Positions 1 through 17,902 of a stretch of DNA of 17,902 bases are shown here, piece after piece. The stretch comes from a virus (lineage: Duplodnaviria; Heunggongvirae; Uroviricota; Caudoviricetes). The notes beneath the pieces are model-generated. The model was not told the origin of the DNA and did no database searches. It worked only from the letters and a program-made list of their open reading frames with translations. The stretch lies in the IMG/VR virus record IMGVR_UViG_2778261135_000007; one strand, given 5' to 3'. The translations under genes were made by a program, and so were the position numbers. The first letter of the stretch is position 1. The number at the start of each line of letters is the position of its first letter.

Positions 1-19
1 CTATTTGATAAATATTAAA

Positions 20-1315
20 TTAATTTTTCATTGCTTCGTTATGGGGCATGGTTGGGGCAAACTCGCTTAACTGTGTATTTAACAAAGCTACCTGTGCATT
101 ATTGTTTTCAGACATCCATTTTCCGTAGACCTGAAATACCATTTGCGCATCTGCATGGCCCATCTGGTTTGCTATAAATGCCGGGTTAGCACCAGCTGTC
201 AGCGACCAGCAGGCATAAGTATGTCTCGACTGATATGATTTTCGATGGCGGAGTCCGGCACGTTTTATCGCTGCGTCCCACATCTGCCTTATTGAGTCAA
301 CGGTAAAATGGTCACCATAATTTTTTACTCTCGCTGACACTTCAGGTTGAAAAACAAAGGTGCATTTTTGTTTTTCTGTTCTGCCATACTCTCTGAGGTG
401 AACATCAATGATATGCTCTTTGCTCAGTCTCGTTAATGTCATCTGACTCCGGAGAGCGTCGATTGCTGGCTTAATAAGATGAATGACCCGATTGGTTCCC
501 GCCTGTGTTTTTGGTACCGTGAAACGGTCTTTTGCTAAATTTCTCCTGATCATCATTGTTCCATTTTTCAGATCTATGTCCTCCCATCCAAGTGCACACA
601 GCTCACCAGGGCGAACGCCAGTATAAACAGAAACACACCATAAATTTTTTGCTTGCTGATTTCTGCATGCATCGATAAGACGGATAAATTCCTCCCGCGA
701 AAGAGGATCCGGAATGGTTCTTGATTCCTTTAATGGCGAGATCCCCTTAAACGGATTATCTGCCAGGTAACCGTTATCAACACCAAACTGGAACACGGCG
801 TTAAGATTTGTCATGTAATTATTTACAGTTACAGCCGATCTCCCTGGTTGTGTAACAATATAGTTACTTTTGGGGATCTGGTATCCAGTCAGTAGCTCTT
901 TACGAACCTCCAGTAATTTTTCTTTATTAATCGATGAGGCAAGATTTTTTTCACCGATTATGCTCAGGATATTTTTGATGACGGCACGGTATGTGTTGAG
1001 TGATGTTTTGGCGACTTCAGTTTCTTTCAGTGCCAGAAATTTTTCAGCCAGTTCTTTTATGGTTAAATCTTGTCGGGCCTCACCAAATTTTTCCAGATTG
1101 CGTGAGGAGGGAAACTGTTTTGCATAGTCGAAAACACCAGTTTTTATTGCGTAACAAACAGAGGCGCGTAGTTCACCTGCAACGCGCCTGTTTTTTGCTG
1201 TGTCAGGAACCCCCAGATTTTCCCTGACTCTTACGCCTTTATAAACAAACCAGATACGTAATTTCCCTCCATGGTTTTCCACGCCTGTCGGATATTTCAT
1301 TTCAACTTCTCTCAT
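20..1315 (-). CDS. Phage integrase, tyrosine recombinase family
   Basis: 431-aa ORF at the window edge. C-terminal region has the tyrosine-recombinase signature (RHTYACW ... MGHADAQMVFQVYGKWM, comparable to the lambda Int LGHKSDTMASQY box). N-terminus resembles an arm-type DNA-binding domain. Sits next to an excisionase-like gene in the usual int-xis arrangement. True start may be the second ATG at 1300, which has a GAGAGAAG Shine-Dalgarno-like sequence. Confidence 0.85.
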   Translation of the reverse strand: MREVEMKYPTGVENHGGKLRIWFVYKGVRVRENLGVPDTAKNRRVAGELRASVCYAIKTGVFDYAKQFPSSRNLEKFGEARQDLTIKELAEKFLALKETEVAKTSLNTYRAVIKNILSIIGEKNLASSINKEKLLEVRKELLTGYQIPKSNYIVTQPGRSAVTVNNYMTNLNAVFQFGVDNGYLADNPFKGISPLKESRTIPDPLSREEFIRLIDACRNQQAKNLWCVSVYTGVRPGELCALGWEDIDLKNGTMMIRRNLAKDRFTVPKTQAGTNRVIHLIKPAIDALRSQMTLTRLSKEHIIDVHLREYGRTEKQKCTFVFQPEVSARVKNYGDHFTVDSIRQMWDAAIKRAGLRHRKSYQSRHTYACWSLTAGANPAFIANQMGHADAQMVFQVYGKWMSENNNAQVALLNTQLSEFAPTMPHNEAMKN

Positions 1316-1334
1316 TAGTTAGTGTGGCTTTTAG

Positions 1335-1586
1335 TCAAGTAAGATGACGTCTTGGTCTCGCTGATGCCTGGCGCTCAATCCAGCGATCAATTTCTTCCAG
1401 GTTGTAAAAGCATGGACTGTTATCCCATGGCATACCGTCATGAGCGACATGCTTATATTCCCTTCCTTCCATAAACGATTTTTCCCGGGCCTTTTTTAAC
1501 GTACCTTTTTTTATTCCTTTCAGCGCAATTAACTGCTCTTCGGATACCCATTTGCCGGGAGAGACAATCATGATTACTTCGCTCAT
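1335..1586 (-). CDS. Excisionase-like / DNA-binding protein (Xis-like)
   Basis: 83-aa ORF immediately upstream of int on the same strand, with a 19-bp gap. Small basic protein in the canonical xis position. Function inferred from position and size only. Confidence 0.6.
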   Translation of the reverse strand: MSEVIMIVSPGKWVSEEQLIALKGIKKGTLKKAREKSFMEGREYKHVAHDGMPWDNSPCFYNLEEIDRWIERQASARPRRHLT

Positions 1587-1658
1587 CGATTTCTTTATCT
1601 CTTACATCAGACGAGCGCCGGTTGCAGAATACCAGTCACAACCGGCGACAGTTGAACA

Positions 1659-4130
1659 TTAAGAATCAGCCTGACTCGGGATAAGTTTTTGCCAGATAAC
1701 TGAAACGTATTTTGCCTGGTAACGGGCGTCATCAAGTGCATTATGGCGCTCACCTTCGAATGGAATAGCCGTTCTGGCATCGAAGTCTATGGCTTTCCCC
1801 AGCTCAACGATTGTGCGTACATCGCGATCGTTGTAGTAACGCCACGGGCAGGGGATCCCCTGCCGTTCGTATGAACGGCGCAAAATCGTGTTGTCGAAGT
1901 TGGCTCCATTTCCCCAAACCTGAACAAAAAATTCACCGGAGTTTTCGTCGATAAATTCCCGCAATTGTAACAGTGCATCATCTAACGGGATTTCATCGGT
2001 CATAATGGCAGATTGCGCTTCGCGTGATTGCTTAAGCCACCATTTAATGGTGTCCCGATCAATGACTCCGCCAGCAGTTTCCAGATCGATAGTCTTACTA
2101 AATTCCGGTCCCATATCTCCGGTTTGCGGATCGAAAAATATTGCACCTATTGAGATGATCGGGGCATCAGGATTTTTTCCCATGGTTTCAAGGTCGATCA
2201 TTAGATGGTCACACGTCCTGCTGGTGGATGTGATTTCGTGATGACCGTTCACCTTAATTGGATGATCTGTCGTCTCGCCAGTTTCATTATCGCTATTGTG
2301 ATGCTGATTGCCGCCAGTGTTCTCCTTGTGTGGATGTTCAGCGCCTTCCATTTCCTCCGGATCATCTTCCTGAACTTCAACCTGATACTCTTCATCGAAT
2401 GTTTCTTGGTATGTTGCGTCGCCCATCACCGCGCCACAATCAGGGCAGTTGCCGCCGCCGGTCTGACCGCAGGCGGTGCAGACTTTTTCCACTTCCTGTT
2501 GCGCCACTGGTTCAGGCTGTTTCGTTTCTGGCTCGTTTTGTAACGCATTTGGACTGTTTTGTTCCGCTTTTTGGTAGTTCCGTTCCGATTCATGCTGGTT
2601 CTGGTTCACAGAATCGCGGGTCTGGATCCCCTTAACCCATTTCGGATCATTCGGGTCACTAATCCCTTCAACAAATTCACCACGTGATGCAGCAAGCAAC
2701 TTATCGGCGTCAGGCTGGCTGATATTGGCTGCCTGCATAATTTTGTTTACTTCGTCAGCGGTAACTTTTATCGGCTCTGGTTGTTCTGAATCTTCAGCGG
2801 TATCTACATTTTGCGGTAAGCCCGTGTATGTGCCATTTTTTCGGGCAAAATATTCTTCTTTTGTGATTTCAGTAGCGCCAGCAGCCAGTGCCTTATCCAG
2901 ACCAGAAAGTTTGTTTGCGCGACCGTATTTTTCTCCGTCCTTATCTGCGAAGAGGAAATAGAACGGCCCCTCACGCTCTACAGATGGTTCAGCTTCCGGC
3001 GCGGTTTCATTTTTTGGGATATCAGATACCTCAGTTTCCACTGCATCAGTTTGTGTTTCTGATGACTGGAGAACATCAACAGTGCCCAGGTCTGTTTCTT
3101 CATTCTCAAACACGCCCTTTGTCGTCAGGTATTCGCAGATATATTTGTTCAGTGCTACGGGATCTTTGTGAATGTCGATCGGACGCTCACGGACAAGGCC
3201 AAAAATAGTTTGGCGGTCGTAGCGAAGGGCATCAGGCTGTTTGCGCATTGATGCCGAGATACGCTTCCAGTCTTCGCGGTCGTTGTCGATAACTTCTTTT
3301 TTTGCCCAGCGATGGATGCTGCCGTCAATGTTTCCGGCATCCACATCACCAGGCCAGAGAGCGTAGGCCAGTTCGTCATCCAGTGTTTTCCATGTCTGCT
3401 TGTATTCGCGATGAATGGCAGCAATGACCGGGCTGATTTTTCCTGTTGAATTTTCAGTGTACTGTTGATTGGCTCTGGCGCGGGCGAGATCAACAACAGA
3501 CGTGTATTTTCCGGTTTCCTTGCGTTCACCTTCGCGACGTTTTTTCCAGATGCGCATCTCTGCCTGAATTTCGGGCCATTTAGCACCAGGAATACATTTA
3601 TGCTTAACCCACCCAATGGCGTGCAACTTAAGCTCCGGATACATGGCGTTAACTTCTGGCATTTTCATCAACGCTTCAACGATATGTCCGTCGAATGTTG
3701 CCATGTCTTCCTGCAACAATTCTTGTGCGCTAATAACCATATCAACGGTGATGTTTTCACATGTATCGAACTTAACCATGACAGCGTTCTGTACTTCAGG
3801 GGCCAGCTTGTCAAAAGTGACGTTCATCGGATCGGATTCAGTCTCAACCGGGACAAAAGAAGCAGACTCCTCATCCCAGCGGTTTTCCTGCATATATTCA
3901 GCATCCCATGAATCGAGGGCAGGGCGGGGTATGCCAGGTTTATCCTCGCAGACAATAAATTTATAAGCGCAGTCCTGAGCAGCCGGATAATGTTCCAGGA
4001 ATTGCCAGTGAAATTTTGCTCGAGCACGGCGTTCGTCGCCAGCTTCAATGGCTGTGGCTACAGCCACAGCGCCTTCTTCCCTTATTGCCAGTTCGTCAGG
4101 AATAGCGGCGCAAATAAAGACTTTACTCAT
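1659..4130 (-). CDS. Prophage exonuclease (exodeoxyribonuclease VIII-like) with C-terminal DEDDh (DnaQ-like) 3'-5' exonuclease domain
   Basis: 823-aa ORF. C-terminal roughly 180 aa carries the three DEDDh motifs directly visible in the translation: MIDLETMG (Exo I), WGNGANFDNTIL (Exo II), ERHNALDDARYQAKY (Exo III). The middle is an acidic low-complexity linker with a CxxC...CxxC element (CTACGQTGGGNCPDCG). GAGGT Shine-Dalgarno upstream of the ATG at 4130. Confidence 0.8.
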   Translation of the reverse strand: MSKVFICAAIPDELAIREEGAVAVATAIEAGDERRARAKFHWQFLEHYPAAQDCAYKFIVCEDKPGIPRPALDSWDAEYMQENRWDEESASFVPVETESDPMNVTFDKLAPEVQNAVMVKFDTCENITVDMVISAQELLQEDMATFDGHIVEALMKMPEVNAMYPELKLHAIGWVKHKCIPGAKWPEIQAEMRIWKKRREGERKETGKYTSVVDLARARANQQYTENSTGKISPVIAAIHREYKQTWKTLDDELAYALWPGDVDAGNIDGSIHRWAKKEVIDNDREDWKRISASMRKQPDALRYDRQTIFGLVRERPIDIHKDPVALNKYICEYLTTKGVFENEETDLGTVDVLQSSETQTDAVETEVSDIPKNETAPEAEPSVEREGPFYFLFADKDGEKYGRANKLSGLDKALAAGATEITKEEYFARKNGTYTGLPQNVDTAEDSEQPEPIKVTADEVNKIMQAANISQPDADKLLAASRGEFVEGISDPNDPKWVKGIQTRDSVNQNQHESERNYQKAEQNSPNALQNEPETKQPEPVAQQEVEKVCTACGQTGGGNCPDCGAVMGDATYQETFDEEYQVEVQEDDPEEMEGAEHPHKENTGGNQHHNSDNETGETTDHPIKVNGHHEITSTSRTCDHLMIDLETMGKNPDAPIISIGAIFFDPQTGDMGPEFSKTIDLETAGGVIDRDTIKWWLKQSREAQSAIMTDEIPLDDALLQLREFIDENSGEFFVQVWGNGANFDNTILRRSYERQGIPCPWRYYNDRDVRTIVELGKAIDFDARTAIPFEGERHNALDDARYQAKYVSVIWQKLIPSQADS

Positions 4131-4223
4131 TTTGTTTTAACCTCATGACAGATTTAAGGATGAACAAATCCCTGCCATTGCTGGCATATAAGAATGAAAC
4201 CGGATATTTATTACGGAACTGTT

Positions 4224-4415
4224 TTAAAGACCTGCCGGGATTTCGATATTATCCTGGTGAATAACTTTATCGACCGGGTAACAGTTACCGGGAATTTTCT
4301 GTTCGGTTGCTGCAGTCATACACTCCTGCATTGTCCTGTGAACACTGACTGCAATATCAACTGGCACTCCGGAAACAAGAAAAACTGTCAGAACAAGCGC
4401 AAATGCTGAATTCAT
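4224..4415 (-). CDS. ydfD: YdfD-like small membrane/lysis protein (63 aa)
   Basis: Internal start MNSAFALVLTVFLVSGVPVD... gives 63 aa with a hydrophobic N-terminal segment. Start abuts the dicB stop, as in the dicB operon. Sequence matches my recollection of Qin YdfD. Confidence 0.7.
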   Translation of the reverse strand: MNSAFALVLTVFLVSGVPVDIAVSVHRTMQECMTAATEQKIPGNCYPVDKVIHQDNIEIPAGL

Positions 4416-4600
4416 TGTGCACATCCTTTTGGCATCAGACGTAAACGAGCCAGCATTGAAACAATGCATATTTTATTTAATAGCTCCCGTTCTTGTTTTC
4501 TCTTGTTAATGGCATCTTCAGTAAATACAGGGTTACTGATAGTGACACCAATTTCAAAACAACCTTCAGACGTATTAACGTTTGGTAATAACGTTTTCAT
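4412..4600 (-). CDS. dicB: Cell division inhibitor DicB (62 aa)
   Basis: Translation from the internal ATG, MKTLLPNVNTSEGCFEIGVTISNPVFTEDAINKRKQERELLNKICIVSMLARLRLMPKGCAQ, matches the DicB sequence as I remember it. GAGGA Shine-Dalgarno upstream. The longer 97-aa track ORF is an upstream in-frame extension. Confidence 0.85.
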   Translation of the reverse strand: MKTLLPNVNTSEGCFEIGVTISNPVFTEDAINKRKQERELLNKICIVSMLARLRLMPKGCAQ

Positions 4601-4774
4601 TATCGCGTCCTCAACAATGAATTTTGTGATGCAGTGCCTGGTGCCTCCAGGTGACGTTAACCAGTTAACAATTAACGTCGGATACAGAGAATCCACCCAT
4701 AACACTGTTTTTGGTTTTAACTGTTCCGCGTGCGCTTAGCCGCATTCACCGCATCACAAAATTCACTTTAAAAA

Positions 4775-4827
4775 CGGCGGCAGAGCAGTCACGGAGTAAA
4801 ACTGATACCGCCAAACGTCACCAGAAA
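4775..4827 (-). ncRNA. dicF: DicF small regulatory RNA (53 nt; targets ftsZ mRNA)
   Basis: Reverse complement of 4775-4827 reads TTTCTGGTGACGTTTGGCGGTATCAGTTTTACTCCGTGACTGCTCTGCCGCCG, matching recalled DicF over essentially its full length. Followed on the minus strand by a T-run (TTTTT). Lies between the ydfC region and dicB, as in the Qin dicB operon. Confidence 0.85.
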
Positions 4828-4858
4828 ATTGATAACAGAGGGCGTTGCAGCGGTGTTG

Positions 4859-5050
4859 TCACTTAAGCGTATGGTCAACCTGACAACTCGGTGTCCTCAA
4901 CGGGGAAGGAATAACCCCGCCGTACTTACCGCCGCGCCATTTTGCGGGTTGCCACAACCGGAAGCGCACGGTCGAATTAAATTTAACGACACCGTACAGT
5001 GAGACGAACTTCGCCGTGCGCTTTCGTGTTGTGTGCCTGCTTTTAACCAC
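4859..5050 (-). CDS. Hypothetical small protein in the ydfC position (weak call; region may be structured RNA)
   Basis: 63-aa minus ORF between the ydfB-like ORF and dicF. A competing 61-aa ORF in another frame (4897-5082), GC-rich sequence and long inverted repeats (GCGCACGG at about 4964-4974 pairing with CCGTGCGC at about 5012-5021) make the coding assignment uncertain. Confidence 0.3.
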   Translation of the reverse strand: MVKSRHTTRKRTAKFVSLYGVVKFNSTVRFRLWQPAKWRGGKYGGVIPSPLRTPSCQVDHTLK

Positions 5051-5086
5051 GTCAGGCGAGGTGGTATCCTTAAAATCACCACAGTT

Positions 5087-5662
5087 TTAAGGATTCATTA
5101 AGCAATGTCGCAACCACCAATAAATCCGCTTAAGAACATGAAAATTGATTACTGGTATAAAGCGCTTACAGTTGTTGGCGCTGCGTTGTTTGTCTTTAAT
5201 GGAACGTCTTTTTTTGACAGATATCCCGTTGTTCCATTGGGTTTTTTGTCCTCCGGCATCTTTTTTATTGGTTTGGGGGAGTGGATTAATCACCCTCTCA
5301 AAGTGAGATTTATTGGTCCTGGAGTTTGGACTCGTGGATATAATCGTTCTTCGTGCGCACTCGGTATCATCTTCGACATACTTGGTTGTTTCCTGATTGT
5401 TACAGGAGTCGTCAAGTTCTTCTGATGTAAAACCGCAAATGGGGCACGTAACGGGAATTTTGAAAAGCGTTTCTCCGGGTTCCAGAACAAAATTTTCTGC
5501 GGTCTGATTTTGCTTCTCATATTTGTGCTCCGCGTCATTGTGAGAGCACATTCTTATTCTGAGTGCCTGTTTAAACTCACTGAAGCTGAGAGCTTCTTCG
5601 CCTTCGGCAAGGCCTTCGAAGTATTCTTCGTAAGCCTTTTCCATGATTGTGTCGAAATCCAT
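5087..5662 (-). CDS. YdfB-like protein, extended form (about 191 aa) with a CPICG zinc-ribbon-like element
   Basis: Start ATG overlaps the ydfA stop (TGATATG junction). N-terminus MDFDTIMEKAYEEYFEGLAEGEEALSFSEFKQAL.... The C-terminal half is K/N/Q-rich and is antisense to a hydrophobic plus-strand ORF, so the 3' portion may not be coding. Confidence 0.4.
   Translation of the reverse strand: MDFDTIMEKAYEEYFEGLAEGEEALSFSEFKQALRIRMCSHNDAEHKYEKQNQTAENFVLEPGETLFKIPVTCPICGFTSEELDDSCNNQETTKYVEDDTECARRTIISTSPNSRTNKSHFERVINPLPQTNKKDAGGQKTQWNNGISVKKRRSIKDKQRSANNCKRFIPVINFHVLKRIYWWLRHCLMNP
5105..5425 (+). CDS. Hypothetical membrane protein (about 3 predicted hydrophobic helices), antisense to the ydfB-like ORF
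   Basis: 106-aa ORF with three hydrophobic segments (YWYKALTVVGAALFVF, VVPLGFLSSGIFFIGLGEWI, ALGIIFDILGCFLIVTGVV). AAGGA Shine-Dalgarno about 11 nt upstream. Opposite to the operon direction, so it may be only the mirror image of the minus-strand ORF. Confidence 0.2.
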   Translation: MSQPPINPLKNMKIDYWYKALTVVGAALFVFNGTSFFDRYPVVPLGFLSSGIFFIGLGEWINHPLKVRFIGPGVWTRGYNRSSCALGIIFDILGCFLIVTGVVKFF

Positions 5663-5663
5663 A

Positions 5664-5819
5664 TCACTCACCTGAGTTTCTTTCCAGCCAGCGACGGGCA
5701 CCATTTTCGGTTTTAAACGTTTTGCTTTTGGTATACGTCATCGCGGTGAACGTACCGTCCTGGTTGGGGAACACGCCACATACCAGAGATTCGCTGTTGC
5801 CAAGATCGATAGTATCCAT
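5664..5819 (-). CDS. ydfA: YdfA-like small protein (51 aa)
   Basis: Internal ATG gives MDTIDLGNSESLVCGVFPNQDGTFTAMTYTKSKTFKTENGARRWLERNSGE, 51 aa. First gene downstream of dicA on the same strand, as in Qin. The 77-aa track ORF is an upstream extension. Confidence 0.65.
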   Translation of the reverse strand: MDTIDLGNSESLVCGVFPNQDGTFTAMTYTKSKTFKTENGARRWLERNSGE

Positions 5820-5985
5820 GCTGACCTCATTTCCCCTTAACGCCGGGGTAGCGGAACTGTTTGCTGAGAACACCGTGCGGTGTGTTGATGCAAACAAGAT
5901 TAGCCATGACTAACATATTGGTCAAGTGATTTTGTATGTTATAGTTAACATAATTAATATAGTAAAAGATAACTCATTGATGATG

Positions 5986-6393
5986 TTATCTTTTATTTGT
6001 CCGCTGACGGGCTTTTAGTAATTCTTCAAAGAGTTTATTGAAGTTTTTTACTCGAGCTCGCATTTCGGCGAGCTGGGTATCCTGTTCTGATTCTGGCAGT
6101 GCATTAAACAGCTCAAGGAGCTCTAGTTCTTTGGGAGATAAGGCAACTGGCTTCTCAACAGGTGGTGTTGGTTGCTTGTCTTCATCGCCAAATAGAATCC
6201 ATGTTGGTGAGCATTGCAATACTTTGCTGAGGGCAAAAAGGTTCTTCCCTGTAGGTTCACTATCATCCCGTTCCCATTGTGATACAGACACATGGGAGAT
6301 TTTCAGGGCTTTAGCAAGAGACCTTTGGGTGTGTTTGAGGTTTTTCCGACGATACCTAATGCGTTCGCCGATAGTTAAATTTTTTGTATCCAT
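5986..6393 (-). CDS. dicA: Repressor DicA (cI/C2-like HTH repressor of the dicB operon), 135 aa
   Basis: 135-aa translation (MDTKNLTIGERIRYRRKNLKHTQRSLAKALKISHVSVSQWER ... LLKARQRTNKR) matches recalled DicA nearly residue for residue. HTH_XRE-type helix-turn-helix near the N-terminus. Divergent from dicC. Confidence 0.9.
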   Translation of the reverse strand: MDTKNLTIGERIRYRRKNLKHTQRSLAKALKISHVSVSQWERDDSEPTGKNLFALSKVLQCSPTWILFGDEDKQPTPPVEKPVALSPKELELLELFNALPESEQDTQLAEMRARVKNFNKLFEELLKARQRTNKR

Positions 6394-6476
6394 AGTTAGC
6401 TAATGCTAAATCGTATTGACTATGTTTTTGTTAACATCTATTTTGTTAGTTATGACTAACAATCAAGGTGTTTTAA
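6394..6476. promoter_or_regulatory. dicA-dicC divergent promoter/operator region with three palindromic elements
   Basis: 83-bp intergenic region contains TTAGCTAA (6395-6402), TGTTAACA (6429-6436) and a 20-bp palindrome TTGTTAGTtatgACTAACAA (6443-6462). A TTGACT -35-like hexamer (6415-6420) with a TATTTT -10-like hexamer 17 bp downstream faces dicC. This is the analogue of the OR/PRM/PR region. Confidence 0.5.
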
Positions 6477-6707
6477 ATGCTTAAAACTGACGCTCTTTTG
6501 TATTTCGGTTCAAAAACAAAACTTGCACAAGCAGCTGGTATTCGTTTGGCTTCGCTTTATAGCTGGAAAGGGGATTTAGTTCCCGAAGGTCGCGCGATGC
6601 GTCTACAGGAGGCATCTGGCGGGGAGCTTCAGTATGACCCCAAAGTTTATGACGAATATCGTAAGACGAAGCGGGCGGGGCGGTTGAACAATGAAAATCA
6701 CTCCTGA
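6477..6707 (+). CDS. dicC: Cro-like regulator DicC (76 aa)
   Basis: 76-aa translation MLKTDALLYFGSKTKLAQAAGIRLASLYSWKGDLVPEGRAMRLQEASGGELQYDPKVYDEYRKTKRAGRLNNENHS matches recalled DicC. AAGGTG Shine-Dalgarno 6 nt upstream. Divergent from dicA. Confidence 0.85.
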   Translation: MLKTDALLYFGSKTKLAQAAGIRLASLYSWKGDLVPEGRAMRLQEASGGELQYDPKVYDEYRKTKRAGRLNNENHS

Positions 6708-7212
6708 ACAGGCTCGTGAGGCTCTGGATGCCTGGATATGTCGACCAGGAATGACACAGGAGCAGGCGACGATATTAATCACTGAAGCATTCTGGGCTTT
6801 GAAAGAGCGCCCGAACATCGATGTTCAGCGTGTCACAGATGAAGGTGGCGCGGTTGATCAGCGAGCGCTTGGCGTTAATCGAGTGAAGATATTCGAACGC
6901 TGGAAGGCTATCGACACCAGGGATAAGCGTGAAAAGTTCACGGCGCTAGTGCCTGCAATTATGGAGGCTATCCGGATTAATGATTTCAGGTTGTATCGTG
7001 AAATTAGTGACGGAAAAAGCATCACGTACATGATCGCCGGGTTAAACAAAGAATATGGCGATGTGGTGGAGTCCGGACTGCTTTTTGCTGATCCTGCCGT
7101 AGTGGATCGTGAAACTGACGAACTTATAGAAAAAGCAATTGCTTTCAAACTTGCGTATCGACAGCAATACCAACAAAAAGCTGGATGGAATTATGAGCCT
7201 TCTTTTTGCTGA
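6691..7212 (+). CDS. Hypothetical protein in the cII slot (possibly YdaT-like regulator)
   Basis: 173-aa ORF overlapping the dicC stop, directly downstream of the cro-like gene. Family assignment is by position only. Confidence 0.6.
   Translation: MKITPEQAREALDAWICRPGMTQEQATILITEAFWALKERPNIDVQRVTDEGGAVDQRALGVNRVKIFERWKAIDTRDKREKFTALVPAIMEAIRINDFRLYREISDGKSITYMIAGLNKEYGDVVESGLLFADPAVVDRETDELIEKAIAFKLAYRQQYQQKAGWNYEPSFC

Positions 7213-17902: not shown

What the first reader, a model, noticed from the sequence alone, without database searches (positions are those of the whole stretch)
1659..4130. Large prophage exonuclease with a DnaQ-like DEDDh domain and no adjacent annealase
The C-terminal domain shows clear Exo I, II and III motifs of the DEDDh 3'-5' exonuclease superfamily, which differs from the PD-(D/E)XK fold I recall for the RecE nuclease domain. 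The N-terminal and middle regions are long, acidic and include a zinc-ribbon-like CxxC...CxxC. No RecT or Bet-type single-strand annealing gene lies between it and xis. Its role (recombination, anti-defence or host DNA processing) is unclear.
Basis: partly seen in the sequence, partly recalled or inferred. Interest (0 to 1): 0.45.

Follow-up and report, generated by a model that had tools for sequence, protein, structure and literature searches.

The report
RecE-like scaffold carrying a 3'-5' exonuclease
This is the intact form of the E. coli K-12 pseudogene ydfE: a very common, catalogued but unstudied prophage protein in which the usual RecE recombination nuclease is replaced by a proofreading-type 3'-5' exonuclease, with no DNA-annealing partner gene nearby.

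Summary
ORF 1659-4130 (-) encodes an 823-aa protein. Its C-terminus (aa 642-813) matches Pfam Rv2179c-like (E=2e-67) with all five DEDDh residues (D646, E648, D746, H796, D801). Its only solved relative by sequence is T4 DexA.

It is the last gene of the DicA-repressed dicB operon of a Qin-type lambdoid prophage, just upstream of xis-int. Residues 1-256 are 99% identical to K-12 YdfE, which IS2 truncates. Residues 262-627 are homologous to the middle of RecE, including the CxxC...CxxC ribbon. The RecE PD-(D/E)XK domain and recT are absent.

No annealase was detected in the window, in the complete genome of phage HannyBb (99.8% identical protein), or within 10 kb in 10 intact fused loci from about seven genera. 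Standalone homologues of the domain (56-60% identity) do sit in Erf-SSB-exo-Abc2 modules.

The same scaffold carries other C-termini in relatives. It fails the sequence criteria of the EcD/HREX defence nuclease.

Most likely role: a lytic-cycle DNA 3'-end exonuclease working with host recombination. That role is inferred, not shown. The gene occurs in 65% of complete E. coli genomes and is already annotated. Moderate interest.

The parts
1659..4130 (-). Complete CDS, 823 aa: the intact YdfE-type 'exonuclease' of a Qin-like lambdoid prophage
   Evidence: 99.8% identical to Escherichia phage HannyBb XNS40216.1. At least 80% of the gene is covered in 3537 of 5426 complete E. coli genomes.
4141..4144 (-). 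GAGG Shine-Dalgarno, 10 nt upstream of the ATG at 4130
   Evidence: Read directly from the sequence. No sigma-70-like promoter on the minus strand between ydfD and the gene, so it appears co-transcribed with the dicB operon.
3519..4130 (-). N-terminal folded domain, aa 1-204 (Pfam YdfE_N/YdfE_C in newer Pfam releases), function unknown
3111..3398 (-). Helical domain 'M1', aa 245-340, shared with RecE (about aa 278-370) and with all scaffold relatives
   Evidence: BLASTP against RecE. AlphaFold2 pLDDT is about 85. phmmer segment mapping.
2835..2978 (-). Small beta/alpha mini-domain, aa 385-432, with invariant GPFY...GRANK...EI motif, flanked by acidic disordered linkers
   Evidence: Invariant columns G388 P389 F390 Y391 G403 R404 A405 N406 K407 in alignment A2. 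pLDDT is about 80.
2264..2706 (-). DNA segment 78% identical to Rac recE. It encodes aa ~475-622, including the DKLLAASRGEFVEGISDPNDPKWVKG motif and the zinc ribbon. Its left end marks the mosaic joint with the DEDDh module.
   Evidence: blastn of the window against K-12 Rac. Protein alignment with RecE 455-592, about 85% identical.
2409..2480 (-). Cys4 zinc-ribbon-like motif, aa 551-574: CTACGQTGGGNCPDCGAVMGDATY
   Evidence: Conserved in RecE, in the POCJ13 682-aa 'ExoVIII' and at the C-terminus of Dam-like methyltransferases.
1692..2207 (-). DEDDh 3'-5' exonuclease domain, aa 642-813. Catalytic residues D646, E648, D746, H796, D801.
   Evidence: Pfam PF16473, E=2.4e-67. PDB 8KEL (T4 DexA), E=5.5e-8. 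Alignments. Residue check.
1335..1586 (-). Excisionase, immediately downstream (72-nt gap); no gene in between
20..1315 (-). Tyrosine integrase; prophage end next to rspB in related genomes
4224..4600 (-). ydfD (4224-4415) and dicB (4412-4600), the genes immediately upstream in the same operon
4775..4826 (-). DicF sRNA, which places the exonuclease gene at the distal end of the dicB operon
   Evidence: Rfam RF00039, 72.5 bits, E=1.4e-14

Best explanation
The gene encodes a mosaic early-left-operon protein of a Qin-type lambdoid phage. A RecE-family scaffold carries a catalytically intact DEDDh (DnaQ/DexA-type) 3'-5' exonuclease in place of the PD-(D/E)XK 5'-3' nuclease of RecE. The scaffold consists of a YdfE-type N-terminal domain, a helical domain shared with RecE, a GPFY mini-domain, and a Cys4 ribbon embedded in acidic disordered linkers.

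It is transcribed only when DicA repression is lifted, that is, on prophage induction or lytic growth. It is the last gene before xis-int.

Proposed role (inferred): it trims DNA 3' ends in the induced or infected cell, as an accessory to recombination-dependent replication or repair carried out with host functions (RecBCD/RecA; the phage carries Chi sites and has no annealase or Gam). It does not act as the exonuclease half of a two-component exonuclease/annealase recombinase. The scaffold is proposed to tether the nuclease to a common partner or DNA structure. This would explain why different enzymatic C-termini are exchanged on the same scaffold.

Shown: domain identities, catalytic residues, mosaic joints, gene order, absence of an annealase, distribution.

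Inferred: DNA rather than RNA as substrate, 3'-5' polarity, timing of expression, and the biological role.
For: - Domain and residues.
- RecE homology of aa 262-627 and the DNA-level joint at about aa 622.
- Identity with K-12 ydfE and the IS2 truncation.
- Operon position (dicA-ydfA-...-DicF-dicB-ydfD-exo-xis-int), with no internal minus-strand promoter found.
- Module shuffling on the scaffold: the same N-terminal and middle parts occur with DEDDh, with the RecE PD-(D/E)XK domain, with DUF3799 PDDEXK, with an unassigned 285-aa domain, or with no enzyme domain. P0128 and L015 join a Rac-type RecE N-terminus to a 98-100% identical DEDDh domain.
- Recombination link of the domain: standalone homologues with 56-60% identity lie between SSB and Abc2, next to Erf, in mEpX2 and g341c and in loci L043, L061, L067 and L069. 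Genome Res 2025 (PMC12315714) independently lists DnaQ-like 3'-5' nucleases as lambdoid Rec-module members.
- Closer to the DNA exonuclease DexA than to any solved RNase: the only PDB sequence hits are 8KEL and 8KEN.
- Host dependence: 7 Chi sites in the window against 0.37 expected. The complete HannyBb genome has no annealase, Gam or Abc2.
- Selection: the ORF is intact in 3537 of 5426 E. coli genomes and in viable phages. Fused orthologues of 690-830 aa occur in about seven genera, always in the order exo-xis-int.
Against: - No experiment exists on this protein. The literature searches found nothing.
- A 3'-5' exonuclease would remove the 3' tails that annealases and RecA use. PMC12315714 notes that such nucleases usually inhibit recombination.
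- The same paper does not count DnaQ-type genes located near int as Rec-module genes, and that is where this gene lies.
- None of the 10 intact fused loci has an annealase within 10 kb, so the recombination link rests on the standalone homologues and on the RecE-derived scaffold.
- The family's founding member, Rv2179c, is an exoribonuclease, so an RNA substrate is not excluded.
- The N-terminal fold gave no functional clue.
- Chi density in the whole HannyBb genome (7 in 45 kb) is only about the host average.
Confidence: 0.5

Rival explanations
1. Prophage-encoded defence nuclease of the HREX/EcD type. The DEDDh domain would selectively degrade modified (5hmC-type) DNA of superinfecting T-even phages while sparing host DNA.
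For: It is in the same Pfam family as T4 DexA and E. coli EcD, which protects against T4 when plasmid-borne (PMC12153337). The EcD sequence was recovered and is 38% identical to this C-domain. The gene is prophage-borne and extremely common in E. coli.
Against: - The paper's own sequence criteria are not met: the D90 equivalent is kept as Asp (D718) rather than lost, W152 is replaced by Tyr (Y766), and the D169 position is Lys/Ala.
- The gene is the last in a repressed lytic operon with no promoter of its own detected.
- E. coli B REL606, the classical permissive host for T-even phages (established knowledge), carries an intact copy.
- PADLOC gives only a generic DEDDh hit, E=1.7e-5.
- The closest relatives (56-60% identity) sit in phage recombination modules, not defence islands.
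Confidence: 0.12
2. 3'-5' exoribonuclease acting on RNA, for example host or phage transcript turnover or processing of operon RNAs during induction, as the NCBI product name suggests.
For: The best Pfam model is named for the M. tuberculosis exoribonuclease Rv2179c, and NCBI names many copies '3'-5' exoribonuclease'. According to PMC12153337, the closest structural relative of DexA is the oligoribonuclease Rexo2.
Against: Sequence searches of the PDB find only the DNA exonuclease DexA, and no RNase chain at E<10. The scaffold is shared with DNA enzymes: RecE, and the zinc ribbon in Dam-like methyltransferases. Standalone homologues sit between SSB and Abc2.
Confidence: 0.1
3. Host-DNA degradation or nucleotide scavenging, or an anti-defence nuclease that destroys a host immune nucleic acid (for example retron msDNA or signalling oligonucleotides) early in lytic growth.
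For: T4 DexA contributes to host DNA scavenging. The gene sits in an early lytic operon next to host-takeover genes (dicB, ydfD, DicF). The large scaffold with short conserved motifs could target a host complex.
Against: There is no direct evidence. Temperate lambdoid phages are not known to degrade the host chromosome (established knowledge). There is no match to any described anti-defence family in PHROGs, Pfam or PADLOC.
Confidence: 0.1
4. Evolutionary relic: an accidental fusion carried along by prophage mosaicism, with no current function.
For: It lies in a region of frequent decay. K-12 ydfE is IS2-truncated, and the Shigella and Leclercia copies are fragmented.
Against: Full-length ORFs are kept in 65% of complete E. 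coli genomes, often in several copies, and in viable phages. All five catalytic residues are invariant across genera. The fused architecture and the exo-xis-int order are conserved in about seven genera.
Confidence: 0.03

Closest known systems
RecE (exonuclease VIII) of the Rac prophage
   Same: Same position in a lambdoid early-left operon, upstream of xis-int. Similar size (823 against 866 aa). aa 262-627 are homologous to RecE 278-592 (39% overall, about 85% over aa 470-620), including the Cys4 ribbon. The N-terminal region of RecE likewise has no known function and enhances linear-linear recombination (PMC11611040).
   Different: The first 260 aa are different: YdfE type instead of Pfam Exonuc_VIII. 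The PD-(D/E)XK 5'-3' nuclease domain is replaced by a DEDDh 3'-5' domain. There is no recT, ralR or rcbA downstream. It scores far below the RecE equivalog cut-off.
Standalone DnaQ-type 3'-5' nucleases of lambdoid Rec modules (epsilon34/g341c gene 29, mEpX2 exonuclease; Genome Res 2025, PMC12315714)
   Same: 56-60% identical to the C-terminal domain, with the same catalytic residues, encoded in the early-left operon of lambdoid phages.
   Different: Those are proteins of about 182 aa, packed between SSB and Abc2 next to Erf. Here the domain is fused to a 640-aa RecE-like scaffold, lies next to xis-int, and the phage has no annealase, SSB or anti-RecBCD gene.
T4 DexA (PDB 8KEL) and E. coli EcD ('HREX')
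   Same: Same Pfam family. DexA is the only solved relative found by sequence. The DEDDh residues align.
   Different: 25% (DexA) and 38% (EcD) identity. The residues reported to give 5hmC recognition are not conserved (Y766 for W152; no acidic residue at D169). Those proteins are standalone, of 189-227 aa.
'RecE-2' proteins lacking a nuclease domain (PMC12315714), e.g. the Shigella phage POCJ13 682-aa 'ExoVIII'
   Same: Share the middle region and the zinc ribbon (38% over aa 262-578).
   Different: POCJ13 has no enzymatic C-terminus and is followed by separate RecT and YqaJ/lambda-Exo-like genes. Here an enzyme domain is fused and no annealase follows.

Membership tests
DEDDh (DnaQ-like) 3'-5' exonuclease superfamily | Exo I (DxE), Exo II (D) and Exo III (Hx4D) motifs in the right order and spacing | tested here: met
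   D646/E648, D746 and H796/D801 are invariant in alignments with DexA (D7, E9, D119, H186, D191) and phage homologues.
DEDDh (DnaQ-like) 3'-5' exonuclease superfamily | RNase H-like fold of the domain | not tested
The fold is inferred from the full-length profile match and from homology to the solved 8KEL.
DEDDh (DnaQ-like) 3'-5' exonuclease superfamily | Metal-dependent 3'-5' exonuclease activity | not testable with these tools
   Needs purified protein.
Pfam PF16473 Rv2179c-like / DexA family | Score above the curated gathering threshold over the whole profile | tested here: met
   226.5 bits against 27; profile positions 2-177 of 177.
RecE / exonuclease VIII | C-terminal PD-(D/E)XK 5'-3' nuclease domain | tested here: not met
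   No phmmer hit to RecE 595-866. BLASTP similarity to RecE ends at RecE residue 592.
RecE / exonuclease VIII | NCBIfam NF007259 equivalog score at or above the cut-off | tested here: not met
   282 bits against a cut-off of 1269; only model positions 271-600 are matched.
RecE / exonuclease VIII | Shared non-catalytic middle region with the Cys4 ribbon | tested here: met
   aa 262-627 against RecE 278-592, E=3e-61. 78% DNA identity over window 2264-2706.
Two-component exonuclease/annealase recombinase (SynExo: Red exo-bet, RecET) | Adjacent single-strand annealing protein gene | tested here: not met
   None in the window, none in the whole HannyBb genome, and none within 10 kb in 10 intact fused loci.
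Two-component exonuclease/annealase recombinase (SynExo: Red exo-bet, RecET) | 5'-3' processive dsDNA exonuclease | tested here: not met
   The only nuclease domain present is DEDDh, a family with 3'-5' polarity. The polarity itself was not assayed.
HREX / EcD-type defence exonuclease (PMC12153337) | Loss of the DexA D90 tetramerisation residue (Ala in EcD) | tested here: not met
   Asp is retained at the aligned position, D718. The alignment in this helix is moderately reliable.
HREX / EcD-type defence exonuclease (PMC12153337) | Trp equivalent to DexA W152 and an acidic residue equivalent to D169, for 5hmC recognition | tested here: not met
   Y766 aligns with W152, and Lys/Ala align at the D169 position. 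Tyr is still aromatic, so this is weak evidence.
HREX / EcD-type defence exonuclease (PMC12153337) | Protection against T4 and selective cleavage of 5hmC-DNA | not testable with these tools
   Indirect only: the T-even-permissive E. coli B REL606 carries an intact copy.
Lambdoid Rec-module DnaQ-type nuclease (PMC12315714) | [quoted passage not shown] | tested here: not met
   It lies next to xis-int with none of these genes present. It fits that paper's 'sporadic DnaQ-type nuclease genes very near int' class.

The most novel reading that the evidence does not exclude
The YdfE/RecE N-terminal region would be a dedicated, exchangeable targeting platform, built from folded domains plus a Cys4 ribbon and short motifs in acidic linkers. 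It would deliver interchangeable DNA-end enzymes to one common partner: a 5'-3' PD-(D/E)XK exonuclease, a 3'-5' DEDDh exonuclease, possibly an annealase-like domain, or nothing. The same ribbon also occurs on phage Dam-like methyltransferases. The DEDDh version would then define an annealase-independent strategy of a very large class of E. coli prophages, based on host RecBCD and Chi, in which a tethered 3'-5' exonuclease edits DNA ends during recombination-dependent replication.
Probability: 0.2. Interest if true: 0.6.

Novelty: new variant of a known kind. Interest (0 to 1): 0.4.

Why it matters
The gene is one of the most widespread prophage genes in E. coli. It occurs in 65% of complete genomes, in up to 10 places per genome, and is intact in E. 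coli B (REL606). It has never been characterised. In K-12 it survives only as the ydfE pseudogene, which may be why it has been overlooked.

It shows that the unexplained N-terminal two-thirds of RecE, which matters for linear-linear recombineering, is a portable scaffold used with nucleases of opposite polarity. This gives a direct route to finding out what that scaffold does.

If the DEDDh version takes part in recombination without an annealase, it would bear on how the many lambdoid phages lacking a Rec module replicate and recombine using host RecBCD. If it is instead a defence or anti-defence nuclease, it would be a very prevalent one.

Tried and rejected
1. Hidden annealase. The 205-aa ORF 5087-5704 and all other left-operon ORFs gave no Pfam or PHROG annealase hit. 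phmmer with RecT, Bet, Erf and Sak found nothing in the window or in HannyBb.
3. Idea that the 285-aa C-terminus of sister proteins (annotated 'exodeoxyribonuclease VIII') is a Rad52/Sak-like annealase.
   - Verdict: not confirmed.
4. Defence-system membership. PADLOC gives only a generic CRISPR-associated DEDDh model at E=1.7e-5.
5. Literature on ydfE or on Rv2179c in prophages: nothing relevant. One search was spoiled because 'RecE' matched 'receptor'.
6. The EcD reverse-primer 23-mer was not found in IMG/VR, because I first read it in the wrong frame. The forward primer recovered the gene.
7. The first homologue search was saturated by E. coli copies at 88% identity or more. Diversity had to come from the representative library and from a second search seeded with a sister protein.
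Full report
**What is there.**

The window is part of a Qin-type lambdoid prophage of E. coli. Window 1-8000 is 99.3% identical to a prophage inserted next to rspB in strain STEC299. The minus-strand gene order is dicA, ydfA, a 205-aa ORF, DicF sRNA (Rfam), dicB, ydfD, the 823-aa ORF (1659-4130), xis, int.

The ORF is intact. It starts at an ATG preceded by GAGG. No minus-strand sigma-70-like promoter was found between ydfD and its start. It therefore appears to be the distal gene of the dicB operon, which DicA represses in the lysogen (established knowledge for K-12).

RefSeq calls it 'exonuclease' or '3'-5' exoribonuclease domain-containing protein'.

**The C-terminal domain.**

Residues 642-813 match Pfam PF16473 (Rv2179c-like) over the entire profile, at E=2.4e-67. 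The only solved structures found by sequence are 8KEL and 8KEN, which are T4 DexA, a 3'-5' DNA exonuclease (paper PMC12153337).

The five DEDDh residues are D646, E648, D746, H796 and D801. They align with DexA D7, E9, D119, H186 and D191, and are invariant in all homologues aligned.

The refutation condition it named, a non-DEDD fold, is not met at the sequence-profile level.

**The rest of the protein is a RecE-type scaffold.**

- Residues 1-256 are 99% identical to the product of the K-12 pseudogene ydfE. In K-12, IS2E has removed window 1180-3363, that is the rest of the gene, xis and part of int.
- Residues 262-627 are homologous to RecE residues 278-592 (E=3e-61). Identity is about 85% over aa 470-620, which includes the Cys4 ribbon C551/C554/C562/C565.
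- At the DNA level, window 2264-2706 is 78% identical to Rac recE. The similarity stops at about codon 622, which is the joint with the DEDDh module.
- There is no similarity to the RecE PD-(D/E)XK domain. The NCBIfam RecE equivalog model scores 282 bits against a cut-off of 1269.

**The scaffold is a shuffling platform.**

A search of 1.84 billion representative proteins with aa 1-640 found only 249 relatives. I mapped segments onto the long ones with phmmer. The two alternative N-termini are the YdfE type and the RecE/Exonuc_VIII type. Together with the shared middle parts, they occur with:

- the DEDDh domain, for example P0128, which has a Rac-type RecE N-terminus joined to a DEDDh domain 98% identical to this one;
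- the RecE PD-(D/E)XK domain;
- a DUF3799 PDDEXK domain;
- a 285-aa domain with no Pfam match;
- no enzyme domain at all, as in Shigella phage POCJ13, where a 682-aa 'ExoVIII' is followed by separate RecT and YqaJ-like genes.

*In cis.* None was found in the window. None is annotated or detectable in the complete 45-kb genome of Escherichia phage HannyBb, whose protein is 99.8% identical. None was found in the 20-kb region fetched around the gene in phage Evi (84.7% identical).

*Across species.* A scan of one genome per species returned 80 loci carrying the DEDDh domain.

- Ten carry intact fused genes of 690-830 aa. They come from Escherichia, Enterobacter, Pluralibacter, Atlantibacter, Kluyvera, Phytobacter and an unnamed Enterobacteriaceae genome.
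- Two more, in Shigella and Leclercia, are decayed.
- In every intact one, the order is small ORFs, fused gene, xis, int.
- None has a detectable RecT, Bet, Erf or Sak homologue within 10 kb. This rests on phmmer with a handful of reference sequences at E<1e-4, so divergent annealase families could be missed.

*Standalone homologues.* About 68 loci have a standalone gene of roughly 190-300 aa. In mEpX2 and g341c, and in loci L043, L061, L067 and L069, it lies in the order Erf, SSB, exo. Abc2 follows it in mEpX2, g341c and L067.

The domain therefore has a documented association with recombination modules, but the fused form does not. Genome Research 2025 (PMC12315714) reached the same picture for the standalone genes. 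It counts the DnaQ-like 3'-5' nucleases that lie contiguous with other Rec-module genes as members of lambdoid Rec modules. It leaves out the 'sporadic DnaQ-type nuclease genes ... very near int'. It also mentions nuclease-less 'RecE-2' proteins. I found no description of the fusion itself.

**Defence hypothesis.**

PMC12153337 reports that a standalone E. coli homologue, EcD, cleaves only 5hmC-DNA and protects against T4. I recovered EcD from IMG/VR contigs using the published forward primer. The protein has 189 aa, runs MIDTETLGNG...PFLNI, and has Ala at position 78 as the paper states.

The C-domain here is 38% identical to EcD and 25% to DexA, but 56-60% identical to the Rec-module nucleases. 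At the positions the paper uses as criteria, this protein keeps Asp at the D90 position (D718), has Tyr for W152 (Y766), and has no acidic residue aligned with D169.

The gene lies in a repressed operon. E. coli B REL606, a classical permissive host for T-even phages, carries an intact copy. I therefore rate a constitutive anti-T4 role as unlikely, though not excluded for the induced state or for other DNA modifications.

**Most likely mechanism.**

I commit to the following, at about 50% confidence. On induction or infection the protein is made with the other early-left products. Its DEDDh domain removes nucleotides from DNA 3' ends. The RecE-type scaffold positions it on a partner or DNA structure. 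It serves as an accessory to recombination-dependent replication or repair that relies on host enzymes.

Two observations fit host dependence. The phage lacks an annealase, Gam and Abc2. It also carries Chi sites, 7 in the window against 0.37 expected by chance, although HannyBb overall has only about the host density.

The main objection is mechanistic. 3'-5' exonucleases usually antagonise recombination, so the protein might instead limit or edit recombination intermediates.

Shown: identity of the domains, catalytic residues, mosaic joints, gene order, absence of an annealase, distribution. Inferred: substrate, polarity, timing, role.

**Novelty and verdict.**

The protein is catalogued and extremely common. 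At least 80% of the gene is present in 3537 of 5426 complete E. coli genomes, in up to 10 places per genome, and one 90% cluster holds 23,183 member sequences. Its domain families exist in Pfam.

What is not in the literature I could search is the recognition that it is a RecE scaffold with the nuclease swapped for one of opposite polarity, together with any functional work. I file it as a new variant of a known kind, of moderate interest (0.4).

Noticed in passing
window 5087-5704 (-): A 205-aa ORF whose first ~48 aa resemble YdfB (phrog_2061), followed by a CxxC-containing, low-complexity tail. Window 5045-5561 has no counterpart in K-12 Qin. RefSeq marks ydfB here as a truncated pseudogene, while phage HannyBb annotates the full 205-aa CDS. 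No Pfam hit; phrog_35040, unknown function.
   Followed up: partly
L116 4468-5460 (-), L087 3262-4200 (+); window 2409-2480 (-): The zinc-ribbon motif CxxCGxxGGGxCPDCGxVxGDATY of this protein and of RecE also forms the C-terminal tail of Dam-like (DPPY) DNA methyltransferases. These are encoded immediately downstream of standalone DEDDh exonuclease genes, including EcD. This suggests a portable targeting module shared by phage DNA enzymes.
   Followed up: partly
L011 6001-8364, L013 6001-8340 (sister proteins P0284, P0327, P0129 etc.): Proteins of about 780 aa in Klebsiella, Salmonella, Citrobacter and Enterobacter are annotated 'exodeoxyribonuclease VIII'. They have the YdfE_N/YdfE_C scaffold but no recognisable nuclease domain. 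Their 285-aa C-terminus has a Rad52-like motif (EAxKKSLTDAxKKALSxLGFSADV). The gene is flanked by GamL upstream and by Mu-gp6 and Sipho_Gp157 downstream. Fold searches did not confirm an annealase fold, so the product name is probably wrong and the function is open.
   Followed up: partly
window 2220, 10000, 11506, 11563, 15871 (+) and 12096, 12148 (-): Seven Chi sites (GCTGGTGG) in 17.9 kb against 0.37 expected from shuffles. One lies inside the exonuclease gene at the RecE/DEDDh joint. This is in line with the described class of lambdoid phages that lack a Rec module and carry Chi sites.
   Followed up: partly
L015 (contig JAGZPX010000007.1, labelled Veillonella parvula MAG): This contig carries an 812-aa gene with a Rac-type RecE N-terminus and a DEDDh domain 100% identical to this window's, followed by the same xis and int. 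It is almost certainly a mis-binned E. coli prophage contig, and it is a natural Rac/Qin hybrid.
   Followed up: no
window 10326-10500 (+), 13795-14187 (+), 16697-17082 (+): Rfam finds a sok antitoxin RNA (hok/sok locus, hokD region) and two cspA-type thermoregulator 5' leaders (cspB/cspF-like cold-shock genes) in the late part of the prophage.
   Followed up: no
L123 (E. coli B REL606, 1625794-1628265): E. coli B carries an intact 823-aa copy (WP_000048322.1), while its neighbouring integrase is frameshifted. B-derived laboratory hosts are therefore likely not null for this DexA-family nuclease gene, which is relevant to experiments on DexA/EcD done in such hosts.
   Followed up: partly
L098, L103, L113, L114, L116, L119 (IMG/VR contigs): The EcD protein of the HREX paper (189 aa, MIDTETLGNG...PFLNI) occurs on several viral contigs. 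The 'bacterial' defence exonuclease therefore appears to be phage- or prophage-borne, which the paper does not discuss.
   Followed up: partly

What the first reader, a model, noticed from the sequence alone, without database searches (positions are those of the whole stretch)
4224..4600. Intact DicB-YdfD host-targeting module next to the recombination genes
dicB (division inhibitor acting through MinC) and ydfD (small membrane protein reported to cause lysis) are both full length and tightly juxtaposed, downstream of dicF. With DicA repressor and DicC present, the whole switch that controls host killing appears complete in this strain.
Basis: partly seen in the sequence, partly recalled or inferred. 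Interest (0 to 1): 0.4.

Follow-up and report, generated by a model that had tools for sequence, protein, structure and literature searches.

The report
Ordinary DicB–YdfD prophage gene pair
This stretch holds the well-known dicB (cell-division inhibitor) and ydfD (lysis protein) genes of a Qin-type lambdoid prophage, intact, nearly identical to E. coli K-12 and present in most E. coli genomes, so it is real but ordinary.

Summary
On the minus strand, window 4412-4600 is dicB and 4224-4415 is ydfD. They are joined by a 4-nt ATGA stop/start overlap and lie 174 nt downstream of the DicF sRNA (4775-4827). DicB is 62/62 identical to K-12. YdfD is 61/63 identical (V6A, E17V, both in the N-terminal hydrophobic domain), and this allele is common and identical in the isolated phage HannyBb. 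DicA, DicC, the dicBp promoter and the Rem antirepressor are all present.

The window is the int-to-lysis half of an mEp460/PhiR42_1/HannyBb-type temperate phage. It is the uninterrupted form of K-12's cryptic Qin. The 801-bp region around the pair occurs in 4667 of 5426 complete E. coli genomes and is routinely annotated as dicB/ydfD.

Two corrections. The neighbour is a DEDDh 3'-5' exonuclease protein plus xis/int, not RecE/RecT. Published K-12 work shows derepression gives DicF/DicB filamentation, while DicB masks YdfD lysis, so "host killing" is too simple.

The finding is already known and of low interest.

A more unusual thing lies upstream. At 5087-5662(-) and 5105-5425(+), a conserved, mostly unannotated 106-aa membrane-protein gene lies fully antisense inside the extended ydfB ORF, and the antisense frame appears to be kept open by selection.

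The parts
4412..4600 (-). dicB, 62-aa cell-division inhibitor
   Evidence: 62/62 aa identical to K-12 DicB, with one synonymous change at 4529. PF05358 E=1.9e-40 and NF049927 132.8 bits against cutoff 100. GAGGA lies 8 nt upstream of the ATG. A longer in-frame ORF reaches up to 4705.
4224..4415 (-). ydfD, 63-aa lysis protein (DUF1482)
   Evidence: 61/63 identical to K-12 YdfD (V6A from nt 4399, E17V from nt 4366). PF07358 88.7 bits against cutoff 25. Identical to YdfD of phage HannyBb. This allele is seen on at least 1000 contigs.
4412..4415 (-). ATGA overlap of the dicB stop and the ydfD start (probable translational coupling)
   Evidence: Read directly from the sequence. The same overlap is in K-12, HannyBb, mEp460, 640R1 and 606R7, and appears as GTGA in the divergent PPompW pair.
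4775..4827 (-). DicF sRNA with its terminator hairpin
   Evidence: Rfam RF00039, 72.5 bits against gathering score 48. 52/53 identical to K-12. Only nt 53 differs (C to G), it lies outside the predicted stem, and the fold is unchanged (-16.6 against -15.9 kcal/mol).
4173..4186 (-). weak hairpin after ydfD, a candidate 3' end of the ydfA-to-ydfD transcript
   Evidence: Terminator-like hit TGCCAGCAATGGCA followed by GGGATTTGTT. The number of such hits is not above shuffled controls. It fits the 1,608-nt ydfABC-dicFB-ydfD transcript reported in K-12 (PMC10448788). This is an inference.
5897..5925 (-). dicBp promoter: -35 TTGACC (5925-5920), 17-nt spacer, -10 TAATCT (5902-5897), overlapped by operator-like TGTTAG...CTAA repeats
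   Evidence: Both hexamers are identical to K-12, with one spacer change (5919). There are six changes in all in the operator region 5919-5961.
5986..6393 (-). dicA, CI/C2-type repressor of dicBp
   Evidence: NF007257 235.6 bits against cutoff 101. E2D and G43D relative to K-12. The window allele is on at least 1000 contigs, the K-12 allele on 324.
6477..6707 (+). dicC, Cro-type regulator
   Evidence: Identical to K-12 DicC. NF007282 159.5 bits against cutoff 130.
10867..11118 (+). rem, antirepressor that relieves DicA repression
   Evidence: 80/83 identical to K-12 Rem. Its function is taken from PMC10448788.
5664..5819 (-). ydfA (DUF1391), first gene of the dicBF operon
   Evidence: PF07151 E=8.8e-28. 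49/51 identical to K-12.
5087..5662 (-). extended ydfB ORF (191 aa). The first 34 aa match K-12 YdfB, and the ORF then runs through a non-K-12 cassette.
   Evidence: PHROG 35040. A conserved IPxxCPxCGF block shows synonymous variation.
5105..5425 (+). 106-aa conserved small membrane-protein gene, antisense to and nested inside the extended ydfB ORF
   Evidence: 60 homologues of about 100-110 aa, none with a Pfam domain. Motifs DYWYKA and GLGEWINHPL. Differences concentrate at third codon positions of the + frame.
1659..4130 (-). 823-aa exonuclease protein, the uninterrupted form of the K-12 ydfE pseudogene
   Evidence: PF16473 Rv2179c-like domain at residues 642-813, E=2.4e-67. Fails the RecE equivalog NF007259 (282 bits against cutoff 1269). 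K-12 homology stops at the IS2 insertion.
20..1586 (-). int (20-1315) and xis (1335-1586)
   Evidence: 99.4% identical to the K-12 intQ pseudogene over 1-1179. PF06806 excisionase E=1.6e-31.

Best explanation
Window 4224-4600 is the dicB-ydfD gene pair of the early-left (lambda pL-like, 'dicBF') operon of a Qin/mEp460-type lambdoid prophage. Here the prophage is in its uninterrupted form.

Shown by sequence: the operon order on the minus strand is dicA | dicBp | ydfA - ydfB(extended) - DicF - dicB - ydfD - exonuclease - xis - int.

Taken from K-12 literature:
- DicA represses dicBp. Repression is lifted by the Rem antirepressor, by stochastic switching in a DicA/DicC (CI/Cro-like) circuit, or by stress.
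- DicB binds MinC and sends it to the septum, dissolving FtsZ rings. It also blocks ManYZ-dependent phage DNA entry.
- YdfD binds IspG (MEP pathway) and lyses dividing cells when made alone, but DicB co-expression prevents this lysis.

Inferred here:
- The conserved ATGA overlap couples YdfD translation to DicB translation, so YdfD is not made without its masking partner.
- The same phage carries its own holin, lysozyme and Rz cassette. The pair therefore acts as an early host-takeover or exclusion module, analogous to lambda Kil, rather than as the phage's lysis device.
For: DicB is 62/62 and YdfD 61/63 identical to K-12, with no frameshift or truncation. The family models pass their curated cutoffs.

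From DicF to the exonuclease start there are only 8 differences from K-12. The dicBp hexamers are unchanged. DicA, DicC and Rem are present.

The 801-bp region is in 4667 of 5426 complete E. coli genomes and is annotated dicB/ydfD. The pair with the same 4-nt overlap is in isolated phages HannyBb, Tritos, PhiR42_1, mEp460 and others. The window is 87-88% covered at 97-98.6% identity by the complete 45-49-kb phages PhiR42_1 and HannyBb.

pN/pS is 0.11-0.22 for both genes against phage 640R1, which indicates purifying selection.

The window's YdfD allele is identical in HannyBb and is seen on at least 1000 contigs. E17V raises rather than breaks N-terminal hydrophobicity (19-residue Kyte-Doolittle mean 2.28 against 2.0).

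The mechanism comes from PMC10448788, PMC6832061 and PMC8835842. An intact holin/lysozyme/Rz cassette lies at about 14925-16480.
Against: Nothing here measures expression or activity.

Both YdfD substitutions lie in residues 1-28, the domain reported to bind IspG. That study found YdfD very sensitive even to one-residue terminal deletions (PMC8835842), so this allele's potency is untested.

The segment between ydfB and dicF (5045-5561) differs from K-12 and contains a convergent gene, so transcription reaching dicF-dicB-ydfD may be regulated differently.

The operator region has six substitutions and DicA has G43D relative to K-12.

Translational coupling is inferred from the overlap alone. 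The YdfD-IspG mechanism rests on a single study.
Confidence: 0.9

Rival explanations
1. The genes look intact, but the module is functionally silent or weakened in this strain. Either the V6A/E17V YdfD is inactive, or the non-K-12 cassette with its convergent gene stops dicBp transcripts before they reach dicF-dicB-ydfD.
For: Both substitutions lie in the IspG-binding N-terminal domain, and YdfD is reported to be very sensitive to small changes. The 517-bp cassette with an antisense gene lies between the promoter and the module.
Against: The same YdfD allele is in the isolated phage HannyBb and on at least 1000 contigs. The cassette plus module is in 806 complete genomes at 99% identity or more, and also in HannyBb. 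No minus-strand terminator-like site was found between 4600 and 5985. In a live phage, xis and int lie downstream of the module on the same strand, so early-left transcripts plausibly read through it.
Confidence: 0.06
2. The pair is kept mainly for what it gives the lysogen, not as a host-killing switch. Low-level DicB excludes phages that use ManYZ, and DicF/DicB adjust division and metabolism under stress.
For: DicB protects against lambda and other ManYZ-dependent phages after brief or leaky expression (PMC6832061). DicF accumulates in stationary phase, and dicBp switches on in subpopulations and under urea or heat (PMC10448788). The module is kept in 86% of complete E. coli genomes, including decayed prophages such as K-12 Qin.
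Against: This is not exclusive of the main explanation. Deleting ydfD had minimal effect on phage resistance, so it does not explain why ydfD is conserved. In this window the module sits in what looks like a complete phage early region.
Confidence: 0.3
3. The minus-strand ORFs are chance or shadow ORFs, and the real coding is on the plus strand (ORFs 4194-4409 and 4464-4739).
For: Plus-strand ORFs of 71 and 91 aa do overlap the region.
Against: The minus-strand products match curated DicB and DUF1482 models full length and are identical or nearly identical to proteins tested experimentally in K-12. The substitution pattern across phages shows purifying selection in the minus frames.
Confidence: 0.01

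Closest known systems
dicBF operon of cryptic prophage Qin, E. coli K-12 (dicA/dicC, ydfABC, dicF, dicB, ydfD, ydfE)
   Same: The gene order is the same. DicB and DicC are identical, YdfD is 61/63, DicF 52/53 and DicA 133/135. The dicBp hexamers and the ATGA overlap are the same, and int matches the K-12 intQ pseudogene at 99.4%.
   Different: The window is not decayed. The exonuclease (K-12 ydfE pseudogene), xis and int are uninterrupted, whereas K-12 has IS2 there. Replication genes are present and relBE-ydfV-flxA are absent. ydfC is replaced by a 517-bp cassette carrying an antisense 106-aa gene. YdfD has V6A and E17V.
Isolated temperate phages PhiR42_1, HannyBb, Tritos and mEp460
   Same: 71-88% of the window aligns at 95-98.6% identity. 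The dicB-ydfD pair has the same overlap. HannyBb has the identical YdfD allele and the same cassette.
   Different: The immunity regions differ in some of them: HannyBb has a different repressor. DicB has 1-9 substitutions.
Lambda Kil and Rac KilR (division inhibitors in early-left operons)
   Same: They occupy the same place in the genome, between the repressor/pL and exo-xis-int. From established knowledge, the outcome is also the same: FtsZ-ring inhibition early after induction. KilR sits in this position in loci L012 and L014.
   Different: There is no sequence relationship. DicB works through MinC, whereas Kil and KilR do not (established knowledge, not tested here).
DUF1482 (PF07358), the family that contains YdfD
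   Same: YdfD matches the Pfam model over residues 4-61.
   Different: Only K-12 YdfD has a reported function (lysis, IspG binding). I did not examine other members.

Membership tests
DicB (PF05358 / NF049927) | Full-length match to the curated family models, above cutoff | tested here: met
   PF05358 covers 1-62/62, 136.8 bits against 27. NF049927 scores 132.8 against 100.
DicB (PF05358 / NF049927) | Sequence identity to the experimentally characterised K-12 protein | tested here: met
   62/62 aa identical.
DicB (PF05358 / NF049927) | MinC-dependent block of FtsZ-ring formation (filamentation) | not testable with these tools
   Inferred from 100% identity with the tested protein (PMC10448788, PMC6832061).
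YdfD / DUF1482 (PF07358) | Match to the family model above cutoff, and the same length as K-12 YdfD | tested here: met
   88.7 bits against 25, residues 4-61. 63 aa, 61/63 identical.
YdfD / DUF1482 (PF07358) | Intact N and C termini, reported to be required for lysis | tested here: met
   Residues 1-5 and 59-63 are unchanged. The substitutions are at positions 6 and 17 only. The requirement is from PMC8835842.
YdfD / DUF1482 (PF07358) | Lysis of dividing cells and IspG binding | not testable with these tools
   The V6A/E17V allele has never been assayed as far as the literature I read shows. It is common and is carried by the isolated phage HannyBb.
DicF sRNA (RF00039) | Covariance-model match above the gathering score | tested here: met
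   72.5 bits against 48, model positions 1-52/52. 52/53 identical to K-12, and the hairpin is unchanged.
DicA/DicC immunity switch | Divergent CI-type and Cro-type genes with operator-bearing intergenic regions, and dicBp downstream of dicA | tested here: met
   NF007257 scores 235.6 against 101 and NF007282 scores 159.5 against 130. The intergenic regions align to K-12 without gaps, with 2 and 7 substitutions, and the promoter hexamers are intact.
DicA/DicC immunity switch | Repression of dicBp by this DicA allele (E2D, G43D) on these operators | not testable with these tools
   This allele is commoner than K-12's (at least 1000 contigs against 324), which argues that it works.
   NF007259 scores 282 bits against a cutoff of 1269 and matches only the non-catalytic middle part. 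The catalytic domain is Rv2179c-like DEDDh (PF16473). No annealase ORF lies between 1586 and 4224.

The most novel reading that the evidence does not exclude
In this prophage type the DicF-DicB-YdfD module may be wired differently from K-12. Transcripts from dicBp must cross a 517-bp cassette in which a conserved 106-aa membrane-protein gene (5105-5425, +) lies fully antisense inside the translated, extended ydfB ORF. Convergent transcription, or the need to keep translating through the overlap, could gate how much DicF, DicB and YdfD is made. The membrane protein would be made in the repressed lysogen and switched off on induction.
Probability: 0.1. Interest if true: 0.4.

Novelty: already known. 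Interest (0 to 1): 0.07.

Why it matters
It matters little as a discovery. dicB, ydfD, dicF, dicA and dicC are textbook Qin genes. They are annotated automatically and present in about 86% of complete E. coli genomes.

The modest value is context. Almost all functional work was done on the decayed K-12 Qin, whereas here the same module (with identical DicB) sits in what looks like a complete temperate-phage early region. Strains or phages of this type (PhiR42_1, HannyBb) would let one ask what DicF, DicB and YdfD do during a real induction.

The upstream antisense gene pair noticed in passing is the part more likely to repay further work.

Tried and rejected
1. The original YdfD paper (Masuda 2016; DOI and PMC5975272) is not held. 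Its results are cited second-hand through PMC8835842.

2. The promoter and terminator consensus scan of 4000-6600 gave no more hits than shuffled sequence: 3 against 4.1 promoters and 5 against 2.9 terminators. I found no support for an extra promoter in front of dicB. The hairpin after ydfD is only a weak candidate.

3. PADLOC found no defence-system model for DicB, YdfD or the 106-aa protein.

4. A dN/dS test for the cassette within E. coli was not possible, because 786 of 806 copies are 99% identical or more. I used divergent homologues from other prophages instead.

5. I first read the 205-aa minus-strand ORF as a pure shadow of the 106-aa gene, since the + frame scores 75.5 bits and the - frame 24.6 bits against mEp390. 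I revised this after finding specific avoidance of antisense stops and a conserved CPxCGF block.

6. I looked for co-variation of the DicA allele with the operator changes in other loci. Those loci carry different immunity regions, so there was no comparison to make.

7. A literature search linking ydfB to antisense overlapping genes found nothing specific.

8. I did not run structure prediction. DicB is identical to a characterised protein and YdfD is nearly so, and a model would not settle the effect of V6A/E17V.

Full report
WHAT IS THERE

The finding's coordinates, 4224-4600, span exactly two minus-strand ORFs. I fetched the K-12 MG1655 Qin region (NC_000913.3) and compared it directly.

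- dicB is window 4412-4600(-). It encodes a 62-aa protein identical at all 62 positions to K-12 DicB, with one synonymous nucleotide change.
- ydfD is window 4224-4415(-). It encodes a 63-aa protein identical to K-12 YdfD at 61 positions. The differences are V6A and E17V.
- Both genes have the K-12 length, with no frameshift or truncation.
- DicB matches Pfam PF05358 end to end (E=1.9e-40) and passes the NCBIfam DicB cutoff (132.8 against 100). YdfD matches DUF1482 (88.7 bits against 25).
- The dicB stop and the ydfD start overlap as ATGA at 4412-4415. Each ATG is preceded at 8 nt by a Shine-Dalgarno-like GAGGA or AAGGA.

SURROUNDINGS

An Rfam scan finds DicF at 4775-4826(-), at 72.5 bits against a gathering score of 48. 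This is 174 nt upstream of dicB on the same strand. It is 52/53 identical to K-12. The one difference is the last nucleotide, which is C, G or A in different phages and lies outside the predicted terminator stem.

From DicF to the start of the next gene there are only eight differences from K-12.

Further upstream on the minus strand lie:
- ydfA at 5664-5819;
- the dicBp promoter, with -35 TTGACC and -10 TAATCT both unchanged and one change in the spacer;
- dicA at 5986-6393, with E2D and G43D.

dicC is divergent at 6477-6707 and identical to K-12. Rem, the antirepressor shown to relieve DicA repression (PMC10448788), is at 10867-11118, 80/83 identical to K-12. So every named part of the switch is present.

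WHAT THE WINDOW IS

BLAST against K-12 shows the window is Qin without K-12's damage:
- window 1-1179 matches the intQ pseudogene;
- 3364-5044 matches ydfE-ydfD-dicB-dicF;
- 5562-6970 matches ydfB-ydfA-dicA-dicC-ydfX;
- 10481-11769 matches hokD-rem-ydfU.

K-12's IS2 has removed what the window has at 1180-3363. Against isolated phages, the window is covered as follows:

| Phage | Coverage | Identity |
|---|---|---|
| PhiR42_1 | 88% | 98.6% |
| HannyBb | 87% | 97.0% |
| Tritos | 73% | 98.0% |
| mEp460 | 71% | 95.2% |

The window also has replication genes, a Q-type antiterminator and a holin/lysozyme/Rz cassette. It is therefore the int-to-lysis half of a temperate phage type that exists as complete, isolated phage genomes.

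HOW COMMON

- The 801 bp around the pair match in 4667 of 5426 complete E. coli genomes, up to 9 copies per genome, and are annotated 'cell division inhibition protein DicB' and 'lysis protein YdfD'.
- The exact window sequence of the first 66 nt of ydfD is in 458 records.
- Both YdfD alleles, and the DicB sequence, are each seen on at least 1000 contigs, which is the counting cap.
- The window's DicA allele is seen on at least 1000 contigs and K-12's on 324.

ARE THE TWO YdfD SUBSTITUTIONS A PROBLEM?

They lie in residues 1-28. This is the hydrophobic N-terminal domain that a 2022 study reports as the part that pulls down IspG. The same study reports that even single-residue terminal deletions weaken lysis (PMC8835842). 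So activity of this allele is not proven.

Against inactivation:
- HannyBb carries the identical allele.
- A6 is the majority residue among the cluster members I read.
- E17V lengthens rather than interrupts the hydrophobic stretch.
- Across phages both genes show pN/pS of about 0.1-0.2.
- The 4-nt overlap is kept even in the divergent PPompW pair, as GTGA.

HOW IT MOST LIKELY WORKS

The steps below come from the K-12 literature (PMC10448788, PMC6832061, PMC8835842):
1. DicA represses dicBp.
2. Rem, stochastic DicA/DicC switching, urea or heat relieve repression.
3. Transcripts ydfABC-dicF (1,146 nt) and ydfABC-dicFB-ydfD (1,608 nt) are made.
4. RNase III and RNase E release DicF, which blocks ftsZ translation.
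5. DicB with MinC dismantles FtsZ rings and also blocks ManYZ-dependent phage DNA entry.
6. YdfD lyses cells when expressed alone, but DicB or SulA co-expression prevents this lysis.

My inferences are these. The conserved ATGA overlap ties YdfD synthesis to DicB translation, so the masking partner always comes first. Because this phage has its own lysis cassette, the pair is an early host-takeover or exclusion module in the position where lambda has kil and Rac has kilR, not the lysis device. 'Switch that controls host killing' is thus too simple: the published result of derepression is filamentation.

'Recombination genes' is loose. The neighbour at 1659-4130(-) is an 823-aa protein, the full-length form of K-12's ydfE pseudogene. 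Its catalytic domain is an Rv2179c-like DEDDh 3'-5' exonuclease (PF16473, E=2.4e-67). It scores 282 bits against the RecE equivalog cutoff of 1269, and only over RecE's non-catalytic middle part. There is no RecT-like gene, only xis and int.

A DIFFERENCE FROM K-12 THAT BEARS ON 'COMPLETE SWITCH'

Between ydfB and dicF, window 5045-5561 has no K-12 counterpart. K-12 has ydfC there. This cassette is in 806 of 5426 complete genomes, nearly all at 99% identity or more.

It holds a plus-strand 106-aa ORF (5105-5425) that is antisense to the operon. This is a real gene:
- 60 homologues of about 100-110 aa were found, in E. coli, Yersinia, Herminiimonas, Reinekea and metagenomes. None has a Pfam domain.
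- The invariant motifs are DYWYKA and GLGEWINHPL.
- Differences between copies pile up at third positions of the + frame, for example 11/7/35.
- Against mEp390 the + frame scores 75.5 bits, while the annotated opposite-strand gp39 scores 24.6 bits.

The minus-strand ydfB ORF nevertheless runs straight through it, giving a 191-aa product, in exact antisense codon register.

- All six enterobacterial prophage copies contain no TTA, CTA or TCA codons, the three that would create antisense stops. Other A-ending codons are used normally. The probability of this is about 0.0004-0.02 per sequence.
- Four non-phage homologues have 5-17 antisense stops.
- Just upstream of the overlap the minus ORF has a conserved IPxxCPxCGF block with synonymous third-position variation.

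This looks like a real antisense-overlapping gene pair, or at least selection to keep translating through. It lies between the promoter and DicF-DicB-YdfD. I found no minus-strand terminator-like site in it. Since xis and int lie downstream on the same strand in isolated phages of this type, read-through is likely, but it is untested.

VERDICT

The feature is already known and annotated, so interest is low (0.07). The most novel reading still open is that the upstream antisense pair gates expression of the module. I put its probability at about 0.1.

Noticed in passing
window 5087-5662 (-) and 5105-5425 (+): Candidate antisense-overlapping protein-coding pair.

A conserved 106-aa small membrane protein (about three hydrophobic segments; motifs DYWYKA and GLGEWINHPL; no Pfam, PHROG or PADLOC match; 60 homologues) lies fully inside the extended ydfB ORF, in exact antisense register. 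Substitutions mark the + frame as the main coding frame.

All 6 enterobacterial prophage copies lack TTA, CTA and TCA codons, so they have zero antisense stops. Four non-phage homologues have 5-17. The minus ORF also has a conserved IPxxCPxCGF block with synonymous variation.

In five of the six prophage copies the + gene lies just 3' of the prophage repressor gene, convergent with the pL-type operon (Qin/DicB, Rac/KilR and RdgC-type prophages). In mEp390 it lies between the cro-like and cII-like genes, antisense to them.

RefSeq/PGAP mostly leaves the + gene unannotated. HannyBb and mEp390 (gp39) annotate only the opposite strand.

   Followed up: yes
window 5045-5561: A 517-bp cassette replaces K-12 ydfC between ydfB and dicF. 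It is present in 806 of 5426 complete E. coli genomes, almost all at 99% identity or more, and in phage HannyBb. Other phages (640R1, 606R7, PPompW) keep the ydfC type..
   Followed up: partly
window 1659-4130 (-): An 823-aa protein that is the uninterrupted form of the K-12 ydfE pseudogene. Its N-terminal 257 aa have no known function. The middle resembles the non-catalytic part of RecE. The C terminus is an Rv2179c-like DEDDh 3'-5' exonuclease domain instead of the RecE nuclease. Public annotations call it 'exodeoxyribonuclease VIII', which the equivalog model does not support (282 bits against 1269)..
   Followed up: partly
window 5919-5961 and 5986-6393 (-): Relative to K-12, DicA has E2D and G43D, the latter just after the predicted recognition helix. 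The dicA-dicBp operator region has six substitutions, including two inside the operator-like repeat (TGTTAGCTATAGCATACA becomes TGTTAACTATAACATACA). The window's DicA allele is commoner in public data than K-12's (at least 1000 contigs against 324). Possible repressor-operator co-variation could not be tested, because the other loci fetched carry different immunity regions..
   Followed up: partly
window 10326-10650 (+): A complete hok/sok-type locus: an Rfam Sok match (115.3 bits) at 10326-10500 and a 70-aa mok/hokD-type ORF at 10438-10650. K-12 homology starts only at 10481. The K-12 relE-relB-ydfV-flxA-ydfW segment has no counterpart in the window, which has cII-like/YdaT, O-like replication and DUF977 genes instead..
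   Followed up: no
window 13795-14187 and 16697-17082 (+): Two cspA-type thermoregulator leaders with csp genes (13956-14171 and 16843-17055) flank the phage lysis cassette: holin 14925-15140, ydfR-like 15145-15456, lysozyme 15453-15986, and Rz 15983-16480 with an embedded Rz1-like ORF at 16158-16430..
   Followed up: no
window 4775 (last nucleotide of DicF): DicF nucleotide 53 is polymorphic. It is G here, in HannyBb and in strain 95-3322; C in K-12, mEp460, 640R1 and PPompW; and A in 606R7. It lies just 3' of the terminator stem and does not change the predicted fold..
   Followed up: yes
window 4412-4705 (-): The dicB frame is open for 35 more codons upstream (97-aa ORF with a GTG start). 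The HannyBb and mEp460 records annotate DicB with this long form. Cam et al. [quoted passage not shown].
   Followed up: no

What the first reader, a model, noticed from the sequence alone, without database searches (positions are those of the whole stretch)
4770..5095. DicF sRNA and a highly structured upstream region annotated only weakly as coding
DicF is present essentially identical to the known 53-nt sRNA. The 250 bp upstream of it (minus-strand sense) is GC-rich with long inverted repeats and two competing weak ORFs, so it may act mainly as the DicF precursor and processing substrate, not as a protein gene. A further 8-bp inverted repeat (CCTTAAAA ... TTTTAAGG, 5068-5092) sits at the junction with the ydfB-like ORF.
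Basis: partly seen in the sequence, partly recalled or inferred. Interest (0 to 1): 0.45.

Follow-up and report, generated by a model that had tools for sequence, protein, structure and literature searches.

The report
DicF precursor with conserved folded leader
The stretch is the known non-coding precursor of the prophage small RNA DicF, not a protein gene. About 120 bases of it form a strongly conserved folded RNA, shared with phage P1, that I found in no RNA family library or paper I could search.

Summary
DicF lies at 4775-4827 on the minus strand (Rfam 72.5 bits; 52/53 identical to K-12).

The roughly 220 nt upstream (4828-5044) match the K-12 ydfC-dicF "long untranslated region" at 93.6% identity. 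They are not ydfC, which is absent from this window.

Neither ORF in this stretch is coding. Close relatives carry many 1-2 nt indels, and variable sites show no codon-position bias.

The RNA has three parts:
- A roughly 25-bp hairpin (4952-5034) spans the RNase III site published for K-12. By size that site maps to about 4959-4964, the 5' end of the known 190-nt DicF precursor.
- A 120-nt multi-helix pseudoknotted domain (4841-4960) has strong covariation: 18 of 39 pairs carry compensatory changes.
- An AU-rich linker, where RNase E releases DicF, is followed by DicF and its terminator.

The precursor and processing reading is correct but already published (Faubladier 1990; Ragunathan 2023).

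What appears undescribed is the folded 5' domain. It matches no Rfam 15 family and is present in 4417 of 5426 complete E. coli genomes. It also sits in the P1/P7 ban leader and next to different downstream sRNA modules. Its function is unknown.

The CCTTAAAA/TTTTAAGG repeat is really 10 bp. It belongs to a neighbouring plus-strand membrane-protein gene (5105-5425), not to DicF.

The parts
4775..4827 (-). DicF sRNA (53 nt)
   Evidence: Rfam RF00039, 72.5 bits against a gathering score of 48. 52/53 identical to K-12 DicF.
4770..4812 (-). DicF terminator hairpin (4776-4812) and U-tract (4770-4774)
   Evidence: Structure line of the Rfam alignment. Read directly from the sequence as GGCGGUAUCAG...CUGCUCUGCCGCC followed by UUUUU.
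4828..4843 (-). AU-rich single-stranded linker GCCCUCUGUUAUCAAU. The RNase E cut that creates the DicF 5' end falls at its 3' edge. This is inferred from K-12 data.
   Evidence: Sequence is identical to K-12 here. RNase E dependence of the 53-nt species comes from PMC10448788.
4841..4960 (-). Conserved folded 5' domain of the 190-nt DicF precursor. Helices: P1 4951-4958/4844-4851; P2 4943-4947/4932-4936; P2a 4928-4930/4890-4892; P3 4915-4919/4901-4905; P4 4881-4889/4853-4861; P4b 4878-4880/4866-4868; pseudoknot 4920-4925/4869-4874.
   Evidence: Covariance model R1 scores 127 bits here. No Rfam family matches. This copy has two mismatches to the consensus structure: A4943/C4936 in P2, and C4922 in the pseudoknot.
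4952..5034 (-). Long imperfect hairpin, the probable RNase III substrate. 5' arm 5009-5034, 3' arm 4952-4977. The predicted cut that makes the 190-nt species lies at about 4959-4964.
   Evidence: -38.6 kcal/mol, z = -4.83. Present in all lambdoid variants examined, at -23.5 to -43.2 kcal/mol. 90.4% of cells paired against 28-43% for slid partners. The cleavage position is inferred from the 190-nt size and Fig. S1 of PMC10448788.
4859..5050 (-). ORF63 (GTG start). Not a gene.
   Evidence: The start codon lies outside the conserved block, which ends at 5044. Frameshifting indels and no codon-position bias. The phrog_8854 hit is best read as repeated mis-annotation.
4897..5082 (-). ORF61 (GTG start). 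Not a gene.
   Evidence: Same tests. No Pfam or PHROG family. Annotated as a hypothetical protein in phage HannyBb.
5044..5071 (.). Mosaic junctions. Homology to most DicF loci, K-12 included, ends at 5044. A smaller group extends to 5071.
   Evidence: blastn of 96 unique upstream sequences. E. coli genome matches end at query positions 445 or 472.
5046..5094 (+). Two hairpins upstream of the plus-strand gene: 5046-5065, and the 10-bp repeat 5066-5094. The 3' arm of the second holds the AAGGA ribosome-binding site.
   Evidence: Both hairpins recur, with compensatory changes, upstream of homologues at 58% and 51% identity, the latter from Yersinia.
5105..5425 (+). Gene for a 106-aa hydrophobic, probably membrane protein. 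It occupies the place of ydfC on the opposite strand.
   Evidence: Full-length homologues at 34-58% identity in several genera. Always next to the prophage repressor. Not annotated by PGAP in an identical genome.
5561..5662 (-). ydfB remnant (residues 1-34). The 205-aa ORF 5087-5704 is this remnant fused to antisense read-through of the plus-strand gene.
   Evidence: tblastn gives 100% over YdfB residues 1-34. PGAP calls it an incomplete ydfB.
4412..4600 (-). dicB, the first gene downstream of the DicF terminator (context)
   Evidence: PGAP annotation of an identical genome. ORF translation.

Best explanation
Window 4770-5044, read on the minus strand, is the untranslated DicF-precursor segment of the early-left (dicBF) operon of a HannyBb/Qin-like lambdoid prophage.

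Transcription comes from the repressor-controlled promoter upstream of ydfA. A roughly 25-bp imperfect hairpin (5034-4952) forms first and is cut by RNase III in its 3' arm, at about 4959-4964. This leaves a roughly 190-nt RNA.

The first 120 nt of that RNA (4960-4841) fold into a compact domain of six helices plus a loop-to-junction pseudoknot. The 5' strand of its closing helix, GUUGUGG, is the same sequence that forms the base of the RNase III hairpin. The domain therefore probably closes fully only after, or in competition with, that hairpin.

RNase E then cuts the AU-rich linker (AUCAAU|UUUCUGG) and releases the 53-nt DicF. DicF ends at its own intrinsic terminator. Polymerases that read through go on to dicB, ydfD, the exonuclease, and probably further early-left genes such as the xis and int that follow in phage HannyBb.

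Basis of each step:
- Shown here: DicF identity, homology to the K-12 untranslated region, absence of coding signal, the hairpin, and the folded domain with covariation.
- Taken from K-12 experiments: the RNase III and RNase E steps and the 190-nt species.
- Inferred: the exact cut position, the hairpin/P1 competition, and any role of the folded domain.

My best guess for that role is a cis-acting control of DicF maturation or stability, or of the choice between terminating and reading through.
For: - DicF is confirmed by Rfam.
- 4600-5044 is 93.6% identical to K-12, where the stretch lies between ydfC and dicB and carries no annotated CDS. The ydfC stop to DicF gap in K-12 is 340 nt.
- Literature. 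RNase III creates the 190-nt DicF and RNase E the 53-nt one, with no internal promoter (PMC10448788). [quoted passage not shown] - Not coding. Many 1-2 nt indels occur in 96 homologues of 87-99% identity. Examples are +1 at 4905 in 32 sequences, +1 at 5039 in 72, and -1 at 5003 in 55. Variable sites by codon position are 22/32/29 and 29/26/18. No Pfam hits.
- Hairpin. z = -4.83. It is universal in lambdoid variants. 90.4% of cells are paired against 28-43% for slid partners.
- Folded domain. 95.2% of cells are paired against 31-48% for slid partners. 18 of 39 pairs carry compensatory changes against 8.2 +/- 1.5 in shuffles. The MAFFT-only alignment gives 14 against 5.3 +/- 1.4.
- Model specificity. 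True copies score 79.5-143 bits (one 5'-truncated copy 51). 70 unrelated loci that contain the same 16-mer score at most 19 bits.
- Strand. Many G-U pairs fix the RNA to the DicF strand.
Against: - No transcript data exist for this window. The RNase III and RNase E sites are transferred from K-12, and the cut position is only sized (190 nt), not read.
- The single-sequence fold of the 190-nt RNA is not exceptional (z = -1.44), and its MFE differs in part from the covariation model.
- Part of the P4 loop and the pseudoknot 3' strand was fixed by the search pattern used to collect half of the variants. Their invariance is only partly informative.
- The pseudoknot has one covarying pair, seen in one lineage (P1-type).
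- The folded domain can be absent while a DicF-like sRNA is still present (Stx1c phage). It is therefore not required for making such an sRNA.
- PHROGs holds a family (phrog_8854) matching ORF63.
Confidence: 0.85

Rival explanations
1. One of the two minus-strand ORFs (63 aa at 4859-5050, or 61 aa at 4897-5082) encodes a small phage protein, and the RNA structure is incidental.
For: ORF63 matches phrog_8854 (E 1.2e-27). Phage HannyBb annotates ORF61 and a 29-aa ORF here as hypothetical proteins.
Against: - Frameshifting 1-2 nt indels occur in most close homologues, and there is no third-position excess.
- Both start codons lie beyond the 5044 recombination junction, so most homologues lack them.
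- No Pfam family.
- PGAP calls nothing here in the genomes inspected: two fetched regions and the 12 sampled hits of the domain search.
- PHROG families are built from predicted ORFs, so a conserved RNA called repeatedly as an ORF would produce such a family.
Confidence: 0.03
2. The folded domain is a cis-acting processive antiterminator RNA. It would work like the put RNAs of phage HK022, modifying RNA polymerase so that it reads through the DicF terminator and later terminators into dicB, exo, xis and int.
For: - The domain always lies in the leader of a long early operon. It is about 30-60 nt after the Pban promoter in P1, about 300 nt after the annotated PL in phage Ayreon, and about 800 nt after dicBp in Qin-type prophages.
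- In 39 of 41 representatives it is followed within 20-45 nt by an intrinsic terminator that the distal genes must be read through.
- No N-like antiterminator is annotated between repressor and domain in HannyBb, Ayreon or the identical E. coli genome.
- Loops and junctions are nearly invariant, as expected for binding a conserved host machine.
Against: - Model R1 finds nothing in HK022 24000-32500 at E <= 10. That stretch contains a putL-like match.
- The architecture differs: put is two stem-loops of about 70 nt without this pseudoknot (PMC9378689).
- There is only one copy per phage and none in the rightward operon.
- The Stx1c phage keeps the hairpin and a terminator-ending sRNA without the domain.
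- In K-12 a large share of transcripts do stop at dicF (PMC10448788).
- The spacing to the terminator is variable.
Confidence: 0.2
3. The folded domain is a functional RNA in its own right, for example a protein-binding or decoy RNA. It is merely co-transcribed with DicF-like sRNAs, and the stable 190-nt species is a product, not just an intermediate.
For: - Modules shuffle independently. L298 and L319 have hairpin plus domain but no sRNA or terminator. Different 3' sRNA modules follow the same domain.
- The domain is more widespread than DicF: 9462 places in 4417 E. coli genomes against 7242 places in 4011. It is also on about 500 P1-like plasmids.
- The 190-nt RNA accumulates and stays stable in stationary phase (PMC10448788).
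Against: No partner, target or phenotype is known. All evidence is distributional. The 190-nt species rises when RNase E is inactivated, as an intermediate would.
Confidence: 0.2
4. The domain plus terminator is a riboswitch-like attenuator. The domain would sense a ligand or protein and switch the DicF terminator on or off through alternative pairing.
For: Aptamer-like complexity (multi-helix junction with pseudoknot and invariant junction bases) immediately upstream of an intrinsic terminator. CCGCY at the 3' edge of the domain could pair with the invariant GGCGG of the terminator 5' strand (sequence reading).
Against: - The linker between domain and terminator varies in length and sequence.
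- The candidate antiterminator pairing does not covary. It is absent in P1-type and Salmonella F1055-type copies, whose terminators differ.
- No Rfam riboswitch matches.
Confidence: 0.07

Closest known systems
E. coli K-12 Qin prophage dicBF operon: the ydfC-dicF untranslated region and the 190-nt DicF precursor (Faubladier 1990; Ragunathan 2023, PMC10448788)
   Same: The sequence is 93.6% identical over 4600-5044. The order is the same: hairpin, folded domain, linker, DicF, dicB. The K-12 copy matches model R1 at 138.9 bits. DicF is 52/53 identical.
   Different: ydfC and the C-terminus of ydfB are replaced here by an opposite-strand membrane-protein gene. The window copy has two mismatches in the consensus structure. 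This prophage type still has exonuclease, xis and int in the isolated phage HannyBb, whereas Qin is defective.
Phage P1/P7 ban-operon leader, annotated "dicF-like region" in AF234172
   Same: It contains the same folded domain (77-84% identity; R1 84.6-88.6 bits) with compensatory changes in P3, P4 and the pseudoknot. An intrinsic terminator follows.
   Different: It starts about 30-60 nt after the C1-controlled Pban promoter, with no RNase III hairpin. The closing helix differs. The downstream hairpin is not DicF and does not match the DicF model at Rfam's gathering threshold. tRNA genes follow.
HK022 putL/putR polymerase-utilisation RNAs
   Same: Cis-encoded structured RNA in the early operon leader of a lambdoid phage lacking N, upstream of terminators.
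   Different: No detectable sequence or structure similarity. put is about 70 nt with two stems and a triplex (PMC9378689). put has left and right copies, whereas this domain is single-copy. No activity data exist here.
Intra-operonic and 3'-UTR-derived Hfq sRNAs released by RNase E (SroC, CpxQ, SdhX; review PMC9438474)
   Same: The sRNA is cut from a longer mRNA by RNase E and ends at an intrinsic terminator. DicF is the founding example.
   Different: Those precursors are not reported to carry a separately conserved, pseudoknotted upstream domain or an RNase III entry hairpin.
RNase III processing hairpin in the lambda N leader (own knowledge, not tested here)
   Same: A long imperfect hairpin in the early-left transcript of a lambdoid phage, cut by RNase III.
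   Different: No sequence relationship was examined. The lambda site controls N translation, whereas this one frees the 5' end of an sRNA precursor.

Membership tests
DicF RNA (Rfam RF00039) | Covariance-model score at or above the curated gathering score | tested here: met
   72.5 bits against 48, full length 1-52.
DicF RNA (Rfam RF00039) | Single-stranded 5' seed followed by a terminator hairpin and U-tract | tested here: met
   The seed UUUCUGGUGACGUUU is identical to K-12. The hairpin is 4776-4812 and the U5 tract 4770-4774.
DicF RNA (Rfam RF00039) | Located in a dicB-type early-left prophage operon, upstream of dicB | tested here: met
   dicB is at 4412-4600(-). ydfA and the ydfB remnant lie upstream, and the repressor at 5986-6393(-).
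190-nt RNase III / RNase E-processed DicF precursor (K-12) | Sequence homology to the K-12 ydfC-dicF untranslated region | tested here: met
   93.6% identity over 445 nt. Aligned.
190-nt RNase III / RNase E-processed DicF precursor (K-12) | Long double-stranded hairpin spanning the position 190 nt upstream of the DicF 3' end | tested here: met
   Hairpin 4952-5034, -38.6 kcal/mol, z = -4.83. It covaries. 190 nt back from 4770-4775 gives 4959-4964.
190-nt RNase III / RNase E-processed DicF precursor (K-12) | RNase III-dependent 5' end and RNase E-dependent 53-nt product in vivo | not testable with these tools
   Shown only for K-12 (PMC10448788).
YdfC protein | Protein homology to K-12 YdfC (72 aa) | tested here: not met
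   tblastn of YdfC against the window gives a best E of 0.92. K-12 ydfC lies outside the homologous block.
Small protein family phrog_8854 | Reading frame preserved and codon-position bias among homologues | tested here: not met
   1-2 nt indels are common, and variable sites by codon position are 22/32/29, despite the profile hit.
HK022 put antiterminator RNA | Sequence and structure similarity to putL/putR (two stem-loops, about 70 nt) | tested here: not met
   R1 finds no match in HK022 24000-32500 at E <= 10. A putL-like match lies in that stretch. The architecture differs.
HK022 put antiterminator RNA | Copies downstream of both early promoters | tested here: not met
   One R1 hit per locus in about 100 loci with flanks that reach the rightward operon.
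HK022 put antiterminator RNA | Suppresses termination in cis without protein factors | not testable with these tools
   Needs in vitro transcription or reporter assays.
Any Rfam 15 family (for the 4841-4960 domain) | cmscan match | tested here: not met
   No match at E <= 10 over 4827-5100. No match over the domain at gathering score in 16 related loci.
tRNA / tmRNA-like element | ARAGORN detection | tested here: not met
   0 genes in the window.
Riboswitch-type terminator/antiterminator attenuator | Conserved, mutually exclusive pairing between the aptamer 3' part and the terminator 5' strand | tested here: inconclusive
   CCGCY/GGCGG pairing is possible in lambdoid copies but invariant, so there is no covariation. 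It is absent in P1 and F1055 types.

The most novel reading that the evidence does not exclude
The 120-nt domain at 4841-4960 would be a previously unclassified structured RNA of enterobacterial temperate phages. It has six helices and a pseudoknot, with near-invariant loops. It is shared by lambdoid prophages and P1/P7, and it combines independently with an RNase III entry hairpin and with different terminator-ending sRNAs.

On this reading it has its own molecular function. It might act on RNA polymerase to govern read-through of the terminator that follows it, or bind a host factor such as Hfq or an RNase to time release of a toxic sRNA. It would not be a passive spacer.

The evidence does not exclude this. 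The fold and its conservation are well supported. Only the function is open, and I found no description of the fold in Rfam or the searchable literature.
Probability: 0.45. Interest if true: 0.65.

Novelty: already known. Interest (0 to 1): 0.4.

Why it matters

Two practical points follow:
- The segment is repeatedly annotated as hypothetical proteins in phage genomes and has seeded a PHROG family. These calls should be treated as RNA.
- The folded 5' domain is unannotated in every genome inspected, yet it is present in 81% of complete E. coli genomes, with a median of 2 and up to 8 copies. It is also on P1-like plasmids.

The domain sits directly in front of a terminator that gates two cell-division inhibitors (DicF and DicB) and the phage recombination and excision genes. 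If it controls DicF maturation or terminator read-through, it would be a missing layer in how cryptic prophages keep toxic genes quiet. It would also be a new candidate RNA family with a clear experimental handle.

Tried and rejected
- **Genome-collection scan.** The 15-base pattern CAGGTTGACCATNCGC was too short for 596 Gb. The loci were reused as negative controls for the covariance model.
- **AgvB/AsxR anti-sRNAs.** I suspected the variant sRNAs after the domain were these, because of the CACAACA motif. Rejected: those genes lie at the PR' moron site (PMC4104026), and Rfam AgvB does not match.
- **5S rRNA resemblance (GCGCGGYGGU).** The local alignment score equals the shuffle mean.
- **tRNA-like cloverleaf.** ARAGORN finds nothing.
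- **HK022 put.** No model match.
- **MFE alternative outer stem** (GCGGCGGU with ACCGCUGC). Rejected in favour of P1 + P2 + P2a, because column 125 covaries with column 10 and U33 covaries with A84, not with the MFE partners.
- **Mini-ORF and SD-like GAGGA inside the domain, and an anti-SD-like UCCUU in the P3 loop.** Neither is conserved across variants.
- **Consensus promoter and terminator scan.** Nothing useful; it misses the DicF terminator because the loop is longer than 8 nt.
- **Papers not held.** Faubladier & Bouché 1994 and Lobocka 2004 could not be read. An older description of the domain cannot be excluded.
Full report
**What is at the coordinates.** cmscan places DicF (RF00039) at 4775-4826 on the minus strand with 72.5 bits, against a gathering score of 48. 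The 53-nt RNA is 4827-4775 and differs from K-12 DicF at one base, the last.

The surrounding genes, all on the minus strand, are those of a Qin/HannyBb-type lambdoid early-left operon:
- a DicA-like repressor at 5986-6393;
- ydfA at 5667-5819;
- a ydfB remnant at 5561-5662;
- DicF, then dicB at 4412-4600, ydfD, and an 823-aa exonuclease.

An isolated phage, HannyBb, has the same arrangement at 98.8% identity over the finding, followed by xis and int.

The other observations also hold:
- GC is 0.51-0.57 over 4850-5049, against 0.35-0.46 in the flanks.
- The listed inverted repeats exist.
- The two ORFs exist.
- The junction repeat is real, and is 10 bp rather than 8.

**It is not ydfC.** In K-12, homology to the window covers 4600-5044 at 93.6%. 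It lies entirely between dicB and ydfC, and ydfC ends 340 nt upstream of DicF. YdfC has no match anywhere in the window (tblastn E 0.92). Among 96 unique DicF-anchored sequences, homology to the window ends at 5044 in most, at 5071 in a few, and continues only in near-identical copies.

The stretch 4828-5044 is therefore the conserved "long untranslated region containing dicF" described for K-12 (PMC5069750). PGAP annotates nothing there in an identical genome.

**It is not coding.** I aligned 96 unique homologues of 87-99% identity over 5044-4828.
- They show many 1- and 2-nt indels. Examples are +1 at 4905 in 32 sequences, +1 at 5039 in 72, -1 at 5034 in 53, -1 at 5003 in 55, and +1 at 4996 in 58.
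- The 92 variable sites are spread 22/32/29 over the codon positions of ORF63 and 29/26/18 over those of ORF61.
- Both start codons lie beyond the 5044 junction.
- Neither ORF has a Pfam family.

ORF63 does match phrog_8854, and HannyBb annotates ORFs here. I read both as repeated calling of a conserved RNA as an ORF.

**The RNase III hairpin.** The minus-strand RNA 5036-4950 folds into one long imperfect hairpin (-38.6 kcal/mol, z = -4.83).
- Every lambdoid variant examined has the equivalent hairpin, at -23.5 to -43.2 kcal/mol. The arm sequences differ in compensating ways, for example GCGCACGG/CCGUGCGC, GCGCACAG/CUGUGCGC, GCGCAUUCC/GGAAUGCGC and GAGGGCAU/GUGCUCUC.
- On an arms-only alignment, 90.4% of cells pair against 28-43% for slid partners. 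There are 30 double-change cells against 8.3 +/- 2.4 in shuffles. The number of covarying pairs (6) is not above the shuffles.

In K-12, RNase III cleavage produces the 5' end of a 190-nt DicF species and RNase E produces the 53-nt form, with no internal promoter (PMC10448788). Supplementary Fig. S1 of that paper places the site inside this sequence. Counting 190 nt back from the DicF 3' end (4775) or from the end of the U-tract (4770) gives 4964-4959. That is in the 3' arm of the hairpin, at GCGCUUCC|GGUUGUGG. The position is inferred from size, not read from data.

**The folded domain.** Searching phage genomes showed that part of the upstream region (about 4836-4958) is conserved on its own. 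It occurs in Stx2c phages, in Salmonella phage F1055, and in P1/P7. In P1/P7 it lies just downstream of the C1-controlled Pban promoter and overlaps the feature annotated "dicF-like region".

I collected variants in two ways: anchored on DicF and anchored on the P4-loop motif. I reduced them to 41 representatives of at most 97.5% identity and aligned them. The alignment supports these elements:
- a closing helix P1 (GUUGUGGC/GCUGCAAC);
- a hairpin P2 (CCGCG-AAAUGG-CGCGG);
- a three-pair helix P2a enclosing a variable hairpin P3;
- a long hairpin P4/P4b with a 9-nt loop;
- a pseudoknot between GUAUGG, upstream of P3, and CCAUAC in the P4b loop.

The counts are as follows.
- MAFFT alignment: 95.0% of cells paired against 33-56% for slid partners, and 14 pairs with compensatory changes against 5.3 +/- 1.4 in shuffles.
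- Model-based alignment of 100 hits (43 distinct): 95.2% against 31-48%, and 18 of 39 pairs against 8.2 +/- 1.5.
- P4 alone has 6 of 9 pairs with double changes: UA/CG 29/13, GC/AU 39/4, and others.
- The pseudoknot is 98.8% paired, with one covarying pair (UA 34, CG 4, UG 4).

Abundant G-U pairs fix the strand. The MFE alternative outer stem is not supported by the same counts.

A covariance model built from the alignment (R1) scores true copies at 79.5-143 bits (one 5'-truncated copy 51); the window copy scores 127 bits at 4841-4960. It scores 70 unrelated bacterial loci that contain the same 16-mer at no more than 19 bits. Rfam 15 has no family for the domain, either at E <= 10 here or at gathering score in 16 related loci.

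Caveat: half of the variants were fished with a pattern covering the P4 loop. Invariance there is partly by construction. The DicF-anchored and BLAST-found copies show the same loop.

**Modularity and context.** In 39 of 41 representatives, a 20-45 nt variable linker follows the domain, and then a terminator hairpin. The terminator is GGCGG...CCGCC-U5 in lambdoid copies and GCCCAUC...GGUGGGC-U6 in P1. The domain therefore precedes a family of DicF-like sRNAs with different 5' parts.

The modules also occur separately:
- L298 and L319 have hairpin plus domain but no sRNA or terminator.
- An Stx1c phage has the hairpin and a DicF-like sRNA, but the domain is reduced to GUUGUG-AAUA-ACAAC.
- In L319 the hairpin base and P1 are separate sequences, and P1 covaries (GCUGU/ACAGC). 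P1 is therefore a helix in its own right.
- Elsewhere GUUGUGG serves both the hairpin base and P1, so the two are mutually exclusive until RNase III removes the 5' arm. This last point is an inference.

Distribution:
- The domain is in 4417 of 5426 complete E. coli genomes, at 9462 places (median 2, maximum 8), with no annotated feature under any of the 12 sampled hits.
- It is on about 500 P1-like plasmids of Escherichia, Salmonella, Klebsiella and Shigella.
- DicF itself is at 7242 places in 4011 genomes.

**What the domain does.** This is not established.
- K-12 data show that the 190-nt RNA is stable in stationary phase, accumulates when RNase E is inactivated, and disappears without RNase III.
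- An Hfq co-immunoprecipitation study found an enriched interval upstream of dicF.
- The domain's position suggests control of maturation or of terminator read-through. It always lies in the leader of a long early operon and almost always directly before a terminator. The phages I inspected have no annotated N.
- The put-like reading fails the similarity tests I could run, and the domain is single-copy.
- A riboswitch-like alternative pairing is not conserved.

I therefore commit to the processing-precursor mechanism at 0.85 confidence. I rank the possible domain roles as follows: a cis role in maturation, stability or the termination choice as most likely; put-like antitermination at about 0.2; an independent RNA function at about 0.2; and a riboswitch-like attenuator at about 0.07.

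**The junction repeat.** The 10-bp repeat 5066-5094 lies outside the conserved DicF block. It sits 11 nt before the ATG of a plus-strand ORF (5105-5425, 106 aa, three hydrophobic segments), and its 3' arm holds the AAGGA ribosome-binding site.
- That ORF is a real gene. It has full-length homologues at 34-58% identity in Yersinia, Herminiimonas, Reinekea and metagenomes.
- In the five Escherichia, Yersinia and metagenome loci I fetched, it lies next to a prophage repressor, on the strand opposite the early-left operon.
- Both upstream hairpins, including this repeat, recur there with compensatory changes: UUAAAA/UUUUAA becomes UAAAGG/CCUUUA.

The repeat therefore belongs to that gene's 5' region, probably as a translational control hairpin. 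The 205-aa minus-strand ORF that ends inside it is YdfB residues 1-34 fused to antisense read-through.

**Comparison, novelty and score.** The DicF identification and the precursor reading are already known.

The conserved fold of the 5' domain, its presence in P1/P7, and its modular combination with different sRNAs were not described in anything I could search. Two relevant older papers were not available.

I score the finding as posed at 0.4. I give the "new structured phage RNA with its own function" reading a probability of 0.45, with an interest of 0.65 if true.

Noticed in passing
window 5105-5425 (+), with hairpins at 5046-5094: An unannotated gene for a 106-aa hydrophobic, probably membrane protein. 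It is conserved at 34-58% identity across genera. In the five loci fetched it lies beside a lambdoid prophage repressor, on the strand opposite the early-left operon. It has two conserved 5' hairpins, one of which covers its ribosome-binding site. It may be an immunity-region moron such as a superinfection-exclusion gene.
   Followed up: partly
window 5087-5704 (-): This 205-aa ORF matches phrog_35040 over its full length. It is YdfB residues 1-34 fused to antisense read-through of the plus-strand gene, so it is probably not a real protein. ydfC is missing from this prophage.
   Followed up: partly
window 4623-4763 (-): A sub-threshold match to the Rfam sRNA STnc100 (33.5 bits, gathering score 47) lies between the DicF terminator and dicB. 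A 2026 preprint links STnc100 to the prophage PasD sRNAs.
   Followed up: no
window 10326-10500 (+): A sok antitoxin RNA of a hok/sok-type toxin-antitoxin locus (Rfam 115 bits).
   Followed up: no
window 13795-14187 and 16697-17082 (+): Two cspA-type cold-shock 5'-UTR thermoregulators (159 and 109 bits). They imply two prophage cold-shock protein genes.
   Followed up: no
L128 1420-1720 (Stx1c phage); L298 5071-5192 and L319 5003-5122: The modules shuffle. The Stx1c phage has the RNase III hairpin and a DicF-like sRNA, but the folded domain is replaced by a tetraloop hairpin. L298 and L319 have hairpin plus domain and no sRNA or terminator.
   Followed up: partly
L126 about 2390-2490; L310 4506-4632 (-): In some variants the apical part of the long hairpin is enlarged. 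It carries a tRNA T-arm-like motif (CUGGUUCGAUUCCAG) or a sequence scoring as tRNA (40 bits).
   Followed up: no
window about 4826-4838 with 4752-4765 (-): Sequences flanking DicF are complementary (GUUAUCAAUUUUC / GAAUUUUGUGAU). In read-through transcripts they could form the stem that RNase III cuts to give the published 72-nt DicF species.
   Followed up: no
L371 (phage HannyBb); hit H34 (phage Tritos): DicF and its full precursor region occur in isolated phages. A 2016 paper found no DicF or DicB in about 2000 phage genomes.
   Followed up: partly
L125 39-227, L275 1171-1359, L296 2569-2769: C4 antisense RNA and isrK RNA sit side by side in three related phage loci that also carry the folded domain, 0.3 to 5 kb from it.
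   Followed up: no

What the first reader, a model, noticed from the sequence alone, without database searches (positions are those of the whole stretch)
5087..5704. Overlapping opposite-strand ORFs in the ydfB region: extended Cys-containing protein versus an antisense three-helix membrane protein
The ydfB-like minus-strand ORF runs about 191 codons with a CPICG element. Its C-terminal half is K/N/Q-rich, exactly what the antisense of a hydrophobic gene looks like. The plus-strand 106-aa ORF over the same DNA has three convincing hydrophobic helices and an AAGGA Shine-Dalgarno. Only one is likely real over 5105-5425; the choice changes whether the dicB operon contains an embedded opposite-strand membrane gene.
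Basis: seen in the sequence. Interest (0 to 1): 0.55.

Follow-up and report, generated by a model that had tools for sequence, protein, structure and literature searches.

The report
Membrane gene overlapped by antisense ORF
A real, mostly unannotated small membrane-protein gene sits backwards inside the dicB operon of this E. coli prophage, and the operon-strand gene that reads through it in antisense also looks real, because evolution has kept its frame free of stop codons across distant phages.

Summary
Both ORFs are present as described. The plus ORF (5105-5425, 106 aa) is a genuine gene. It belongs to a ~100-110 aa three-helix membrane family with invariant DYWYKA and GLGEWINHPL motifs. 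The family has 483 clusters (50% identity) across Proteobacteria and phages, no Pfam or PHROG model, dN/dS of 0.09-0.24, and a conserved promoter-like element upstream. It recurs next to prophage repressor genes.

The either/or framing is too simple. The minus ORF starts at the YdfB Met (5662), coupled to ydfA. Its non-overlapping head, including IPxxCPxCGF, is under purifying selection.

Its 112-codon tail is the same-register antisense of the membrane gene. The tail's amino-acid sequence is unconstrained (dN/dS 0.55-1.7). Its frame is nevertheless kept open. In nine deep lineages carrying this partner ORF, the membrane gene uses TTA/CTA/TCA in 1 of 111 Leu/Ser codons, against 76 of 431 A-ending codons in other families. 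Homologues without the partner carry 0-14 antisense stops.

Best reading: a conserved convergent two-gene module, with the tail probably a translated read-through. Neither protein's function is established.

The parts
5105..5425 (+). 106-aa three-helix membrane protein gene, a new family with DYWYKA and GLGEWINHPL motifs, embedded opposite to the dicB operon
   Evidence: ORF. 60 homologues down to 34% identity, 100-111 aa long. 483 representative clusters. ORF intact in 34 genome loci. dN/dS 0.09-0.24. AF2 mean pLDDT 82.
5089..5093 (+). AAGGA Shine-Dalgarno of the plus gene
   Evidence: Read directly from the sequence. Spacing to the ATG at 5105 is 11 nt.
5030..5070 (+). Conserved non-coding element upstream of the plus gene (TGTGCCTG..CCAC.TCAGGC..GGTGGTATCC). 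Read as -35 TTAACC (5043-5048), a 16-nt spacer and an extended -10 TGgTATCCT (5062-5070), with the inverted repeat GCCTG/CAGGC.
   Evidence: More conserved than the coding sequence across window, L122, L123, L133, L117, Yersinia L120 and L217-L220. No covariation and no Rfam match. The generic promoter scan did not call it. The promoter reading is inference.
5087..5662 (-). 191-codon operon-strand ORF plus its stop: YdfB N-terminus fused to a CPxCG partner ORF and its antisense tail
   Evidence: PGAP annotates it either as the 191-aa WP_000344958.1 or only as a ydfB fragment. It matches phrog_35040.
5561..5662 (-). YdfB-homologous N-terminus (34 aa shared with the 42-aa K-12 YdfB). The ATG at 5660-5662 lies 1 nt after the ydfA stop TGA (5664-5666), which indicates translational coupling.
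   Evidence: phrog_2061 at E = 3.6e-30. K-12 comparison. Sequence.
5426..5560 (-). Non-overlapping head of the partner ORF, ending in LEPGETLFKIPVTCPICGFT (CPICG at 5432-5446)
   Evidence: Third-position variation in the minus frame: 18 of 20 variable columns at position 3, against 12 and 9 at positions 1 and 2. Head dN/dS 0.17-0.37. 11 of 21 population SNPs are synonymous. The motif recurs in L006, L007 and L217-L222.
5090..5425 (-). 112-codon tail of the minus ORF, the same-register antisense of the whole plus gene. It is hydrophilic and basic. The stop TAA is at 5087-5089.
   Evidence: Minus-frame dN/dS 0.55-1.7. Stop avoidance: 1/111 against 76/431, P = 1.7e-7. 0-1 stops with the partner against 0-14 without. 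AF2 pLDDT below 50. Nonsense alleles K148* and C116* segregate in the population.
5663..5704 (-). Mechanical 5' extension of the 205-aa ORF into ydfA. Probably not coding in this frame.
   Evidence: It overlaps ydfA (5664-5819). All 4 SNPs there are non-synonymous in this frame. PGAP starts the gene at 5662.
5664..5819 (-). ydfA (DUF1391), the gene upstream in the dicB operon
   Evidence: Pfam PF07151 at E = 2.8e-27. RefSeq annotation.
4775..4826 (-). DicF sRNA, the next operon feature downstream of the minus ORF. ydfC is absent here.
   Evidence: Rfam RF00039, 72.5 bits. K-12 comparison.

Best explanation
This is a convergent, fully overlapping two-gene module carried by lambdoid prophages.

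(1) The plus gene encodes a conserved ~106-aa inner-membrane protein with three helices and a short hairpin. It appears to have its own conserved promoter and Shine-Dalgarno. It lies backwards in the early operon next to the repressor gene, so it is most likely expressed in the lysogen as a moron-type gene. Superinfection exclusion or a similar envelope function is inferred from its position only.

(2) The operon-strand ORF is translated from the YdfB start, coupled to ydfA. Its head is a small selected domain ending in IPxxCPxCGF. Ribosomes then read 112 further codons that are the antisense of the membrane gene, and stop 16 nt before that gene's ATG.

(3) The tail's amino-acid sequence is dictated by the membrane gene and is not itself conserved. 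Its open frame is maintained by selection: the membrane gene avoids TTA, CTA and TCA.

My preferred reason is inference. Uninterrupted translation would keep the early-operon transcript, which is complementary to the membrane-gene mRNA, covered by ribosomes. That would prevent Rho-dependent polarity or RNase III cleavage of a duplex, so the downstream genes (here dicF, dicB, ydfD and the exonuclease) are expressed after derepression.

Steps shown: both ORFs exist; the plus frame is under selection; the head is under selection; stops are avoided; the context is conserved. Steps inferred: the promoter, when each gene is expressed, the reason for stop avoidance, and both protein functions.
For: Plus gene. 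The family alignment has invariant motifs. There are 483 clusters. The ORF is intact in 34 diverse genomes, while the antisense frame has 5-17 stops in most homologues with GC below 0.46. Differences pile up at plus codon position 3 (8/10/22 and 11/7/35). dN/dS is 0.09-0.24. 14 of 29 population SNPs are synonymous in the plus frame, against 6 of 29 in the minus frame. The gene sits beside cI/DicA/LexA-type repressors in E. coli, Yersinia, Pantoea, Kushneria, Arcobacter and mEp390.

Minus head. IPxxCPxCGF is conserved with synonymous codon variation. dN/dS is 0.17-0.37. Partner ORFs have a Met and a Shine-Dalgarno-like sequence 30-45 codons upstream of the overlap in every lineage. The spacing CPxCG-x-x-|overlap never varies.

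Open tail. There are 0-1 register stops in 17 partner-bearing sequences, against 0-14 in 20 without the partner (Mann-Whitney P = 5e-6; P = 9e-5 within GC 0.38-0.50). TTA/CTA/TCA make up 1/152 codons against 104/565 A-ending codons in other families (P = 8e-11). Non-partner homologues give 64/196 against 121/500. With one representative per deep lineage the counts are 1/111 against 76/431 (P = 1.7e-7). The plus ORF does use other rare A-ending codons (AGA x2, ATA x2, GGA x4).

Operon context. In mEp390 the partner, gp39, exactly fills the gap between cro and the cII-like gene. Co-directional genes lie downstream of the partner in every case examined.
Against: No expression data exist for either strand.

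The lineages are not fully independent, so the P values are optimistic.

Within E. coli, two nonsense alleles in the tail segregate in about 3% of loci. That is close to the neutral expectation for 29 SNPs, so selection on the open frame is not visible at the population level in these mostly cryptic prophages. L123 carries a stop inside the CPVCG motif.

In L217 and L220-L222 the tail ends 15-20 codons before the membrane gene's start. In L224 about 830 nt separate the partner's stop from the next leftward gene. That weakens a pure anti-polarity explanation.

The promoter was not called by the generic scan.

The low AF2 confidence for the minus protein comes from a shallow alignment and is not decisive.
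Confidence: 0.62

Rival explanations
1. Only the plus-strand membrane gene is functional over 5105-5425. The minus-strand tail is a chance shadow ORF, an accidental read-through created when recombination fused the YdfB start to this cassette, and has no selective value.
For: The minus-frame dN/dS is about 1 or higher in the overlap. Only 6 of 29 SNPs are synonymous in the minus frame, and 2 nonsense alleles are tolerated. Frameshifted minus variants exist in some E. coli (P0073-P0080). The same-register antisense frame is the one most prone to long shadow ORFs. Several GC-rich homologues without a partner also have 0 stops (L003, L015, L026). AF2 finds no fold.
Against: A stop-free or nearly stop-free tail recurs in nine lineages at 33-74% identity with GC of 0.42-0.51. 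Partner-less homologues at the same GC have 4-10 stops. The deficit is specific to the three stop-complement codons and does not extend to A-ending or rare codons in general. The conserved head sits at an invariant distance from the overlap.
Confidence: 0.17
2. True dual coding. The tail is a functional part of the minus-strand protein. One possibility is a basic, disordered effector region following a zinc-knuckle head, or an antisense-peptide region that recognises the membrane protein it is complementary to. On this view the two products form a cognate pair, with one antagonising or regulating the other.
For: Stop avoidance. The junction spacing is invariant, and a semi-conserved (S/L)x(E/Q)(L/F) follows CPxCG-xx. 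The module moves as a unit between the pL-side and pR-side operons. The tail inherits conserved islands from the DYWYKA and GLGEWINHPL motifs.
Against: There is no amino-acid-level constraint beyond what the plus frame imposes. The tail length varies, ending early in L217 and L220-L222. A second Cys pair for a zinc ribbon is not conserved. No Pfam, PHROG or PADLOC family matches beyond the ORF's own cluster.
Confidence: 0.2
3. Only the minus-strand 191-aa protein is real, and the plus ORF is the artefact.
For: Many pipelines call the minus ORF. PGAP gives WP_000344958.1 and phage HannyBb annotates only the minus ORF. It has its own PHROG.
Against: The plus protein family exists in many genomes where the antisense frame is riddled with stops. 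The substitution pattern and dN/dS favour the plus frame. The minus ORF has no homologues outside close relatives.
Confidence: 0.01

Closest known systems
Antisense (antiparallel) overlapping genes reported in E. coli and Pseudomonas, such as laoB, ano and the EDL933 candidates (PMC5810103, PMC5960689, PMC9927249, PMC8850804). The sceptical view is in bioRxiv 10.1101/724807.
   Same: A long ORF lies embedded antisense to a bona fide gene, and the issue is whether both are coding. The same-register frame is involved.
   Different: Here the older, strongly selected gene is the unannotated one. The overlap covers a whole gene of about 320 nt. The evidence is comparative: stop-codon avoidance tied to the presence of a conserved partner head, across genera and phages. 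It is not expression data from a single strain. No amino-acid-level constraint on the second frame was found.
Opposite-strand membrane genes of lambdoid immunity regions, such as sieB of the Rac prophage (from my own knowledge, not tested here), and moron-type lysogenic-conversion genes
   Same: A small inner-membrane protein gene lies beside the repressor gene and is oriented against the early operon, presumably with its own promoter.
   Different: There is no sequence or profile similarity to SieB or to any PADLOC, Pfam or PHROG family. The function is untested. This gene is also fully overlapped by an operon-strand ORF.
YdfB of the E. coli K-12 Qin prophage (42 aa)
   Same: The first 34 residues and the ydfA-coupled start are shared, at 97% DNA identity.
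   Different: K-12 YdfB ends after 42 aa and is followed by ydfC. Here the YdfB start is fused in frame to the CPxCG partner ORF. K-12 lacks window 5045-5561 altogether.
Immunity genes of pore-forming colicins (three- or four-helix membrane proteins encoded on the opposite strand inside the colicin operon; from my own knowledge)
   Same: A ~100-110 aa three-helix membrane protein is encoded backwards within an operon and expressed independently of it.
   Different: There is no homology, no toxin gene nearby, and the colicin immunity genes are not overlapped by an antisense ORF. This is an analogy only.

Membership tests
YdfB (phrog_2061 / NCBI 'protein YdfB') | N-terminal sequence MDFDTIMEKAYEEYFEGLAEGEEALSFSEFKQAL, with the start coupled to the ydfA stop | tested here: met
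   phrog_2061 at E = 3.6e-30 over residues 1-48. Window 5562-6100 is 97% identical to K-12.
YdfB (phrog_2061 / NCBI 'protein YdfB') | A short protein of about 42 aa that terminates before ydfC | tested here: not met
   191 codons here. The sequence diverges from K-12 after KQAL. PGAP flags it as a partial ydfB.
Bona fide protein family (plus ORF) | Homologues of conserved length with invariant motifs in unrelated genomes, and dN/dS well below 1 | tested here: met
Antisense overlapping gene pair (dual coding) | Both ORFs are kept intact across diverged lineages, more often than composition predicts | tested here: met
   0-1 antisense stops in 17 partner-bearing sequences against 0-14 in 20 without. 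TTA/CTA/TCA are used in 1/111 codons against 76/431.
Antisense overlapping gene pair (dual coding) | Purifying selection on the amino-acid sequence of the second frame within the overlap | tested here: not met
   Minus-frame dN/dS 0.55-1.7. 6 of 29 SNPs are synonymous. Naive NG86 estimates are biased in overlapping regions, so this is only indicative.
Antisense overlapping gene pair (dual coding) | Transcription and translation of both strands | not testable with these tools
   No RNA-seq or Ribo-seq data were available. The OLG preprint does not mention this locus.
Zinc ribbon / zinc knuckle protein (minus ORF head) | Two CxxC (or CxxH) knuckles supplying four zinc ligands | tested here: not met
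   Only one CPxCG is conserved. Further Cys or His residues are not conserved across lineages, and the mEp390/Pantoea type lacks Cys altogether. No Pfam hit.
Superinfection exclusion / anti-phage defence proteins (SieB, PADLOC families) | Profile match to a known exclusion or defence family | tested here: not met
   No Pfam, PHROG, NCBIfam or PADLOC hit for the plus protein. No PDB fold match with E below 0.6.
Class I holins (about 105 aa, three transmembrane helices) | Holin family profile match, position in the lysis cassette, and a charged C-terminus | tested here: not met
   No profile hit. The gene sits in the immunity region. The C-terminus is ...VTGVVKFF.

The most novel reading that the evidence does not exclude
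An ancient two-gene module of temperate phages in which a small CPxCG protein is obligatorily encoded through the antisense strand of an entire membrane-protein gene. Its C-terminal half is therefore the literal antisense peptide of its partner. On this reading the overlap is functional: it couples the two products, or their expression states (lysogenic against lytic), as a cognate switch. That would make it one of the best comparatively supported fully embedded antisense gene pairs in bacteria or phages.
Probability: 0.25. Interest if true: 0.85.

Novelty: new variant of a known kind. Interest (0 to 1): 0.62.

Why it matters
About 15% of complete E. coli genomes (806 of 5426) carry this segment, and RefSeq annotates nothing over most of it. 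A conserved membrane-protein family of about 480 clusters is therefore largely invisible. In several phage records only its antisense shadow is annotated (HannyBb, mEp390 gp39).

The locus also bears on a contested question: whether long antisense ORFs in bacteria are ever maintained by selection. Here there is a clean internal control, because stop-complement codons are avoided only where a conserved partner head is present. There are also simple, decisive experiments, using mutations that are silent in one frame and nonsense in the other.

Finally, the dicB operon picture changes. Transcription from dicBp must run head-on through an independently promoted gene.

Tried and rejected
- **Family searches.** Pfam, PHROG, NCBIfam and PADLOC gave nothing for the plus protein. 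For the minus ORF they returned only its own cluster and the YdfB N-terminus.
- **Fold search.** Foldseek of the AF2 model against the PDB gave no match with E below 0.6, only generic three-helix membrane subunits.
- **AF2 of the 191-aa minus protein.** Mean pLDDT was 41 on a 7-sequence alignment, which is uninformative.
- **Generic promoter and terminator scan.** No call for the plus gene and no terminator after it.
- **Conserved upstream element as an RNA.** There is no covariation on either strand and no Rfam hit. I therefore read it as a DNA-level promoter/operator.
- **A conserved protein partner in non-phage homologues.** Neighbour clustering found only repressor genes recurring.
- **IMG/VR close relatives.** These were too similar (99-100% identity) for divergence tests and were used only for SNP counts.
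- **Literature.** The dicBF papers and the E. coli overlapping-gene preprint do not mention this ORF pair.
- **Holin and colicin-immunity readings.** Rejected as memberships (see the membership test).

Full report
**Observation**

The window is a Qin-type lambdoid prophage immunity region. From left to right it holds:
- ydfD and dicB (about 4224-4600, minus strand);
- DicF (4775-4826, minus strand; Rfam 72.5 bits);
- the region in question;
- ydfA (5664-5819, minus strand; DUF1391);
- dicA (5986-6393, minus strand) and dicC (6477-6707, plus strand).

The ORF listing confirms both ORFs: minus 5087..5704 (205 aa) and plus 5105..5425 (106 aa). Counted from the YdfB-type Met at 5662 the minus ORF has 191 codons. 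That ATG lies one base after the ydfA stop codon, which is a translationally coupled arrangement.

CPICG is encoded at 5432-5446, six bases outside the overlap. AAGGA lies at 5089-5093.

The two ORFs are in the same codon register. The minus frame can therefore be stopped only by plus-strand TTA, CTA or TCA codons, and the plus ORF has none among its 10 Leu and 6 Ser codons.

The tail is 49% K/N/Q/R/S/T, against 27% in the head.

**The plus ORF is a real gene**

A search of 5.8 billion proteins found 60 homologues of 100-111 aa, down to 34% identity. They include Yersinia, Herminiimonas and Reinekea. The alignment shows invariant D-Y-W-Y-K-A and G-x-G-E-W-x-N-H-P.

A profile search of 1.84 billion representatives found 483 clusters at E ≤ 1e-3, and 216 at E ≤ 1e-10.

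In 34 loci from one-genome-per-species contigs the ORF is intact. The same-register antisense frame carries 5-17 stops in most homologues with GC below 0.46.

Among five enterobacterial lineages, differences concentrate at plus codon position 3 (for example 8/10/22 and 11/7/35). Amino-acid differences number 13-53 in the plus frame and 29-74 in the antisense frame. NG86 dN/dS is 0.09-0.24 for the plus frame and 0.55-1.7 for the antisense frame.

Among 30 E. coli haplotypes, 14 of 29 overlap SNPs are synonymous in the plus frame and 6 of 29 in the minus frame.

AlphaFold2 gives mean pLDDT 82, with three long helices and a hairpin. No Pfam, PHROG, NCBIfam or PADLOC model matches, and there is no PDB fold match.

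The gene recurs immediately beside cI/DicA/LexA-type repressor genes, on the opposite strand to the adjacent early operon. This holds in E. coli, Escherichia sp., Yersinia, Pantoea, Kushneria and Arcobacter. In phage mEp390 it lies between cro and the cII-like gene.

A stretch of about 45 nt, 35-75 nt upstream of the ATG, is more conserved than the coding sequence. Its invariant blocks are TGCCTG, CCAC.TCAGGC and GGTGGTAT. It is found in lineages whose proteins are only 33-50% identical. It shows no RNA covariation and no Rfam match. I read it as -35 TTAACC, a 16-nt spacer and an extended -10 TGgTATCCT, plus an operator. That reading is inference.

**The minus ORF is not simply an artefact**

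The 20 codons just outside the overlap (LEPGETLFKIPVTCPICGFT) vary mostly at minus-frame third positions. Variable columns number 18 of 20 at position 3, against 12 and 9 at positions 1 and 2. Examples are Ile ATT/ATC/ATA, Pro CCC/CCA/CCG/CCT, Cys TGC/TGT and Gly GGT/GGA.

Head dN/dS is 0.17-0.37 in three sets of lineages. Eleven of 21 head SNPs are synonymous.

The same arrangement occurs in several other lineages: a short ORF with its own Met and a Shine-Dalgarno-like sequence, ending in CPxCG-x-x exactly at the antisense of the membrane gene's stop codon.
- Roseateles (L006) has CPKCG.
- An uncultured gammaproteobacterium (L007) has CPKCG.
- IMG/VR phages L217-L222 have CPCCG, CPKCG or CPACG.
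- mEp390, L214-L216 and Pantoea L008 have a Cys-less version (PGSVxI...GWK|L).

These are shown.

In mEp390 the annotated gp39 is this partner ORF, and the membrane gene on the other strand is not annotated. In the window the partner is fused in frame to the YdfB N-terminus. In L133/L135 it starts where ydfA starts and runs on into ydfC. K-12 Qin lacks the module.

**The open frame is maintained**

Over the core running from DYWYK to the stop codon, 17 partner-bearing sequences have 0-1 register stops. Twenty homologues without the partner motif have 0-14 (Mann-Whitney P = 5e-6; P = 9e-5 within GC 0.38-0.50).

The internal control is stronger. In partner-bearing lineages A-ending codons make up 104/565 of the Val, Pro, Thr, Ala, Gly and Ile codons, but only 1/152 of the Leu and Ser(TCN) codons (P = 8e-11). 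Without the partner the figures are 121/500 and 64/196. With one representative for each of nine lineages (33-74% pairwise identity) the counts are 1/111 against 76/431 (P = 1.7e-7).

The lineages are not strictly independent. However, dS between them exceeds 1, and 41 distinct Leu/Ser codon states in five lineages include none of the three stop-complement codons.

Against this, E. coli populations carry two tail nonsense alleles (K148* and C116*), in about 3% of loci. That is roughly the neutral expectation. L123 has a stop inside its CPVCG motif. Stops do arise in these largely cryptic prophages, but they do not persist over the long term.

**Mechanism (inference)**

The membrane gene is probably expressed from its own promoter in the lysogen. 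The operon-strand ORF is translated only when dicBp is derepressed. DicA, DicC and Rem control of that promoter is described in PMC10448788.

Continuous translation across 336 nt that are complementary to the membrane-gene mRNA would do two things. It would prevent Rho-dependent polarity, and it would limit duplex formation and RNase III attack. Both effects protect expression of the downstream early genes.

This fits four observations:
- the frame is open but the sequence is unconstrained;
- the stop lies near the end of the complementary region;
- the fit between cro and the cII-like gene in mEp390 is tight;
- nonsense alleles are tolerated in cryptic prophages.

It does not explain the conserved head or the invariant junction. 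It is also strained in L224, where about 830 nt follow the partner's stop. A functional tail therefore remains possible.

**Comparison and novelty**

Antisense overlapping genes have been proposed in E. coli and Pseudomonas, mainly from expression data (PMC5810103, PMC9927249, PMC8850804). Others have argued that long antiparallel ORFs are mostly compositional (bioRxiv 10.1101/724807).

This case differs in three ways. The evidence is comparative. It comes with a built-in control. The under-annotated gene is the strongly selected one. I class it as a new variant of a known kind.

Both proteins already exist in databases as 'hypothetical protein'. No paper found describes the pair.

**Verdict**

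The embedded membrane gene is real, with confidence of about 0.95. The minus ORF is also real up to CPxCGF (about 0.85). Its tail is kept open by selection (about 0.75) without sequence constraint. The function of both products is unknown.

Noticed in passing
window 5030-5070 (also L117 3930-3975, L120 530-580, L217-L220 about 1405-1450): A DNA element of about 45 nt (TGTGCCTG..CCAC.TCAGGC..GGTGGTAT) upstream of the membrane gene is more conserved than either coding sequence, across lineages with 33-50% protein identity. It contains interleaved inverted repeats, GCCTG/CAGGC and CCAC/GTGG. It shows no covariation and has no Rfam match.
   Followed up: partly
window 5080-5520; RefSeq E. coli genomes: 806 of 5426 complete E. 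coli genomes carry this segment, 787 of them at 99% identity or higher. In most, RefSeq/PGAP annotates nothing under it. A few list a 'hypothetical protein', and further right there is only a partial ydfB pseudogene.
   Followed up: yes
L130 (phage mEp390, NC_019721) 2956-3411: The annotated gp39, between cro gp38 and the cII-like gp40, is the antisense partner ORF. The membrane-gene homologue on the opposite strand (3001-3315) is unannotated. Here the module sits in the rightward early operon rather than the leftward one.
   Followed up: partly
L133/L135 1501-1930; proteins P0067, P0068, P0070 (271 aa): In these E. coli prophages the partner ORF starts exactly where ydfA starts in Qin. It reads through the antisense of the membrane gene and continues in frame into ydfC, giving a 271-aa ORF.
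   Followed up: no
window 4827-5044 and 5045-5561, compared with K-12 (L223): K-12 Qin lacks window 5045-5561. In its place it has ydfC and the 3' end of the 42-aa ydfB. The window in turn lacks ydfC, leaving about 260 nt with no convincing gene between the minus ORF's stop and DicF.
   Followed up: partly
L117 3794-3875 (-): A tRNA-Asn(gtt) gene lies in the leftward early operon, just downstream of the partner ORF and next to the conserved element.
   Followed up: no
L017, L018, L019 (Arcobacter sp. Pygsuia-1, NZ_CP182343): One chromosome holds three identical copies of the membrane-gene homologue together with 10 kb of flank, each near a LexA/cI-like repressor. This suggests a triplicated prophage or mobile element.
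   Followed up: no
L123 about 4327-4329; L137; L028 5001-5036: There are signs of decay in some carriers. L123 has TGA in place of the Gly codon in CPVCG. The L137 type has a nonsense allele in the tail (C116*). In Shigella flexneri L028 the membrane ORF is truncated after 11 codons.
   Followed up: partly
L125 100-2730 (Reinekea marinisedimentorum); L127: In non-phage homologues the gene sits in a same-strand row of five or six small (99-147 aa) genes with no Pfam hits, next to a ParD-like gene. This is reminiscent of arrays of small immunity-type genes.
   Followed up: no
window 10326-10500, 13795-14187, 16697-17082: Elsewhere in the window Rfam finds the sok antitoxin RNA of hokD and two cspA-type thermoregulator 5' UTRs.
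   Followed up: no

What the first reader, a model, noticed from the sequence alone, without database searches (positions are those of the whole stretch)
6394..6476. Candidate DicA/DicC operator palindromes in the divergent intergenic region
Three palindromes (TTAGCTAA, TGTTAACA and the 20-bp TTGTTAGTtatgACTAACAA) are packed into 83 bp between the divergent repressor and cro-like genes. The largest overlaps the likely dicC transcription start. dicA appears to lack a Shine-Dalgarno sequence, which suggests leaderless or weakly initiated translation, as for lambda cI from PRM.
Basis: seen in the sequence. Interest (0 to 1): 0.4.

Follow-up and report, generated by a model that had tools for sequence, protein, structure and literature searches.

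The report
Known Qin prophage dicA/dicC operator region
This 83-bp stretch is the well-studied on/off switch between the repressor gene dicA and the cro-like gene dicC of an E. coli Qin-type prophage; its 20-bp palindrome is the published DicA operator Oc, so the finding is correct in outline but not new.

Summary
The three palindromes are present exactly as described, in the 83-bp dicA–dicC intergenic region of a Qin-type E. coli prophage that is 98% identical to K-12.

- **20-bp palindrome (6443-6462):** it is base-for-base the published DicA operator Oc. It spans -8 to +12 of the dicC promoter. DicA binding there has been shown in vivo.
- **dicA mRNA:** it is already documented as leaderless, with a start site 3 nt before the ATG.
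- **The two 8-bp palindromes:** they are not significant on their own (P = 0.09) and are mis-delimited.
  - TTAGCTAA is the left part of a 14-bp dyad, TTAGCTAATGCTAA. It shares the core TTAG-N6-CTAA with Oc and with a site on the dicB promoter.
  - That core occurs exactly three times in the 17.9-kb window (0.19 expected), each time on a promoter -10/start. It is invariant in 56 of 56 distinct homologous regions, even where TTAGCTAA itself is broken.
  - TGTTAACA is lost in divergent relatives and scores poorly as an operator.

The region most likely works as a P22/lambda OR-like bistable switch. Verdict: real, ordinary and already known. The refined operator definition and a promoter-competition idea are minor additions.

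The parts
5986..6393 (-). dicA, a 135-aa repressor. It has an N-terminal helix-turn-helix domain like that of P22 C2 and no peptidase domain.
   Evidence: ORF. RefSeq annotates the homologous place as dicA. Pfam HTH_3 E=1e-15. PDB P22 C2 N-terminal domain E=8e-20.
6477..6707 (+). dicC, a 76-aa Cro-like regulator.
   Evidence: ORF. Annotated as dicC in the homologous place. Pfam P22_Cro E=1.7e-11.
6443..6462 (.). Oc, the validated DicA operator (TTGTTAGTTATGACTAACAA; core TTAG-N6-CTAA at 6446-6459). It covers -8 to +12 of dicCp.
   Evidence: Identical to the Oc cloned in pHL1105; a single A>C change abolished binding in vivo (PMC3441716). The site is annotated at -8 to +12, and clones carrying it are selected for mutations there. 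It is the top PWM hit in the window. The core is kept in 53 of 56 relatives.
6393..6412 (.). Oa, an operator-like dyad (core TTAGCTAATGCTAA, 6396-6409) lying on the dicA promoter -10, the start site and the last base of the start codon.
   Evidence: One of only 3 TTAG-N6-CTAA matches in the window. Core invariant in 56 of 56 relatives. Third-ranked PWM hit. DicA binding was not detected in vivo by Yun et al.. That DicC, or DicA at high concentration, binds here is inferred.
6418..6437 (.). Om, a doubtful middle site (core TATGTTTTTGTTAA, 6421-6434, 5 of 8 core matches).
   Evidence: In 25-bp register with Oa and Oc. PWM rank only 59 of 17,883. TGTTAACA is not conserved. No DicA binding in vivo. 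In phage mEp460 a half-matching site sits in the same register.
6416..6444 (+). dicC promoter: -35 TTGACT (6416-6421), 17-bp spacer, -10 TATTTT (6439-6444). Start site about 6451.
   Evidence: The only sigma-70-type match found in the scan. The K-12 5'RACE start site puts the -11 adenine at position 6440. This agrees with the -8/+12 annotation of Oc.
6396..6431 (-). dicA promoter: start site at 6396 (mRNA begins ACU-AUG), -10 TAGCAT (6403-6408), poor -35 ACAAAA (6426-6431).
   Evidence: The start site was mapped in K-12 3 nt upstream of the ATG (PMC4681348 Table S3). The sequence here is identical to K-12 from 6389 to 6441. The hexamers were read from the sequence and are inferred.
6465..6470 (+). 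dicC Shine-Dalgarno sequence AAGGTG, 6 nt before the ATG.
   Evidence: Read from the sequence.
5897..5916 (.). OB1, an operator on the dicB (PL-like) promoter. Core TTAGCCATGACTAA at 5900-5913. It overlaps the leftward -10 (TAATCT, reverse complement of 5897-5902) and the spacer; the -35 is TTGACC (reverse complement of 5920-5925).
   Evidence: Second-ranked PWM hit. A perfect core is present at the same place in 74 of 79 distinct relatives. Literature: DicA represses dicBp (PMC10448788).
5932..5951 (.). OB2, a second and weaker operator upstream of the dicBp -35 (TTGTATGTTATAGTTAACAT).
   Evidence: Fourth-ranked PWM hit. Relatives carry better or perfect versions such as TTAGTTTTGGCTAA. The window copy has two C>T changes relative to K-12.
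5963..5995 (-). Probable intrinsic terminator of dicA. The hairpin overlaps the stop codon and separates dicA from dicBp.
   Evidence: Perfect 11-nt inverted repeat. RNA fold -11.4 kcal/mol, z = -5.0, 0 of 200 shuffles as good. A relative has a different but longer stem.

Best explanation
The 83-bp region is the OR-type bidirectional control region of a Qin-type lambdoid prophage. It is of the P22 immC kind.

**Promoter layout.** Two divergent promoters are interdigitated.
- dicCp runs rightward: -35 at 6416-6421, -10 at 6439-6444, start about 6451.
- dicAp runs leftward: -10 at 6403-6408, start at 6396, 3-nt leader, so the mRNA is leaderless.

**Shown in K-12, with identical sequence here.** A DicA dimer binds the 20-bp dyad Oc (6443-6462) over the -10 and start of dicCp. 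This blocks dicC transcription and permits dicA transcription. DicA also represses dicBp.

**Inferred here.**
1. The recognition core is TTAG-N6-CTAA, which lies on the -10/start of all three promoters (dicBp, dicAp, dicCp).
2. The copy on dicAp (Oa) is where the Cro-like DicC, or excess DicA, shuts off dicA, as OR3 does in lambda.
3. The two start sites are only 55 bp apart and the -35 regions overlap. RNA polymerase at the strong dicCp should therefore exclude the weak dicAp. If so, 'activation' of dicA by DicA at Oc may be relief of promoter competition.

The TGTTAACA palindrome is probably incidental sequence in the promoter spacer, or part of a weak middle site.
For: **Identity**
- 98.1% identical to K-12 dicA-dicC, and the homologous place is annotated as such.
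- The intergenic region differs from K-12 at only 2 positions (6442, 6464); all three palindromes are identical.

**Oc**
- Exact match to the published operator. A single base change abolished binding. The 5'RACE start site lies inside Oc. DicA at Oc represses dicC and enables dicA (PMC3441716).
- The DicA site is annotated at -8/+12, and library cloning selects for mutations there.
- Reg-Seq recovers a single repressor site at dicCp.

**Leaderless dicA:**

**DicC**
- The strongest DicC ChIP-seq signal is at this locus. The motif is a palindrome with TT(A/C/T)G and C(G/A/T)AA halves. dicA falls 48- to 84-fold on DicC induction (PMC11430063).

**Core motif**
- 3 matches in 17.9 kb against 0.19 expected, all on promoters.
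- Invariant at Oa in 56 of 56 relatives and at Oc in 53 of 56, at DicA identities of 63-100% with gap-free spacing.
- Present at dicBp in 74 of 79 relatives.
- The four best PWM hits in the window are Oc, OB1, Oa and OB2.

**Co-variation control**
- Heteroimmune phage mEp460 has a repressor 58% identical with a different recognition helix.
- It carries a different dyad, TTGAGAAAACTCAA, at the Oc- and OB1-equivalent places, and a weaker copy next to the repressor ATG.

**Proteins:** P22 C2-like helix-turn-helix domain and P22_Cro family.
Against: [quoted passage not shown]
- Selection for mutations in cloned dicCp concentrates at Oc only. So the role of Oa rests on conservation and position, not on binding data.
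- Conservation of Oa is confounded, because the same bases encode the dicAp -10 and the leaderless start.
- The centre of Oa (CTAATG) departs from the YYATRR centre seen at Oc and OB1.
- My assignment of the names Om and Oa to 6418-6437 and 6393-6412 is inferred. The 1986/1988 papers that defined them could not be read.
- The promoter-competition idea is geometric inference only. Yun et al. instead propose direct activation.
- The PWM was trained on perfect-core sites, so it is partly circular.
Confidence: 0.9

Rival explanations
1. All three palindromes are independent operators bound by DicA. This would be a tripartite OR1/OR2/OR3 arrangement with cooperative filling of the two weaker sites.
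For: - Three 20-bp windows lie in exact 25-bp register: 6393, 6418, 6443.
- Three operators were proposed from sequence in the original papers and are repeated in later ones.
- The heteroimmune phage mEp460 also has a half-matching middle site in register.
- A test of isolated sites cannot detect cooperative binding.
Against: - DicA did not bind Om or Oa in vivo.
- Reg-Seq sees a single repressor site at dicCp.
- Titration-driven mutations cluster only at Oc.
- Om has 5 of 8 core matches and ranks 59th in the window.
- TGTTAACA is lost in relatives that keep an identical DicA recognition helix.
- DicA lacks the long C-terminal domain through which lambda CI and P22 C2 bind cooperatively.
Confidence: 0.2
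2. The palindromes act as RNA or DNA hairpins, for example a structured dicC leader or a terminator, rather than as protein-binding sites.
For: If fully transcribed, the 20-bp repeat would fold (-6.6 kcal/mol, z = -3.7).
Against: - The dicC start site lies inside the repeat, so only the right arm is transcribed.
- The real leader, 6451-6500, has no unusual structure (z = 0.15).
- dicA transcripts start at 6396 and run away from the palindromes.
- The arms are perfectly complementary in only 17 of 56 relatives, whereas the TTAG/CTAA cores are fixed.
- There is no Rfam hit in the intergenic region.
Confidence: 0.02
3. The short palindromes are chance products of AT-rich promoter DNA, or serve host factors such as ArcA, YgbI, YjdC or H-NS/Cnu, rather than the phage regulators.
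For: - Two 8-bp palindromes arise in 9% of shuffles.
- TGTTAACA is not conserved.
- A preprint reports an unidentified repressor site in dicCp that pulls down ArcA and YgbI (PMC12133099).
- YjdC is enriched at the dic locus by ChIP-qPCR (PMC9283627).
- TGTTA resembles the ArcA half-site (from memory).
Against: - This reading fits TGTTAACA only. The TTAG-N6-CTAA dyad that contains TTAGCTAA is far too conserved and too specific to be chance.
- The TGTT(A/T) copies in the region (6423, 6429, 6445) are not 11 bp apart, as ArcA direct repeats are (read; spacing rule from memory).
- The position of the preprint's site is not given in its text.
Confidence: 0.35

Closest known systems
E. coli K-12 Qin prophage dicA-dicC intergenic region (operators Oc, Om, Oa; Bejar/Bouche 1986-88; Yun et al. 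2012)
   Same: It is the same locus in another strain. Identity is 98.1% over 821 bp. Oc, both 8-bp palindromes, the dicCp -35 and the dicA leader are all identical. The dicB/DicF operon lies downstream of dicA.
   Different: There are two substitutions in the intergenic region: 6442 T for C in the dicCp -10, and 6464 C for A. DicA residue 2 is D rather than E. OB2 at dicBp carries two C>T changes. The prophage is less decayed here, with intact YdaT-family and replication genes where K-12 has the ydfX pseudogene.
Salmonella phage P22 immC (C2 repressor, Cro, OR1-3)
   Same: The DicA N-terminal domain is homologous to the P22 C2 DNA-binding domain (E=8e-20), and DicC belongs to the P22_Cro family. 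The genes are divergent with a short operator-bearing gap. The operators are 14-bp-core dyads with outer TTA...TAA (P22 operator sequence from memory).
   Different: DicA is 135 aa and has no S24 peptidase or RecA-cleavage domain. It is relieved by the antirepressor Rem rather than by cleavage (PMC10448788). The core is TTAG-N6-CTAA, against TTAAG-N4-CTTAA in P22 (from memory). Only one site has been shown to bind the repressor.
Phage lambda OR / PRM-PR switch with leaderless cI mRNA
   Same: A divergent repressor/cro pair. The repressor mRNA is leaderless and comes from a weak promoter that depends on repressor being bound at the neighbouring operator. An operator overlaps the repressor promoter, as OR3 does. 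There is a second operator cluster at a PL-like promoter.
   Different: The start sites are 55 bp apart here, against about 82 bp in lambda (lambda figure from memory), so the promoters overlap. Oc is centred near -56.5 of dicAp, not at the -42 position of OR2. The middle site is not supported. The proteins are not homologous to lambda CI or Cro beyond the helix-turn-helix fold.
Rac prophage racR-ydaS-ydaT and e14 ymfK immunity regions
   Same: These are cryptic lambdoid prophage repressors of E. coli with leaderless mRNAs (PMC4681348). A YdaT-family gene follows the cro-like gene.
   Different: The repressor specificities and operator sequences are different. They were not compared in detail here.

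Membership tests
Qin-type dicA/dicC immunity region of E. coli | Nucleotide identity and synteny with the K-12 locus (dicB/DicF operon, ydfA, dicA, then divergent dicC) | tested here: met
   98.1% identity over 821 bp to BW25113. Annotation reads ydfA, dicA, dicC. DicF RNA lies at 4775-4826 on the minus strand.
Qin-type dicA/dicC immunity region of E. coli | Operator Oc sequence TTGTTAGTTATGACTAACAA over the dicCp -10 and start | tested here: met
   Exact match at 6443-6462 to the pHL1105 insert. The position agrees with the -8/+12 annotation.
Qin-type dicA/dicC immunity region of E. coli | DicA protein physically binds Oc in this strain | not testable with these tools
   Shown only for K-12, by in vivo assays. 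DicA here differs from K-12 at a few residues outside the recognition helix.
Lambdoid OR-type tripartite operator (lambda / P22 immC) | Divergent repressor and cro genes separated by a short operator-bearing region | tested here: met
   83-bp gap between a gene encoding a P22 C2-like helix-turn-helix protein and a gene of the P22_Cro family.
Lambdoid OR-type tripartite operator (lambda / P22 immC) | Three related dyad sites at regular spacing | tested here: inconclusive
   Oa and Oc have perfect cores 50 bp apart. The middle site is in register but matches only 5 of 8 core positions, ranks 59th by PWM and is poorly conserved.
Lambdoid OR-type tripartite operator (lambda / P22 immC) | Repressor with a C-terminal S24 peptidase / oligomerisation domain that is cleaved with RecA | tested here: not met
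   The 135-aa protein matches helix-turn-helix families only. The literature says it lacks the Ala-Gly cleavage site and is controlled by the antirepressor Rem.
Lambdoid OR-type tripartite operator (lambda / P22 immC) | Cooperative repressor binding to adjacent sites | not testable with these tools
   No binding data. Isolated Om and Oa were negative in vivo.
Leaderless mRNA | Transcription start within a few nucleotides of the start codon, and no Shine-Dalgarno sequence | tested here: met
   No Shine-Dalgarno sequence in the sequence. In K-12 the start site is 3 nt upstream by differential RNA-seq and RLM-RT-PCR and by Rend-seq criteria. The sequence from 6389 to 6441 is identical to K-12. 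The start site itself was not measured in this strain.

The most novel reading that the evidence does not exclude
The functional unit is a 14-bp dyad, TTAG-N6-CTAA, placed on the -10/start of each of the three early promoters. The copy at 6396-6409, invariant in all relatives, sits on the leaderless dicA start. It would be the Cro-type (DicC) shut-off site rather than a DicA site. Because dicAp and dicCp are interdigitated, with starts 55 bp apart, DicA would 'activate' its own gene simply by removing RNA polymerase from dicCp, not by touching polymerase as lambda CI does.
Probability: 0.35. Interest if true: 0.3.

Novelty: already known. Interest (0 to 1): 0.1.

Why it matters
[quoted passage not shown] Its main elements are already published: the operator Oc, the dicC start site, leaderless dicA, repression by DicC and the antirepressor Rem.

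This analysis adds three small things:
- a cleaner, conservation-based definition of the operator core;
- evidence that the site on the dicA start is under strong constraint although DicA was not seen to bind it;
- a testable alternative (promoter competition) to direct auto-activation.

Tried and rejected
- **Original papers:** I tried to read the papers that defined Oa, Om and Oc (PMC311701, PMC338298). They are not held. The mapping of the names Om and Oa to coordinates is therefore my inference from the 25-bp register.
- **RNA-structure reading:** rejected. The start site lies inside the repeat and the real leader is unstructured.
- **Palindromes as TGTTA-N6-TAACA-type sites:** the only matches are elsewhere in the window and at chance level.
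- **Full 20-bp Oc pattern with up to 3 mismatches:** this finds only Oc itself. The family is defined by the 14-bp core, not by the outer arms.
- **ArcA-type direct repeats:** the TGTT(A/T) copies are not 11 bp apart, so I did not pursue this. The preprint gives no coordinates for its site.
- **Lally et al. compendium (PMC12059191):** its main text does not mention DicA or DicC.
- **gSELEX papers:** they give no site-level data.
- **Distant loci L007 and L008** (31-39% identity): their intergenic regions are unrelated, so they were excluded from the comparison.

Full report
**1. The observation**

The window was read directly and searched for the exact strings.
- TTAGCTAA lies at 6396-6403.
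- TGTTAACA lies at 6429-6436.
- TTGTTAGT-tatg-ACTAACAA lies at 6443-6462.

Positions 6394-6476 are exactly the 83-bp, 26.5% G+C gap between a 135-aa ORF on the minus strand (5986-6393) and a 76-aa ORF on the plus strand (6477-6707).

Taken alone, the short palindromes are not remarkable. In 20,000 dinucleotide-preserving shuffles of the 83 bp, two or more 8-bp palindromes occur 9% of the time. An inverted repeat with 8-nt arms occurs 2.4% of the time.

**2. What the locus is**

The 821 bp around the finding are 98.1% identical to E. coli K-12 BW25113. RefSeq annotates that place as ydfA, dicA, dicC and ydfX of the Qin prophage. About 2,500 of 5,426 complete E. coli genomes carry a match.

- The intergenic region differs from K-12 at only two positions, 6442 and 6464. 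All three palindromes are identical.
- DicA matches Pfam HTH_3 and the DNA-binding domain of P22 C2 repressor (E=8e-20 against PDB 1ADR/2R1J). It has no peptidase domain.
- DicC belongs to the P22_Cro family.
- The next gene belongs to the YdaT family.
- Rfam finds DicF RNA at 4775-4826 on the minus strand.
- The region is also 98.2% identical to a deposited phage genome, PhiR42_1 from ECOR13, where the genes are labelled cI, Cro and cII.

**3. What is already published**

- **Oc.** Yun et al. 2012 (PMC3441716) cloned 5'TTGTTAGTCATAACTAACAA as operator Oc. This is the exact reverse complement of 6443-6462.
  - DicA binds it in vivo, and a single A>C change abolishes binding.
  - High-copy clones of the promoter region survive only with mutations in Oc.
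  - The dicC 5' end mapped by 5'RACE puts the -11 adenine of the -10 hexamer 11 nt upstream.
  - DicA at Oc represses dicC and enables dicA transcription.
  - The authors also state that two other operators predicted from sequence alone, Om and Oa, did not bind DicA (data not shown).
- **Independent confirmation.** A 2026 preprint annotates the DicA site at -8 to +12 of dicCp. It finds that library clones are enriched for mutations there. With the -11 adenine at 6440, the start is 6451, and -8/+12 is exactly 6443-6462.
- **Reg-Seq** classifies dicCp as a single-repressor promoter.
- **Leaderless dicA.** Romero et al. 2014 (PMC4681348) list dicA among five leaderless E. coli mRNAs. The start is 3 nt upstream of the ATG and was confirmed by RLM-RT-PCR. 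A 2022 PNAS paper lists it among 'known leaderless genes'.
- **DicC.** ChIP-seq gives its strongest signal at this locus. The motif is a palindrome with TT(A/C/T)G and C(G/A/T)AA halves. dicA drops 48- to 84-fold on DicC induction (PMC11430063).
- **Rem.** DicA is relieved by the antirepressor Rem rather than by RecA-dependent cleavage (PMC10448788).

**4. Anatomy in window coordinates**

| Element | Position | Sequence or note |
|---|---|---|
| dicCp -35 | 6416-6421 | TTGACT |
| dicCp spacer | | 17 bp |
| dicCp -10 | 6439-6444 | TATTTT |
| dicC start | about 6451 | 26-nt leader |
| dicC Shine-Dalgarno | 6465-6470 | AAGGTG |
| dicAp start | 6396 (minus) | mRNA begins ACU-AUG |
| dicAp -10 | 6403-6408 (minus) | TAGCAT |
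| dicAp -35 | 6426-6431 (minus) | ACAAAA, very poor |

The two starts are 55 bp apart. The dicCp -35 lies between the dicAp -10 and -35, so the promoters are interdigitated.

**5. What the short palindromes really are**

A search for inverted repeats with the geometry of Oc shows that TTAGCTAA is the left end of TTAGC-taat-GCTAA (6396-6409). This shares TTAG-N6-CTAA with the core of Oc.

That pattern occurs exactly three times in the 17.9-kb window. The expectation is 0.19, and none of 200 shuffles reached three. The three sites are:
- 5900-5913, on the -10 and spacer of the leftward dicB promoter;
- 6396-6409, on the -10 and start of dicAp;
- 6446-6459, on the -10 and start of dicCp.

I collected 123 loci encoding DicA homologues at 63-100% identity from genomes, viral contigs and metagenomes. 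They give 56 distinct intergenic regions, which align without gaps.

| Feature | Kept in distinct relatives |
|---|---|
| Oa core TTAG-N6-CTAA | 56 of 56 |
| Oc core TTAG-N6-CTAA | 53 of 56 |
| 8-bp palindrome TTAGCTAA | 49 of 56 (broken to TTAGCCAA, TTAGGCAA, TTAGCTTA or TTAGTTAA with the 14-bp dyad intact) |
| 8-bp palindrome TGTTAACA | 39 of 56 (weighted 0.59) |

TGTTAACA becomes TGTTACCT, TATTACCA, GGCTTGTG and others. No new palindrome replaces it, although the DicA recognition helix is invariant in these proteins.

The centre of Oc varies as YYATRR. Downstream of dicA, 74 of 79 distinct relatives carry a perfect core at the same place beside the dicBp -35. Many carry a second site about 35 bp further on.

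A symmetric PWM from the relatives' sites ranks Oc, OB1, Oa and OB2 as the four best positions in the window. The middle site Om (6418-6437) is only 59th of 17,883. This PWM is conditioned on perfect cores, so it is partly circular.

**6. A co-variation control**

Phage mEp460 has a 135-aa repressor 58% identical to DicA, with a different recognition helix. It keeps the same architecture but carries a different dyad:
- TTGAGAAAACTCAA at the Oc-equivalent position, and a near copy downstream of the repressor gene;
- a weaker version, TTTAGATATCTTAA, two bases from the repressor start codon;
- a half-matching site in between, at 24-25-bp spacing.

This supports reading the dyads as operators. 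It also supports an operator on the repressor's own start as a conserved design feature.

**7. Mechanism**

*Shown in K-12 on identical sequence.* DicA at Oc occludes dicCp and permits dicA expression. DicA represses dicBp. DicC represses dicA. dicA mRNA is leaderless.

*Inferred.*
- Oa is the site through which DicC (or excess DicA) shuts off dicAp, as OR3 does in lambda. It covers -17 to +4 of dicAp (20-bp site 6393-6412; core -14 to +1), and DicC recognises TTNG/CNAA palindromes.
- The centre of Oa is atypical (CTAATG). It is forced by having to encode the -10 TAGCAT. This may explain why DicA alone does not bind it.
- The promoters overlap, so a polymerase on the strong dicCp should exclude the weak dicAp. 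'Auto-activation' by DicA at Oc (centred near -56.5 of dicAp) may therefore be relief of competition rather than a lambda-like contact.
- Om is at best a weak or cooperative site. TGTTAACA is probably incidental.

**8. Rivals**

- **Hairpin reading.** It fails because the dicC start lies inside the repeat and the real leader is unstructured (z = 0.15).
- **Three independent DicA operators.** This conflicts with the in vivo data, though cooperative filling has not been excluded.
- **Host-factor binding.** ArcA/YgbI pulldown and YjdC ChIP-qPCR could involve the middle region. No coordinates are available.

**9. Verdict**

The feature is real, functional and already known. Novelty is limited to delimiting the operator core by conservation, flagging the strongly constrained site on the leaderless dicA start, and proposing a testable alternative for auto-activation. 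Interest is low.

Noticed in passing
window 5963-5995 (minus strand): A perfect 11-nt inverted repeat, TAAAAGATAAC/GTTATCTTTTA, overlaps the dicA stop codon. It folds at -11.4 kcal/mol (z = -5.0) and is followed by a short U-run. It is a probable dicA terminator that insulates dicBp. A 95%-identical relative (L002) has a different, longer stem.
   Followed up: partly
window 5932-5951: The second dicBp operator (OB2) is more degenerate here than in K-12. Two C>T changes (5939, 5945) turn ...CTATAGCTAA into ...TTATAGTTAA and create the near-palindrome ATGTTATAGTTAACAT. Other relatives carry a perfect TTAGTTTTGGCTAA at this place.
   Followed up: partly
L130 (phage mEp460_ev081, LR597641.1) 1129-1209 and about 640-665: This heteroimmune relative has the same gene layout but a different operator dyad (TTGAG-N4-CTCAA) at the Oc- and PL-equivalent positions. 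A P22-like TTTAGATATCTTAA abuts its repressor start codon.
   Followed up: partly
window 4775-4826 (-), 10326-10500 (+), 13795-14187 (+), 16697-17082 (+): Rfam hits above gathering score: DicF sRNA, a sok antitoxin RNA (hok/sok module), and two cspA-type thermoregulator 5' UTRs (cold-shock gene paralogues, as in Qin).
   Followed up: no
window 6691-8158: Downstream of dicC there is an intact 173-aa YdaT-family (cII-position) gene and a 339-aa replication-type ORF, where K-12 has only the ydfX/ydfW remnants. The region is 98.2% identical to the deposited phage PhiR42_1. This prophage is therefore less decayed than K-12 Qin and may be inducible.
   Followed up: partly
window 5087-5704 (minus strand): A 205-aa ORF with no Pfam match lies between the ydfA homologue and DicF, where K-12 has the short ydfB and ydfC genes. 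It may be a fused or alternative version, or it may not be a real gene.
   Followed up: no
L003 (JAIIUG010000151.1, 2.5-kb contig): A metagenome-assembled genome labelled Collinsella sp. carries a contig with a 99%-identical dicA and the full operator region. This is most likely E. coli DNA mis-binned into that genome.
   Followed up: no
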